A stretch of 64,000 bases of DNA from an uncultured Acidimicrobiia bacterium. GTDB taxonomy: Bacteria > Acidobacteriota > Terriglobia > Versatilivoradales > Versatilivoraceae. Under the pieces are notes generated by a model, which was given only the letters and a program-made list of their open reading frames with translations, did not search any database and was not told the origin of the DNA. Position 1 is the first letter of the stretch. Every line of letters starts with the position of its first letter. Below, piece by piece: positions 1 to 64,000 of this stretch. The DNA is taken from positions 992,001-1,056,000 of the forward strand of contig CAWBAT010000006.1 in the NCBI GenBank assembly GCA_963786955.1, in the 5' to 3' direction. The translations under genes and the position numbers were made by a program.

Positions 1-348
1 ATCGCTTCGCTCCCTTTCGATACCATAATCCAAGACGCGATGAAACTTCTGCTCTGAGCGGGGTGGAGCATGAAACACGAAGGCACACTTGATCGACAGC
101 CGAGACGGCCGTGCCTGAACATCCTGATCATCACGCCAATGCGGGTCTATAATATGTCCGAAGGTTGGTTTGCAGTCCCCAGTGACTACAATTTTTTTGT
201 TGAATGGAAAAATGGGATGGGCAAAGCGTTGCGCGACAAGTGCCCGCGACTCACATGCCGAATGGAAGCCGCCGCACGATCGGCCGGCTCCAGTGAGCTT
301 GATCGAACGGTCCGACCATGGTCGCATCCCTGAGTTGGTGCCGATCCG

Positions 349-1767
349 TCACCGGTTCTCTTCGAAGACCGCCTGCACCTTGCCCTGCCGGACCGCACGG
401 TCGAGAGCCGCATGGTCGCTCTCGTTCTGATCGGCGTAAGCCATCGAAAAAGAAGCGATGGCCCGGTCGAAGGCGTCGCTCTTGCCCATGTACCCGCTGA
501 GCATGGCGGAGTGCCCGGATCGGGCGTGGGAGAGGGCGAGGGCCCTTCCGCACCAGGTGGCGTAGAGATCCATCTCGGCGCGGCCGAACGTTTCCACGCG
601 GATGCTGATCTTGATGTCCCTCAGCTGACGGATGAAGAAGTGGCGCCCCGTGGCGCCCTCGGTCCACCCGAGGAACATGTCGCTGGCGGGCTGCATGAGC
701 CGGTAGCCGTTGACGACACGTTGGCCGTGGTTCGGAAAGACGCTCGCGCCCGCGTATGGCTCCAGGACCGAGGCACGCGCCTCCTTGACCTGGAGGAAGA
801 GGGGGTCACCCTCGCCGGCCATGAAGAGGAACACCCAGCACGCGGTCCCGACGCTGCCGATCCCCACCACTTTGATGGCGGCGTCCCGGATCTCATATCG
901 ATCAAGCAAGGATTGGTACGCAGGCTGGAGAGTGGCACGGTACCCAGCGAGCGTGTCCATTATCCCCTTGTGGATCTCACCTGGGGGAGAGTACTCGGCG
1001 TGGAAAATTGCGGGGAGCTGGTCCTTGATGACAGGCATCTCCCCCTTCTGTTCCACGAGCTTCGGAAAGATGTCTTCAGCGACGCTCTTCGCCCGTTCCT
1101 TCTGTAAGCGCTTGATGCCCCGCGTGCGAATTTTTGGATCCTTGATACCCGCCACCAGCTCGTCTGCATCTATCGATTGGTACCACAGCTCGAGCGTCTT
1201 CATCTGGCTGAACTCGGCCATGGCCTCGCGGTAGGTGCGGACGCAGGTCATGACCACATCCTTGGCTGCGGCATCTTTCACTCCATTGTCCCGGCAGGCC
1301 ACGACGAAGCTCGCGGCCAGGCGCTTGATGTCCCACTCCCAGGGCGCCGGGAGAGTCTCGTCGAGATCGTTGATGGAGAAGATGATCTTCCGCTCCGGAG
1401 TAGCGAATCCGCCGAAATTGCACAGGTGGGCGTCTCCGCAGCACTGGACGCGGACACCCGTGACCGGGGTGGACCCCAGGTCGGCCGCCATCGTGAGAGC
1501 TGACCCGCGATAGAACGTGAACGCAGAGCGGACCATGCGCCCATGACGGAGGGGGAGCAGGTCGGGTAGGCGTCCCTTCTCCGCCTCCAAGACCAGCTCG
1601 ACCGCGTCCCGCCGGTCGGATGGAGCTTTCCAAACGGCGTGTGCATTCCGGGGGCAGATTGTCCGCAAGGCCTTGCCCGAGGCATATTGCTCCGCCCGCA
1701 ACCCAGACTGGACAGAAACCAAGCCCGGCGCAGCACCTTCTCTAACTCCCTTTTGTGAAGATTTCAT
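349..1767 (-). CDS. DUF2252 domain-containing protein (paralog 1)
   Basis: 472 aa ORF with RHGRMVRSAFTFYRG, CGDAHLCNFG, INDLDE..APWEWD and KVVGIGSVG motifs typical of DUF2252. Confidence 0.88.
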   Translation of the reverse strand: MKSSQKGVREGAAPGLVSVQSGLRAEQYASGKALRTICPRNAHAVWKAPSDRRDAVELVLEAEKGRLPDLLPLRHGRMVRSAFTFYRGSALTMAADLGSTPVTGVRVQCCGDAHLCNFGGFATPERKIIFSINDLDETLPAPWEWDIKRLAASFVVACRDNGVKDAAAKDVVMTCVRTYREAMAEFSQMKTLELWYQSIDADELVAGIKDPKIRTRGIKRLQKERAKSVAEDIFPKLVEQKGEMPVIKDQLPAIFHAEYSPPGEIHKGIMDTLAGYRATLQPAYQSLLDRYEIRDAAIKVVGIGSVGTACWVFLFMAGEGDPLFLQVKEARASVLEPYAGASVFPNHGQRVVNGYRLMQPASDMFLGWTEGATGRHFFIRQLRDIKISIRVETFGRAEMDLYATWCGRALALSHARSGHSAMLSGYMGKSDAFDRAIASFSMAYADQNESDHAALDRAVRQGKVQAVFEENR

Positions 1768-1930
1768 TGGATTCTCCTTTATCGATTCACCATCAGGGCG
1801 GCACCGCCCCGACCCATTCTTGACTTCTCACTATGACGGCGGGTGACGCCAAATTCGTGCTTTGACTCTCTGCCGACGCGCGAATTCGCCCCTAAGTTTC
1901 AACGGCGATCCTGCGGAAAATGGCTGAGAC

Positions 1931-1977
1931 AAAGTCGCAGGCCGTGCCCTAAAAGACACGGCCTGCACGTTTTCACC
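1931..1977 (-). terminator. GC-rich hairpin downstream of DUF1254 gene (terminator/stabiliser; related to hairpins at 12150, 13683, 15301)
   Basis: gcaggccgtg...cacggcctgc inverted repeat 14 bp after the stop codon; weak U tail. Confidence 0.55.
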
Positions 1978-1990
1978 AGCGAAACGACTG

Positions 1991-3523
1991 TTACTTCACC
2001 GGTTCAATCTCACCGGGCCGCCACGTCTTATCGAACCACGGTTCAAGTGGACTGTAGAGCCGGAGGATCGTGTTCCAGCCTTTGCCGGGAATGGTCTGCA
2101 CCCAGTTCTTCTCCTTGCCGGCCGGTGCCTTCGGGCCGAAATAAACATCCACCGAGCCGTCGGTATTCACCAGTAATCCCTTGGTCTGGCTGCTAACGCT
2201 CGGGAACCTCTGGTCGGTCTGGATCATCGAGCGAGTCTGGTCGCTGTAGAGGATGACGGACCAGAATTCTTTGACCGGGATGTTGGGAGGCAGATGCAGC
2301 TGGTAGTTCTTGCCGCCATCGAGCGGATTGGCGACGGCGTCGCGGGCCGTCCACGCGTATTGTGAACCACGGCCAATCATCTTGGCTTCCATCGCGGGCG
2401 TGACGCCAGTGGCCATGAAGTAGTAGAAGATGTAACCGGACAAGTTTAGCACGCCAGGCTCGGTCTGGAACTTGTAGCCACCAATGAAGGGAACCTGCCA
2501 ATTGCTGTTCTCATAATAGAATGCCTCCTTATCACGCGTATGGAAGGCGATGGCGCGGGCGGTTGCATCACCCACCGTAGCCGCTTCGGTCAGGATCTTC
2601 TTCATCCGCGCATCCGGCGCAAACGGCTTGCCCTTCTGGATGCCAATGGAGGCGTAGTAGCCCAGCCGAATTTGGTCGAGCGATTCAGTTGGTTCCTCTT
2701 GCACGACCTGGTTGAGCAGTTCCCAAAACGAGTAATCAGCCGGATTAACGATGTTGAAGGGCTTGCCTGACATATCAACATAAGCCAGCGGCGGCGCTAA
2801 CTTACCCGCGTCGGCCAGCGGATAGATCTTGGTGAACTTCTTGACGAGATCGATGCCGGGCTTCGGGTCACCGTTCACCAGGAAACTGCGCCACGGAAGC
2901 CAGAGGTTGAAGGTCGGAGAATGCACAACGTGGTACCCTTCGGGCACGTCACCCTTGTAACCGGGCGGCAGCAACAGATACTTGCCACCTTCGCCGTGGT
3001 CCGGCCCGGTGATGCCAAGGTCGACGACCCATCGGAACCAGATGTCGTTGATCGCCCCGAGAACCTTTGGCGGCACTTCGAGCACCAGCGGCCCATCCTT
3101 TAGATTAACCCACGCCCAGCTATAGACCGTATTGTCATTGAATGTGAGTCCGATGGTTCGCGAATCCACGAGCTGCTCCCAAATCGGCACGACCGTGTTC
3201 ACCGGCCCGTATTTGAGGAAGCCGTTTCGGTCGGCAACCTGGCTCACCGCCGGAATGGCCATGAGATAAGCCTGCACTGCGCGCTGGAAATCAAGATTGT
3301 CTAAAAGTTTTTCCGCCGTCGCTTTTTCCGGGAAGCCGTCGAAGAAATGCAACGTGCCCAGACGGGTCTCAACCTTGGCGGGCGAGTCCACACCGGGCGG
3401 CATCTGCGTGGAGTACTTGTACTTCGGATCGGACGGCGGGCCAGTCAGTTCTTGAGCGTAGCCGGTGAACCTGCAGGCGACGATGCCGGCGACGAGCGCT
3501 ACTCTAAACACTTTAAGTTTCAT
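1991..3523 (-). CDS. DUF1254/DUF1214 domain secreted protein (paralog 1)
   Basis: Start moved to MKLKVFRVALV (ATG 3523, aaggag RBS); signal peptide; TFNDNTVYS, GPDHGEGGKYL, FWSVILY and DGSVDVYFGP motifs. Confidence 0.88.
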   Translation of the reverse strand: MKLKVFRVALVAGIVACRFTGYAQELTGPPSDPKYKYSTQMPPGVDSPAKVETRLGTLHFFDGFPEKATAEKLLDNLDFQRAVQAYLMAIPAVSQVADRNGFLKYGPVNTVVPIWEQLVDSRTIGLTFNDNTVYSWAWVNLKDGPLVLEVPPKVLGAINDIWFRWVVDLGITGPDHGEGGKYLLLPPGYKGDVPEGYHVVHSPTFNLWLPWRSFLVNGDPKPGIDLVKKFTKIYPLADAGKLAPPLAYVDMSGKPFNIVNPADYSFWELLNQVVQEEPTESLDQIRLGYYASIGIQKGKPFAPDARMKKILTEAATVGDATARAIAFHTRDKEAFYYENSNWQVPFIGGYKFQTEPGVLNLSGYIFYYFMATGVTPAMEAKMIGRGSQYAWTARDAVANPLDGGKNYQLHLPPNIPVKEFWSVILYSDQTRSMIQTDQRFPSVSSQTKGLLVNTDGSVDVYFGPKAPAGKEKNWVQTIPGKGWNTILRLYSPLEPWFDKTWRPGEIEPVK

Positions 3524-4572
3524 TTTATTCCAACTCCTTTTTGTATTTGTATCACCTCGATAGTAAAGCGGATGCCACCCAGGTCCTTGATTTGGCCGGG
3601 CCGGGAAATCGCCATGCCTTGCCGCGTGCCGCCGAAATGCGAAGAGCTCTACTTGGTCCACTTGAAGGACGTGTCAAGCGCCCACGACCATGGAACCGCA
3701 AGGTGCGGGAACGTATCCCCGCGACGATAAATAGTTGAGGCTCACCTGCAGGTGTCAAATTGAACTTAATCTCGGTCTACTCACAATGGATCGACTCAGT
3801 GTTCATCCCATTACCGTCTTATCTCATGACTGTCTTATCGCTGCTCGCCAAGTTATTGTAGGTTTCACTAATGGCATAGAGCTGACAGAGTATAGGTTTG
3901 TTTTTGAAAAAATTTGCAGATGCCCCAGCAGGTGAGGCATTGTTATTAGGAGTTAGTTGTCTTAACCCAAAAGGTATCGCCTGGTTAAATTCAGCTTCGA
4001 ATTCTCTTTCCAAGGCCTAGGTTGATCCGCCATTAGAACTTGTATTTAGAGCACCTTGATTACCACTTTCGAATGGCCATATCTTATAGAGGCGCTGAGG
4101 CTTCTGGATACTCGCTTTCTGGGTTGCAACGCCTATCGGTGAGTGCATTCCCCCACAATTGTTGATATTGCGCAACAATCTCTACAGCAACGAGCTCGGC
4201 TTATGGTTGGGAAATGTAATGGACCAATCAACACTCATGCCCAGACTCGTTCAATTGGCTGTGTAGTTAAAATTAACCGGCCAAATCTGTTTGAATCCTA
4301 ATTTAAGCGTAGGCGCTCTACGAGGTTGCAGTAATTTTCACGGCCCTTTCGGGTCTGTGTCTCGGGCAGACAAGTGCCCCTGCATCGCTTGACCATAAGT
4401 ACCCCACCCCCATACCACCTGGCGTCACTTCACCACACAACATCGGAGGCAAGGTTGAGGGCGACCGCGGCCCCATCGCCAAGGCCACCGTCACTCTTTG
4501 GGCGGCATAAGACACTCATCTGGAACACGTGGCATTTCCAAGGTCCCAAATCGACACACAGTTCAGTATCTC

Positions 4573-5058
4573 TTATCTCTCCAACGACCTCCGCGCCAGG
4601 CGTGTCGTCAGTGCTCTGGACATTGCGTAGGGGAAGCAAATGAGAATCGGGCCTACAACCAAGGCGGCGCCTGGATGCACCGAGTGGTATATGACCCGCT
4701 GAAAAACGATGTCCATGATGATCCCCAGGGCGACTAGGTTGCGGACGGTCGCCACTCCGCTTCGCAGCAATTCTCTTCGACGTCCAGCACCGAAGAGCAG
4801 CCCGAAAAGGTAGGGTAGATTTCCAGCCTTGGCATCGGCGAGACCTCCGCGAATCCCCAAGACAATGGCAACCATCGGCTGCAGGATGAAGCGTAATCGT
4901 CCGGGTCCAGTGAACCGCTGCGGTAATTCCTCGAGGAATTGCCTCGAGAACAGGTACACCCGACCCGTTTCGATGGTGTCCAAAATCGCAAAGGGGATCG
5001 TGGCAGCAATCACAAGAAGCGCCAGTACTGTCACGATCGTGTCGCGTCGCAGCGTCAT
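4573..5058 (-). CDS. conserved hypothetical membrane protein
   Basis: 161 aa, several hydrophobic segments, GPGRLRFILQP..GIRGGLADAK segment. Confidence 0.7.
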   Translation of the reverse strand: MTLRRDTIVTVLALLVIAATIPFAILDTIETGRVYLFSRQFLEELPQRFTGPGRLRFILQPMVAIVLGIRGGLADAKAGNLPYLFGLLFGAGRRRELLRSGVATVRNLVALGIIMDIVFQRVIYHSVHPGAALVVGPILICFPYAMSRALTTRLARRSLER

Positions 5059-5236
5059 GTTCTTGGCCTCAGCGAATGCGCTGCCCTAAGCCCGTGCGGC
5101 TCATGCCCCCCACCCTCGAAACCCAGTGGTGTGGGCTTTCACAGTGAACACAGCCTGCCTGCCCACTTCCAGGGTCCGCTTGGGATCTAGGAAGCCGTAA
5201 AACTGGATGATCTTGGCCACGAGCCCGGTCCAGCCG
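5031..5236. repeat. direct repeat copy A (copy B at 6120-6325)
   Basis: 5144-5236 is nearly identical to 6233-6325, and 5031-5087 resembles 6120-6176; constant offset of 1089 bp. Confidence 0.9.
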
Positions 5237-5237
5237 A

Positions 5238-5993
5238 TCAGGGCGTACGCAAGGATTCAACAAGACTATACAGATTTTGCGGGTTTACGTGAATGACGCC
5301 GTGGCGTGGGGCATCAATGTCTGCAATAAGAAAAAACGCGATAGACACCACAAACGGTAGGACCAGAAGCAGGATGCTTCCCGCTTTGAAGGTTCGCGCA
5401 CCATAACCGACCAACACGTTGCTGCAGATGGCAATTGCTGCCATCAGAAACCATGCCCCAACAGGAATTCGGTTCCACCAGGCAGCCTGGGTGTATCCCT
5501 GCGAGTTCAATACATCGTTCATGCCCGAGACGGCCAAGGCGAGTATGGGCGTCGGCTGCGCTGCAGCCGGAGCCAGGACCGCGGACCACAAATCGTTCTG
5601 CAATTGCGCGGTGCGGGCATTGATCTGCGAAATTTGTTGCTCGTCGCGGGTTACATAAAATAATACGCGCTGGTCTAGGTAGTTCCTGAGCAGCGCACGC
5701 ACCTTCGCCGCATCTGCGGAAGGCAGCAGGCTGGCACGAACGTATTCGGTGCCGATCGCATTGGCCTCTGCCTCCTCGTAGTTTTTGCGCAGATCGTACC
5801 GGCTTACGGCCATCGAAAAACTAAATCCGATGATGAGTCCGAGCAGTGTCAGCGTCGCGGCCAGGATAATGCCGAAGTCTTCCAGCATGTCCTCTTTCAG
5901 CTTCCACCGCCCCCTGAGAAAGGACGCCCCGACCCGCGCCGAGAGCCACATCAAGATGAAAGAGACCACGAATACAAGTAGTGGCCTGTTCAT
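5238..5993 (-). CDS. DUF4239 / bestrophin-like membrane protein (paralog 1)
   Basis: 251 aa; LTLLGLIIGFSFSMAVSRY..EEAEANAIGT and IADIDAPRHGVI motifs; gaggag RBS. Confidence 0.8.
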   Translation of the reverse strand: MNRPLLVFVVSFILMWLSARVGASFLRGRWKLKEDMLEDFGIILAATLTLLGLIIGFSFSMAVSRYDLRKNYEEAEANAIGTEYVRASLLPSADAAKVRALLRNYLDQRVLFYVTRDEQQISQINARTAQLQNDLWSAVLAPAAAQPTPILALAVSGMNDVLNSQGYTQAAWWNRIPVGAWFLMAAIAICSNVLVGYGARTFKAGSILLLVLPFVVSIAFFLIADIDAPRHGVIHVNPQNLYSLVESLRTP

Positions 5994-6119
5994 TAGCTAT
6001 TTCTCCTCGGGTGAAGTGATCAATCCACCGCATTTTTCAATTCGACGAGCCGAATCCGACCAGGCCGCGCGGGTCTGATCGCGAGACCCCCTAAGCCCGC
6101 GCTAGGATATAGCGGGCCG

Positions 6120-6325
6120 TCACGATCGTCTCGCTTCGCAGCGTCAAGTTCTTGAGCTCAGGTAACGCGTTGCCCTGCCCCAGTTTGGCTACTGCCTTCC
6201 GTCCTTTTTACCCAGCACTGCGGGCTTTATCCGTGAACGCAGCCTGCCTGCCCACTTCCAGGGTCCGCTTGGGATCTAGGAAGCCGTAAAGCTGGATGAT
6301 CTTGGCCACGAGTCCGGTCCAGCCG
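6120..6325. repeat. direct repeat copy B (3' end of glucosidase plus a dead copy of the start of the 4573-5058 gene)
   Basis: Matches 5031-5236. Confidence 0.9.
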
Positions 6326-8964
6326 GTTTGGTGACTGGCGCCCAATCCGGCGCCATTGTCGCCATGGAAGTATTCAAAGAAGTAGATATTGTCGCGCCAG
6401 TGCGGATCACTCTGGAACTTTTGCGTGCCGCCATAGACGGGCCGCTGACCATGCTCATCGCGCAAGAAAATCCGGGTGAGCCGGTCCCCGATCTCTTTGC
6501 TCACCTCGAAGAGGTTCATGAGCTTGCCGGACCCCGTGGGGCATTCGATTTTGAAGTTGTCACCATAGTACAAAAAGAAGTTCAGCAGCGCCCGGATAAT
6601 GAGCGCGTTCACTGGCATCCAGACCGGTCCCCGCCAGTTGGAATTCCCGCCGAACATGCCTGTGTTCGACTCGGCCGGCAAGTAGTCGACGCGGTATTCC
6701 TGCCCTTGGACTTGGAAGACGTATGGGTGCTGCTCGTGGAACTTGGAAAGCGAGCGGATGCCATAGGGGCTCAAGAACTCGTTTTCATCGAGCATCTTCG
6801 TGAGGATCCGGCGGAGCCGCTCCGGAGTGAGTAGAGCCATAATCCCCCGCTCTGCCACGCCAAATTGTCCCGGGCCTGTGGGGTGGATGGTCTCCTTGAG
6901 TTCGGGAATGCGGCGCAGGCGTTCATTCACCGCAGCCATCGTCTGTGGGATGTGCTCCCGCATCGACTTTTCGATAACCGTCGTGGCGCACAGAGGCAGG
7001 AGCCCCACCATGGAGCGCACCTTGAGCCGCGTGGCACTGCCGTCGGGGAGCCGCAGCAGGTCGTAATAGAAACCGTCTTCCTCGTCCCACATGCCGTCCG
7101 ATCCTGGCTTGTTCATGGCCGAGCCGATGTAGAAGAAGTGCTCGGCGAACTTCATAATCATGGGTTCGTAGCTGGGGTCGTGGGCGGTGATCTCGAACGC
7201 GAGTTCCAACATGTTCTGTGTGAACAGGGCCATCCAGGCCGTGCCGTCCGCTTGCTCCAGGTGGCCGCCGGTGGGGAGCGGCGCGCTGCGGTCGAAGACG
7301 CCAATGTTGTCGAGGCCGAGAAAGCCTCCTTCGAACACGTTCTTGCCGAAGCGGTCCTTCCGGTTCACCCACCAGGTGAAGTTCAGCAAGAGCTTGTTGA
7401 ACGTTTTTTTGAGGAAATCCACGTCCGTCTCGCCGCGCAGGGCTTGCTCGGTTCTGTGCAGAAAGAGTGTCGCAAATGCGTGGACCGGGGGGTTCACGTC
7501 GCTGAAGTTCCACTCGTAGGCTGGCATCTGACCGCTGGGATGCAGGTAGGCGGCATGGAGCATCAGTTCCATCTGCTGCTTGGCAAAGTCGGGATCAACG
7601 ATCGAGAGCGGGAGTGTGTGGAAAGCCAGGTCCCAGGCCGCATACCAGGGGTATTCCCACTTGTCGGGCATGGAGATGATGTCCTGGTTCAGCATGTGGT
7701 ACCACTCCGAGTTGCGGGAATTTTGATATCCGGTATGCAGAGGGTTGGAGTGGTGCTCGTCCAGCCAGTTGTCACCGTCGAAGAAGAAGAACTGCTTGCT
7801 CCAAAGCATGCCGGCGATGGCCTGGCGCATCACTTTGGCTGCGTCCGGGGAGACCGAAGGCGGGGTCACAGAGTGGTAGAAGTCGTCCGCCTCTTGGATC
7901 CGGGCGGTCAGGATCTTGTCAAACTCCGTGCTGAAGTAAGATGCGGTGGCTTTGCTTTTTCCGCTCTTGGCGGTCTCGGCCAGGCCAGTCAGACGTAACC
8001 GCACTGTGGTTGACTGACGGGGACCCACCATCAGTCGATAGTGCGCAGCAACTTTGGTCCCTTGCTTTCCAGGGTTCACCGCTCCCTGGTTGCCCCGCAC
8101 GACGCAGTTGTTGATGCCGTCCTTGACGTGGGGGCTCTCGTTCTTTTGCCCTGGGAAAAGCCGCTCGTGGTTTGTTTCGTTCTCGGTGAACAGCAGCGGC
8201 ACCTCGCCTTCGCAGGAAAGAATGAATTCACCCAACAGCGGATGCGTCACCGCAACCGCACTCGTGCCCGCCGCTGCCTCGATCTGCTTGAGGTTTGGTT
8301 TCTTAGAGGCCCTATTGGATTCGGCAATCCAGGACGACCAGTCGTTCCGGAACCATAGCGTCGGCAAAAGATGTAGTTCTGCCGCTTCCGGTCCGCGATT
8401 GGCTACGGCGATTCGGACCAAAATGTCTTCCGGGCCGTCCTTGGCGTATTCGACGAAAACGTCGAAATACCGGTCCTCGTTGAAGACACCGGTGTCGAGC
8501 AGTTCATACTCCATCTCATTCTTGGAACGACGCCGGTTCGTCTCTACCAGATCGGCATAGGGATAAGCCGCCTGCGGGTACTTGTAGAGATACTTCATGT
8601 ACGAATGCGTCGGTGTGCTGTCGAGGTAGAAGTAGTACTCCTTCACATCCTCGCCGTGGTTGCCCTCACTGTTGGTCAATCCAAAGAGCCGCTCCTTGAG
8701 AATCGGATCCTTGCCGTTCCACAAGGCCAGCGCAAAGCAGAGGCGCTGTTTGTCATCGGAGATGCCGGCGATGCCGTCCTCGCCCCAGCGGTAGGCACGC
8801 GAACGCGCCTGGTCATGGGTAAAGAAATTCCAGGCGTCACCCCCTTCGCTATAGTCCTCACGGACCGTGCCCCACTGTCGTTCACTGAGGTAGGGCCCCC
8901 ATTTCTTCCACGGGACCTTCACTTCCCGCGCCTCGTCAAGTCTCGTCTGTTCAGTGGTTTTCAT
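6208..8964 (-). CDS. GH63 / MGH1-like glycoside hydrolase (glucosidase)
   Basis: 918 aa; [47 protein letters not shown] and GASHQTGWT motifs. Confidence 0.9.
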
Positions 8965-8982
8965 TATTGCCTCCTGGTTTCG

Positions 8983-9391
8983 TCAACTTCCGCTTGCTTG
9001 GCTTTTTTCCATGCGGACGAAATAACGATAAGCTCCGACGCTTAAGAAATGATGAACACCGCAACCACGTTCCAAATAATAACCGGTCGCGAAGCAATCA
9101 ATAAGCCGTAGTAGACCCAGAGAATCTGAAATACGCCCATGATTGCCGCCATCCTTGGGTTCAAGCCCTTGCTTGACCGGCGCTTGAACATCGCGATCAA
9201 GTCCGGCAGAGCGGAAAAATTGTTCCAAAGCCCGCTAAGATTCCAATGACCTCTGACCGTTCAATCTTTGGATCGAGTAGGCTCGGCACGTCTTGTGGAA
9301 CCAAGTCCTTACAGGCACTGAGCGTGACCAAACCTAGGAAGAAAAAAAGCGAGCGCAACTTCCTTTCGGATGAACATAACACTCCTATCAT
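8983..9391 (-). pseudogene. SemiSWEET / PQ-loop sugar transporter, two frameshifts (pseudogene or assembly error)
   Basis: Joined frames read SEVIGILAGFGT|ALPDLIAMFKRRSSKGLNPRMAAIMGVFQILWVYYGLLIASRPVIIWNVVAVFI|FLSVGAYRYF; frame breaks at about 9218 and 9050. Confidence 0.75.
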
Positions 9392-9620
9392 AATCCTTCA
9401 TATCTAGAGAGGGGAAGGCACCCCCATCTACATCAAATTGTTACCCAAGTATTTCCCCCGAAACCGTTGGCGTCAAGAATTATGTGGCCGGGAAAACCAA
9501 TGGGCTTGTCTCCAGCCTATCGAGGGCCTCATGCCTACTGCTTTCTGCTTTCCGTACAATTACTCTGGTCGTGAAGTCGCAGGCCAAATCTCAAAAGGCT
9601 TTTACAGGAGGGAACAGAAA

Positions 9621-9667
9621 AAACAGAGACTGCTTTTTCGTCTCCGTTATCTCCGTTTGCTCCTGTT
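9621..9667. repeat. 47 bp direct repeat flanking GxxExxY gene (downstream copy; part of imperfect palindrome 9604-9667)
   Basis: aaacagagactgctttttcgtctccgttatctccgtttgctcctgtt, identical at 10103-10149. Confidence 0.92.
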
Positions 9668-9679
9668 GAAAATCCGGAT

Positions 9680-10081
9680 TCATTGATTCGCTCTGGGAAG
9701 AATCAGGCGGCGAACGCCATCCGTCAGTTTCATTTCGTGAAAATTGAGGAGCAGCCCAATCGGGACGTTCAGCAACTTCATGTAGCTTAAAAGTTGGGCC
9801 TGGTGGATCGGCAGGATCTCCTGCACAGCCTTGACTTCGACCAGCACACAGCCGGCCACTAGTATATCAAAGCGGAGCGGTTCTTCGCGCGAGAAGCCCT
9901 TGTATTCGACCACTACGGCTTTCTGGCTGACCGTGGCCAGCCCGCGCAACTCAAGTTCCTTGGTCAGACACCATTCGTAGATCGATTCAATCAGCCCCGG
10001 CCCTTTGTCCCGATGAACCTCGATGGCCGCCCCAATGATGGCTTCGGTCAGTCCGGCCGCTTTTTCAAACAAAGGATGCAC
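9680..10081 (-). CDS. GxxExxY protein (PD-(D/E)XK nuclease-like family)
   Basis: 133 aa; GPGLIESIY motif; D..LVEVK; HQAQLLSYMKL..GLLLNF. Confidence 0.92.
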   Translation of the reverse strand: MHPLFEKAAGLTEAIIGAAIEVHRDKGPGLIESIYEWCLTKELELRGLATVSQKAVVVEYKGFSREEPLRFDILVAGCVLVEVKAVQEILPIHQAQLLSYMKLLNVPIGLLLNFHEMKLTDGVRRLILPRANQ

Positions 10082-10102
10082 GGTTCAACATCAAAGAGGA
10101 GG

Positions 10103-10149
10103 AAACAGAGACTGCTTTTTCGTCTCCGTTATCTCCGTTTGCTCCTGTT
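10103..10149. repeat. 47 bp direct repeat flanking GxxExxY gene (upstream copy)
   Basis: Identical to 9621-9667. Confidence 0.92.
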
Positions 10150-10161
10150 AAAATTCCGCTT

Positions 10162-10650
10162 TCATTTCTGTTTCGTTATCGAAATTGACGACTCACTAGC
10201 CTTGTTGTTCCGCTGTGCGGCTTGCAGTTTCTGGATATCAGCGGGCGACAACTGCGGGCGATCAATCGCCAGGGTTATCTTGTTGAGCTTGCCCGTGAAC
10301 TTGAACGGTACCTAGTAGTCCTGGTCGTCTACCGGTGTGTCGGTATCCGAGCCGACATCGAGGTTCTCAACCCACGCAAGGATGAATGGAATGGTGCGCT
10401 CCATCTTCTGCGTTGCGACCGCCTTACCGTCGACCTTCAACACGCCGATACCGCCTTGTCCGATGCCGCTCATGTTATTGAACACCAGCGTGCCCATCCC
10501 GAGGCCATCATACTTGAAGTCGAACTCGATGATGTGCTTGCCGGGTGCGAGTACCTCCGGACCCTCCCATTTAATGCGTTTCAGGTCTATCAGGTTCCAG
10601 AGGAATACCGGTTTGCCTTTGAGCAGGTAGAAGCTGACGCCGCCGAAATT
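10162..10650 (-). pseudogene. arylsulfatase C-terminal remnant
   Basis: FYLLKGKPVFLWNL.DLKRI.WEGP..FKYDGLG matches the C-terminus of 15359-17873; no N-terminal part; in-frame TAG at 10312-10314, homology continues (PFKFTGKLNKITLAIDRPQLSP). Confidence 0.85.
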
Positions 10651-10723
10651 AGAATCGGGCGCGGACATTTGTCTGCCGCTGATGGAGGTGGTTGCGCCGA
10701 GTCGAACCGGCCGGTCAAATCTT

Positions 10724-11137
10724 TCACCCAGCCACTTCAATAGCGACTTTGCGAGCTTTTAGTGCTTCCAAAATTGCAACTTCCGCCTCCAGCAGCGCGT
10801 AAGCAGCGACCACCATCGCGTCCACCGCCTGTTGCTCTTTCTTGTCGGCGTGTTTCTCGAGTTTTTCGATCTCGCGATCGGTTTTCCAGTCCTCGTATTT
10901 GGAAATCAACTCGTCCTGCTTCTCCTCCAAGAACTGGCGGAGCCTTTGTCCCGCCTGACCTGCCTGTTCGCGTTTGGCGTCACATTTAGCCAGGGCGTTC
11001 TTCCAGCCTGCCTCCAGCCCCTCAACTTTCTGCTCCACAGCCGTAGTTAAATGATTGCTGGTGTCGGCGAGACTGTTCTCGATGGTTTTGATCTCGTCCT
11101 GCACACGGCTGATGCATTGTTCCAATTTGTTGTTCAT
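10724..11137 (-). CDS. hypothetical coiled-coil protein
   Basis: 137 aa, E/K/Q/A-rich helical composition; 25 bp downstream of ClC gene. Confidence 0.7.
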   Translation of the reverse strand: MNNKLEQCISRVQDEIKTIENSLADTSNHLTTAVEQKVEGLEAGWKNALAKCDAKREQAGQAGQRLRQFLEEKQDELISKYEDWKTDREIEKLEKHADKKEQQAVDAMVVAAYALLEAEVAILEALKARKVAIEVAG

Positions 11138-11161
11138 AGATACATTGAGATTCAGGGCATA

Positions 11162-12115
11162 TTATTTGGGGACGTCGGGTTGGGCAACGCCCGGTGTCGT
11201 CCTCTTGCTTCCGGCGAGTAACCGCTCTTTTAGCGCATCCAAAATCGGCCTGTCGCCGAATAGTGTCGGCACCAGCATGGCTGCGAAACAGGTCACAATC
11301 ATGGGCAGCAACATCGTCACGTTGGCCGTCATCTCGGTTACCAACACAATCGCGGTGAGCGGCGCTCGCACAATCGCGGTGAAAATCGCGGCCATCCCGA
11401 CCAAAGCGAAACCTTCCGGCTCCAACGCCAGGCCAGGGAACGCGAACGCACAGAGTAACCCGAACCAAAGGCCGAGTTCAGCCCCGAGCGCCACGAATGG
11501 CACGAGCAAGCCGCCCGGCGTTCCTGCGGCGACCGAAACCGCGATTAGCCCAAGCCGGAACAGGAAAAGAACCGGGAGCATGGCCAGCGTCCCCACGCCG
11601 TTTAACGCCTGTTGCGCCATTCCATCGCCACCGCCCGCCAGCGAGGGGGCAAACCATGCGATCGCGCCGACGCCCGCTCCGATGATGGCGGCGCGCAACT
11701 CGACGGGCAGATTTGGAAGCCGGGCCGTTGTCCTGAGCGTGGCGAGCAATGTCCGGTTGTAAAGCATGCCGGCGAGCCCCGCCAGGATGCCAAGCAAGAC
11801 GAAGAACGGCACCTTGAGCAAACCGGGTTCGGTCAGGGGTCCCACGGCGTATTCGGGGGCACTGCCGAAGATCGCGCGCCCGACCCAAATTGCCGCGGCA
11901 GAAGCGGCGAGCGCGGCAATCGCGATCCGCGCCTCAAACCGTTTGAGCAGCGCCTCAAAGACAAAAACCGCGCCCGCGATCGGTGCATTGAACGCGACAG
12001 CAAACCCGGCACCGGCTCCCGCGGCCAGCGGCGCGATCACGCCAAGCATGATGAGGTCACCCTGCGGCCTCCCATTAGCATCATCCTTGGCATGGTAATC
12101 CGCGTTCGGATTCAC
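11162..12115 (-). CDS. clcA: ClC family chloride channel/antiporter, internally deleted (C-terminal half)
   Basis: AAGAGAGFAVAFNAPIAG, GTPGG and VRAPLTAIVLVTEMT motifs present; GSGIP and GREGP motifs absent; only 317 aa. Confidence 0.75.
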   Translation of the reverse strand: MNPNADYHAKDDANGRPQGDLIMLGVIAPLAAGAGAGFAVAFNAPIAGAVFVFEALLKRFEARIAIAALAASAAAIWVGRAIFGSAPEYAVGPLTEPGLLKVPFFVLLGILAGLAGMLYNRTLLATLRTTARLPNLPVELRAAIIGAGVGAIAWFAPSLAGGGDGMAQQALNGVGTLAMLPVLFLFRLGLIAVSVAAGTPGGLLVPFVALGAELGLWFGLLCAFAFPGLALEPEGFALVGMAAIFTAIVRAPLTAIVLVTEMTANVTMLLPMIVTCFAAMLVPTLFGDRPILDALKERLLAGSKRTTPGVAQPDVPK

Positions 12116-12149
12116 AATGGCTGGCTTGGTATTGCCTCGTTTAGTCTGT

Positions 12150-12190
12150 GAATTCGCGGGCCGCTTCTTGCGAAGCGGCCCGCGTGGTTC
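12150..12190. repeat. intergenic hairpin repeat (copy at 13683-13723)
   Basis: gaattcgcgggccgcttc-NNNN-gaagcggcccgcgtggttc. Confidence 0.85.
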
Positions 12191-12204
12191 AACAGCGAAT
12201 CAAA

Positions 12205-13638
12205 TCACTCCACTGCTTTGACCTCGGGAATTTGCCATGAGCCGTCGAGGATGGACGGAGGCGTGGTCTTCGGCCAATAAAGGCGCATCATTAAAATAAA
12301 CTTGTCCTTCGGCGCGGGCAGCCAGTTGGACTCCTTGTCCGCGCCGGGGCTTTCATTTTGGATGTAGAGATCCACCGAACCGTCGGCGTTCGGTTTCAAA
12401 TTCTGCCGGGCGCTGATGCTGTAACGGTTGAGCGGATTGCCCACGAAGAAGTAGTCCTTGTCGTACATGGTCAGCGACCAGAACCCATCGGCGGGCGGGA
12501 GGTGGCCCTTGGGGAAGTGCATCACGTATTTCTTCGCGCCGGTGTAGGATCCGAGGACGCTTGGGCCTTCGGAAGTGGGATAAATCGCGTCCTGCGGACG
12601 ATTGGCCCCGAGGCCGATGGCCGTGATGAGGGCCCGCTGGAGGTAGTTCACGCCGTACTCGCCGGTCTTCGTGGTGAACAGCCAGCCATGTTCCAGCTTG
12701 CTGTCGCCGGCGATGATTCCTTCCTTCAGCCAGAGCATGATTTTCTCATTGGCGATCTTCGGCACCTCGGGAAGGGCCTTCTTCGCCACCGGGCCGAGCT
12801 TGCTGCTGTCGAACGGTTGCCCGGGAACAATGCCGAGCTTCGCGAGCTTGGCGAGCATCGGTTTGTCCGCGGCGTTCGGCGGATTGTCCTTCATCAATTT
12901 GGCCAGCAGATTGAAATAGTTGTCCGCGCTGAGCGCATTGACCTGCTCGCGCACCGCGGTTTTCATGTCAATGGACGGGTCCACCTTGCCCGGAGGCGGC
13001 GTGTAGGGCTTGCCGTAGGAACTGAGCGGCACGACGGAAACCTGGTCCTGCAGCTTGTGGACGGTGGCGTAATCCTCGGGCGTGCCGGTGCAATAGATGC
13101 GGCCGAGCAGCCAGACGAGGGCGGTCGGTGATTTGTATTCCTTCACGCCCGCCGGCAGTTTGCCCTTCCAGCCGGGACCGGTGATGGCGTAGGTCTGCGC
13201 GCCGGTGCCGGTGGTGCGTTTGCCGGGGACTTGGAACACGTCGGTCCAGCCATCGAGCATCGGGAACAGATAATAGCGGTCGTGCGCGTCCGGCAGGCTC
13301 AACACCCACGGCTCTTTTCCCACGTCAATCCAGGCCGAGGTGTAAAGCGTGTCGGCGTTGGGAGCGGTGACGTCGCGAAACGCGGCGGACGGATACTGGC
13401 GCATCCGCACGAACTGCCCCATCGGCGCGCGCGTGCCTTCGGGCTCGCGGACGTTGGTCATCACGCGCCGGGTCATTTCCATCGTCACGAGTGGATAGCC
13501 ATAAACGTAGGCGTCAATGGCCTCGGGCACGGCTTCGAAGACGTTCTCCGCGGCCTGAATTGGATTGCTGGCGATACCAAGCGCGACACACGCGAGGCCC
13601 GCTGCCAGCACACGTTGGATGCTTGTTCGATTCTTCAT
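12205..13638 (-). CDS. DUF1254/DUF1214 domain secreted protein (paralog 2)
   Basis: 477 aa; signal peptide; AYVYGYPLV, APNADTLY and FWSLTMY motifs; NWLPAP. Confidence 0.9.
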   Translation of the reverse strand: MKNRTSIQRVLAAGLACVALGIASNPIQAAENVFEAVPEAIDAYVYGYPLVTMEMTRRVMTNVREPEGTRAPMGQFVRMRQYPSAAFRDVTAPNADTLYTSAWIDVGKEPWVLSLPDAHDRYYLFPMLDGWTDVFQVPGKRTTGTGAQTYAITGPGWKGKLPAGVKEYKSPTALVWLLGRIYCTGTPEDYATVHKLQDQVSVVPLSSYGKPYTPPPGKVDPSIDMKTAVREQVNALSADNYFNLLAKLMKDNPPNAADKPMLAKLAKLGIVPGQPFDSSKLGPVAKKALPEVPKIANEKIMLWLKEGIIAGDSKLEHGWLFTTKTGEYGVNYLQRALITAIGLGANRPQDAIYPTSEGPSVLGSYTGAKKYVMHFPKGHLPPADGFWSLTMYDKDYFFVGNPLNRYSISARQNLKPNADGSVDLYIQNESPGADKESNWLPAPKDKFILMMRLYWPKTTPPSILDGSWQIPEVKAVE

Positions 13639-13682
13639 GGGATTTCTACCTTTCGATTGATGCTGATGTGTTTGTTGACTGC

Positions 13683-13723
13683 GAATTCGCGGGCCGCTTC
13701 TGGCGAAGCGGCCCGCGTGGTTC
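13683..13723. repeat. intergenic hairpin repeat (copy at 12150-12190)
   Basis: Near-identical 41 bp palindrome. Confidence 0.85.
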
Positions 13724-13738
13724 TTAAGCGAAACGACG

Positions 13739-15256
13739 TTACTTCACAAGCTCGATTTCACTGGGCCGCCAGATCTTGTCGAACCAAGGCTCCAGCGGAC
13801 CGTAGAGGCGCAGGATCATGAACCAACCCTTGCCGGGAATCGTTTGGATCCAGTTGTTCTCCATTCCCGCCGGGGCTTTCGGGCCAAAATAGACATCCAC
13901 GGAGCCGTCCGCATTGATCTTGATTCCTTTGTTTTGGCTGCTGACGCTCGGGGACTGTTGATCCGTCTGGACCATGGAGCGGGTCTGGTTGTCATAGACA
14001 ATGACGGACCAGAAATCCTTCACCGGCACGTTGGGCGGAAGATGCATTTTGTAGGACTTTTCGCCAGAGAAGGGGTTGCCGTTGGAGTCCTGAACGGACC
14101 AGGGATATTGCGAACCTTTGCCGACCATCTTCATCTCCATCGCGGGCGTCACGCCGGTGGCGAAGTAATAATAGAAGATGTAGCCGTCCATGTTTGTCAC
14201 GCCGGGCGAACTCTCGAACTTGTAGCCGCCGAAGAAGGGCAGGCGCCACGTACTGTTCGGGAAGTAATAGGCATCCTTGCCGCGGATCTTGAAGGCGATG
14301 GTTCGGGCGGTGACGGCGCCGATGTTCGCCGCGTCGGTGAGGATCTTCTTCATCCGCTCGTCGGGGGCGAAGGGTTTGCCCTTAACGATGCCGACAGAGG
14401 CGAAGAGGCCGAGCGTCGTCGGGTCACTGCCGCCAGGGGGCTCCTCCTGGATGACCTTGTTGAGCATTTCCCAGAACGCATAGTCGCCGGGCGCGACGTA
14501 GTTGGCCGGCACGCCGGAGCCGTTGACGAATTTCATCGCGGGTGGTTTGGCGGCATCGGCGAGTTGATAGACCTTGAAATGCGCTTTCACCGAATCCACG
14601 CCAGGCTTCGTCGAGCCATCCACCACAAAGGCGCGGAACACAAGCCAGTTGCCGTAGGTGCTCGGCCGCACGACGAAATAGCCGGTCGGGACCTCGCCTT
14701 TGTAATCGGGCGGCAGGATGAGATATTTGCCGCCTTTGCCTTGATCTTCGCCGGTGATGCCGACGTCAGCCACCCAGCGATACCAGAAATCATTGAACAA
14801 TCCCAAGACCATCGGCGGCACTTCCACGACGAGCGGGCCCTTGTGCGTGTCAACCCAGACGAAGTTGTAGATGGTGTTGTCGTTCGCCGTCAGTTCCACC
14901 GTGCGGGCATCCACCAGATTTTCCCAGATGACATCCGTCTGGTTGTCGGGTCCATTCTTGCGGATTGAATCGCGCATCCCGGCCTGGTTCACGATGGGGA
15001 TGGCCATGAGATAAGCCTGCAACGCGCGGGAGCGGTCGAGGTTGTCGTAGATTTTCTCCACCGTCGCCGCATTGGGGTAACCGTAGTCCAAGTGCAGCGT
15101 GCCGATTGAAGATTCGACCTTGTCCGGCACGGCGACGCCCGGCGCAATCGGCGTGGTGTATTTGTACTGCTTGGCTGACTCGGCTGTCGCACAGACGGTC
15201 AGCAGTGTGATGGCACCGGCCAAAGCCAGTGTCGTGCAGAACTGTATCCTCTTCAT
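13739..15256 (-). CDS. DUF1254/DUF1214 domain secreted protein (paralog 3)
   Basis: 505 aa; signal peptide; TANDNTIY, GKGGKYL and FWSVIVYD motifs; strongly similar to 1991-3523. Confidence 0.9.
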   Translation of the reverse strand: MKRIQFCTTLALAGAITLLTVCATAESAKQYKYTTPIAPGVAVPDKVESSIGTLHLDYGYPNAATVEKIYDNLDRSRALQAYLMAIPIVNQAGMRDSIRKNGPDNQTDVIWENLVDARTVELTANDNTIYNFVWVDTHKGPLVVEVPPMVLGLFNDFWYRWVADVGITGEDQGKGGKYLILPPDYKGEVPTGYFVVRPSTYGNWLVFRAFVVDGSTKPGVDSVKAHFKVYQLADAAKPPAMKFVNGSGVPANYVAPGDYAFWEMLNKVIQEEPPGGSDPTTLGLFASVGIVKGKPFAPDERMKKILTDAANIGAVTARTIAFKIRGKDAYYFPNSTWRLPFFGGYKFESSPGVTNMDGYIFYYYFATGVTPAMEMKMVGKGSQYPWSVQDSNGNPFSGEKSYKMHLPPNVPVKDFWSVIVYDNQTRSMVQTDQQSPSVSSQNKGIKINADGSVDVYFGPKAPAGMENNWIQTIPGKGWFMILRLYGPLEPWFDKIWRPSEIELVK

Positions 15257-15358
15257 CGTTTTTGATCCCCTGTTGGTCGTTTGTCACCTCGATGGTGAAG
15301 TCGCGGGCCGCATCCCGTGAAAGATACGGCCTGCGCGTTTCACAACCGAAATTAAGGA

Positions 15359-17873
15359 TTACTTCGCGTCTGCGGCCTGCTTCATGCCCTCCTCGAGTTT
15401 CTTGATGTCGTCCGGTGACAACTGTGGCCGGTCTACTTTGATCGTCAGCTTGTTCAGCTTGCCAGAAAAGGTGAATGGGGGCTTGTAGTCGGCGTCGTTC
15501 ACGCCGGTGAGCGTGTCGGAACCGACGTCGAAGCTTTCGTCCCATTGCAGGATCATGGGCAGGGTGTGCGGCATTGTAATGGTTTGGACAGCTTTGCCGT
15601 CCACCTTGAGCGTGCCCGTGCCGCCCTTGCCCAGGCCACTCATGTTGTTGAACATGAGCGTGCCCAGGCCCAAGCCGTCATACTTGAAGTCAAACACCAG
15701 CGTGTGCTTGCCGGGCGTGAGCGCGTCCGGGCCTTCCCAACGAATGCGCTTCAGGTCAACGAGGTTCCAGAGGAACACCGGCTTGCCTTTGAGCAGGTAA
15801 AAGCCGTAGCCGCCGAACCGTCCACCGGAGGTTACAATCATGCCCTCGGCGCCACTCGCTGGCACCTCGATGTCCGCCGTGAAGGTGTAGGAGGCGTCGA
15901 GGATCATCGGCGAATCGCCCTGCGGCAATCCCACCATGGGCCGGGTGTAAACGAACTCCGTGCGCCCGGCGGTGATGTTCGGACGAGGAGCCACAATTCG
16001 GGCGGCGACTGAGGCGTCGAGCGGGAAGACCTGATACTTCTTCGCTTCCTGAATGAACATTGCCTTCATCGCTTTGACTTTGTCGGGGAATTTACTGGCA
16101 ATATTCTGGGACTGACTGAAGTCCTTATTCAGGTCGTAAAGTTCGAGCACCTGGTTGTTGAGCGGGTCGGGATTGGCGGGACCGAAGGCTTCCCACGGCG
16201 CGCGATTCACCTTGGTGCTGAGCAGCAAGCCTTCGTGATACAGTGCCCACTGGCCAAACATCTCGAAATACTGGGTCTTGTGCTGCGACGGCACCTTGGC
16301 GTTCTTCGCGTCAAACGTATAGGCCAGGCTTGTGCCCTCGATCGGGCTTTGCTTGATGCCATCCACATACTCGGGCTGGGCGATGCCGCTGACCTCGAGG
16401 ATGGTGGGCACGATATCAATGACGTGGCAGAACTGCTCGCGGAGAGCGCCTTTGTCCTTGATGTGCCCGGGCCAAGAGATGGTCATGCACTGACGAATGC
16501 CGCCGAGCTTCGAGGCATTCTGCTTGAACCAGGTGAAGGGCGTGTCAAAGGCCCAGGACCAACCGGCCGACATGTGGTTGTAGGTCTGCTCCGTTCCCCA
16601 GACGTCGTACCACTTCATCTGGTCGGCGACCGGCATCATGTTGATGCCGTTGAAGAATGCAACTTCGTTGGGCGTGCCGAGCGGGCCGCCTTCTGCGCTA
16701 GTGCCGTTGTCGCCGTTTATGTAGATGATGAGTGTGTCGTCCAGCTTGCCCATGTCTTCGATGGTTTGGATGACGCGGCCAATTTCGTAGTCGCTGTAGG
16801 CCTCATAGGCCGCGAAGATTTCCACCTGTTTGATGAAGAGCTTTTTCTCTTCAGCGGTGAGTTGGTCCCACGGCTTCAGCACTTTGCTGGGCCACGGTTC
16901 GATTTGCGTGTCTGCCGGGATGACGCCGAGCTTCTTTTGATTCTCGAAGATGCGCTCGCGCAGCTTCTCGTAGCCGTCGTCGAAGAGGTGCATGTTGTGG
17001 ATTTTATCCACCCATTCCTTGGTCGGATGATGCGGAGCGTGCGTGGCGCCGGGAACGTAGTAGCAGAAGAACGGTTTGCTCGGGCTGGATTTGGTTGATG
17101 CGATTGAGATAATCAATGGCGTCGTCGGCCATCCCGGTGATCAGATTCCAACCCGGCTTACCTTGGAAGGGATAGATCTGGGTGGTGTTGCGGAAGAGGT
17201 TTGGCTCCCACTGATTTGCGTCGCCTCCGACGAACCCGTAGAAGTATTCGAATCCCTGCCCGATGGGCCAATTCTCAAACGGTCCGACCTGACTGGCCGC
17301 GAAGGCCGGCACGTTGTGATCCTTGCCGAACCAGGAGGTGGCAAAGCCGTTTTCTTTGAGGATGCGACCGATGGTGGCCTTGTCCTTGGCGATGATGCTG
17401 TTATAACCAGGGAAGCCGGTGGATTGCTCCGAGATCACGCCGAACCCGGCCGAGTGGTGGTTGCGTCCAGTGATCAACGCGGCGCGAGTCGGCGAACACA
17501 GTGCGGTGGAATGAATGTTGTTGTAGCGCAGACCGGTCTTCGCGAGGCGATCCATTGTCGGTGTCGGGATGACGCCACCAAAGGTGCTCGGCACGCCGAA
17601 ACCGGAATCGTCCGTCATGATCAGCAGCACGTTGGGCGCGCCTTTCGGGGGCACGATGCGCGGCGCCCACCAGGCTTTGGACTGGAGGGCGCCGTCCTTG
17701 ATCACGCCGCCGAACGGCGGATCGGGCGCCGGAAGCTGTTTCCCGTCAATCGTGGTGGTGGCGCCGGGCGAACCCGGCTCGCCGGTGGTCTTTTGAGCGG
17801 AAGCAGATAATGCAGTCGTCAAGATAAAGGCAGCCACCGCCGCCCAATAAAAGAATTGTTTGATTACTTTCAT
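15359..17873 (-). CDS. arylsulfatase (long type), split by one frameshift near 17083
   Basis: Start MKVIKQFF (17873) with signal peptide; NVLLIMTDD, CSPTR sulfatase motif, GKDH, THAPH, GDNG; frames 17004-17978 and 15359-17116 join if one C is removed from cagcccgagc. Confidence 0.88.
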
Positions 17874-18435
17874 GGATTTCTCCTTTTCGTTATTCCTGTA
17901 GGTCTTTCGAAAATTGAGTCGATGCAAACGAACAACCCGCAACGACGATGCCCAGCCGTCTTCGACCCACTTGACCATATCAATAGGAAATTTCCTATTG
18001 AAAACATCCGTAGCGGCCTGAGATTTTCTCAGAGACTCTATCTCACCCGGCTATTTCTATGACTTCACTTAGTGATCGAACAACTCAAAAAAGCATCAAA
18101 TATTTTGCACATTTTCTATTCGAATGCAATCACAGTAAGCATGGAAAGTTTCATTCTGGCAGCATCTTGTCCTTCCCTCTTTACCACTGGCACTTTTTTT
18201 GCGACTCTTTGCGGCTAAAAAAGTCGGGACCACAAGAAGGCACAAAACGCACAAAGTGGTTCAAAGCTTTTTCTTCTAGAAATGTCACTACTCCTTTAGC
18301 TATTCTTTGATCCCTCGAGAGCCGCATAGCGGCAACCTGTTTATAGAACGGCGTGTCTTCTAATAACTTCGATCTCCGGAGGAGCGGCCTATGAACGGCG
18401 AGCGCGCCCTACCGGAAACCATAGATCGCTCCTGC

Positions 18436-18570
18436 CTTAGTGCTGCTTTTCATAAATACGGTAACGTTAACGCCGGGTGGGTGACCCGGCCTACAACTTT
18501 GTAGGCCGCGTGACCCCACGCGGCGCCTATCTCAAGATATGTCACCGCAATTACGAATAGCAGCACTAAG
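18436..18570. mobile_element. 135 bp MITE-like element enclosing GTAG-type REP palindromes
   Basis: Terminal inverted repeats cttagtgctgct.ttc.taa / tta.gaa.agcagcactaag; inverted copy of the same length at 55134-55268; overlaps hdeD stop. Confidence 0.8.
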
Positions 18571-19111
18571 CTAGGCGAGCACGCAGCCCACGTAATTTGA
18601 AAGAGAATGCGATCAGGATGATCCCAAAAAGGAGAGCATAGGTCGCAATCAGCCAAAGCAGGCTCAAGGCTCCGGCGCCCGGCGCCCACATCAATAGCAA
18701 CGCGAAAAAGATGGAGACAATCCCCCCAAATGCCAGCCAAGCCTCCCCCTGAATGATTTTGCGCAAGCGGACTGCCGCAATGATCAGCAGGACTCCGCTG
18801 ACCAGGCTCCAGATGGCGATGAAGAACAAAAGTATGACGGCTGTCATGGCCGGATTTCGAAAGGTAATCATCCCCACCCAAACCCCCAAAAGACCATCAA
18901 TCAGAGGCAGCCACCTGTCTTCCTCGTGCTTCCATCCTCTGAGGGCATGGATGAGCATGAAGATCCCATTCACAAAAACGTAGGCGCCGAAGAAAATGAC
19001 CAAAGTCGCCAGAGTAATTCCCGGATTTGCCAGAGTGAACACCCCAAAGGTGATAGCAAAAAGCCCTCTCAGCAGCATGACCCACCAATGTCGCGCTAGT
19101 AATTCGAGCAT
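18566..19111 (-). CDS. hdeD: HdeD family acid-resistance membrane protein (DUF308)
   Basis: Start MLELLARHWWVMLLRG (aaggag RBS); six hydrophobic helices in the DUF308 repeat pattern. Confidence 0.85.
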   Translation of the reverse strand: MLELLARHWWVMLLRGLFAITFGVFTLANPGITLATLVIFFGAYVFVNGIFMLIHALRGWKHEEDRWLPLIDGLLGVWVGMITFRNPAMTAVILLFFIAIWSLVSGVLLIIAAVRLRKIIQGEAWLAFGGIVSIFFALLLMWAPGAGALSLLWLIATYALLFGIILIAFSFKLRGLRARLA

Positions 19112-19413
19112 ATGTGATCTCCTTGTTCTTTCTTTGTCTAATCTGACCCTTTGATTCGCACTCGCCCATGCGAAGCAACAACTTTGACTCTTGTCCATTC
19201 CCCCGCAGATTTTGGCGCTCCCCGATTTACCTTGTCAAATGTGAAATCTTAGCGGGATTTGCATCCCATCGGGCTCCCCAGAACCTAACGGTCGATTAAC
19301 AAAAAAGCTATGGGTAGGATTTCACAGAAGCGAGACGCCGAGGACAATGAACTTTCCATACTTCTACCATACATTCTGGAACCGAACTGTCTTTTCCAAG
19401 AGACCCTTGGCGA

Positions 19414-19809
19414 TCACTTCGGCCTCTCGATACTCGGGGAGGGCTTACGCTGCAGGCTCACAAGGCACCAGGCGGTCATGGCTGTATGAAGAACAACTGC
19501 CGGCCACAGGGCGATACCAACCAATCTCAAGCTGATTCCGGCAATGGCAAGGATCGCTGCAACGGCAAGGTTATACAGCACCATTGCGCGAACTAACGCC
19601 TTCACGGCTAGGCTTCCGTCGTCTCGCGCGAACCAGCAGGCTGCTCCCAGGGCAAGCAGCGCGGCCCCGGCCACGCGTCCAAGCGTCACCGCTACAGACG
19701 CTTCAAGCCCTGAACCGAGCAGCAGCACCACCGTTACCGACGGGCAACACAGCAATGCCGCACCGGCGCCCAACTCAATCACTGCCGACACGGTCAGTAA
19801 GTTCTTCAT
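19414..19809 (-). CDS. hypothetical 4-TM membrane protein
   Basis: 131 aa, four hydrophobic segments. Confidence 0.7.
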   Translation of the reverse strand: MKNLLTVSAVIELGAGAALLCCPSVTVVLLLGSGLEASVAVTLGRVAGAALLALGAACWFARDDGSLAVKALVRAMVLYNLAVAAILAIAGISLRLVGIALWPAVVLHTAMTAWCLVSLQRKPSPSIERPK

Positions 19810-20014
19810 TGGCGTCTTCCATCAGTTGTGACGAGCGCGTACTTTTCAGCCATTGTGCTTGTGCCGGCGTGACAAATCCAACAGCCCCCGATTATCGCGC
19901 AGGCCGCGATAATCGTGGCTACCAGGACAGAAGCAATTTAGGGACTATGGCCTTTCAAGTAGCAAACATCGATTCATGCGTCTGCATTAAATTGAGCCCG
20001 CTTTCGTGACACGC

Positions 20015-20347
20015 TTAAGGAATCATGCCGCAATCGAACATTTTGTTGGCGATGGGTGCTGCAATTTTGTTGATGAATGCCATGCGCATCTGGGGATCGT
20101 TCTTCAGAAATCCGATCACTTTCTGTTCTTGAGCCGACGGCGGTGCCTTTTCGCTCTTCTTGATCCACAATTGCTCGCAGGTCGACGTCTGGTACTTTTG
20201 GATGATCTTATTGGCGACCTGGTCCATGATCGGGAACTGCTGCGGCGGCTCAGCTTTGGCGTTGCCGGGGCGAAGCAGCGTGAATCCCAGCAATAAGAGA
20301 GGGAACAGCGCCAGCACGATAATCCAGTGGGTGTAACGTTTCATCAT
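20015..20347 (-). CDS. small secreted hypothetical protein (two Cys)
   Basis: 110 aa; signal peptide; CEQLW...MFDCGMIP; aaggag RBS. Confidence 0.75.
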   Translation of the reverse strand: MMKRYTHWIIVLALFPLLLLGFTLLRPGNAKAEPPQQFPIMDQVANKIIQKYQTSTCEQLWIKKSEKAPPSAQEQKVIGFLKNDPQMRMAFINKIAAPIANKMFDCGMIP

Positions 20348-20482
20348 AACTTTCTCCTTTGTCTCAATTTAAACTTCCAGCCATTCTACTTCTGCCTCGG
20401 ACCCAACAAGACTTTGACATCTTGTCGGGAGCCGAGTCAATCCATTCCCCGCCCGACAGCCCACGGAGAGAAATGCACCCTC

Positions 20483-20669
20483 CGTGGCTACCAGACCGCT
20501 CTCATCGAAGACATGCAAACGGCGCAGTTTTTCGCCTCCCACCCCCCTGTAATCCCCCCTTGTGCAAGGGGGGAGCATGTTCGCATTGTCCTACCTTGTG
20601 CAAAGAGGGACCAAGTTCTTATTGTCCCCCCTTAAACAAGAGGGGACTTGAAGGGGGGGCCTTCAAACC
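20483..20669. repeat. about 186 bp direct repeat, CCCCCTT-N-AAGGGGG family (copy at 23096-23281)
   Basis: Long near-identical blocks incl. cattgtcctaccttgtgcaaagagggaccaagttcttattgtcc; relatives at 28775-28880, 37395-37480, 47832-47875. Confidence 0.9.
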
Positions 20670-20697
20670 CGTGGCCACTGAAAATGTCGATCTGAAC

Positions 20698-20732
20698 AAA
20701 AAAAATGCGGGCGACCCTTGCGAGCCGCCCGC
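20698..20732 (-). terminator. Rho-independent terminator of arylsulfatase
   Basis: gcgggcg..cgcccgc stem followed by a T8 tract on the - strand. Confidence 0.8.
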
Positions 20733-20749
20733 CGTGAAAGACATTGCGG

Positions 20750-22387
<1,638 letters not shown>

Positions 22388-22529
22388 TTTTTCTTGCCTC
22401 CGTCTAGTTTTGTGAATTTGTTTTTTTACGATCTAACCCCATTTGCCAAGGCTTAATACCCCCCAAAGCAATTTGTTAAGTCTCGCGCGTGACACCACAG
22501 TTTTTCGTAGCCGCGACGAATTCGCTTGC

Positions 22530-22584
22530 TGTAGCCGGCCTCGCTGAGGCCGGTCCCATCCGGGGTCAGCGACCCCGGCTACAA
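22530..22584. repeat. GTAG-type REP doublet
   Basis: tgtagccggcctcgctgaggccgg...ccggggtcagcgaccccggctaca; relatives at 23297-23321 and 53270-53321. Confidence 0.8.
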
Positions 22585-23095
22585 CCCATTTGTTTGAAAA
22601 TACGCACAATCCAATCCTCTTATGCTATACAAGTCTCCCCAATCGTGCAATTGGGAAATTGACTCGTTTTCCAAGAAATTGACGTGGGTGCCTATGTTTC
22701 CAAAAACCATGCGAATAATCAAAACGCCAGGAGCGCCAAGAATAGAGGGTGATGCTTCGCCAGCCCAGTGTCCATAGACGTCTCGTCAGCAGTCCAGAAA
22801 GATTTTGCCCTTGGCGATCTTTGCGTTCTTGGCGGTTCGAATATTCTGAGAGCAATGATGCGCCAGCAAAAACACGTCTTAACTGGAGGATCTTGGAGCG
22901 ACTGCGATTTCCGCCACTTCGCAGGAGAAGTGCTTTGTTTTAAAAGACCACAATCCACCCTGCTTTACACCTAACCAAAGGGAGAATGAATGCGCAGGAT
23001 TTCCGTTGTGTTGCGGGAATGTTAATTTTTCATGAATTGAGTAATCTTAGGCAGGGCTTCTAATTACCTGGACCTTATTGCTGTAGGGTTCTCAG

Positions 23096-23281
23096 CGTGG
23101 CTAACAGGCAACTCTCATCGAAGACATGCAAACGGCACATGTCTTCGCCACCCACCCCCCTGTAATCCCCCCTTGTGCAAGGGGGGAACAGATTTGCATT
23201 GTCCTACCTTGTGCAAAGAGGGACCAAGTTCTTATTGTCCCCCCTTAAACAAGGGGGGACTTGAGGGGGGTCCATCAAACC
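23096..23281. repeat. about 186 bp direct repeat (copy at 20483-20669)
   Basis: See 20483-20669. Confidence 0.9.
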
Positions 23282-23385
23282 TGTACCCGCGATCTACCGG
23301 GGTCGACGACCCCGGCTACAACTGTTCAAAGGCGGAGACTGCGCGATCTATCTATATGAGAAATGGCAACTCTGAGGGCAGTTCC

Positions 23386-23988
23386 TTACTTCTCGCCCCA
23401 ATCGATAATGTTGGCAAGCCGCCAAGGATTCTTGAAGGCCTCGATTTCAATTTCGTTGGTCTTCTTGTTGAGCTGGAGCTCGGCGGCCGGGAGCAAAGTG
23501 CCTGTGCCCTTTTTGCCTTTCCCGGTGGGGATGTTCAGCTCAAGGATAGACAAGTTGTAGTCCATCGAACGGCTATCACTCCAGACCTCGCCAAATGTGA
23601 TGGGACGATTCGTGACCAGTCTGATTAAACGGTTGGTCGCGGAAGGAAACTCCCGGATATAATTGACGTCGTAACCCACCGTGCCGGTGATCGCGATGTG
23701 TCCCTTGGAGTGCATCTTGGTCACGGCGTTGTAAAGACCTTGACTGCCACCCTTAGTAAACGCGTCGAGCAGGATCTGTCTATCACTCGGTTCTGAGTAC
23801 TCCTGAATGATGAGGTTAACACTGAAAGTCTTCCCGAGCTGCGTCCCTTGACCAAAGGCTGTGCAGGTGATAGTTTCATACTTATTCTTATCCTTCGCCT
23901 CGACAGAAACGCAGGCCGCCGACAGTAACACGAGCGCGACGATAACAATGCTGATCCTCCTGAAACTTGTCTTCTTTACTTTCTCCAT
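23386..23988 (-). CDS. secreted hypothetical protein (tandem paralog A)
   Basis: Start MEKVKKTS (aaggag RBS); signal peptide ending VEA; mature region nearly identical to 24309-24913. Confidence 0.8.
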   Translation of the reverse strand: MEKVKKTSFRRISIVIVALVLLSAACVSVEAKDKNKYETITCTAFGQGTQLGKTFSVNLIIQEYSEPSDRQILLDAFTKGGSQGLYNAVTKMHSKGHIAITGTVGYDVNYIREFPSATNRLIRLVTNRPITFGEVWSDSRSMDYNLSILELNIPTGKGKKGTGTLLPAAELQLNKKTNEIEIEAFKNPWRLANIIDWGEK

Positions 23989-24308
23989 TTTCTTCTCCTT
24001 GACCGAAATTCTTAGATCAATGTTCCCTTCCTGAGATTCTAAAACCACCCTGTTTGGAGCTTCGCTCAAGGGACCCAGCACGAGCACGAGAACCGAACAA
24101 TGGTAGGGCCCGGTTTCGCCTCTGCCTCGTTTTTCGAACCGCCGATAATGAAGATTATTCGGGACGCGCAGCCGCGGGTGCGACCCCTCATTAATCCCAT
24201 CAAAAGCATGATAACCTGTTCGAGAAATTCAAAGTCGGACTAGAACGACGATCAACAAATAAATGCCTAACCGGTTCGCACACGAATTCTAACTCAAAGA
24301 CTCTGCTT

Positions 24309-24913
24309 TTACTTCTCGCCCCAATCAATCACGTCGGCAAGCCGCCAGGGATTCTTGTAGGCTTCTATTTCGATTTCATTGGTTTTCTTGTTGAGCTGGA
24401 GTTCCGCAGCCGGAAGCAAAGTGCCTGTACCCTTGGTGTCTTTCTGGAGGGGACGGATGTTCAGCTCAAGCAGAGACAAGTTATAACTCATCGAACGGCT
24501 GTCACTCCAAACCTCCCCGAAAGTAATGGGGCGATTCGTGACCAATCTGATTTTGCGGTTGGTCGCGGAAGGAAACTCCCGGATATAGTTCACGTCGTAA
24601 CCCACCGTGCCGGTGATCGCCAGATGCCCCTTGGATTTCATTTTGGTCACCGCGTTGTAAAGACCTTGGCTGCCACCCTTGTTAAACGCGTCGAGCAGGA
24701 TTTGTTTATCACTTGGTTCTGAGTACTCCTGAATGATGAGGTTGACGCTGAAAGTCTGTCCAAGCTGCGTCCCTTCACCAAAGGCGGTACAACTGATGGT
24801 TTCATACTTCGGCTTGGTCTTCGCCTCGACAGAACTGCCAATGCCTGCCAGCAGCACTAACACAACGACTATAAAGCTGATTGTTGTGATACGACTTCTT
24901 TCTATTTCTTCAT
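24309..24913 (-). CDS. secreted hypothetical protein (tandem paralog B), probable frameshift just after the start codon
   Basis: gaggagg RBS precedes ATG 24913, which reads ATG AAG AAA TAG; adding one A gives MKKIERSRITTISF in frame with the paralogous body. Confidence 0.75.
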
Positions 24914-25222
24914 CACTTCCTCCTCGACGAAATTTTAGTGAATGTTCCCAAAGGTGAATCCGGAATCTCAAGTGCCAAGAGCATACGAACGGTTCTATTC
25001 TACAGCCGACGTAGCAACTTCTCGACATGTTTCTACTCAAAAGGTAGCAGTTATATACTTTAGAATTAACAAATAGGGAAGTAAAAAATCAGATTGCCTC
25101 GCAGGTAACGCTCACTGTAGCGTTCTTAGTTTCTCAAACACTAGCATTTGACGATATACTTTAGACTGAGTCAATATGGAAGTAATAAAAATATTAATGT
25201 GAATTCAGGGGTCCCTGCTCGC

Positions 25223-25987
25223 TCATGAGGCGTTCCATCCGTTCCTGAATGAATCGGTAAGGCTTGACTCAACCGGCCAAGATCCGCGGAATGGCCTCTC
25301 GAGATCATAAATCGTATAAGCCGTCAGCATGAGCAATACAACCATGCACGTTTTCGCCACGATGAGATAACCGAAATGCTCCACATGAAGAAAAAGAGTG
25401 GGAACGATGACGGTGATACCGCCGAGGATGATCATTGCCCACATGAAATACCCGAGCCCGTTTTCGGCATCCAATAGGCGCATTCTCCGGGCCACATAGA
25501 CCTCCTCGCAAGCTTCGAGAGCCTGCTGGTACAGAACCTGATCTGCCGGCGCTACCGGCCGGAAACTCGCACTTTTTTCCCAGATTTGATCGAGCTTGGA
25601 ACTGCGTTGCTGTAGTTCTCTCAATTCCAGCTTCACCATCAGTGGCCACTCAGACTCAATGATTTCCTTGTCGTAAGCCAGAATTTGCTCGATGATTTGC
25701 GAGCCTAATGAGGCTGGAAATTCACGTGCCAAACGAAATAAAACATAAAGCTGAGCCGACTCGGTCTCCACATGCTCTTCAGCTCTCGATCTCTGCTCCC
25801 AGAGTGCGAAAATTACAAACGCCAGGTAGACTCCGTAGATTACCCCAAGGATCGCCACATAGACGGCTGCCGCCTCATTATTGGTCTGAAGCACATGCTT
25901 GGGCACAGAGCGCCTGATCCGGAACGCGGCTAAGAGGGTAATTCCCACCACCGCAACTAATATCACGAACATGTAAACCACGCTCAT
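25223..25987 (-). CDS. DUF4239 / bestrophin-like membrane protein (paralog 2)
   Basis: GVIYGVYLAFVIFALWE, RRMRL and DLERPFRG motifs; ggagg RBS before MSVVY. Confidence 0.8.
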   Translation of the reverse strand: MSVVYMFVILVAVVGITLLAAFRIRRSVPKHVLQTNNEAAAVYVAILGVIYGVYLAFVIFALWEQRSRAEEHVETESAQLYVLFRLAREFPASLGSQIIEQILAYDKEIIESEWPLMVKLELRELQQRSSKLDQIWEKSASFRPVAPADQVLYQQALEACEEVYVARRMRLLDAENGLGYFMWAMIILGGITVIVPTLFLHVEHFGYLIVAKTCMVVLLMLTAYTIYDLERPFRGSWPVESSLTDSFRNGWNAS

Positions 25988-26277
25988 CGACTGCTCCTCC
26001 AAACAGTTCATTTACGGGCTATTCCAGACAATATTTTTTCTCTTCCGGAGGGTGGAGCGGGCGCTCCGGCGCACGCTTGAATGCGCGCGGGAGCGCGCAT
26101 TCCACCTCTAAACGTCCACGCGGGTGAGTCGAACATCTCTTCCCCTAATAGCCAGTCACACTCATACCAAGTCGGATTCAAACGGTTATGAAAGGCCGTA
26201 AAACGCAAATCCACTCCTCACGCGGCCTTTGGCCACTCTCCCCAAGGCTGTTTTCTTTGGGGACATAGGCAGAGGGT

Positions 26278-26382
26278 GGCTGTGAAAGAATTGGCTGTAG
26301 CGGCGCTCTATGAGCGCCGTTTCTTCTCATTTCAATGGCTTGGCCGGCGCTCTATGAGCGCCGCTACAATTTCTCCACACCC
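26278..26382. mobile_element. MITE-like element with REP doublet, nested inside another palindromic repeat
   Basis: ggctgtgaaagaatt ... aatttctccacacc ends enclosing tgtagcggcgctctatgagcgccg..cggcgctctatgagcgccgctaca. Confidence 0.65.
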
Positions 26383-26441
26383 AGGGACCGAGGGTGAGGG
26401 ACTTGCTCGATCTAATATATCTATTTGATTGCAACTTAGCA

Positions 26442-27146
26442 TCAGTTCTCCACAAAGGTCACCTTGCCAGTCGCGACGTCATACAGGGCGCCGACCAGTT
26501 CCACTTTCCCTTCGTCCAAATACTTCTTGAGATAAGGGCTTCCCTCGCGGATCTCCTTCATCGACTGGAGCACGTTCTTTACCGCCACTTTCGTGACGCA
26601 GGTGTCGTCATTGGAATTGCTGCAACTCGCAGCCGCAACGGCGGGGCGTATTTTTGCGAGAAGTCCGGTCAAGTTTCCCAGCTTGGCATCATCGATTGCC
26701 CCCTTGACCGCACCGCAACCGGTGTGTCCAAGCACAACAACGAGCTTCGAACCCACTTTGGCAGCATATTCGAGACTCCCCAGTTCGTCGTTGTTCACTA
26801 TGTTGCCGGCGATGCGCACAACGAAGACGTCCCCGACGCCCTGGTCAAAGACAATTTCGATAGGCGCGCGGGAATCCATGCAGGCCAGGATGGCTGCGAA
26901 AGGAAACTGCCCCGAGGCTGTGGCCATCACTTTTGCAGACCAGTCCCGCTTCTTCATCGTATTCGATACGAAGCGGGCGTTGCCTGCCTTGAGCCGATTA
27001 AGGGCTTTATCTGGCGTCATTGCAGCCTGTGATTCTTGCGTCTGCACCTTCACCTTTTTGGGGGCTGCTGCCTGAGGCTCCTCGGCTGTGAGGGGAACCA
27101 TGGAGAAACAAAGGCAGAGCAAAACTACCAGGACGCGAATTCTCAT
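26442..27146 (-). CDS. beta-class carbonic anhydrase, secreted
   Basis: Signal peptide MRIRVLVVLLCLCFSMVPLTA; CMDSR and HTGCG Zn-ligand motifs. Confidence 0.92.
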   Translation of the reverse strand: MRIRVLVVLLCLCFSMVPLTAEEPQAAAPKKVKVQTQESQAAMTPDKALNRLKAGNARFVSNTMKKRDWSAKVMATASGQFPFAAILACMDSRAPIEIVFDQGVGDVFVVRIAGNIVNNDELGSLEYAAKVGSKLVVVLGHTGCGAVKGAIDDAKLGNLTGLLAKIRPAVAAASCSNSNDDTCVTKVAVKNVLQSMKEIREGSPYLKKYLDEGKVELVGALYDVATGKVTFVEN

Positions 27147-27306
27147 TACTCCTCCGAATATCATATCTATTGTTCCTCAATATATGTTCAAGGGCACCCG
27201 TTAAGCAATTCAAACCTGTGTGCTGAAGGTGAAAAGAAATTGGAAAACGTCGCGTGGAGTTGGGTCTTTGATAAAGCCAAGCTTACAATAATTTCAAAAC
27301 CTCAGC

Positions 27307-27957
27307 TCAAAAATTCACCCCGGCTGCTAAAACAATTGTTGGATCCGTCCAGCCAAAATTGAAAATGTACGTCGTAAAATCGACTTTCTTATAGGAGAAA
27401 CCTGCCAATAATCCTCTCTGTATGTCGAATTCTGTCTGATAGGCCTTGGTCCGCTGTACGACCAAACCTATTCGGAACCAGTCTACGGGCGAATAGCTGA
27501 ATTCCGACCAGGTGTAGAAAAAGTTCCCGCTGCGATCACGCGTATCGAAAACATACTCGCCTTGGCTCGAAAGCTCAAATTTCCCAAAACTGAGCGACAG
27601 ATTGTAACCCGGGGCGACTCCGGTGAGGTTTCCGAAAACACCCCCCAACATCGGCGTGACTACCAACACCAGCTTTTTCCCCATGCTAAAATTATGTCCT
27701 ATCCAAACTGACCCAGTTTCAAGCGCTTCATAGTTATAGCGGGCTTCCAAATGGAGCCCGCCGTGATCCGCCGTGAAATTCGGATTCACATAGTTCTGTT
27801 CATGAGGCAGAAGATAGGTGTAGGCAGAGAATGAGAATGCCCACGGGTCAGGGGCAGCGTCGGGTGAAGGACCGGGAGGACTAGTTGTGGCTGTTTGACC
27901 TAATGCTGTTCCAGTCAAAACAATAAGGACCGCCGCCACTACTGCAAGGGTGCGCAA
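27307..27957 (-). CDS. hypothetical outer-membrane beta-barrel-like protein
   Basis: Probable TTG start (uncertain); signal peptide; aromatic-rich alternating strands; C-terminal Phe. Confidence 0.65.
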   Translation of the reverse strand: MRTLAVVAAVLIVLTGTALGQTATTSPPGPSPDAAPDPWAFSFSAYTYLLPHEQNYVNPNFTADHGGLHLEARYNYEALETGSVWIGHNFSMGKKLVLVVTPMLGGVFGNLTGVAPGYNLSLSFGKFELSSQGEYVFDTRDRSGNFFYTWSEFSYSPVDWFRIGLVVQRTKAYQTEFDIQRGLLAGFSYKKVDFTTYIFNFGWTDPTIVLAAGVNF

Positions 27958-27962
27958 TATTT

Positions 27963-28697
27963 TCAGCCCCCCAGAAGAATGGCCACGCCGACAAGCGCGA
28001 GCCCAATAGTGACCATTGCCAGACCGGCAACCAGGCGCTTCGTGTGAGCATACTGCGCCCACTTCTGCCCGACCAGGAAAAGCATCCCAATCAGGAGGAA
28101 GTTAGATACACGCAGTGCGACATTCGGTTTTGAGAAGATCAAGAACGGGACCGCTGCCGGCAGGCATGAGATAAAGACCAGCCAAAAACAAGCTAACGCT
28201 CCATAGAGGTCATCTTTCGTCAACCCCCCGGTCCTGACACTTTCCCCTTGAGCGGCGTGTTTGAGGATCGAACGATAAAGAGCTTCCCGGTCCTCGGGCG
28301 AGACTAGAGATTGGAATTCCGGATCGACCGCCTGTCGAACGAGATCCAGGGCCGTCTCGGAGTCTGGCGCACTTCGAATTTCCTGGAGGAGGCGTGCTCG
28401 CAGGCCACGCTCCGTGATGCAGTTCATGATATACATGATGGCGTCAATAATCCCCCAGGCGATATTGCATCCCAGCGCCGAGAGCAGCAACTGACGCACA
28501 CCCGCCTTACCCTCAGCTACCGTCAGCCCGGCGGTAAGAGTCGCCGTCAACACCATGATCAGCCCGAATAGAATTTCACCGAGCCGGCTGGCAGGGTCAA
28601 GGTACTTGCGAACAAAGCTTTCTTTATCTGGTTTATCGGTCACGGCCCGATCGCAGGACTCACCTGGCAAACTAAATAGAGAGGGGCTGGTCGTCAC
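27963..28697 (-). CDS. VIT1/CCC1-like membrane transporter
   Basis: LDPASRLGEILFGLIM, GCNIAWGIIDA and PAAVPFL motifs; five TM segments; true start may be GTG 28643. Confidence 0.7.
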   Translation of the reverse strand: MTTSPSLFSLPGESCDRAVTDKPDKESFVRKYLDPASRLGEILFGLIMVLTATLTAGLTVAEGKAGVRQLLLSALGCNIAWGIIDAIMYIMNCITERGLRARLLQEIRSAPDSETALDLVRQAVDPEFQSLVSPEDREALYRSILKHAAQGESVRTGGLTKDDLYGALACFWLVFISCLPAAVPFLIFSKPNVALRVSNFLLIGMLFLVGQKWAQYAHTKRLVAGLAMVTIGLALVGVAILLGG

Positions 28698-28700
28698 GCT

Positions 28701-28772
28701 GGTAGGGCGCGCACGCCGTGCGCGCCGCCATGCCCAAACTGGGGTCGGCGGTCTCAGCGAGACCGCCCTACC
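28701..28772. repeat. GTAG-type REP doublet
   Basis: ggtagggcgcgcacgccgtgcgcgcc ... ggcggtctcagcgagaccgccctacc. Confidence 0.75.
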
Positions 28773-28908
28773 TTACCCCCTGGAGTTCCCCATAACCAAG
28801 GGGGACATTCGCAGAGCGACACCAAAGCCAATTCTTTCACACTTTCCCCTTGAACAAGGGGGAACACAAGGGGGGTTACCCTCAATTCTCCACTTCAGTC
28901 AATCAATG

Positions 28909-29307
28909 TCACGACTTGCCCTTCAAAGCCTTGATGGCTCCCTTGACATCACTTAAACCGAGGACGACGAGTTGCCTTTTCGAGCCTTCTTCAGCTCCAC
29001 TGTAACTGTAGTTAATGTTGATGTCGGCGCTGGCCAGTTTTCTGGCAGCGCTCGCCAACGTCCCGGACTTGTTTTTCAGTACGATCCCTACGACTTCTGA
29101 CTCCGACACTTGCAAATTCAGACCCGCTAGGACCTCTTTGGCTTTGGCGGATTTGTCTGTTGCCAACCTTACCCTATTCTGCCCCTGCCCTTCCTCAGTA
29201 GTAAAGGCCAGGATATTCACTTTAGCTTTGGCTAGAGCTTCGCCCAAGCTGGCGAGTGTTCCCGGCTTGTTTTCAATCTGAACCGTCAACTCAGTCATTT
29301 TCCCCAT
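28909..29307 (-). CDS. tandem ACT domain protein
   Basis: 132 aa; ENKPGTLA..VNI and NKSGTLA..ININY repeats. Confidence 0.88.
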   Translation of the reverse strand: MGKMTELTVQIENKPGTLASLGEALAKAKVNILAFTTEEGQGQNRVRLATDKSAKAKEVLAGLNLQVSESEVVGIVLKNKSGTLASAARKLASADININYSYSGAEEGSKRQLVVLGLSDVKGAIKALKGKS

Positions 29308-29641
29308 GCTTTGCCCCCTCGAAAGTTAATATTGGACAAGACTCATCACTTGCAACAGACAACGTTATCTGACCCAAAAATGCGCGCGTGGCGCAGATTT
29401 ATTTTTTAGCTTAACTTTCGCACAATGGAAATATCTGGTTAATCTAAGACCACATATCTTCGTGTTGGAACTACCAGAAAGAAACCCAGGGCAACTTTAC
29501 ATTAGTATCTCATGAACAACGAAGCCAGAGCTGTAAGAATTGGCAGGTTATTGATTGAGGAGTTTCGGAATGTCGGCAGATTCTGCTGATCGCGTTGTGC
29601 TAGTCACACTTATTGGGCTCATGGGACTACCCCTTTCAGGT

Positions 29642-30109
29642 TTGTAGTCCCGGCTTCAGCCGGTCCCGATTATGGCCGCCGGAAGGCGGCACCTCGGGAT
29701 TGGACATTTGTTGGCACCCCGGATTCAGAAGCTGCGCAGGCTTCCAAGCTTTTATTGGTGGCACTATCGTTTCGTCATTTGAAAATAGGTTTACGAAGCG
29801 GTCATTTGCAGTCATTCAGACATCCAGCGGCCTGAAGGGCCGCTACAATCTAGCCCAGGGCAGAGCGCAGGGGCAAGGCCCCGCAACGCCGCCCTGGGTC
29901 ACGATCCCAATGAATCATCGGCGCCCTGAAGGGCGACAATCGGGACGAGAGGTGTGTTGCACCCCTTCAGGGTGCCCTTTCGTGGGTGACCTGTGACCCA
30001 GGGCGCTGCTCCGGGCTTCGCCCTCCACTCTGCCTGGGCTATTTTCTCTTGCCCTTTCAGGGCAGCGGAAATGTCCAATCTCCACGGCCGCCTGAAGGCA
30101 GTACTACAA
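29642..30109. repeat. nested repeat cluster (REP > TIR element > CCCTGAAGGG palindromes)
   Basis: Outer ttgtagtcccggcttcagccgg / ccgcctgaaggcagtactacaa; inner gattggacattt (29698) / aaatgtccaatc (30069); core of cctgaagggc/gcccaggg palindromes 29830-30063. Confidence 0.75.
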
Positions 30110-30116
30110 GCCTGGA

Positions 30117-32537
30117 TCAAAACGGCCACGTCCATTGATCGGCTTCCGGCTTATCGATGCCGTGCTCGTAGGCATAGCTCTGACACGCGATCTGCATGTT
30201 TCGCAGTTGATCCTTGGCATGAGCGCCGCATGCCTGCAGGCTAGGTACACGATCGATGACGTCGATCGCCAGGCTGAAACGATCGATCTGGTTCTGAATG
30301 GCCAGATCGAGCGGCGTGTTGATGTTGCCTTTCTCCTTGTAGCCGCGCACGTGCATGTTCTTGTGATTGGTTCTCCGGTAGGTCAGTCGATGGATCAACC
30401 AGGGATAACCGTGGAAGTTGAAAATAATCGGCTTGTCCACAGTGAACAGGCTATCGAAGTCGCGGTCCGAGAGCCCATGAGGGTGTTCCGTGGAGGGCGT
30501 CAATCTAAAGAGGTCCACCACGTTGACGAAACGGATCTTTAAATTGGGGAAGTGCTCCCGCAACAGCACCACCGCCGCGAGCGCCTCCTTGGTGGGGATG
30601 TCACCGGCACAGGCCATCACCACGTCTGGCTCGGTCCCCTCGTCATTACTCGCCTTCCGCCAAATGCCAATGCCCTTCGTACAGTGCGCGATGGCATCGT
30701 CCATGCTCAAGTACTGCAAATGTTTCTGCTTGTCGCAGACGATTACGTTGATGTAAATGGTGCTCCTCAAGCAGTGATTAGCCACGCTGAGGAGAGTATT
30801 TGCATCTGGCGGCAAATAGATGCGGCATACGTCCGGGCTCTTGTTCACCACCACGTCGAGGAAACCGGGATCCTGGTGGGTGAACCCATTGTGATCCTGG
30901 CGCCACACGGTGGAAGTAATGAGCAGGTTGAGCGACGAGACCGGCGGTCGCCACGGCAGCTGGCGGCAGATGGCAAGCCACTTGGCGTGCTGGTTAAACA
31001 TGGAATCGATGACGTGAACAAAAGCCTCATAAGTGGAGAAGAAGCCATGCCGTCCACTGAGCAGATAGCCTTCCAGCCAACCCTCCAGGGTATGTTCGGA
31101 AAGCATCTCCAGCACCCGCCCATCGCGCGACAGCTCGCCGCCATCGGCGTCCTCCGGCAAATAGTCAGCCAGCCACAGTTTCTTGCTCACCTCATAGATC
31201 GCATCGAGTTTATTCGACGTGTTTTCATCGGGACCGAAGACGCGGAAGTTTTCCATATTCTGGCGCATGATGTCCCGCAGGAAGCAACCGAGGGGACGCG
31301 TGTTTTCCGCTGAGGCCTGCCCTGGTTTCTCGACTTTGATGGCATAGTCGCGGAAGTCCGGTAGGCGCAGTGGCTTCCGCAGCAAGCCCCCATTGGCGTG
31401 GGGATTGGCCCCCATGCGCCGCGGTCCCTTAGGAGCCAGCGCCTTCAGTTCCGGGACCAGCCGCCCCTCTTGGTCGAACAGCTCCTCGGGTTTATAACTG
31501 CGCATCCAGTTCTCCAACTGTTTCAGATGGGCCGGATTGTCGCGTACTCCCGACAGGGGTACCTGGTGAGCGCGCCAGAAGCCTTCCACTTTGTGGCCGT
31601 CAACTTCCTTGGGCCCAGTCCAGCCTTTGGGACTGCGCAACACGATCATCGGCCAACGCGCCCGATTCGCTTTGCCACTCTTGCGCGCTTCCTGTTGGAT
31701 GCGACGAATCTCTAGCACGCAGCTCTCCAGTGTTGCGGCCATCGTCTGGTGCATCAACTCCGGATCGTTCCCTTCCACGAAATGAGGTGTCCATCCATAA
31801 CCCTTGAACAGGTTCTCCAGCTCTTCATGAGAGATTCGCGACAGCAAAGTGGGGTTATTGATCTTGTAACCATTGAGGTGCAGGACCGGGAGCACTGCAC
31901 CGTCTCGAATGGGATTCAGGAACTTATTGGAATGCCAGGAGGTGGCCAGCGGCCCAGTCTCCGATTCCCCGTCACCGACCACTACCGCCACCAGCAGCTC
32001 GGGGTTGTCGAAGGCAGCACCAAAAGCATGTGAGACGCTGTAGCCGAGTTCGCCCCCTTCATGGATGGAGCCCGGTGTCTCGGGCGTGCAGTGGCTGCCG
32101 ATGCCCCCTGGAAAAGAGAATTCCTTGAAGAACTCAAGCATCCCCTGCTCGTCCTCACCCTTGTTTGGGTAGATCTCGGAATACGCACCCTCCAGATAGA
32201 CCGGCGCCAGCACACCTGGTGCTCCGTGGCCAGGGCCGGCCAGAAAGATGGCGTCGAGATCGTACTTATTGATCAGACGATTCAGGTGAATGTAAGTAAA
32301 GCTCAAGCCGGGGCTTGCGCCCCAGTGACCCAACAGGCGCTGCTTGATGTGCTCCGGTTTCAAGGGCTCGCGGAGCAGAGGATTGGCGCGCAGATAGATC
32401 ATGCCGGCCGCCAGGAAATTGCAAGCCCGCCAGTAAGCATCAATCTTGCGGAGCTCTTCAGAGGACAGCCGGCCTTCGGGGCTTCTGCTAATACCTTTGG
32501 CCGTCTTCGCCTTCACATCGGCAGGTACACGTGTCAT
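30117..32537 (-). CDS. xfp: phosphoketolase (xylulose-5-P/fructose-6-P)
   Basis: 806 aa; [28 protein letters not shown] motif, [16 protein letters not shown]. Confidence 0.96.
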
Positions 32538-33023
32538 GAGTCATCCTCCATTTCCAAGTAATTCTTAATTGTTGAGCATTCAGTCAGCGGCAGGTCAGTC
32601 CTATCTGTTGACTTCATCGGCTTCAGGGGGCGTGGTTCGTCTCTTCCACGAAGAGAGAGTCAAAATGCATGATTATGCTAGAGATTGTGATTTTTCTTCT
32701 CGTCCTGCGCTACATCAATTTTCTCACACCAAGATTAACCAGATATTTCAGTGAAGTGAAAATTCAGTAAACTTTCCGTTAACATACCCACCGGATCTCA
32801 ATGGACTCAAATTGCGGCCGACACTCCAGCCGAGACTACATGTCCTTCGCACCCTGTAGGAGCTCGAAATGTAAACATTCCAGTCTGGAGATTGAGGTTC
32901 AAATGTGGGAGCCGAACAGCGACCGGCACTTCCGTCCAGTCACGGTCACGGTCTGGGGGTTACCTATTCCGCCAGTGTCACGTTAAAACACAGGGCTGGG
33001 AGCGATTCCTTCATCGCCTACAT

Positions 33024-34109
33024 CTAAACCTTCTTCCACAGAACATTGCTCTTGGAGGTGATCACCGCCATGAGTTTATTCCAGGACTTCAGGAATAATT
33101 TCATTCCTTCGTCCTGGAGTTGAGCACCCAAAACATCAACGTTGATGCCGCGTTTAGCGAACTGGGCAAAAACCTCTTCGCAATCGCCGCCGTCCGCCGG
33201 CATGATTTCGACCGGTTCATTGGAATCAGCAAGAGCCTTTAAAGTGGTCTCTGTCACTGTGTTCACCGTGACGGGTGCGGCAAGAGCCTTGATGTAGAAG
33301 AGATTGGATGCTTGCGAATCCCTGGTTCCCGAGTTGTCCCACAAGAGGCGCTGGGGACGGCCGCCGACGTTGTAAATGCGCTGCCAGCGCGGTGAAGTCA
33401 GCAAGGCACGGCAGGCCTTGTAGGTACGCCGGGCCATGGCAATGCCGAGTTGATTTCCAAGTGCGCTGGGTACCCTGTCTGCGACCGTGGCGTCCCAGCG
33501 GCTGACGAACACCGAAGCCACAGACCCAACATCGGGTTTCAGCCCGGCAGCGATGCGCCGCTCGATGCCGCGCAAGTAGGCGTCGGCAGCCGCCAGATAG
33601 TGCTCGCGTGAGAACAAGAGGGTCACGTTCACAGGGACTCCGGCAAAAATCGCCTCCTCAACAGCCGGCAAGCCTTCTGAGGTTCCTGGGATTTGAATTA
33701 AGATGTTGGGACGTTTTCCCCGGGCATACAAATTCTTGGCCGCGGCCAGGATGCCTGCTGTGTTTTGGGCGAGCAGAGGCGACAGCTTCAACGACACCCA
33801 ACCATCCACACCATTCGTTCGGTCGTAAATGGGCCTGAACAGGTCCGCGGCCTGGATCAGGTACTCTAGTGCCAGCTCAAAGAACAATTCCTCTGCCACT
33901 CTTCCTTTTTTGAGCTTCTTTACGATGGCCTCATCGTAGGTGCCATCATTCTTGATGACAGGAATGAAGTTCGTCGGGTCTGAAGTGAGGCCCGTTAAGA
34001 ACAATTTACTAATGTAACTCTTTAGCGCACCACTCTTCATCAAGTCTGGCGTGGCGTTGTGAAGCCACAGACTCTGCCCTAAATTGTGGAGCGTTTCAGT
34101 TGTTTTCAT
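33024..34109 (-). CDS. tal: transaldolase-like protein with substituted catalytic residues
   Basis: 361 aa, clear transaldolase fold motifs (GQSLWL, GLTS.PT.F, DGWVS, VNVTLLFS, SVASVFVSRWD, QRLLW) but D>H, N>D, E>K and K>Q at key positions. Confidence 0.85.
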   Translation of the reverse strand: MKTTETLHNLGQSLWLHNATPDLMKSGALKSYISKLFLTGLTSDPTNFIPVIKNDGTYDEAIVKKLKKGRVAEELFFELALEYLIQAADLFRPIYDRTNGVDGWVSLKLSPLLAQNTAGILAAAKNLYARGKRPNILIQIPGTSEGLPAVEEAIFAGVPVNVTLLFSREHYLAAADAYLRGIERRIAAGLKPDVGSVASVFVSRWDATVADRVPSALGNQLGIAMARRTYKACRALLTSPRWQRIYNVGGRPQRLLWDNSGTRDSQASNLFYIKALAAPVTVNTVTETTLKALADSNEPVEIMPADGGDCEEVFAQFAKRGINVDVLGAQLQDEGMKLFLKSWNKLMAVITSKSNVLWKKV

Positions 34110-34233
34110 AGAGTCATCTCAGTTCAAAGGTGCTTTTTCCAGCGGGACGAGGGCATCCCGGCTCCAGTTGGAGACGCCGCGCCCTCGCGGCGTATTCTTG
34201 CGGGAAGAGGTTTCCCCTTCTCCAGGCGATAGC

Positions 34234-35265
34234 TTAGTTCTTGTTAGACGAGACATCTGAAGACCATTGGTCGTCGGTGCGAATCCAGGTCTTGTCCGGG
34301 TTGTAAAGCTCCATGCTCTTGACGATGTTGAGCGAGTCAGGTCCCAAGTCTTTCTGATAAACGATGCCGTCATTGCTCACCAAAAAGGTCTTGACCCCTG
34401 TCACACGGTATTCAGCCGGAACGGCAACCAGAGCAAATCCGCCGATCATGATTCCTTTGATCACATAATCGAGCTGGCCGAGTGGCGCCGCCGGACCTTG
34501 CCCTTTCAATACCTTAAAATAGTAACCGTGGTAGCCAGACCGTACGCTTGTGGAATAGCCCTCCTCGATTGCCTTCGCAACCAGCTCGCTGATGGGCCCA
34601 CCGGCTGTGCCGTCTGCGTTTTGCCAGTACAAACCGTCCCGTTTTCCGGGAGTGCTGATGACCTTTTGGGCGTATTGGTGGACCCCCGAATTGTCATGTA
34701 TTTCCGAGGCATAATCTTGTTGTGCCTCCACGAAGCCATGACAGATTTGGATTGCATCCAGCTCGTTAGTTCCGATTCGCCTGAAGAGGATTTCGTCGCG
34801 GCCTTCCTTTGAATTGAAATACCACTTGCCCCCTTTTTTAACGATTGGAACCGGAAAAGGCCAATCCTCCTTGCCTATCACAAGGATAGCTCGGGCTGGG
34901 TTCTTCGGGTCTACGCTGACCGTATTCTTTTCGTGCGCCTTGGCAGCAAATGCTTCGGCATAGTTTTTATCCTGGACCGGGTCGGCAGAGGACACAAAAT
35001 CTTCTCCCTCTGGACCGAATATTGCCAATAAGACCGGTTTATTATAAGGATCTGCTGCCTGAATCAACGCCTCCACCGCTTGTTGCGGCGTATCGAAAGC
35101 TTTTTGTGCGGGTTGTGATGGCACAGGGGCATTCTCTTTCGACTGCGCCCATGCGTGAGAAACGCTGGCCAAAGCGCAGGAAAGGACCGCAATTCCAATG
35201 GAGGGGAGAGCACGCTGCGCAATAATCTTCCATGTCTTTAATCTCATGTCATTATCCTCAGTCAT
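34234..35265 (-). CDS. DUF2950 domain protein (secreted)
   Basis: WPFPVPIV, RRIGTNEL, RDGLYW, YHGYYFK, GFALVAVPAEY and VYQKDLG motifs. Confidence 0.9.
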   Translation of the reverse strand: MTEDNDMRLKTWKIIAQRALPSIGIAVLSCALASVSHAWAQSKENAPVPSQPAQKAFDTPQQAVEALIQAADPYNKPVLLAIFGPEGEDFVSSADPVQDKNYAEAFAAKAHEKNTVSVDPKNPARAILVIGKEDWPFPVPIVKKGGKWYFNSKEGRDEILFRRIGTNELDAIQICHGFVEAQQDYASEIHDNSGVHQYAQKVISTPGKRDGLYWQNADGTAGGPISELVAKAIEEGYSTSVRSGYHGYYFKVLKGQGPAAPLGQLDYVIKGIMIGGFALVAVPAEYRVTGVKTFLVSNDGIVYQKDLGPDSLNIVKSMELYNPDKTWIRTDDQWSSDVSSNKN

Positions 35266-35273
35266 GGTTTGGT

Positions 35274-36686
35274 TTACCTCCTTCTCCCGCCGCCGCCACC
35301 TCTCCCGCCGCCACCCCCGCCGCCTCGGGAGCCTCCCATACTGGAAGAACCTCGCTGGCTGCTGCTGCGAGCGGCACTTCCGCTCACACCACTCGAAGCG
35401 CCACTGAAGGCGCTACGATTTGTGGAGCTTGGTGATCTTGGAACATCTCGATTGCCGACGCGGTCTCCGCCTCCGCCAGAAGCAGTTCTGCCGCCACCGC
35501 GGTCCATCGAACCAGCCTGCTGCCTGCCGCCTCCACCGCCGCGATCCATGGTACCAGCCTGAGCCCCACCACCCGCTCTTGCCTGTTGCTGGCGCGCACT
35601 GGCCTGTCGGTTGGCCATGGAGTCTCCTCGCGTCGTTCCCCCAAATTTATTGGCCGTCGCTCTGTCTCCGTACGGAGCGCCACCGCGGTGCTGCGGGTTA
35701 TGTTGCCATTGGTTACCACCGCCGCGGTTGCCCTGGGGATTGACTCGGTTGCCGCCATTGATGTTGGTGTTACGGTTGAAATTGTTGTTCCTGTTGACGG
35801 TGATGTCATTGTGCCCCCAACCGCAGCCCCAGCCGCCGCCCCAGGCGGCCCCTATCGCCAATCCAACTCCGAAAGAGATCGCCATGCCTGCGGCGTAATA
35901 CCCGTAAGGCGGATAATAAATTGGAGGATAAGGATAGATGGCCGCGCCATAGACTACTGTGGGGTTGTAACTGGGAACATAAATGACTTCCGGATTGGCC
36001 TGCTCGATGACGATCACCTGCTTATTTTCGACGACCTTGGTCTCCACCTTTTGTTGCTCGGTGGATTTCAGGTTCCCCGTGCCCTCGGCCTTCTTGCGCA
36101 TGCGTTGCACAGCCTCCATCACATCACTCTGTTGCGCCAGAACTGCATTTCCCAGGTCGGCGGTCCATTGAATGTCATCCGCAAGTCGTTTCACCACGTC
36201 TGGCAGCGCCGCCATGGCTTGGACGCTCGGGTCCCAATTCTGCTTCTGCACTGCATCCACCAGCGCCTTGTCTTTCAGGTTCTTGTTCTTTGCCAGCCAC
36301 TGTTGAAGCTGGACGATTTCCAGAGGATAAGTGGACGCCGCAAGTACCTGGGCCAACAGCGGATCTGGATAGAGCGCGATGGGCGCAACCAGGGAATCCA
36401 ATTGATCGTTGGAGAGCTTCGCGGCTCCTTCGGTTGCAGCCGGTTGTTGTTGGACCTGCTGTGCCAAAATGATCAACTCGCCAGGCACTAGCAGCACAGC
36501 ACAGAGCAAGGCAACCAGGACACGAAAAGTCCCAGTCGGAATTCGAAATGGGGACCCTTCAGCATACCTGGCTTTTGCCCCCGTTCGTCCGCCAGTTGGG
36601 CATTTCAGAATGAACATCTCGCACCGGCCTCTCGATGAGCGGTTCATTGGCATGGAATAGACGGCAGGCTCTACGCTTGTTGCCAC
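35274..36686 (-). CDS. DUF3300 domain protein with Gly/Arg-rich tail
   Basis: LDSLVAPIALYPDPLL, WDPSVQA, YVPSYNP..VYG and WQHNPQHRGG motifs; start codon uncertain. Confidence 0.9.
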   Translation of the reverse strand: MATSVEPAVYSMPMNRSSRGRCEMFILKCPTGGRTGAKARYAEGSPFRIPTGTFRVLVALLCAVLLVPGELIILAQQVQQQPAATEGAAKLSNDQLDSLVAPIALYPDPLLAQVLAASTYPLEIVQLQQWLAKNKNLKDKALVDAVQKQNWDPSVQAMAALPDVVKRLADDIQWTADLGNAVLAQQSDVMEAVQRMRKKAEGTGNLKSTEQQKVETKVVENKQVIVIEQANPEVIYVPSYNPTVVYGAAIYPYPPIYYPPYGYYAAGMAISFGVGLAIGAAWGGGWGCGWGHNDITVNRNNNFNRNTNINGGNRVNPQGNRGGGNQWQHNPQHRGGAPYGDRATANKFGGTTRGDSMANRQASARQQQARAGGGAQAGTMDRGGGGGRQQAGSMDRGGGRTASGGGGDRVGNRDVPRSPSSTNRSAFSGASSGVSGSAARSSSQRGSSSMGGSRGGGGGGGRGGGGGRRR

Positions 36687-36913
36687 GTCTTTGCTCCTTT
36701 CATTTCCTCAACTTCGTAGTCAGTCCATCCAATTTGAAAGGCCTCATAGAGAACAAGTAACCTAATAAGGCAGTTTCAAGTGGTGGCCGAGTGGAAAACC
36801 ATCATCACAGAATCATTGAGGAAGATTCTTAAGTCAGCCATTGTCAATGAATCCGCGAGGCCCTCTCTTCCAATAGGAAAAAACCACGCCAGGTTCAAAG
36901 GACATTGTGCTTA

Positions 36914-37251
36914 TCAGTGGCGATGGCGGCGTTTGACCTTCAACTGTGCCAGCGAACGAGTTAAACTGGCATTGATGGAAGCCACTTCTTCGGCAGAAAT
37001 CTTTTCGCGCAGTCGGGCTTCGGCACGTCGACGCGCTTCTTCGACCTTTGCTTCGTCGATCCTTTCGGCGCAATCGCCATATCCGTAAGGATAGCTACCC
37101 GGTCTCCTGTGATTTCGACAAGCTCCTCGCCCACAGCGAAAAAATCATCGTGACCGTTTTTGCGAATAATGATCTCGCCTGGCACCATCGGTGTCATCAA
37201 CCGGATGTACTCTGGCAGAATCCCCCATCTGGCCCTCCAGGGCACGGCAGA
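36914..37251 (-). pseudogene. atpC: ATP synthase epsilon subunit remnant (second copy)
   Basis: GILPEYIRLMT..GEIIIRK..DRVAILTDMA|ERIDEAKVEEARRRAEARL..LAQLKVKRR; N-terminus missing, frame breaks. Confidence 0.8.
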
Positions 37252-37630
37252 TGAAATGATACTTCAGTTCCAATTGAACTGAGAACCAAAATATCAGTCG
37301 AGCTTGCTCGCTTGACAAAAGCCCCCGAGATTGCTTGCGGGTCAGAAATCTCAATCCCCGAACAAAACACTAAGGGGGGAGAGGGAGCTATCCACTCCCC
37401 TGTGGCCCCCCCTTGTGCAAGGGGAGCAAATCCTACCTTGTCCCCCATTGCACACAGGGGGGGGACTTTAGGGGGGTCCACCTTCGGGAGGAGGGTCCCA
37501 GCAGGCGCTGGTTGTGGTGAACGCCACCGCCGCGAGGAGCGCGGTGACAAAGAGGTTTTGGCAGCGGTTGTTCTTCGTTGTCTTCTCCTATCAGTGAGTG
37601 TTGGGAAAAAATGATTCTCTTGACGACGCT

Positions 37631-38095
37631 TTATTTATTCATTGGCGCCGCAGAGCGCGGTTCTAACCCGGTTTTTCTTTGTATTTCTTTGCTGATCCAT
37701 CGGCTGACGAACGCGAAGAAAAGACCGGTCGAGAGCCCGCACATGAGAATACCGGTCAGTGCCTCAATCGGCGCGAACATCCGCCACGGCTTGGGCAACA
37801 CGAGATCGCCGTAGCCAACGGTCGTGTAGGTGACTCCGGAAAAATAGAATGCGGTCTCGGCATCGGGCAGACAGCCCTGCCAGAAATAAAATAGCCCCCA
37901 GATAGAAATCTCGACCAAGTGGATCAGAATCAGCCAGCTCGTCAAGCCGATCACCCACCGGGTGACGGGGCGGAAGCCCGACGTGGCCAGGGTGTGCGAC
38001 CGCATCATAGCCCGGAGCAGCCTGGCAAATCCGACGGCATGTATGACCACCGTGATAGCCACCAGCAAACAGGCGCTGAGAATTTTTATGAGCAT
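37631..38095 (-). CDS. potassium channel pore-domain protein (Ion_trans_2-like)
   Basis: 154 aa; AFYFSGVTYTTVGYGD selectivity filter. Confidence 0.9.
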   Translation of the reverse strand: MLIKILSACLLVAITVVIHAVGFARLLRAMMRSHTLATSGFRPVTRWVIGLTSWLILIHLVEISIWGLFYFWQGCLPDAETAFYFSGVTYTTVGYGDLVLPKPWRMFAPIEALTGILMCGLSTGLFFAFVSRWISKEIQRKTGLEPRSAAPMNK

Positions 38096-38178
38096 TGTCG
38101 GTGATCTTGCATTCGTTATTTGCTCCGCCCCGGACCGGCGGAATTTCCTTCAGGCTCTCCAGGTATCCGGGAACGAAC

Positions 38179-38300
38179 GCCGGAGATCTCGGTTTAACCC
38201 AACACCCCCGGGATGCCGAAGGCGACCAGCGTGATAACAGCAGTGATTTCAGCTGGGATCTAAGCGGCCGTGATCGGCAGCACCCCCTGCCGGATGGGCA
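38179..38300 (-). pseudogene. decayed 5' fragment of a SulP gene
   Basis: Colinear 122 bp match to 42685-42806; translates LPIRQGVLPITAA*IPAEITAVITLVAFGIPGVLG*TEISG. Confidence 0.8.
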
Positions 38301-38368
38301 AGCGAAAGGGCGCGGGGCAATCGTGTGTTCATTTCAAAGTTGTACCATTCTTAAGTTGATAGGTTTGT

Positions 38369-39754
38369 TCACTCCATGACGGCTTCCACGCGTCCTGAAC
38401 GCACCGCCTCCTTGAAAATTGCATGGTCGCGTTCGGTTTGATCGGCGTAGGCCTTGGCGAACGCCGCGATGGCGGTGTCGAAGGCGTCGCTTTTGCCAAG
38501 GTATCCGCTAATGGGTGCTGCCCCGCCGGAGCGCGCATGCGCCCGCGCCAGCGTCCATCCGCAAAAATCGGCATACCTGATCATCTCGCCTGAACTAAAC
38601 TGCTCGACCGGAGCCCCCATCTTCATGTCCCGGAGCTGGCGAACGTAGAAATGCCGGTCGAGCCTGGTCTTCCCCCAGCCAAGTAAGATGTCACTCGCCG
38701 ATTGCATCAGGCGGCATCCGTTCACGACCCGCTGCCCATGATTCGGGTAGATGCTCCTACCGGCATACGCCTCCAGCACCGACGGACGCGCCTCTTTAAT
38801 CTGGAGAAACAGGTGATCCTTTTTGCCAGCCATCATGAGCGCCACCGAGCACCAGGTGCCGACGCTACCGACCCCGACCACCTTGCACGCGATATCCGTG
38901 AGCTCAAACCGATCGATGAGCGCACGCCGGTCTTCCGGCAGTGATTTCCGATAGCCGGCGAAAGCCTCGCGGCTGACCTCGAGCGAGTCTTCACCTTCTT
39001 CCTGCACGTGGTAGATCAGCGGCGGGTTGTCCTTGATGGTTGGCGATTGACCGGAGCGGGCCACGATTTCGGGAAAATGGTGTTCCGACATGCTCTTGGC
39101 ACGGTCAGTGGCAAACCGTTTCAGTTTCCGCCGGCGAGTCTCCGCATCATTGATCCCTAAGAGCAACCTTTCGACGTCGATGCTGGCATACCAGATTTCC
39201 AGCACCGTCATTTGGCTGTATTCCTCCAGGTGTTCCCGATAGGCCCGCATACAGGACAGCACAGCATCCTGGGCATCACTGCGGCGGAGACCGTTCTCGC
39301 GACACGCCAGAACAAAGCTGGCCGCGAGCCGCTTGACATCCCATTCCCAAGGGGCGGGAAGCGTTTCATCCAGATCATTGATGTCGAAAACGATTCTTCG
39401 TTCCGGTGTGGCATAGGCCCCGAAGTTGTGCAGATGGCAGTCGCCGCACGCCTGCACACGCAGGCCCGTTGCCGGCGACCCCGCCAGGTCCACCGCCATG
39501 TGGAGTGCCGCTCCCCGGTAGAAGGTGAACGGCGTCCGGACCATGCGTCCACTGCGAATGGGAATCAGTCTAGCGATGCGTCCCTGGTTTGATCCCTCCA
39601 GCAACTGCAACGGATCCGGGCGGTTGTCAGCCGCTTTCCAGAACGCATGGGAACTGCGCGGGCACTTTTCTCGGAGACTCCTGCCCATGGCACGGAGTTC
39701 AGCCAACGAAGGCCGCGACTCGGAGCCAAGATGTTGTCTGCGGAAGGTCTTCAT
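38369..39754 (-). CDS. DUF2252 domain-containing protein (paralog 2)
   Basis: 461 aa; FTFYRG, CGDCHLHNFG, INDLDE and KVVGVGSVG motifs. Confidence 0.88.
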   Translation of the reverse strand: MKTFRRQHLGSESRPSLAELRAMGRSLREKCPRSSHAFWKAADNRPDPLQLLEGSNQGRIARLIPIRSGRMVRTPFTFYRGAALHMAVDLAGSPATGLRVQACGDCHLHNFGAYATPERRIVFDINDLDETLPAPWEWDVKRLAASFVLACRENGLRRSDAQDAVLSCMRAYREHLEEYSQMTVLEIWYASIDVERLLLGINDAETRRRKLKRFATDRAKSMSEHHFPEIVARSGQSPTIKDNPPLIYHVQEEGEDSLEVSREAFAGYRKSLPEDRRALIDRFELTDIACKVVGVGSVGTWCSVALMMAGKKDHLFLQIKEARPSVLEAYAGRSIYPNHGQRVVNGCRLMQSASDILLGWGKTRLDRHFYVRQLRDMKMGAPVEQFSSGEMIRYADFCGWTLARAHARSGGAAPISGYLGKSDAFDTAIAAFAKAYADQTERDHAIFKEAVRSGRVEAVME

Positions 39755-39779
39755 GGTTTTATCCTTTCGGCGGCTGTGG

Positions 39780-40687
39780 CTATTCCTTTTTTAGCAGCTC
39801 CTGCTTGGCCGCGGCGAGTTCCTTGAGCTTGTCCGGGCCAACTTCTGGATAGGCGAGATTCAACGAGGCCAGAGTGTCGATCACCGCGGCAGCAACGACA
39901 ACGCGCGTGAACCACTTGTTGTCCGCAGGCACGACGTACCACGGCGCGTTCTTGGTGGCAGTCTGGCGGATCATGTCCTCGTAGGCCTCCTGGTATTCGT
40001 CCCAGAACCCGCGCTCCTTCATGTCGGCGGAGGAGAACTTCCAGTTCTTCTCCGGGGTCTCCAGCCGTTCGAGGAACCGCCGCTTTTGCTCCTTCTTCGA
40101 GACGTGCAGGAAGAACTTGCAGATGACGACACCGTTGTTGGTGAGGTAACGCTCGAAGCTGCGGATGTCATGGAAGCGCTCTTGCCAGATGTTCTTGCCG
40201 ACCAGTTCGGGCGGGAGCTTCTGTTTCGCCAGATACTCCGGATGCACGCGGACCACCAGCGTCTCCTCGTAGTAGCTGCGGTTGAAGATGCCGATGTGGC
40301 CGCGGTTGGGCAGGCACCTTCATGCAGCGCCAGAGATAATCGTGGTCGAGATCCTCGGCCGAGGGCGATTTGAAGGAGGTGACCTGGCAGCCCTGCGGGT
40401 TGACGCCGGACATGACATGCTTGATGGCGCCATCCTTGCCCGCGGCGTCCATCGCCTGGAAAATCAGGAGCACCGCCCATTTGTCCTGCGCGTAGAGCTT
40501 GTCCTGCAGTTCGCAGAGCACTTCGACTGCCCATGGCCAGCGCTTCCTTGGCGCGCGGCTTGTCCTCGGCCTTGAGGTCGAGCGTCTCCCCGGGATCAAT
40601 GTCTTTGAGCCGAAATTTGTCGCCATTGGTAATGCGGAACGGTTCGACGAGTTCGCTGGCCTTCTTGATGAGTTCTTTGGTTTTCAT
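39780..40687 (-). CDS. ppk2: polyphosphate kinase 2 (class III-like), two frameshifts
   Basis: [10 protein letters not shown] Walker [25 protein letters not shown] across three frames; breaks at about 40530 and 40318. Confidence 0.88.
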
Positions 40688-41112
40688 GGTTTGCCTTTCT
40701 ATGTTGAATTCCTGTTTTAGTTTTTTCCTTATTGCTTGGTATGGTCTTCCGCTAACCGCCTTGAGTTATGGACATGGAGCGGTTTAATTCAGTCACCTAA
40801 GGGCATTTGTTTTTAATGACCCTGCAGATTCGCGGTTCAGTTGCTTGCTCTAGCGTTTCAGATCCCATTCCTTGAGTTTCTTCGCCGCCGTGCCAACGGA
40901 CCGAGCTGATAGACAGCTGCGGCAGCGGGCGAAAAGGTGAACGACGCAAATGGCTCGGCGAGCATCTGGTCGGGGTACTCTTTCGGGGCGGTGCCCGTTT
41001 TGACGTGCCGAGATTGTCCGGAGTGTTTGGCATAGTTTTTTTGTCGCTTTTATTCAATTGACTCCGTTGACGGTCCCGCCCAGTGGCACGACGGTCATGC
41101 GTCGTGATCAAC

Positions 41113-42837
41113 TCACCCCGGCGTCGGATCTGACCACTTAGACGGAGCTGCGATTTTGAACTGCTGACGATACTGCTTCACGACATCTTCCAAATGGTCG
41201 TAGAAGGCATCCTCGCCGAGCAGCTCCCGGAACCGATAATGTGCCTTGCCCTTGAGGTCCTCCATGACCTCCGCAACGACCAGCCGTATGCCTTTCGCCT
41301 TCAACTTCGCGTGAACCGACCGGAGGGTTTCCGCCGCCGAGTAGTCCACATCGTCCACTGCGGACGCCTCAAAGCAGAGCCAGCGCACCGGGGGCTCCGC
41401 GGTGTTCGCAAGAAACGAGATCTCATCTGAGAGTTGCTGGCAATTTGCGTAGTACAAGCTGTGCGTGAACCGGTAGATGACCAGGCCGGGCACGGCTTGC
41501 GCGGCCGTGGCCACCGGCTCTGGTTGTCGGCCGCCGGACTTGTTCGGCACGAGCACTGCATTCCTCGGACGATACCCGTAGCGGGTGTGTTCGATGAGCG
41601 ACAACGCGATGGCGAGCAAGATTCCCTGTTCGACGCCAACGATCACAACCATCAACGCGGTGATGAATGCCACCCAGAATTCCGATCGCCGTTGCGCGAA
41701 GACCTTCCGCATCCCAGCAATATCGATCAGGCCGACGCCGATGAGAAACACGATGGCCGACAAGGCCGCTTCGGGCATGAACGCCAGCGGTGCGGTCAGG
41801 AAGAGCAAGACCAACAAAACGATCGCCGCCATCGCCAGCAGCGACAGTTGGCTCCGGCCGCCCGCGCTGTCGACGATTTGCGTCTTGGTTGGGCTGCCGT
41901 TGACGACGAAGGTGCCGGACAGGCCGGCGCCAATATTGGCCAGGGCCAGACCGACCAGGTCGCTGTTCTCGCTGAAACTCTCGTCGTAGCGCGTGGCATA
42001 GGCGCGGGAGGTCGCCGCACTCTGAGCAAGGATGACTACGAACATCGCAAAGGCTGTCGGAATCAATGTCGTGATGACTTGCCAGTTCCAGTCCACCGCG
42101 GGCAGACCCAGGTGTGGCAAGCCACTCGGAACGGTCCCAAGCACGTGCACCTTTGTGTTAAGTCCGAACGCCCCGCTTGCCACCAGAGCTCCGATCACCG
42201 CAATCAATTCCGCCGGGATTTTCTTCGAGAGCTTCTTGAGGCCGAGGATGACCACCAACACGCCGAGCGTGGTCATCAATTCGTAGCGGTTGACCTGTCC
42301 GAGTTGCTGCAAGTTGTTCCAAAGCTTCCCCAGCGTGCCGTGGCCGCTCCCCTTCAGGCCGAGCATGCCGGCGATCTGCCCCAGCGCGACCTGAACGCCG
42401 ACCCCGGTCAGGAACCCGATCAACACGGTGCGCGAGAGAAAGTCGGCCAGGAATCCCAGGCGCATGACCCGCGCCAGAATCAGGAAAACCGCGGCCATCA
42501 GCGCCAGCACGCCGGCCAACCCCAGATATTGCTCCGACCCGATGGATGCGATCCCCACGAGACCGGCGGCGAGTATGGCCGCCGTCGCCGAATCGGCGCC
42601 CACCACCAGGTGCCGAGAGGAGCCAAACAAGGCGAACAGAGCTGTGGGGATGAGCATGGTGTAGAGACCTGTAATCACCGGCGTGCCGGAGATCTTGGTG
42701 TAGCCCATCACCTCCGGGATGGCGATGGCGGCCAGCGTGATACCGGCCAGGATTTCAGCCGGAATCCGGTCGGCCGTGATCGGCAGCACCCCCTGCAGGA
42801 TGGGCAGATGCCGGGAAATTGTTGGCTTTTCTGACAT
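41113..42837 (-). CDS. SulP family anion transporter with STAS domain (paralog 1)
   Basis: IPEVMGY, GSSRHLVVGADSA, GAGLSGTFVVNGS and C-terminal STAS (VDYSAA). Confidence 0.9.
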   Translation of the reverse strand: MSEKPTISRHLPILQGVLPITADRIPAEILAGITLAAIAIPEVMGYTKISGTPVITGLYTMLIPTALFALFGSSRHLVVGADSATAAILAAGLVGIASIGSEQYLGLAGVLALMAAVFLILARVMRLGFLADFLSRTVLIGFLTGVGVQVALGQIAGMLGLKGSGHGTLGKLWNNLQQLGQVNRYELMTTLGVLVVILGLKKLSKKIPAELIAVIGALVASGAFGLNTKVHVLGTVPSGLPHLGLPAVDWNWQVITTLIPTAFAMFVVILAQSAATSRAYATRYDESFSENSDLVGLALANIGAGLSGTFVVNGSPTKTQIVDSAGGRSQLSLLAMAAIVLLVLLFLTAPLAFMPEAALSAIVFLIGVGLIDIAGMRKVFAQRRSEFWVAFITALMVVIVGVEQGILLAIALSLIEHTRYGYRPRNAVLVPNKSGGRQPEPVATAAQAVPGLVIYRFTHSLYYANCQQLSDEISFLANTAEPPVRWLCFEASAVDDVDYSAAETLRSVHAKLKAKGIRLVVAEVMEDLKGKAHYRFRELLGEDAFYDHLEDVVKQYRQQFKIAAPSKWSDPTPG

Positions 42838-43082
42838 AATCTCTCCTAGAAAACCATTCAGTTCTGCTGCAATAAGTCGTCCGGGTTCTTCCACTGCGCT
42901 TCATAGCAAAACCCGTCAAGCTCGCCCCAGTAAATCGTTGACAGTGAGGCGGAGGTCTGCGAGCACAGCTGCGACGCTATGCGGACTGCTCTCAGACGGT
43001 ATCTGTGCGGCGGAGTAATCTTGTGCTGACGCCTTTCGCGGCCTACTTCGCATACTCCCACGCGACCCGGGTTTGAGGATTG

Positions 43083-43289
43083 TTACTCTCTCCCAATATC
43101 GATAGGCTGAGGAAACAAATACACGCCAGAGCTGCAGGGAGCGGGGGGCAACTGCCCAAGTTGAGTTTCCGGCAGTGGAGCTTTTGTCTGTGCTAAGCAG
43201 CAAGCGCAAATTAAACCGATCACGATGAGAGCCCCCATCGCCCGCCGCGCGCTGCCACGGGTTGGACTCATGAACGCTGTCCTGTTCAT
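43083..43289 (-). CDS. small hypothetical protein (may extend to 42916 via frameshift)
   Basis: RBS-like aagagg before ATG 43289; signal-peptide-like hydrophobic stretch. Confidence 0.35.
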   Translation of the reverse strand: MNRTAFMSPTRGSARRAMGALIVIGLICACCLAQTKAPLPETQLGQLPPAPCSSGVYLFPQPIDIGRE

Positions 43290-43438
43290 GGCACTTTCCT
43301 CTTGTTCTATCGACGCGGCGCGTCCCGCCGCTGAACCGTGCACATCGAATGACGGGAGAAAGATCTTTGTCAGCTGCCGCAGCGCGCCAAGCGCGCCGGG
43401 CAGATCAGACTGGGCGCGTTGAGATCTGTTTGGGCACT

Positions 43439-43850
43439 TCATTTGCGTTGCCGGCGCTTGACGCGCAACTGGGCCAGGGAGCGAGCCAGCGAGGCGTTGA
43501 TGGTGGCGACTTCTTCGTCGGAGAGTTTTTCCTTCAGCCGAGCCTCGGCGCGCTGCCGGGCTTCTTCGGCCTTGGCTTCGTCAATCTTGTCGGCTTGCAC
43601 TGCCAGATCGGTGAGGATCGAGACGCGGGTGGCCGTGACTTCGATCAGCCCGCCGCCACACGCGAAGAACGTGTCGCGGCCGTCTTTGCGCACGATGATT
43701 TCGCCCGGCTCCATCTGCGTCATCAGCGGGACGTGCTGTGGGTACACGCCGAACTGGCCGGCCACGCCCGGCAACGTGACCATCTCCACATCTTCGGAGT
43801 ACGACCGGGCCTTCCGCGGTGACGATTTCAAGTTTGAGCGTGTTGGCCAT
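43439..43850 (-). CDS. atpC: F1Fo ATP synthase epsilon subunit (one frameshift)
   Basis: MANTLKLEIVTAE|YSEDVEMVTLPGVAGQFGVYPQHVPL. Confidence 0.88.
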
Positions 43851-43918
43851 GGTTAGCTCCTTACAGCTGGCGACCTCTTATTCCCCTGACCCTCTCCCCG
43901 TCGGGGCGAGGGGAAAGC

Positions 43919-45324
<1,406 letters not shown>

Positions 45325-45338
45325 GGTGCACTCTTTCG

Positions 45339-46213
45339 TTAATCGTTGCCGAGCTGGCCGCCGGCAATTTCGAGCAGTTCCTTCGTGATATTGCCCTGCC
45401 GCAGCTTGTTGTATTCGAGCGTCAGGTCATTGATCAGGCCGCTGGCGTTGTCCGTGGCGTTCTTCATGGCCACCATGCGGGCGCTTTGTTCGCTGGCTTT
45501 GGCTTCCAGCAAGACCCGGTAGATGAAAATGTTGAGGTAATGCCCCAGGAGATACGAGAGCACCGCCTCCGGACTGGGCTCAAAGAGGATACTCGGTTGT
45601 GTCGGCGGCCAGGTCCGCTTCGGACTCCGCGCCAGGAATCTTCAGTCCCTTGATTTCGCCAATCGGCAGAAACTCAACGACACCGGCCTTCTGGGTCAGC
45701 GTGTTGATGAACCGCGTCGCGACGACCTTCACTTCATCCACTTCGCCCTTCAAAAACAGGTCGCGGGCAAAGTTGGCAATCGGCCGGGCTTCGGCGAATC
45801 GCGGCGAGTCCGTGAAGGTGAACTCCGCCGCCAACTGCCGGCGGGTGCGCGCGACGAACTGCGACGCCCGCTTGCCGGCCGTGATGAACACGGTCGTCGC
45901 CGGATCAAACTGCGCAGCCACGCGGAACAGGTTGGTGTTGAGCGCGCCCGCACAGCCCTTTGTCCGTGCCGACGAGGATCACTGCGCGCTTGCGAACTTC
46001 GCGCACCTCCAGCAGCGGATGGGTGAAATCGCGGACGCGAGTCGTGGCGCGCCGCTGGATGCGATACAGCAGTTGCGCGAACGGCCGCGTCATCAGCGTG
46101 GCCTGTTGCGCCTTGCGCATCTTCGACGCCGCCACCATCTGCATCGCGCGAGTGATCTGCGCGGTGCTGGTGATCGACTTGATGCGCCGGCGAAGTTCAC
46201 GAGGGCTGGGCAT
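45339..46213 (-). CDS. atpG: F1Fo ATP synthase gamma subunit (2 frameshifts)
   Basis: [30 protein letters not shown] and [12 protein letters not shown] motifs. Confidence 0.92.
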
Positions 46214-46239
46214 AACTCACCGTCAGCGCATTCCAGCTT

Positions 46240-47801
46240 TCACTTGGCTTTCGGCGAGGCTCTCGACTTCCAGGTCTGCTTGAATTCGTCGGCGGCCGCC
46301 TTCAACTCGGCCTTCAACGCGTCGCTGAGCGCCTTTTCCTTCCCGATCTTGGCGAGCAACTCGGCCTTTGCGCGTGGTGAAATATTCCGTCAGCTTGTTC
46401 TGGAACTCCTTGACCCGCTCGACAGGCACTTGATCCACGTAACCGTTTTGCGCGGCCCAGATCACGACCACCTGGATCTCCACCGGAATCGGGTTGTACT
46501 GCGCCTGCTTGAAAATCTCCATGATGCGCTTGCCGCGGTCGATCTGCGCCTGCGTCTTGGCGTCGAGGTCCGAGCCGAACTGCGCGAACGCCGCCAGTTC
46601 CCGGAACTGGGCCAGCTCGCCCTTGAGCTGTCCGGCCACTTGCTTCATGGCCTTGAGCTTGCGCCGCCGAGCCGACGCGCGAGACCGAAATGCCGACGTT
46701 GATCGCCGGCCGCACGCCTTGATAGAACAAATCGGTTTCCAGAAAGATCTGTCCGTCGGTGATCGAGATGACGTTGGTCGGGATGTAGGCCGAAACGTCG
46801 CCGGCCTGCGTTTCGATGATGGGCAGCGCCGTGAGCGAGCCGTTGCCATACTTCTCGCCGACCCGCGCCGCGCGTTCGAGCAGCCGGCTGTGCAGGTAAA
46901 ACACATCGCCGGGAAACGCCTCGCGACCCGAAGGCCGCTTCAACAGGAGCGACACCTGCCGGTAGGCCACCGCCTGCTTGGACAGGTCGTCGTAAACAAT
47001 CAACGCGTCCATGCCGTTATCCATGAACCACTCGCCCATCGCCGCGCCGGCAAACGGCACGAGATACTGGTTGGCGGCGGAATCCGAGGCCGGGGAGGCC
47101 ACGACGATCGTGTACGGCATCGCGCCGGCTTCTTCGAGAACCGCAGATGACCCGCGCGATGGTGGACTGCTTCTGGCCGATCGCGACGTAGATGCAGTAG
47201 AGCGGCCGGTAGTCCTTGTCGCCGGCCGCTTCGGCGGCTTTGTTGAGCCGGGCCTGGCTGATGATCGTGTCGATGCAGATCGTTGTCTTGCCGGTCGCGC
47301 GGTCGCCGATGATCAATTCGCGTTGGCCGCGGCCAATCGGAATCATCGCATCAATCGGCATGATGCCGGTCTGCACCGGCTGGCTGACCGAGCGGCGGCG
47401 GATGATGCCGGGCGCGATTTTTTCCACCGGATAGCGTCGTGTCGCTCTTGATCGGCCCTTTGCCATCGATCGGGTTCGCCCAGCACGTTCACGACGCGGC
47501 CCAGCAGGCCCTTGCCCACGGGCACTTGCAAAAGTTTGCCGGTGGTGCGGGCTTCGCCGCCTTCTTTGAGTTGCGTGTAATCGCCGAGGACGACGACGCC
47601 GACTTCGGTCTCGTCGAGATTCAATGCCAGGCCGGTGATGCCGTTGCCGAGGTCGATCATCTCGTTGAGCATGGCGTCGGTCAGGCCTTCGATCTTGGCG
47701 ACGCCGTCGCCAATCTCGCGGATGACGCCCACGTTTTGCTTCGCGGCCGTCGTCTTCGCGCCCGCGATTTGCGCTTCAATTTCTTGCAGTAGGTCAGCCA
47801 T
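46240..47801 (-). CDS. atpA: F1Fo ATP synthase alpha subunit (at least 4 frameshifts)
   Basis: [43 protein letters not shown] and AQFGSDLD motifs. Confidence 0.93.
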
Positions 47802-47898
47802 CTCTCGTTACCCTCAATTGTTCGCGTTATCCACCCCCTGTGATCCCCTCTTTTCCAAGTGGGACTTGAGGTGGTATTCCTTCCCTTTGCGCTCTGAT

Positions 47899-48292
47899 TC
47901 AAAAGCCTTTCTCCAGCGCCGCCAGCCTGGCCTGCACGCTGCCGTCATACACATCGCATCCCACCTGAATCCGCATCCCGCCAATCAACTCCGGGCGCTG
48001 GGTGAACGCGGTGGTCAACCCCGGCCCGTACCGGTGCGTCAACCCGGCTTGGACGCATCGCCTGCAAATCGGCTGGCAACGGGGTGGCGCTCTCGATGGT
48101 GGCCGTGTGCTGGGCGCGGTCGAGTTTCACCAGCCGCAGAAAATGCGCGAGGATGGCCGGGCCGTGCCGATCACCGGTCGCGAGGACGCGTTGCACGACT
48201 CGCCGGACACGGTTCTCGTCGAGCAGGCCGTTCACCAGACAAAGGCGGAACAGTTGCTTGGCTTCGCGTTTCGCTTGTTTGGTGATCTTCAT
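47899..48292 (-). CDS. atpH: F1Fo ATP synthase delta subunit, short type (frameshifted)
   Basis: MKITKQAKREAKQLF..ESATPL|PALIGGMRIQVGCDVYDGSVQARL; located between atpF and atpA. Confidence 0.82.
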
Positions 48293-48294
48293 CG

Positions 48295-48840
48295 TTACGC
48301 CGTGATCTGTTTGGCGGTTTCCTCGGCCAGGCGCCGCTGGTCTTCCGCGGTCAGAATCTTGCCGGTGACCGTGGTGGTGGCCTGCACCACCAGCTTGCCG
48401 ACCTCGCGTTTGAGTTCGGCGAGCATGCGGTCGTGGTCCTGCGCGGCGGCTTCGCGCGCCTTGGCCATGATCTGTTCGGCGGCGGCGATGGCCTTCTTGG
48501 TTTCCTGCTGCTGCACGCGGGCCGCCGCAGCCCGGGCTTCCTCGATGAATTTGGTCGCCTGAGCGTGGGCCTGCGCCATCACTTCCTGGCGCTGGGCTTC
48601 GGTTTTGTCCAACTCCGCTTTGATTTTCTCGGCGTTGGCGATGCCTTGCGCGATTTGTTCGCGCCGCTGTTCCAGCATCGCGAGGATGGGCCGGTAGGCG
48701 AACTTGTAGAGGACGGCGCACACGATGCAGAAGCTGATGATCTGGGCAACCAGATGCGGCCAGTCCACGCCGAAGGTCCGGGCGATCTGCTCGACCTGCC
48801 CGCCACTGTCTGCTTCAGCCAGCAAGACCAGAGCATTCAT
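48295..48840 (-). CDS. atpF: F1Fo ATP synthase b subunit
   Basis: Intact 181 aa; single TM, then PILAMLEQRREQI coiled coil. Confidence 0.92.
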   Translation of the reverse strand: MNALVLLAEADSGGQVEQIARTFGVDWPHLVAQIISFCIVCAVLYKFAYRPILAMLEQRREQIAQGIANAEKIKAELDKTEAQRQEVMAQAHAQATKFIEEARAAAARVQQQETKKAIAAAEQIMAKAREAAAQDHDRMLAELKREVGKLVVQATTTVTGKILTAEDQRRLAEETAKQITA

Positions 48841-48901
48841 AATTGCACACTCGTAGAGTTGGGGCGACCGCCAGCGTTGGCTCTGCGCCCCACGGTTTAT
48901 C

Positions 48902-49108
48902 CTATTTCACCAGGAACAGGGCGTAGAACACGATCGCTTCAGCGAAGGCAATGGCCAGAATCGACTGGACCATAATCTTCGTGGACGCGCCGGGATTCCG
49001 TCCCACCGCGGTCTGAAGCTCCCATGCCGATCAAGCCCACGCCGATGGCCGCGCCCAGCGCCGCCAGACCAACGTGGATGTTTCCGCTCAACTCCATCCA
49101 AGGGTCAT
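48902..49108 (-). CDS. atpE: F1Fo ATP synthase c subunit (frameshifted)
   Basis: IHVGLAALGAAIGVGLIGM|AVGRNPGASTKIMVQSILAIAFAEAIVFYALFLVK. Confidence 0.85.
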
Positions 49109-49177
49109 CTCTACCTTTCTTTGCTTTCTCGCCGGCTCCCGCGATTGAACACGGTCAAGCCGCCGAAAGTTCATCAT

Positions 49178-50167
49178 TCAATTGTGTTCCGCCGCCGGTG
49201 CTGCTTCCTCGTGCTGACACATCAGCAGCGTGAAGACAGCGCACAACAACATGAACACCAGCGCCTGCACCAAGCCCACCAGCAGCTCCATGAAATAAAA
49301 CGGAATCGGCAACAACCAGCCGAGGCCCGGGCACCATCCGGGACATGGTTTCCAGCATGGTCTCCCCGGCAAAGATGTTGCCGTAGAGTCGAAAACTCAG
49401 GGAGACCGGCCGAAACAGAATCGAGACGATTTCCAGGCAGCCGGCCGCGAAGAACACGACGATCATCAGCACTTTCATAACCCCGGCCGTCTCGCCCTTG
49501 GGCGCGAACAGCTCTTTGAGAAATCCGACCGGGCCGACTTCCCGCAAGCGCCCAGACGATCCAGCAGGCGAAGAAAGACGAGGCCATGGCGAACGTCAGG
49601 TTCAGATCGGCATTCGCCCCGCGAAACAGCGGTTGATCGATCACGAAACCGTGCGAGGTCTGATGTCCCCACCCGATCGTGCCGACCCCGGGAATCAGGC
49701 CGAACCAATTTGCCGCTCAGAATGAAAATGAAAATGGTGGCAAAGAACCAGAACGTCCGCTTGACCAGATGCGGGCCGATGATGCTTTCCAGAAAGCCGT
49801 AAAGACCCTCGACGAGCCATTCCAGGAGGTTCTGCGCCCCGCCGGGAACATGCTTCATGTCCCGCGTCGCAACTCTGGCGAAGAGGATCAAGCCGATCGC
49901 CACAATCCAACTGACCACCATCGAATTGGTGATCGGTAGATTGAAGACGTGAGCGACTTCCTCAGCTTTTTGCGAAAGGTGGTGTTCCTCCTCTTCAGCT
50001 GTTGCCAAAGGCGCGCCGCCCTGTTCAGTGATGAGCTTGCCGGCCGCAGCATTGGCGGTCTTCGCTGAGGCGACCTGCGATTCGGCCGCGTACATCAAGC
50101 CGGCGCTCAGACACATGAAGATGGCGGCAAAAATAAGCAGGGCTAATTTAGTTTTGGGGGCGAGCAT
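49178..50167 (-). CDS. atpB: F1Fo ATP synthase a subunit (at least 3 frameshifts)
   Basis: ITNSM, QNLLEWLVE, NADLNLT, RPVSLSFRLYGNIFAG and ELLVGLVQALVF motifs. Confidence 0.9.
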
Positions 50168-50469
50168 AATCTCTGCACATTGTGCCACCGGTGCCTCGCA
50201 TTGAAAAGGTCAACAAGCCAAATGGTTCTGTATATACCATCGCTTGTCAACAATAATTCCCCTTGGGTAAACCCACCGCTCAACCGAGGGACTCCGGAAG
50301 TTTGGCAACTCCGGGGGGAAGAAAGCAAGTCTCTCAACCGTGAACCGCACAAAGTTACACGGATCGGCAGAGAATTGCAGCTTGTCATGGCCGCTACGGA
50401 AAAGAAACGGCAAATATAGGTAGGTTCCCCATGCGGAAAGCGCGCTAACGGAACGCTTGAAAACTTTCT

Positions 50470-51090
50470 CTATTCCAAAAGCCTGACGCGTCCAGTCGCG
50501 ATTTCGTAGATGGCGCCCACAAGTTTCACTTGCCCGCTTGGCAGGCGTTCACGGGCCTCAGGGGTCTCCCGGAGTTGCCGAAGTGTCCAGCGAACATTGG
50601 CTTCAACGGCCTGGGCCAGGCATACTTCCGGCGAAAGGTGCGGCTCAAAGTTCGGCATGCCCGGCATAATACTGTCCACCAGGATTTGAATGCGGGAGCG
50701 ATGTTGGACACCTCGGAATTTCGTTTCCAAAGCCGCACTGACCGCGCCACATCTCTCATGCCCCAAAACCACGAAAAGCGGCGTGCACAGGTGGGCTCCT
50801 GCATATTGAAGGCTTCCCATAACTTCCGCGGAGGCAGTGTTGCCGGCGACGCGCACAACAAAAAGTCCGCCGAAGCCAGCGTCGAATATCAACTCCGGAG
50901 GAACTCGTGAGTCACTGCAGCCAAGAATCGTTGCATACGGCTTCTGTCCCTTGGCAAGGTGAATAAGAATATCCTTCTGAAACCTAGGAAAGCGCGTCTC
51001 TCCTCTCAGGAATCGTTCGTTCCCGTCGATGAGGCGCTGCAACGCCTCATCCGCAGAAATACCAGGACCATGGGGTTCAGTGTCAACCAT
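50470..51090 (-). CDS. beta-class carbonic anhydrase, cytoplasmic
   Basis: CSDSRVPPE and HERCG motifs; no signal peptide. Confidence 0.92.
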   Translation of the reverse strand: MVDTEPHGPGISADEALQRLIDGNERFLRGETRFPRFQKDILIHLAKGQKPYATILGCSDSRVPPELIFDAGFGGLFVVRVAGNTASAEVMGSLQYAGAHLCTPLFVVLGHERCGAVSAALETKFRGVQHRSRIQILVDSIMPGMPNFEPHLSPEVCLAQAVEANVRWTLRQLRETPEARERLPSGQVKLVGAIYEIATGRVRLLE

Positions 51091-51114
51091 GAGTGTTGAG
51101 TCTCCTCCTTCTCT

Positions 51115-51414
51115 CTTAGTACTTATATTCGTAATTTCTGTGACGTATCTGATGTTAGGCGCCGCGTGGGGTTGAGGCTTTGAGAAAGCCTCAACGGCCT
51201 ACAAAGTTGTAGGCCGGGGTGGAGCGGGCGCGTTCCCTGAAGTTTGGACATTTGTGCAGGCTAGAGGCCCGCACCACAACCTTGTGGTGCAGGCGTCCTC
51301 GCCTGCCCCCAAGCGGCCTGTAAGGCCGCCACTGCGGGCGGGACGCCCGCGTTCCCAAGCCAATCCCTTCTACTCTTCCAAGTCTGATTCAACCTTATAA
51401 AACGCAGTACTTAG
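51115..51414. mobile_element. 300 bp composite MITE-like element containing several REP types
   Basis: cttagtact...agtacttag ends; left arm resembles 55134-55220 (attcgtaatt, ttaggcgccgcgtgggg, ggcctacaaagttgtaggcc). Confidence 0.65.
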
Positions 51415-51432
51415 TAGACCACATGCCATGTC

Positions 51433-52953
51433 CTACAGCCCGGTACTATGCGGACTACGAAGGTCTATGGCGATCCCACGAGCAGCAGTCCTATCGGGAA
51501 ACCTCTCTGTGGGAATAGCCAATCCGCTTGCATCTCGATGGGCAAGCACGCTCGGAGTCATGATCTCAACACCAGCGGCATTGAAGGCATCCAGCACATT
51601 TCGCCTGAGCTCTGAGCTGGTTCTTATCAGCCGATCCGGCCGGTCCAACAGCTTTGTCCATGCAAAGAGTTCGTAGTTCACGGCATAGTTCCCGAGATCG
51701 GTTTTAAGTACGAAAGGTACTGGATTCTCCAGAATGTTCTCAGTCCGCTTCGCGGCATCGACCATCAGGGCCTCAACCACGCGCCAATCCACGTCATAAC
51801 CGATGCCAGCTGTCACAGTCAGCGCCAGACCTTCAGAAGCCGCCAAGGCAGTGAAATTGACCACAGTGCTCGACAGAACATTGCCATTGGGGATGGTGAC
51901 TTCTTCATTCTTCACGGTGCGGAGTTTGGTGGTGAGTGTCGCCTTTTCAAGTATCATTCCAACGTTATCCCCAATTTTGACCATATCCCCTACGTGAAAG
52001 GCGCGGGTGTAGGTCAAGACCAACCCTGAAACGATATTGCCGATTGCGCCTGACGAGCCGAAAGTTACGAGTGCGCCCACAAATACTGAGAATCCCCTGA
52101 AGAACTCCGAGTTGGCACCCGGAAGGTAGGGGAGGCTCACCATCAACACGAAGAGGAACAGAATGGTGCGGCACAGTCTGTATGTGGGTTCTGCCCACTC
52201 TGGGAGGAATCCGCCAATGGTTAGAGAGCCGTCCGCCAGGGAGTGAAAGAAGTACTTAAGGAGTTTGTGCAGCAGCCACCCCAACCCTGCGATCACGGCT
52301 AAGTAACCGAGGTTGGGGAGATAGTTGAAAATTGCCTGACCAATGTCCCTGGCAGGTTTCCCCAGGTAGCCCTCCATAGCCTCAACGACCTCGTTGGTGC
52401 GCGGAAAGTGTCGCATGACCAACGGAATAAACACCAAAACTAGGAATATGAGCGAAGCCACCCGAAAGGCGTGGTTCAACGAGGAAAAACCCTTCCGCAT
52501 GTGCCTGCGAAGGCTCGTCGGTGGAGATTCGGCTTGTCGATGAGCCCATCTATCCAATCTTCCCTCGATGGTCCAAAACACAACTCCGATCACCTGAATC
52601 ATTAGGATCAGAATCAAAGTGGATAGAAGCGTGTAGTACAAACCGGCCAAAACAGCTTCAGGATAGCCTGGCTCGAGAATTGGCACCACGGCTTCCAGTG
52701 ACTTGCCTACAGCATGCAATGTGGCTTCCACCGGGGAACGAATCAGGAACAAGATCAGGATGGCCAGCAGATTGATGCTAACCAACCAGTACCTCTTGCG
52801 GCCAAGCTGAAGGCTTTTCACACCGGTGAACAAACCGATGGCCCGGCGAATGATGAAGAACAGCACGGTGAGCAATACTATGGCCACCAGGGTACGTATC
52901 AGCAAAGACGCCGAGGTGGAGACGCTGCTCGAAATGCTAATAGACTGAGTCAT
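51433..52953 (-). CDS. mscS: MscS family mechanosensitive channel with extra N-terminal TMs
   Basis: 506 aa; NIVSGLVLTYTRAFHVGDMVKIG, VTIPN and GIGYDVDW motifs. Confidence 0.88.
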   Translation of the reverse strand: MTQSISISSSVSTSASLLIRTLVAIVLLTVLFFIIRRAIGLFTGVKSLQLGRKRYWLVSINLLAILILFLIRSPVEATLHAVGKSLEAVVPILEPGYPEAVLAGLYYTLLSTLILILMIQVIGVVFWTIEGRLDRWAHRQAESPPTSLRRHMRKGFSSLNHAFRVASLIFLVLVFIPLVMRHFPRTNEVVEAMEGYLGKPARDIGQAIFNYLPNLGYLAVIAGLGWLLHKLLKYFFHSLADGSLTIGGFLPEWAEPTYRLCRTILFLFVLMVSLPYLPGANSEFFRGFSVFVGALVTFGSSGAIGNIVSGLVLTYTRAFHVGDMVKIGDNVGMILEKATLTTKLRTVKNEEVTIPNGNVLSSTVVNFTALAASEGLALTVTAGIGYDVDWRVVEALMVDAAKRTENILENPVPFVLKTDLGNYAVNYELFAWTKLLDRPDRLIRTSSELRRNVLDAFNAAGVEIMTPSVLAHRDASGLAIPTERFPDRTAARGIAIDLRSPHSTGL

Positions 52954-53242
52954 GGATTCATTTCCTCCTGTTGCAGGCCTTTACACTAAGAATGATCTCT
53001 GGATGACCGGATGAAATATTATTTGTTTGAACGGATGAGGCCGCCGTTTGTGTTAGGACTAAATTGATCAGGAGGCATGGAAAGTAAGCCCCCACTGGCG
53101 TTCTACCCAAAAAGATTTCCTGCCGTCAAATGTCGAAGGACTTTTTGGAGAGTAACCAACGGACTCTGTCTACCAAATAATCACAGGAGTCTACCCAATT
53201 GTTTTCGATTTATTTTCGAGCAGGCAGAAAACATACACGAGG

Positions 53243-53354
53243 CTAATACTAAGTTGCATAAGTTCGTGCTGTAGCCGGCCTCGGCGAGGCCAGCCGCCGG
53301 GGTCACCGTCCCCGGCTACAACAATTACCGCGAATTTGTGCAACTTAGCACTAG
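53243..53354. mobile_element. MITE-like element enclosing a REP doublet
   Basis: cta.tactaagttgcataagttcg / cgaatttgtgcaacttagcactag inverted ends around gtagccggcc..ccccggctac. Confidence 0.72.
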
Positions 53355-53382
53355 CTTTTTAAGTCCAATTCTGCGGTCGGGA

Positions 53383-55077
53383 TCATCTACCGTCAGGCGG
53401 CGCCTTTATCGCCCGGAAACGCTCGACAGCGATCTCCAGATTAAAAAGCATCCGTTCACGGCCCAGCGTATTGGCCAGAGTCGAGCGTTGAACCATCTGT
53501 AAGACCTCCGGGTTAAGTCCTGCCAGCCAGAGGAGGATGCCGCGTTGGCGCACTCTCTCTTCTCCCTCGATCAACATCTTGAGGGCCGAGTATTCAAGAT
53601 CAAAGACACGACTGAAGTCGAGCACGACGACCTGCGGCTTGGCTTGGTCGAGCAACAGTAACAGCTTTTCTCCGATGTGCTGCGCATTCACGAAGAAGAT
53701 CCGGCCTTCCATCCGGATCATCAGCAGGCCGGGAAAGGTCTCGTCTTCAGGGTGTACCTTGGTTAAGGCACGAAAAACATTGGTGCCCGGTTTCCGTCCC
53801 AGGGCATAAACCAGCGGGTTTGCGGCCTGATAAAAGAGAGCGAATAGAGACACGATGATGGCAATCACGATGCCCTGCAAGGTTCCCAGGAGCACCACCC
53901 CGGCACAGGCGATCACCGCCCAGACGAACTCCATGCGACGAATTTGCAGGATGGCGCGGAACTCGGCAGGTTTGATCAGACCCATCGAGTAAATAATGAC
54001 GACTGCAGCCAACGTGGCCTCCGGCATCAATCCCATCAGCGGCGCCAGGACGAGCATGGTCGCCACAGAGATCCCGCAGGTAACCAAAGCCGCCAGTTGA
54101 GTGCGGGCACCGGCATTACAATTCACTGCTGTCTGGGAAGTCCCTCCCCCCGCAGGCATCCCGCCGAATAAACCGCCGCCAACATTCGCCAATCCCGTCG
54201 CCAATAACTCTTGATTCGGTTTGGGACGCGGATCGGTGCTCCGGGCAAAGGCACGTCCGGCTGCGATGGTTTCCGTGAAACTCATCAGTGCGATACCCAG
54301 GGCGCCGGGCCAGAGTTGTTCTACCAACCCGAGATTGGGCATCGTAAAGGCCGGCAATCCTCGAGGAATATGGCCGACGATGGCCACGCCGTGGGCGGCA
54401 AGGCCGAAGCCTCCGGACGCGGCTATCCCAACTGCGACGGCAACCAGCGGCGCTGGAGCCTTGGGCAGAAATCGTTCCACTCCAAGCAGAATTGCCAACA
54501 TGACAACCCCGACGAGAAGTGTCAGCAGAGATGTTTGTGGAAGGTGGCCGATGATCGCGAAAAGGTTATGGACGAAGCGGCCCTTGTCGAAATGGATACC
54601 CAACAACTTGGGCACTTGGTCCAGGATGATGACAAGACCTACCCCCGCTTTGAAGCCGGTCAGCACCGGTTCTGAGATGAAATTGGCCACAAAGCCCAGC
54701 CTGAGGAGGGAGGCCAACAACAGTATGACCCCCACCAATACAGCCAGTGTCGCGGTGGCGCTCAACAGCTCAGCCGGATTGCCATTGGGCACCACCAGGC
54801 CGAGTTCGGCTCCGGTCAGGATGCCAAGGGTCGTGGTAGTACTCACACTAAGAGATCGCGAACTACCCAAGATCGCGTATACCAAAACGGGCACAAAGGC
54901 TGTGTACAGCCCTACCTCAACGGGCAACCCGGCGACAGTGGCGTATGCCATGGCCTTGGGAATGATCACAGCAGCAGTGACCAACCCGGCGATGAGGTCG
55001 AACTGGAGCCAATCGGCCTGGTAGCCAGCAAGCCACTCGCTTATCGGTATCAGTGACGACAGTTTTCCCATCCTCAT
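53383..55077 (-). CDS. SulP family anion transporter with STAS domain (paralog 2)
   Basis: IPKAMAYA, GSSRSLSV, NQEL, GGGTSQTAVN and STAS (IFFVNA, VVLD) motifs. Confidence 0.9.
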   Translation of the reverse strand: MRMGKLSSLIPISEWLAGYQADWLQFDLIAGLVTAAVIIPKAMAYATVAGLPVEVGLYTAFVPVLVYAILGSSRSLSVSTTTTLGILTGAELGLVVPNGNPAELLSATATLAVLVGVILLLASLLRLGFVANFISEPVLTGFKAGVGLVIILDQVPKLLGIHFDKGRFVHNLFAIIGHLPQTSLLTLLVGVVMLAILLGVERFLPKAPAPLVAVAVGIAASGGFGLAAHGVAIVGHIPRGLPAFTMPNLGLVEQLWPGALGIALMSFTETIAAGRAFARSTDPRPKPNQELLATGLANVGGGLFGGMPAGGGTSQTAVNCNAGARTQLAALVTCGISVATMLVLAPLMGLMPEATLAAVVIIYSMGLIKPAEFRAILQIRRMEFVWAVIACAGVVLLGTLQGIVIAIIVSLFALFYQAANPLVYALGRKPGTNVFRALTKVHPEDETFPGLLMIRMEGRIFFVNAQHIGEKLLLLLDQAKPQVVVLDFSRVFDLEYSALKMLIEGEERVRQRGILLWLAGLNPEVLQMVQRSTLANTLGRERMLFNLEIAVERFRAIKAPPDGR

Positions 55078-55133
55078 AACCCTGTCTCCTTATGTCATAG
55101 CACACGGTATCGCAAAGGACGATCTGCGCGTTC

Positions 55134-55268
55134 CTTAGAACTGCTATTCGTAATTACGGCGACGTTTCTGAGGTTAGGCGCCGCGTGGGGTCACGCGGCC
55201 TACAAAGTTGTAGGCCGGGTCACCGACCCGGCGTTAACGTGACCGCATTTATGAACCATGATTCTTAG
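55134..55268. mobile_element. 135 bp MITE-like element (inverted copy of 18436-18570)
   Basis: Same length and internal REP palindromes; cttag at both ends. Confidence 0.8.
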
Positions 55269-55271
55269 GCC

Positions 55272-56120
55272 TCAGTATTTTTCCTGGATCCAGCGACGGT
55301 TCTTCATTGGCGTTTCGTCATCGTAGCTATGCTCCTTGGAACGCTTGGGCAGCTTGACCTTTGGCTGAGGAACCGGCTCATAGGGGAAGAGGCTTAGGAA
55401 ATGGGACAGGCAATTGAGACGCGCGCGCTCCTTATCGTCGGAGCGGATGATGTTCCAGGGTGCCCATTCCGTGTCCGTGGCTTCCAGCATCATGTCCCGG
55501 GCCTTGGAATACTCATACCATCGCTCCCGAGATGGTAAATCCATAGCCGAGAGCTTCCATTGGCGGAGCGGATCCTCCATTCTCGCCTCAAAACGCTGTT
55601 TCTGCTCATCGTTATTGACTTCCAGCCAGTATTTGACCAGCTTGATGCCACCCGCAACAATGTAACTTTCAAATGTGGGACAGTTTTTCAGGAAAATACT
55701 GTGCTGTTCCTTTGAGCAGAAACCCATGACGTATTCCACCCCGGCCCGGTTATACCAGCTGCGATCGAAAATGACGACCTCGCCGGCCGCTGGAAAATGG
55801 GCTAGATACCGCTGCATGTAAATCTGTGTTTTCTCCCGATCCGTAGGCGCCGGAAGGGCCACCAGCCGGAATACCCGAGGGCTCACCCTCTCGGTGAGGG
55901 CCCGAATCGTTCCCCCCTTTCCAGCCGCATCGCGCCCCTCAAACACCACAATGACCCTCTGTCCGGTATGTTTCACCCAGTCCTGTAAGACACAAAGCTC
56001 CCTTTGAAGTTTGCGTAGTTCACGCATGTACTCCTTCCCTTTTAGCTTTGGCGTTTGCTCCCCAGTTTTTTCGTCGACAGCACTTTCTTCCTGCTCATTA
56101 TTCGTGTCATGCTTGGACAT
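55272..56120 (-). CDS. ppk2: polyphosphate kinase 2 (class I-like)
   Basis: FEGRDAAGKGG, FDRSWYNRAGVE and QWKLS motifs. Confidence 0.93.
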   Translation of the reverse strand: MSKHDTNNEQEESAVDEKTGEQTPKLKGKEYMRELRKLQRELCVLQDWVKHTGQRVIVVFEGRDAAGKGGTIRALTERVSPRVFRLVALPAPTDREKTQIYMQRYLAHFPAAGEVVIFDRSWYNRAGVEYVMGFCSKEQHSIFLKNCPTFESYIVAGGIKLVKYWLEVNNDEQKQRFEARMEDPLRQWKLSAMDLPSRERWYEYSKARDMMLEATDTEWAPWNIIRSDDKERARLNCLSHFLSLFPYEPVPQPKVKLPKRSKEHSYDDETPMKNRRWIQEKY

Positions 56121-56863
56121 GGACTCCTCCTGAAAGATTCGTAATTGTAAACTAAAGGCTCATGATCACTTTTTCCTGCCGGGTAATTATCAGATTCCGT
56201 TTAAGCAGAAGGCCTTTAGCATGCAACCCGCCCCCAAGTAGATCAGGCCCGGTTCATAGTCCAGATGATACTACCGGCTTTCCATGTCGATCAGCAATGA
56301 GCAATGAATGATCCTGGTACTAACAAGGAACAGACCACACACCCTTAAGGCTTCCTTCCAGCAGTTGCTATACCTGAATGTCGCATACAATGGAGGAAAT
56401 CTGCAACGATCAATCTTAGTGGATAATCTACCGGCGCTGGGCAGCGGAATGGCCAGACCCTCCGCCTAGATCAAGACGGTTAGAAGGGCGTTCTCAAAAT
56501 CCCGGCCACCTGAACGACCGTTGCGGGATGGCCCTGATACTGTTCCTTCTGCCTTCCCCTTCCCTTCTTTGGCGAAATCTGTCCTAGCTGACAGTTGCGG
56601 AGACATCATTATTTCTGGTACATTCCGGCCAACGCAAATCGCACACCGAAGGTGCCGGAACCGACCTCCGTGTCGGGCTTGGGCCAATGAGATGAGAGCG
56701 GGGCGTAGTGATCGCAGCATGCAGTTTGGCGTATTTTGGGGATTTCGGAAGTGATACTTGCTGGAAGTACCGTTCATCTCCTGGGGATTGTTGCGATCCT
56801 CGACCACACCTGGAACGACAATCAATTGGGTACACGATTTAACTTTCCACAAACGATCGGAGG

Positions 56864-57913
56864 ATGAAGATGAACAGATCAAAGAGTGTTTCCCGGCGTG
56901 GGACATGGCTCGTCTGCCTGTCACTTGTTACCCTGATGGTAGCTGTACCCTTTGTGCAGGCACAGACGCCGGCACAAATCGAGTCTGCTCTGAACGCAGC
57001 ATACGCGAAGTACAAGGAACTTCAGGAAGGGAAGAATGCCGACTATATCCCCGCGCTTGCCAAGGTGGATCCTAAGCTGTTTGGGATTGCTATCGTGACG
57101 GCTGACGGGAAAGTGTATACCGTCGGGGATATCACGACGGAGGTCTCGATACAGTCCATTTCGAAGGTGTTTACGATGGCCCAGGTTATCCAGGAACAGG
57201 GCCCTGAGGCCATTGCGCAGAACATCGGAGTGGATGCCACCGGACTCCGGTTCAATTCGATCGTTAGCGTCGAGATCGCGAAGAAGCTCGGGGGAGGACC
57301 GGAGATGAATCCTCTGGTCAATCCGGGGGCAATTACGGCGACAAGTATGGTCAAGGGTGCCAATGCGGAGGAAGTCTGGGCGAAGGTCATCGGGATCGAG
57401 AATGACTGCGCCGGCAGGTCCTTGAGCGTGCTACAGGATATCTACAAGTCTGAATCCGCAACGAACCAGCGAAATCAGGCTATTGGGATGTTGATGTATG
57501 CCTACGAGTACATCAAAGCGAATCCCGCGCAGGCGGTGGACCTCTATACCCGCCAGTGCTCGATCGGCGTCAACGCGAAGGACCTCGCGATGATGGCGGG
57601 AACGCTCGCCTTTGGTGGGAAGAACCCGGTGACGAGGAAACAGGTCATCGATACCCAAAAGGTTCCGTATATCCTCGCTGTCATGGCGACGGCGGGGCTG
57701 TACGATGATAGCGGCAAGTGGCTATATCGGACCGGCCTCCCCGCGAAGAGCGGCGTCGGAGGCGGTATCATTGCCGTCTCACCGGGCAAGTTCGGGATTG
57801 CTGTGGTTTCTCCGCCCCTCGACGAAGCAGGGAACAGTGTCAGGGCGCAGAAGGCGATCACTGACATCTCGAACGCCCTCGGCGGCAATCCATACGCATC
57901 GACAAGGAAGTAA
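56864..57913 (+). CDS. glsA: glutaminase A with N-terminal signal peptide
   Basis: ADYIPAL, IQSISK (SxxK), NPLVNPGAI, YTRQCS and PAKSGVGGG motifs; leader ending VQA. Confidence 0.92.
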   Translation: MKMNRSKSVSRRGTWLVCLSLVTLMVAVPFVQAQTPAQIESALNAAYAKYKELQEGKNADYIPALAKVDPKLFGIAIVTADGKVYTVGDITTEVSIQSISKVFTMAQVIQEQGPEAIAQNIGVDATGLRFNSIVSVEIAKKLGGGPEMNPLVNPGAITATSMVKGANAEEVWAKVIGIENDCAGRSLSVLQDIYKSESATNQRNQAIGMLMYAYEYIKANPAQAVDLYTRQCSIGVNAKDLAMMAGTLAFGGKNPVTRKQVIDTQKVPYILAVMATAGLYDDSGKWLYRTGLPAKSGVGGGIIAVSPGKFGIAVVSPPLDEAGNSVRAQKAITDISNALGGNPYASTRK

Positions 57914-58170
57914 CTGACAAAGCTAGGCTCATTGCGCAAAGAGGCGGTGTCTGGATCGCTGATCAGCCAGCGGTAATTTCTATCCATTGTGTTGTTCCTG
58001 ACCGACTCGAAACGAGCTACCGAGCGCTAAAATAGCTTGCGTTAAATCCACCAGCTATTGGGTAATGCACGCGGCAAATCCCCACCTGCTCGAACAGACA
58101 TCTGGTCAGATCGTAAGTTAGGTCTTGAAGTTTCACCCCACTGAGGGGAAAAGGGTCAGCTGCTTCAGGA

Positions 58171-58187
58171 TTGGCATGAAGTTTGCT
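58171..58187 (+). promoter_or_regulatory. putative sigma-54 (-24/-12) promoter
   Basis: TTGGCATGAAGTTTGCT, i.e. GG-N10-GC with flanking consensus, about 460 bp upstream of dcaP. Confidence 0.5.
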
Positions 58188-58647
58188 ATTGAGTGGAGTG
58201 AGGTATTGTCTCCAGCCGCTCACTTCATGGACGGGATCGCACCAGACGGAATGCGAGCAACGAGATGAAGAAAGCAGGGGTGGAAGTGCCTACATCGGAG
58301 ACGAGAGTCATTGAGAAGAAAACTTAGTTGTTTCAATGGCCTTGACTTTCGGGTGGGCCGATCATTGCTCTGTGCTTTTTTTGGCGGACAGAGGGGCTCA
58401 AACGATCGCCATCAATCCAGACCGACTCATGACTTCCAGGTCAAGATGCTGCCTAGTCCACTCATTCGCTTGGATCTGAATTTGTTGCTTTATGTTACTC
58501 ACCGTGAGGAACCATTGCACCTCGGTTCCTCACTCCCAAGGGATCTAGAGTCCCCGTAAGGTCTATCTGCTAAAAGAGCATTTCAAAATACGGTTGCTAT
58601 CATGAGCGCCAAGGCAAGGTCGGTTTAGTAAGGAGAAAGGAGGATTT

Positions 58648-60129
58648 ATGCAGTTGCATGCTCCAACAAAAGAGAACCTAGGTAGAGGGGCAGTTCTTTT
58701 GTTAATTGCATTTCTGGCGATTGCGGCTCATCCACTCCGAGCGCAATCACAGGAGGCCCAAAAGGAAATACCAGATTTGCAGCAGCTGAAGATTAAGCTC
58801 CTGCAACTGGAACAGGCTATGCAAGACCTGAAAAATCAGATTGGCATCGTGGAGCAGGCACAGAAAGCTGCTGGAACCTCTGTCCCCGCACCCCCTCCAC
58901 CTGTCGAGAGTGCCCAGAAAACACCCGCACCCGCTCCTCCTGTCGAAAGCGCCCAGAAAAAATCTGAAAAACCCCCAGTGGCTGTTGCCCAAAAACCGGG
59001 CTCAGACAACACTATCCAATTGTATGGCTTCGTGATGATGGACTCAGGATACGATTTCAAGACAAATAATCCGGACTGGTTCGACGTAGTCCGTCCAACG
59101 AAGTTGCCAGCGTTCAACGGAGAATTTGCCCCGGATGGGAAATTCTATTATGGAGTTCGGCAGACCCGGTTTGGAGTGAAGTCAACCAGGGAAACAAAAT
59201 TTGGCGATCTTAAGACCATTTTTGAATTTGAGTTGTTTGGAACAGGCGTCGACGCCGGTCAGACGACCTTTCGTCTTCGGCATGCTTATGGCGAGCTAGG
59301 ACATTTCGGTGCAGGCCAAACCTGGAGCCCCTTCATGGACATCGATGTCTTTCCCAATTCACTCGAGTACTGGGGACCCAACGGGATGGTCTTTTTCCGT
59401 AACGTGCAGTTTCGCTGGATTCCGATCAAAAGTGAGCGCGGTGAAGTCAACATTGCCATTGAACGCCCCGGGGCAAGCGCTGATCAGGGAGTTTATCAAG
59501 ACCGGATTGAGCTCGAAGGGGTCAGGAGCCAATTCAATATGCCTGACATATCGGGGAATGCCAGGTTGATCAGAAATTGGGGGTACGTGCAGGCGGCAGG
59601 GATTGTCAGGAAGATATCGTGGGTTGACACCAACAATGATGCCTTTAATCTCAGCGGGACCGCTTGGGGGTATGGTTTGAATCTGACCTCAAATCTCAAA
59701 TTCGGAAAGAAAGACGTTGGAAAATTTGCTTTCGTCTATGGCCAAGGTATCGAGAACTACATGAATGACGCCCCAGTCGATATTGGCATTCAAAACAACT
59801 TCAGTGATCCGGTCAAGCCGGTCAAGGGCGTGGCATTGCCGGTACTTGGCATCGTGTCATTCGTGGACCACACTTGGAACAAAAAGTTCAGCACGGCGCT
59901 CGGCTATTCCATGCTGAACATCCAGAACTCCGACGCGCAGCTTCCCTCAGCATTTCATCAGGGCCATTATGCGCTGGGGAACTTACTTTACTATCCAGTT
60001 GATAGTGTCATGCTGGGTGGTGAATTCCAGTTTGGAAGGCGGTTGAACTTTATGGACGGCTTTAATGCGAATGACTATCGCATCCAGTTCTCATTCAGGT
60101 ACAACTGGTCGAAAACTTTCGGATATTGA
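58648..60129 (+). CDS. dcaP: DcaP family outer-membrane porin
   Basis: Signal peptide, N-terminal coiled coil, VRQTRFG, FRLRHAY and GQTWSPF motifs. Confidence 0.88.
   Translation: MQLHAPTKENLGRGAVLLLIAFLAIAAHPLRAQSQEAQKEIPDLQQLKIKLLQLEQAMQDLKNQIGIVEQAQKAAGTSVPAPPPPVESAQKTPAPAPPVESAQKKSEKPPVAVAQKPGSDNTIQLYGFVMMDSGYDFKTNNPDWFDVVRPTKLPAFNGEFAPDGKFYYGVRQTRFGVKSTRETKFGDLKTIFEFELFGTGVDAGQTTFRLRHAYGELGHFGAGQTWSPFMDIDVFPNSLEYWGPNGMVFFRNVQFRWIPIKSERGEVNIAIERPGASADQGVYQDRIELEGVRSQFNMPDISGNARLIRNWGYVQAAGIVRKISWVDTNNDAFNLSGTAWGYGLNLTSNLKFGKKDVGKFAFVYGQGIENYMNDAPVDIGIQNNFSDPVKPVKGVALPVLGIVSFVDHTWNKKFSTALGYSMLNIQNSDAQLPSAFHQGHYALGNLLYYPVDSVMLGGEFQFGRRLNFMDGFNANDYRIQFSFRYNWSKTFGY
58885..58962 (+). repeat. 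39 bp tandem duplication in DcaP linker
   Basis: PAPPPPVESAQKT / PAPAPPVESAQKK. Confidence 0.85.
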
Positions 60130-60296
60130 GGGAATGAGAATGGCAATCCAAAGAGCAGTTCAGCCCTTGAGGTCTGCATTTCAAGGTCTAAAACCTGCTA
60201 TCTATTACAGTGCACTCTCATTCAATCTCTCTTCATACTTAAGAGGGTATCGGTTCAGGGGAATTGTGTGCGGCGCCAGATGTCCCTTGACAAAGG

Positions 60297-60475
60297 GAAG
60301 CTGGGAAAAATTCCCCTCCTATTTTAGGAGGGGCTGAAGCCCGCCAGGGCTTCGGGGTGGTAAGGGTCGCCTGCAAGCCGCGATGGGAGCGAATCGGCAC
60401 GATCCACCACCCCCTGAAGGACTGAGGCCCTTCAGTTCCCCTCCTGACCCAGGAGGGGAGTTCTTTCACAGCTTC
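60297..60475. mobile_element. MITE-like element with cccctcct..aggagggg palindromes
   Basis: gaagctgggaaaaatt / agttctttcacagcttc inverted ends, same family as ends at 26278. Confidence 0.68.
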
Positions 60476-60599
60476 AGACTCGGGCTCGTCGGCGTTTGGC
60501 AGCTGGCGCGTGGCGTGAAGCGAGTAAGAATTATCTGGCGGGCAATAGTCTAGCCAGCAGAATTCTTGTCGACTTCAAGCAAAGACCAGTGGTGACACA

Positions 60600-61938
60600 A
60601 TGCTTCTATGGGTAGAGCTTGCGGTGCTCTTGGCCTCGATTGTCGTGGGGGCTCGGCTGGGCGGGATAGGGCTTGGGCCGATGGGTGGCCTAGGGCTCTT
60701 GGTGTTTGTCTTTTTGTTCCGTCTTCCTCCGGGGAGCCCTCCAGGCACCGTCCTGGGTATGATCCTGGCGGTAATCACGGCGCTCTCGCTCATGCAGGCC
60801 GCAGGGGGTCTTGACTTTGTCATCCAGCTCGCAGAGAAAGTCCTGCGCCGAAACCCTGGCCGCGTGACCATCCTCGCCCCACTCGTCACCTACGTTCTGA
60901 TCCTGGCCTCCGGCACGCAGCACGTCATCTATGCCTTGCTGCCGGTGATCGCCGAGGTTGCGCGCAAGGCCGGGATTCGGCCTGAGCGGCCGCTCTCGAT
61001 CAGCGTGATCGCTTCGCAGCACGGGCTCGTGGCGTCACCAGTTTCCGCAGCGACAGTCGCCCTCATCGGGGGTCTAGCCGCTACGGGAATAGGGCTGCCC
61101 CAAATCTTAATGATCACGATTCCGGCAACATTCCTCGGCGTTGTGGCCGGCACGTTCTCAGTGGCTTTCCGGGGCAAGGAATTAGCCGATGATCCCGAGT
61201 ATCAAAGGCGGCTCGCAGAAGGGAAAGTAACCCCTCCAGCGGCGCGGAGCGAACTGACCGGCCCCGATCGGAGGAAAGCCATCGGGTCTTGTATGGTCTT
61301 CCTGGCCGCGATTATTGCCGTTGTCTTGATTGGGTTGTTTCCGGGCCTCCGGCCGATCTATGAGAAGGTCGCGGAGGGTGTGACGGAAACCGGCCAAGTC
61401 GAGATGGGCCGAGCAGTCATGATCATCATGATGGCAGCGGCCGGTCTGTTACTGGTGGTCTTCCGCGCCGACCCTGAAAAGGCAGTGAAGGGTAGCATCA
61501 TGAAAGGTGGCCTTACCGCTATCATCTGCATCCTAGGGGTCTCTTGGATGGGGTCGTCCTTCTTTGAAGGCAACCAGACACAAATCGTGAACGTCATCTC
61601 CTCAGTTGTGAAGGCCCAACCGTGGGTCTACGCTGCGGGCCTCTTCGCTCTTTCAATTTTGCTTTTTAGCCAAGCCGCGACGATTGTCACCCTGGTCCCT
61701 GTGGCGCTGGCTCTTGGTTTACCGGTACCGCTCATCGTAGGCGCATACCCGGCTGTGAACGGTAATTTCTTCCTTCCCACCTACGGCACGGTGCTGGCCG
61801 CCGTCTCCTTTGACCAGACCGGGACAACCCGGATCGGGAGAGTACTTGCTCAATCATAGTTTTATGCTCCCGGGGCTGGTAACAACTGTGACTGCCACAG
61901 TCGTGGCTTCTGTCATGGCCCAATGGCTCTTAAAGTAA
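60600..61938 (+). CDS. anaerobic C4-dicarboxylate transporter (DcuA/DcuB family), frameshift near 61840
   Basis: GARLGGIGLG, AAGGLD, RPERP, SPVSAA and FLPTY motifs; DQTGTTRIG|YLLNHSFMLPGL continues in another frame to TAA 61938. Confidence 0.88.
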
Positions 61939-61949
61939 TCTGGAGGTTC

Positions 61950-64000
<2,051 letters not shown>

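Follow-up and report, generated by a model that had tools for sequence, protein, structure and literature searches.

What is kept when a gene retains the full length and fold of a transaldolase and lacks the residues with which transaldolase works? The question is raised by a reading frame, here called tal*, in a 64,000-nucleotide stretch of DNA from an uncultured bacterium (the window, to which all unprefixed positions refer). According to PMC7092467, the transaldolase reaction proceeds through a Schiff base on a conserved lysine, and an aspartate and a glutamate are also catalytic. The original prediction, made from the letters of the window, was of an intact homologue in which these three residues and an asparagine are replaced. 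Both alignment to a solved enzyme and comparison with the 120 nearest database proteins bear this out, and the inference drawn from it, a pseudoenzyme or a new activity, is supported as far as sequence can speak to function. The reading favoured here, to which a probability of about one half is given, is that tal* is a selected paralogue of subfamily III transaldolases that has passed beyond Schiff-base chemistry and would now be a non-catalytic binder of a small polar ligand.

The gene and its replaced residues

As predicted, the frame runs at full length without internal stops. Its features, as far as the catalytic set is concerned, are as follows.

33024..34109, minus strand, stop codon included: tal* (protein P0001), a transaldolase-fold paralogue of 361 amino acids, identified by reading frame, Pfam, PDB alignment and AF2 model
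34059..34061, minus strand: codon 17, CAC, His for the catalytic Asp, at the C-terminal end of strand 1
33978..33980, minus strand: codon 44, GAC, Asp for Asn, just past strand 2
33786..33788, minus strand: codon 108, AAG, Lys for the acid/base Glu, at the end of strand 3
33693..33695, minus strand: codon 139, CAA, Gln for the Schiff-base Lys, in strand 4
33333..33338, minus strand: codons 258–259, GAC AAC, Asp-Asn for the Ala-Ser of the WASTG loop, at the end of strand 7 (Asp258, GAC, 33336..33338; Asn259, AAC, 33333..33335)

Asp17, Glu96 and Lys132 are the catalytic residues of E. coli TalB. We take their counterparts in tal* to be His17, Lys108 and Gln139, with Asp44 corresponding to Asn35 of TalB and the WASTG loop at 258–259 to its phosphate-binding region. 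In a residue-by-residue alignment with the solved Neisseria gonorrhoeae transaldolase (3clm/7bbw, E 2e-53), WLHN of tal* stands against WLDN, TSDPT against TSNPA, VSLKL against VSLEV, IQIP against IKVP and LWDNSG against LWASTG; each of the five motif replacements noticed earlier is thus present, and the positions then assigned to codons 108 and 139 are exact. For each replacement a single nucleotide separates the tal* codon from the canonical one. The canonical Asp/Asn/Glu/Lys quartet is found in all but two of approximately 138 full-length homologues from outside the clade, taken from the loci and reaching down to 30% identity.

Asn161, Thr163, Ser199 and Arg204 are still present in tal* and are conserved across its clade, so it is the catalytic set and not the whole pocket that has been replaced. 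(By motif, the first two are presumably equivalent to the substrate-binding Asn154 and Thr156 of TalB, Ser199 to Ser176 and Arg204 to the phosphate arginine Arg181.) Of 197 columns with a conservation of 98% or more in 85 canonical relatives, tal* deviates at five of nine active-site columns (a list which we take from the E. coli TalB work) and at 26 of the 188 others (Fisher one-sided p = 0.006), four of the nine having served to define the canonical set.

The fold itself is that of the family. Pfam TAL_FSA (PF00923) matches with 187.7 bits, the AF2 model has a pLDDT of 93.2, and in Foldseek comparisons this predicted model gives TM 0.91–0.94 and rmsd 1.7–2.0 Å against 3clm, 7oey and 3r5e. 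In it the replaced residues all map to the catalytic face of the barrel, where strands 1, 2, 3, 4 and 7 have their C-terminal ends. The score of tal* falls just under the curated NCBIfam cut-offs of NF002881 (361.9 bits, cut-off 367) and TIGR00876 (213.2 bits, cut-off 233.75); for TIGR00875 (fsa_talC_mipB) it is 30.8 bits with a cut-off of 245.95. A search of the ESM Atlas returned nothing but clusters labelled 'transaldolase family protein', and a search of protein cluster representatives gave no relatives closer than those already found.

A clade under purifying selection

Among the nearest 120 database proteins, 34 carry Gln at position 139 and the other 86 carry Lys. The full His/Asp/Lys/Gln set occurs in 15, and 19 more have the Lys-to-Gln change alone; the original argument against random decay, that the changes are concentrated in the active site, is strengthened by this sharing of them. 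In a tree computed without the seven trait columns, the Gln-bearing proteins form a clade of 33 rows (the Q clade; support 100/100, stem 0.16), nested in which are 13 rows with all four replacements (the HDKQ clade; support 100/100, stem 0.125). Both sit inside the canonical acidobacterial transaldolases, and Glu108Lys is a single change on the tree. The only Lys-bearing row in the clade, P0046, was considered as a reversion of Gln to Lys and rejected as a chimera, its residues 157–361 being identical to P0025 and its N-terminal 156 residues canonical-like.

A dN/dS near 1, named at the outset as the mark of a young pseudogene, is not what is seen. Within the HDKQ clade, NG86 estimates of omega are 0.10–0.18 at dS 0.29–0.73 in all pairs but one of 15 (the remaining pair is near-identical, and its omega of 1.3 at dS 0.004 is uninformative), and within the Q-only proteins omega is 0.12. 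Maximum likelihood gives 0.153 for six HDKQ sequences, 0.150 for nine of the Q clade and 0.086 for nine canonical ones, omega in the tal* clade being approximately 1.7 times that of its canonical relatives.

Once the lysine had gone, the former catalytic positions came to vary among sub-lineages of the Q clade (44 being N, S or D; 108 E, G, A or K; 161 N or H; 258 A, G, T or D; 259 S, N or G), as is expected if catalysis is no longer selected. The six new residues show no variation among the 15 HDKQ members, and synonymous variants are found at new codons 44 (GAC/GAT), 259 (AAC/AAT) and 139 (CAA/CAG). In the HDKQ clade 216 of the 361 columns reach 95% conservation or more, which gives six average sites a chance of about 5% of being invariant together; the invariance might just as well point to a new catalytic set and is weak evidence either way. 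In four of the 15 members the loop that carries Asp258 and Asn259 has a further aspartate, Asp263.

Reality and distribution of the gene

Errors of the single-base indel kind do occur in the assembly: the reading frame of atpD in the window is broken across three frames, and the canonical tal paralogue of this genome bears an additional base that is missing from all three short-read contigs that cover it. That tal* is a young pseudogene or an assembly or sequencing artefact is nevertheless most improbable. Its frame is intact in the window and in 34 of 34 Gln-bearing cluster representatives from several sources, six identical replacements recur in 15 of these, and omega is 0.15 over dS values of up to 0.7. 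[The additional base, at L039:9341, had suggested that canonical transaldolase was lost from this genome. The loss is unproven: the base is missing from the single covering contig in each of the sequencing runs X1–X3 (97–98% alike), the identical contig of X4 ends at 9340, and the assembly splits atpD, an essential gene, as well. Of the words in the searched stretch the runs contain no more than 0.25 and thus represent relatives, not this strain. An apparent xfp pseudogene in genome G003 has five single C/G insertions and is stop-free in register, for which indel error is again the reading.]

The carriers form a small set of uncultured bacteria from soils and sediments. Within the class, tal* occurs in three of 401 genomes, in two genera, and each of the three also has a canonical paralogue with the Asp/Asn/Glu/Lys quartet. 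The tal* of one of them, G003, is 93% identical to that of the window. G002, a 95% complete genome of another species in the same genus, contains xfp but lacks both tal* and the close canonical paralogue, so that tal* is dispensable in close kin.

The neighbourhood

The genes around tal* in the window, all on the same strand, are as follows.

30117..32537, minus strand: xfp, phosphoketolase of 806 amino acids (XFP_N/XFP/XFP_C), 486 bp downstream of tal*
32538..33023, minus strand: tal*–xfp intergenic region, poorly conserved save for about 60 nt just before the xfp start
34234..35265, minus strand: DUF2950, directly upstream of tal*
35274..36686, minus strand: DUF3300, directly upstream of tal* together with DUF2950

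The DUF3300/DUF2950 genes are upstream of tal* in all five HDKQ-clade loci that have upstream DNA. Genome G001 has the atp operon followed by talQ, xfp, a pair of unknown genes, glgP, pgm, tal and pgi, the whole being a cluster for glycogen-to-phosphoketolase metabolism, and it is in such a cluster that tal* has its origin. The adjacency of the phosphoketolase gene, on which the original prediction built its suggestion of a sensor or scaffold for that enzyme, is a real linkage, xfp being the next gene downstream, in the same orientation, in five of seven assessable loci (the window, L093, G001, L097 and L098) and in three of three loci of the Q-only clade. It is not obligate: in G003 xfp adjoins the canonical tal cluster, at a distance of approximately 85 kb from tal*, and in L096 a glutaminase-like reading frame takes its place downstream of tal*.

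Across loci the spacer between tal* and xfp is 490–770 bp long, and alignment of five spacers showed no conserved element save the 60 or so nucleotides ahead of the xfp start. This makes it probable that the two genes are separate transcription units. A simple scan of 32300..34400 found no promoter-like and no minus-strand terminator-like site, and one terminator-like site on the plus strand, with both counts within shuffle expectation. Rfam (E up to 0.1) over 28000..38000 gave no family, just a chance miRNA match.

What tal* may do

An intact and conserved duplicate without the residues of transaldolase chemistry would be retained for some other job. For tal* the events began with duplication of tal within the glycogen-to-phosphoketolase carbon cluster. 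The Schiff-base lysine was lost as the initial step, by the Lys-to-Gln change that marks the Q clade, with Asp17His, Asn44Asp, Glu108Lys, Ala258Asp and Ser259Asn following in one sub-lineage. The old pocket would then bind a sugar or sugar phosphate without capturing it covalently, and the protein could serve central carbon metabolism as a non-catalytic sensor, buffer or partner. Retention of the barrel and of Asn161, Thr163, Ser199 and Arg204 is the reason for reading tal* as still using its pocket for a ligand; Asp258, Asn259 and (where present) Asp263, being in what is the phosphate loop in TalB, argue against the old sugar-phosphate ligand bound in the old way. That there is a ligand, what kind it would be and that no catalysis accompanies its binding are all matters that we infer.

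A non-catalytic ligand-binding protein is most likely what tal* would be, and an enzyme with a relocated lysine less likely. In the latter, a tentative alternative, Lys108 would form the Schiff base or act as electrophilic catalyst in place of Lys139, and acid/base roles would fall to His17, Asp44 and Asp258. The enzyme would be a different aldolase, isomerase or epimerase, its substrate a metabolite of phosphoketolase or pentose-phosphate metabolism. Glu108Lys with Lys139Gln, and Asp17His with Asn44Asp, do resemble charge swaps between neighbouring strand ends; the confinement of the replaced residues to the catalytic face, their invariance in 15 members with two codons varying synonymously, and the long stem (0.125) ahead of the HDKQ clade are in keeping with it. 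However, 19 Q-only proteins have Gln139 and no lysine at 108, and purifying selection on these (omega 0.12) implies that the intermediate functioned without such a nucleophile, while the Gly or Ala at 108 in other members of the Q clade resembles release from constraint. More doubtful again is that the lineage records a natural re-wiring of the active site of a class I aldolase barrel, with the Gln-only relatives as a non-catalytic intermediate on the way to new chemistry; if this were true, the re-wired enzyme would take as its own substrate something that the phosphoketolase route consumes or yields.

That tal* is a partner or regulator of Xfp, binding it or sensing what it consumes or produces (F6P, X5P, E4P) and so tuning flux, is unlikely. 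The frequent adjacency of xfp, in the Q-only loci also, and the metabolic coherence of the entire G001 cluster speak for it. Against it are the two loci where something other than xfp follows tal*, the presence of xfp without tal* in G002, and a spacer that is unconserved apart from the xfp leader; moreover other genomes (L047, L118, L123 and L196) have canonical tal at a distance of a few kb from xfp, so the linkage may have been inherited from the parent gene. A complex prediction for tal* with Xfp residues 1–630 (the C-terminal domain of Xfp left out) scored 0.00, which is no evidence either way. Still less credible is that tal* remains a transaldolase, carrying out the same reaction with other residues: the fold and the four binding residues are kept and the location would suit a phosphoketolase pathway, yet the lysine, aspartate and glutamate have all gone and each of the three genomes has a canonical copy besides.

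The loss of the catalytic set has a practical side. The sources that name tal* and its relatives label them 'transaldolase', so pathway reconstructions would count a pentose-phosphate enzyme, almost certainly wrongly. The clade also offers an unusually clean series, from the canonical enzyme through loss of the lysine alone to rebuilding of the full pocket, with all three states extant and under selection and an active paralogue in the same genome as a control.

Comparison with known systems

With subfamily III transaldolases (Corynebacterium glutamicum Tal, 3r5e; N. gonorrhoeae Tal, 3clm; models NF002881 and TIGR00876) tal* shares its length, the TAL_FSA TIM-barrel fold, the Asn/Thr/Ser/Arg binding residues and a sugar-phosphate gene neighbourhood; it is 31% identical to the solved structures of the subfamily and 65–70% identical to canonical acidobacterial paralogues. 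Unlike them it has no Schiff-base lysine, catalytic aspartate, acid/base glutamate or asparagine, has Asp-Asn in the WASTG loop, and lies just below both NCBIfam cut-offs. The C. glutamicum enzyme is reported as monomeric (PMC7092467), and a heteromer of tal* with its active paralogue is thus not an obvious model. FSA (subfamily V) and the engineered TalB variants E96Q and F178Y (4rz5, 3cwn, 4rz6) illustrate how active-site changes within the fold alter the reaction. They keep the Schiff-base lysine that tal* lacks, and tal* further differs from FSA, in which an active-site Tyr accompanies the lysine and the Gln, in having Lys, not Gln, at 108.

Loss of that lysine has happened elsewhere, it being absent from approximately 27 of 88 full-length cluster representatives of the subfamily, a share large enough to suggest that proteins of this fold with roles other than that of transaldolase make up a class so far unrecognised. 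A literature search found no paper on lysine-less transaldolase homologues. Metagenome proteins such as P0122, P0125, P0163, P0187 and P0227, which are 35–54% identical to tal*, share with it the subfamily fold and the missing lysine, and two lysine-less proteins are fused to HAD-type phosphatase domains. Thirteen of 14 were scanned, and all except the HAD-fused P0122 are below the NCBIfam cut-off. Their residue sets are unlike that of tal*, often with Glu at the lysine site and Pro, Ala or Gly at the glutamate site; on the sequences compared, tal* is an independent and recent loss nested among canonical acidobacterial enzymes.

Trypanosomatids provide pseudoenzymes of the dead-paralogue kind in the 'prozyme' partners of AdoMetDC. 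Like such proteins, tal* has lost its catalytic residues, is under purifying selection, persists across species and has an active paralogue alongside.

A transaldolase fold without its catalytic residues

The protein encoded by tal* (window 33024..34109, minus strand; 361 codons without interruption) has a transaldolase fold without any catalytic residue. Its Pfam TAL_FSA match, at 187.7 bits, covers the profile almost completely, and it can be aligned over its whole length with solved transaldolases from N. gonorrhoeae (3clm, 7bbw and 7oey; E about 2e-53) and C. glutamicum (3r5e; E 9e-50). It falls just under the cut-offs of two NCBI curated families (NF002881, 361.9 bits against 367; TIGR00876, 213.2 bits against 233.75). 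Residue-by-residue alignment with the solved enzymes bears out the original prediction, which had spotted from sequence alone that the catalytic set of an intact homologue was replaced; the codon coordinates it gave for two of the replacements (33786..33788 and 33693..33695) are exact.

Motifs of the solved enzymes and their counterparts in tal*
WLDN; WLHN in tal*; Asp to His17
TSNPA; TSDPT in tal*; Asn to Asp44
VSLEV; VSLKL in tal*; Glu to Lys108
IKVP; IQIP in tal*; Lys to Gln139
LWASTG; LWDNSG in tal*; Ala-Ser to Asp258-Asn259

At all six replacements the canonical and tal* codons are one nucleotide apart, and the binding residues Asn161, Thr163, Ser199 and Arg204 are the same as in canonical enzymes. 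The E. coli TalB residue numbers assigned to the catalytic and binding positions agree with the titles of TalB mutant structures among the Foldseek matches (D17A, N35A, E96A, T156A, S176A). An AlphaFold2 model built on 80 aligned rows (mean pLDDT 93.2; TM 0.91–0.94 and rmsd 1.7–2.0 Å to the solved N. gonorrhoeae and C. glutamicum structures) places the changed residues on the catalytic face of the barrel, at or just past the C-terminal ends of strands 1 (His17), 2 (Asp44), 3 (Lys108), 4 (Gln139), 7 (Asp258/Asn259) and 8 (Thr286) of its secondary structure; loop 261–270 (block mean 65) is its sole less confident part. The Asp, Glu and Lys are described in PMC7092467 as the catalytic centre of transaldolase, which reacts via a Schiff base. 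A Schiff-base transaldolase is what tal* cannot be.

The changes are concentrated at the active site, as had been proposed. Among 197 columns with at least 98% conservation in 85 canonical relatives, tal* deviates at 5 of 9 active-site columns and at 26 of the 188 others (Fisher one-sided p = 0.006), the nine being those expected from work on E. coli TalB, four of which also defined the canonical set. Among 148 distinct coding sequences cut from retrieved loci, every full-length one that does not belong to the clade, at identities between 70% and 30%, has the canonical Asp/Asn/Glu/Lys (D/N/E/K) signature, apart from two (L061 and L158), which are without the Schiff-base Lys.

One clade and two steps

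A clade sharing the substitutions, which the original prediction had thought worth seeking, exists. Among the best 120 database proteins of 8000 scored candidates, 15 (81–100% identical, the query and two fragments counted in) have His17, Asp44, Lys108 and Gln139 (HDKQ) together with Asp258, and all but one of these have Asn259 as well; 19 more (71–78% identical) have the Lys to Gln change alone (Q-only), 85 are D/N/E/K and one has Tyr at position 17. In a maximum-likelihood tree of 72 rows, with seven trait columns taken out, all the Gln-bearing rows lie in a single 33-row clade (support 100/100; stem 0.16 changes per site) surrounded by canonical acidobacterial transaldolases, and inside this clade the HDKQ rows form a single clade of 13 (100/100; stem 0.125). 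Glu108Lys is one change on the whole tree. The sole Lys-bearing row in the Gln clade, P0046, is an apparent Gln to Lys revertant that proves to be a chimera: its residues 157–361 (the C-terminal 205) are identical to those of P0025 from the Gln clade, and all 42 differences lie in its canonical-like residues 1–156. Its origin is either mis-assembly or gene conversion between the two paralogues. With one Gln clade, the HDKQ clade nested in it and P0046 chimeric, the Lys was lost once and the remaining catalytic set was replaced later, in one sub-lineage. The loss of the set is old and fixed, and was reached in two steps. Sub-lineages elsewhere in the Gln clade also vary at positions that were once catalytic (44 N/S/D; 108 E/G/A/K; 161 N/H; 258 A/G/T/D; 259 S/N/G).

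Distribution and the canonical paralogue

At E <= 1e-120, matches occur in 53 of 401 genomes sampled from the class, a count that takes in three unpublished genomes (G293, G096 and G389; matches 61–66% identical). Identity exceeds 70% in three only.

Carriers
G000, the window's own genome: carrier of tal*
G003, same genus as G000: tal* 93% identical
G001, from another genus in that family: 76% identical, Q-only

In all three the gene coexists with an active-type paralogue, a canonical copy 65–69% identical on the same contig. That of G000, at C6:1089104-1090148 (minus strand) outside the window, adjoins phosphoglucomutase and has WLDN, TSNPT, SLEV, IKIP and LWASTG. One extra base after '...TKDPQAS' (L039:9341) divides it into two ORFs; three short-read metagenome runs each have one contig over the site (97–98% alike), and none of the three contains the base. 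Compared with an intact G003 orthologue, the atpD gene for the ATP synthase beta subunit (window 43928..45336, minus strand) switches frame near 44738 and near 45210, so that it is spread over three frames; two breaks in one essential gene point to single-base indel errors in the assembly. The paralogue's frameshift is most likely such an error, because its extra base is without support in the runs and atpD is likewise split.

In G002 (95% complete), from a third species of the genus, xfp, the phosphoketolase gene, is present and the only transaldolase is 38% identical; no close tal* or canonical copy was found there. G000 also encodes a third, distant TAL_FSA protein (C4:389405-390136; L003:1291-2373, minus strand; 360 aa, 70.6 bits), in which the Lys is kept (IIKLPAT), WINNP stands for WLDN and AIQGNP for SLEV, a Gln-for-Glu pattern that recalls fructose-6-phosphate aldolases.

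Selection

Ratios of nonsynonymous to synonymous change (omega)
HDKQ clade, 14 of 15 pairs (dS 0.29–0.73); Nei-Gojobori; 0.10–0.18
HDKQ clade, fifteenth, near-identical pair (dS 0.004); Nei-Gojobori; 1.3, uninformative
Q-only, two diverged pairs; Nei-Gojobori; 0.12
Q-only, third, near-identical pair; Nei-Gojobori; 0.03
Canonical, 25 lowest-dN pairs among 13 sequences, minus three low-dS pairs; Nei-Gojobori; 0.05–0.15
Canonical, the three low-dS pairs; Nei-Gojobori; 0.18–0.40
Six HDKQ sequences; maximum likelihood, one ratio; 0.153
All nine Gln-clade sequences; maximum likelihood, one ratio; 0.150
Nine canonical sequences; maximum likelihood, one ratio; 0.086

By both methods tal* is clearly under constraint, somewhat weaker than that on its parent gene, and it is kept by purifying selection; a ratio near 1, which the original prediction had associated with a young pseudogene, is far from the values for the clade. 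Synonymous variants occur at new residues (GAC/GAT at 44; AAC/AAT at 259), and codon 139 is CAA in the inner, HDKQ clade and CAG in the Q-only clade. That the six new residues do not vary over 15 sequences is only weak evidence for constraint on them, because at such divergence 216 of 361 columns reach 95% conservation or more within the HDKQ clade.

Gene neighbourhood

In G001 the ATP synthase operon is followed by talQ (its Q-only copy), xfp, two unknown genes, glycogen phosphorylase, phosphoglucomutase, canonical tal and glucose-6-phosphate isomerase. Given this order, and canonical tal within a few kilobases of xfp in other genomes (L047, L118, L123, L196), the duplicate arose within a glycogen-to-phosphoketolase cluster.

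Features 3′ of tal* in the window
30117..32537, minus strand: xfp
32538..32600, minus strand: about 60 nt 5′ of the xfp start, conserved in five loci including L093, L037, L097 and L098
28909..29307, minus strand: small stand-alone double-ACT-domain protein, some 0.8 kb past xfp, kept in G003 (93% over 92 residues)

At five of seven assessable loci (L094 and L095 being too short to count) xfp is immediately downstream, on the same strand at 490–770 bp (the window, L093, G001, L097, L098). A glutaminase-like ORF takes its place in L096, and in G003 the genes after tal* are a LOG-family and a cytochrome gene, with xfp some 85 kb off beside the canonical cluster. The G003 xfp (C13:372450-374848; L036:12451-14852, minus strand) shows five single C/G insertions when compared with the window copy; it is probably not a pseudogene, as these carry the same error signature and no stop appears when it is read in register. 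The spacer between tal* and xfp is conserved only over the roughly 60 nt ahead of the xfp start, possibly an xfp leader or operator; it held no Rfam family and, in simple scans, no promoter-like or minus-strand terminator-like site. DUF3300 and DUF2950 genes lie 5′ of tal* in all five inner-clade loci with upstream DNA, an association that may be merely inherited synteny among such close relatives.

Function

The Q-only state is under selection without a substitute lysine and the former catalytic positions then wander in several sub-lineages, so the comparisons point to a function independent of the old catalytic machinery, and this favours a non-catalytic binding role. That tal* would be a non-catalytic ligand binder re-using the old pocket is given a probability of about 0.5. 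Counting against it, Asp258/Asn259, with Asp263 in 4 of the 15 HDKQ members, fall in the loop with which TalB binds the substrate phosphate, so the ligand may now be something other than the ancestral sugar phosphate.

The main rival, a new enzyme built on Lys108, His17, Asp44 and Asp258, would draw on residues predicted to line the catalytic face; selection on Q-only copies speaks for a function needing no such lysine, and a new enzyme is rather unlikely. Adjacency to xfp would suit a role tied to its product, Xfp, and the G003 and L096 arrangements would not; such a role is less probable again. In tal* the transaldolase fold has genuinely been re-purposed, in a form that is conserved and specific to its lineage.

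Other transaldolase-fold proteins

Homologues 57–61% identical that keep D/N/E/K (L135, L146, L147, L152, L153, L159, L151, L053, L055, L058, L163, L169) have S/V/A-D/G/A-T-V in place of the WASTGxK loop, which suggests an altered phosphate-binding site; at least four homologues in this range (L053, L055, L058, L061) are on contigs labelled Desulfobacterales-type.

A full-text literature search, with subscription journals outside its coverage, found no description of a lysine-less transaldolase homologue. Among 88 full-coverage representatives of the 50%-identity clusters most similar to tal* (from P0121–P0270), 31 have no Lys where the alignment places it, and about 27 of the 88 remain once four frame-shifted gene calls are set aside, though counts of cluster representatives over-weight divergent lineages. 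In many of them Glu stands at the Lys site, with Pro, Ala or Gly at the Glu site, and 13 of 14 lysine-less proteins scanned fall under the NCBIfam transaldolase cut-off, the exception being the HAD-fused P0122. Both lysine-less fused forms examined (P0122 and P0130) carry HAD-type phosphatase domains; in the four fused forms that keep the lysine and whose extra domain was identified, that domain is RpiB, ROK-like or kinase-like. Loss of the Lys from the transaldolase fold thus extends beyond the tal* clade.
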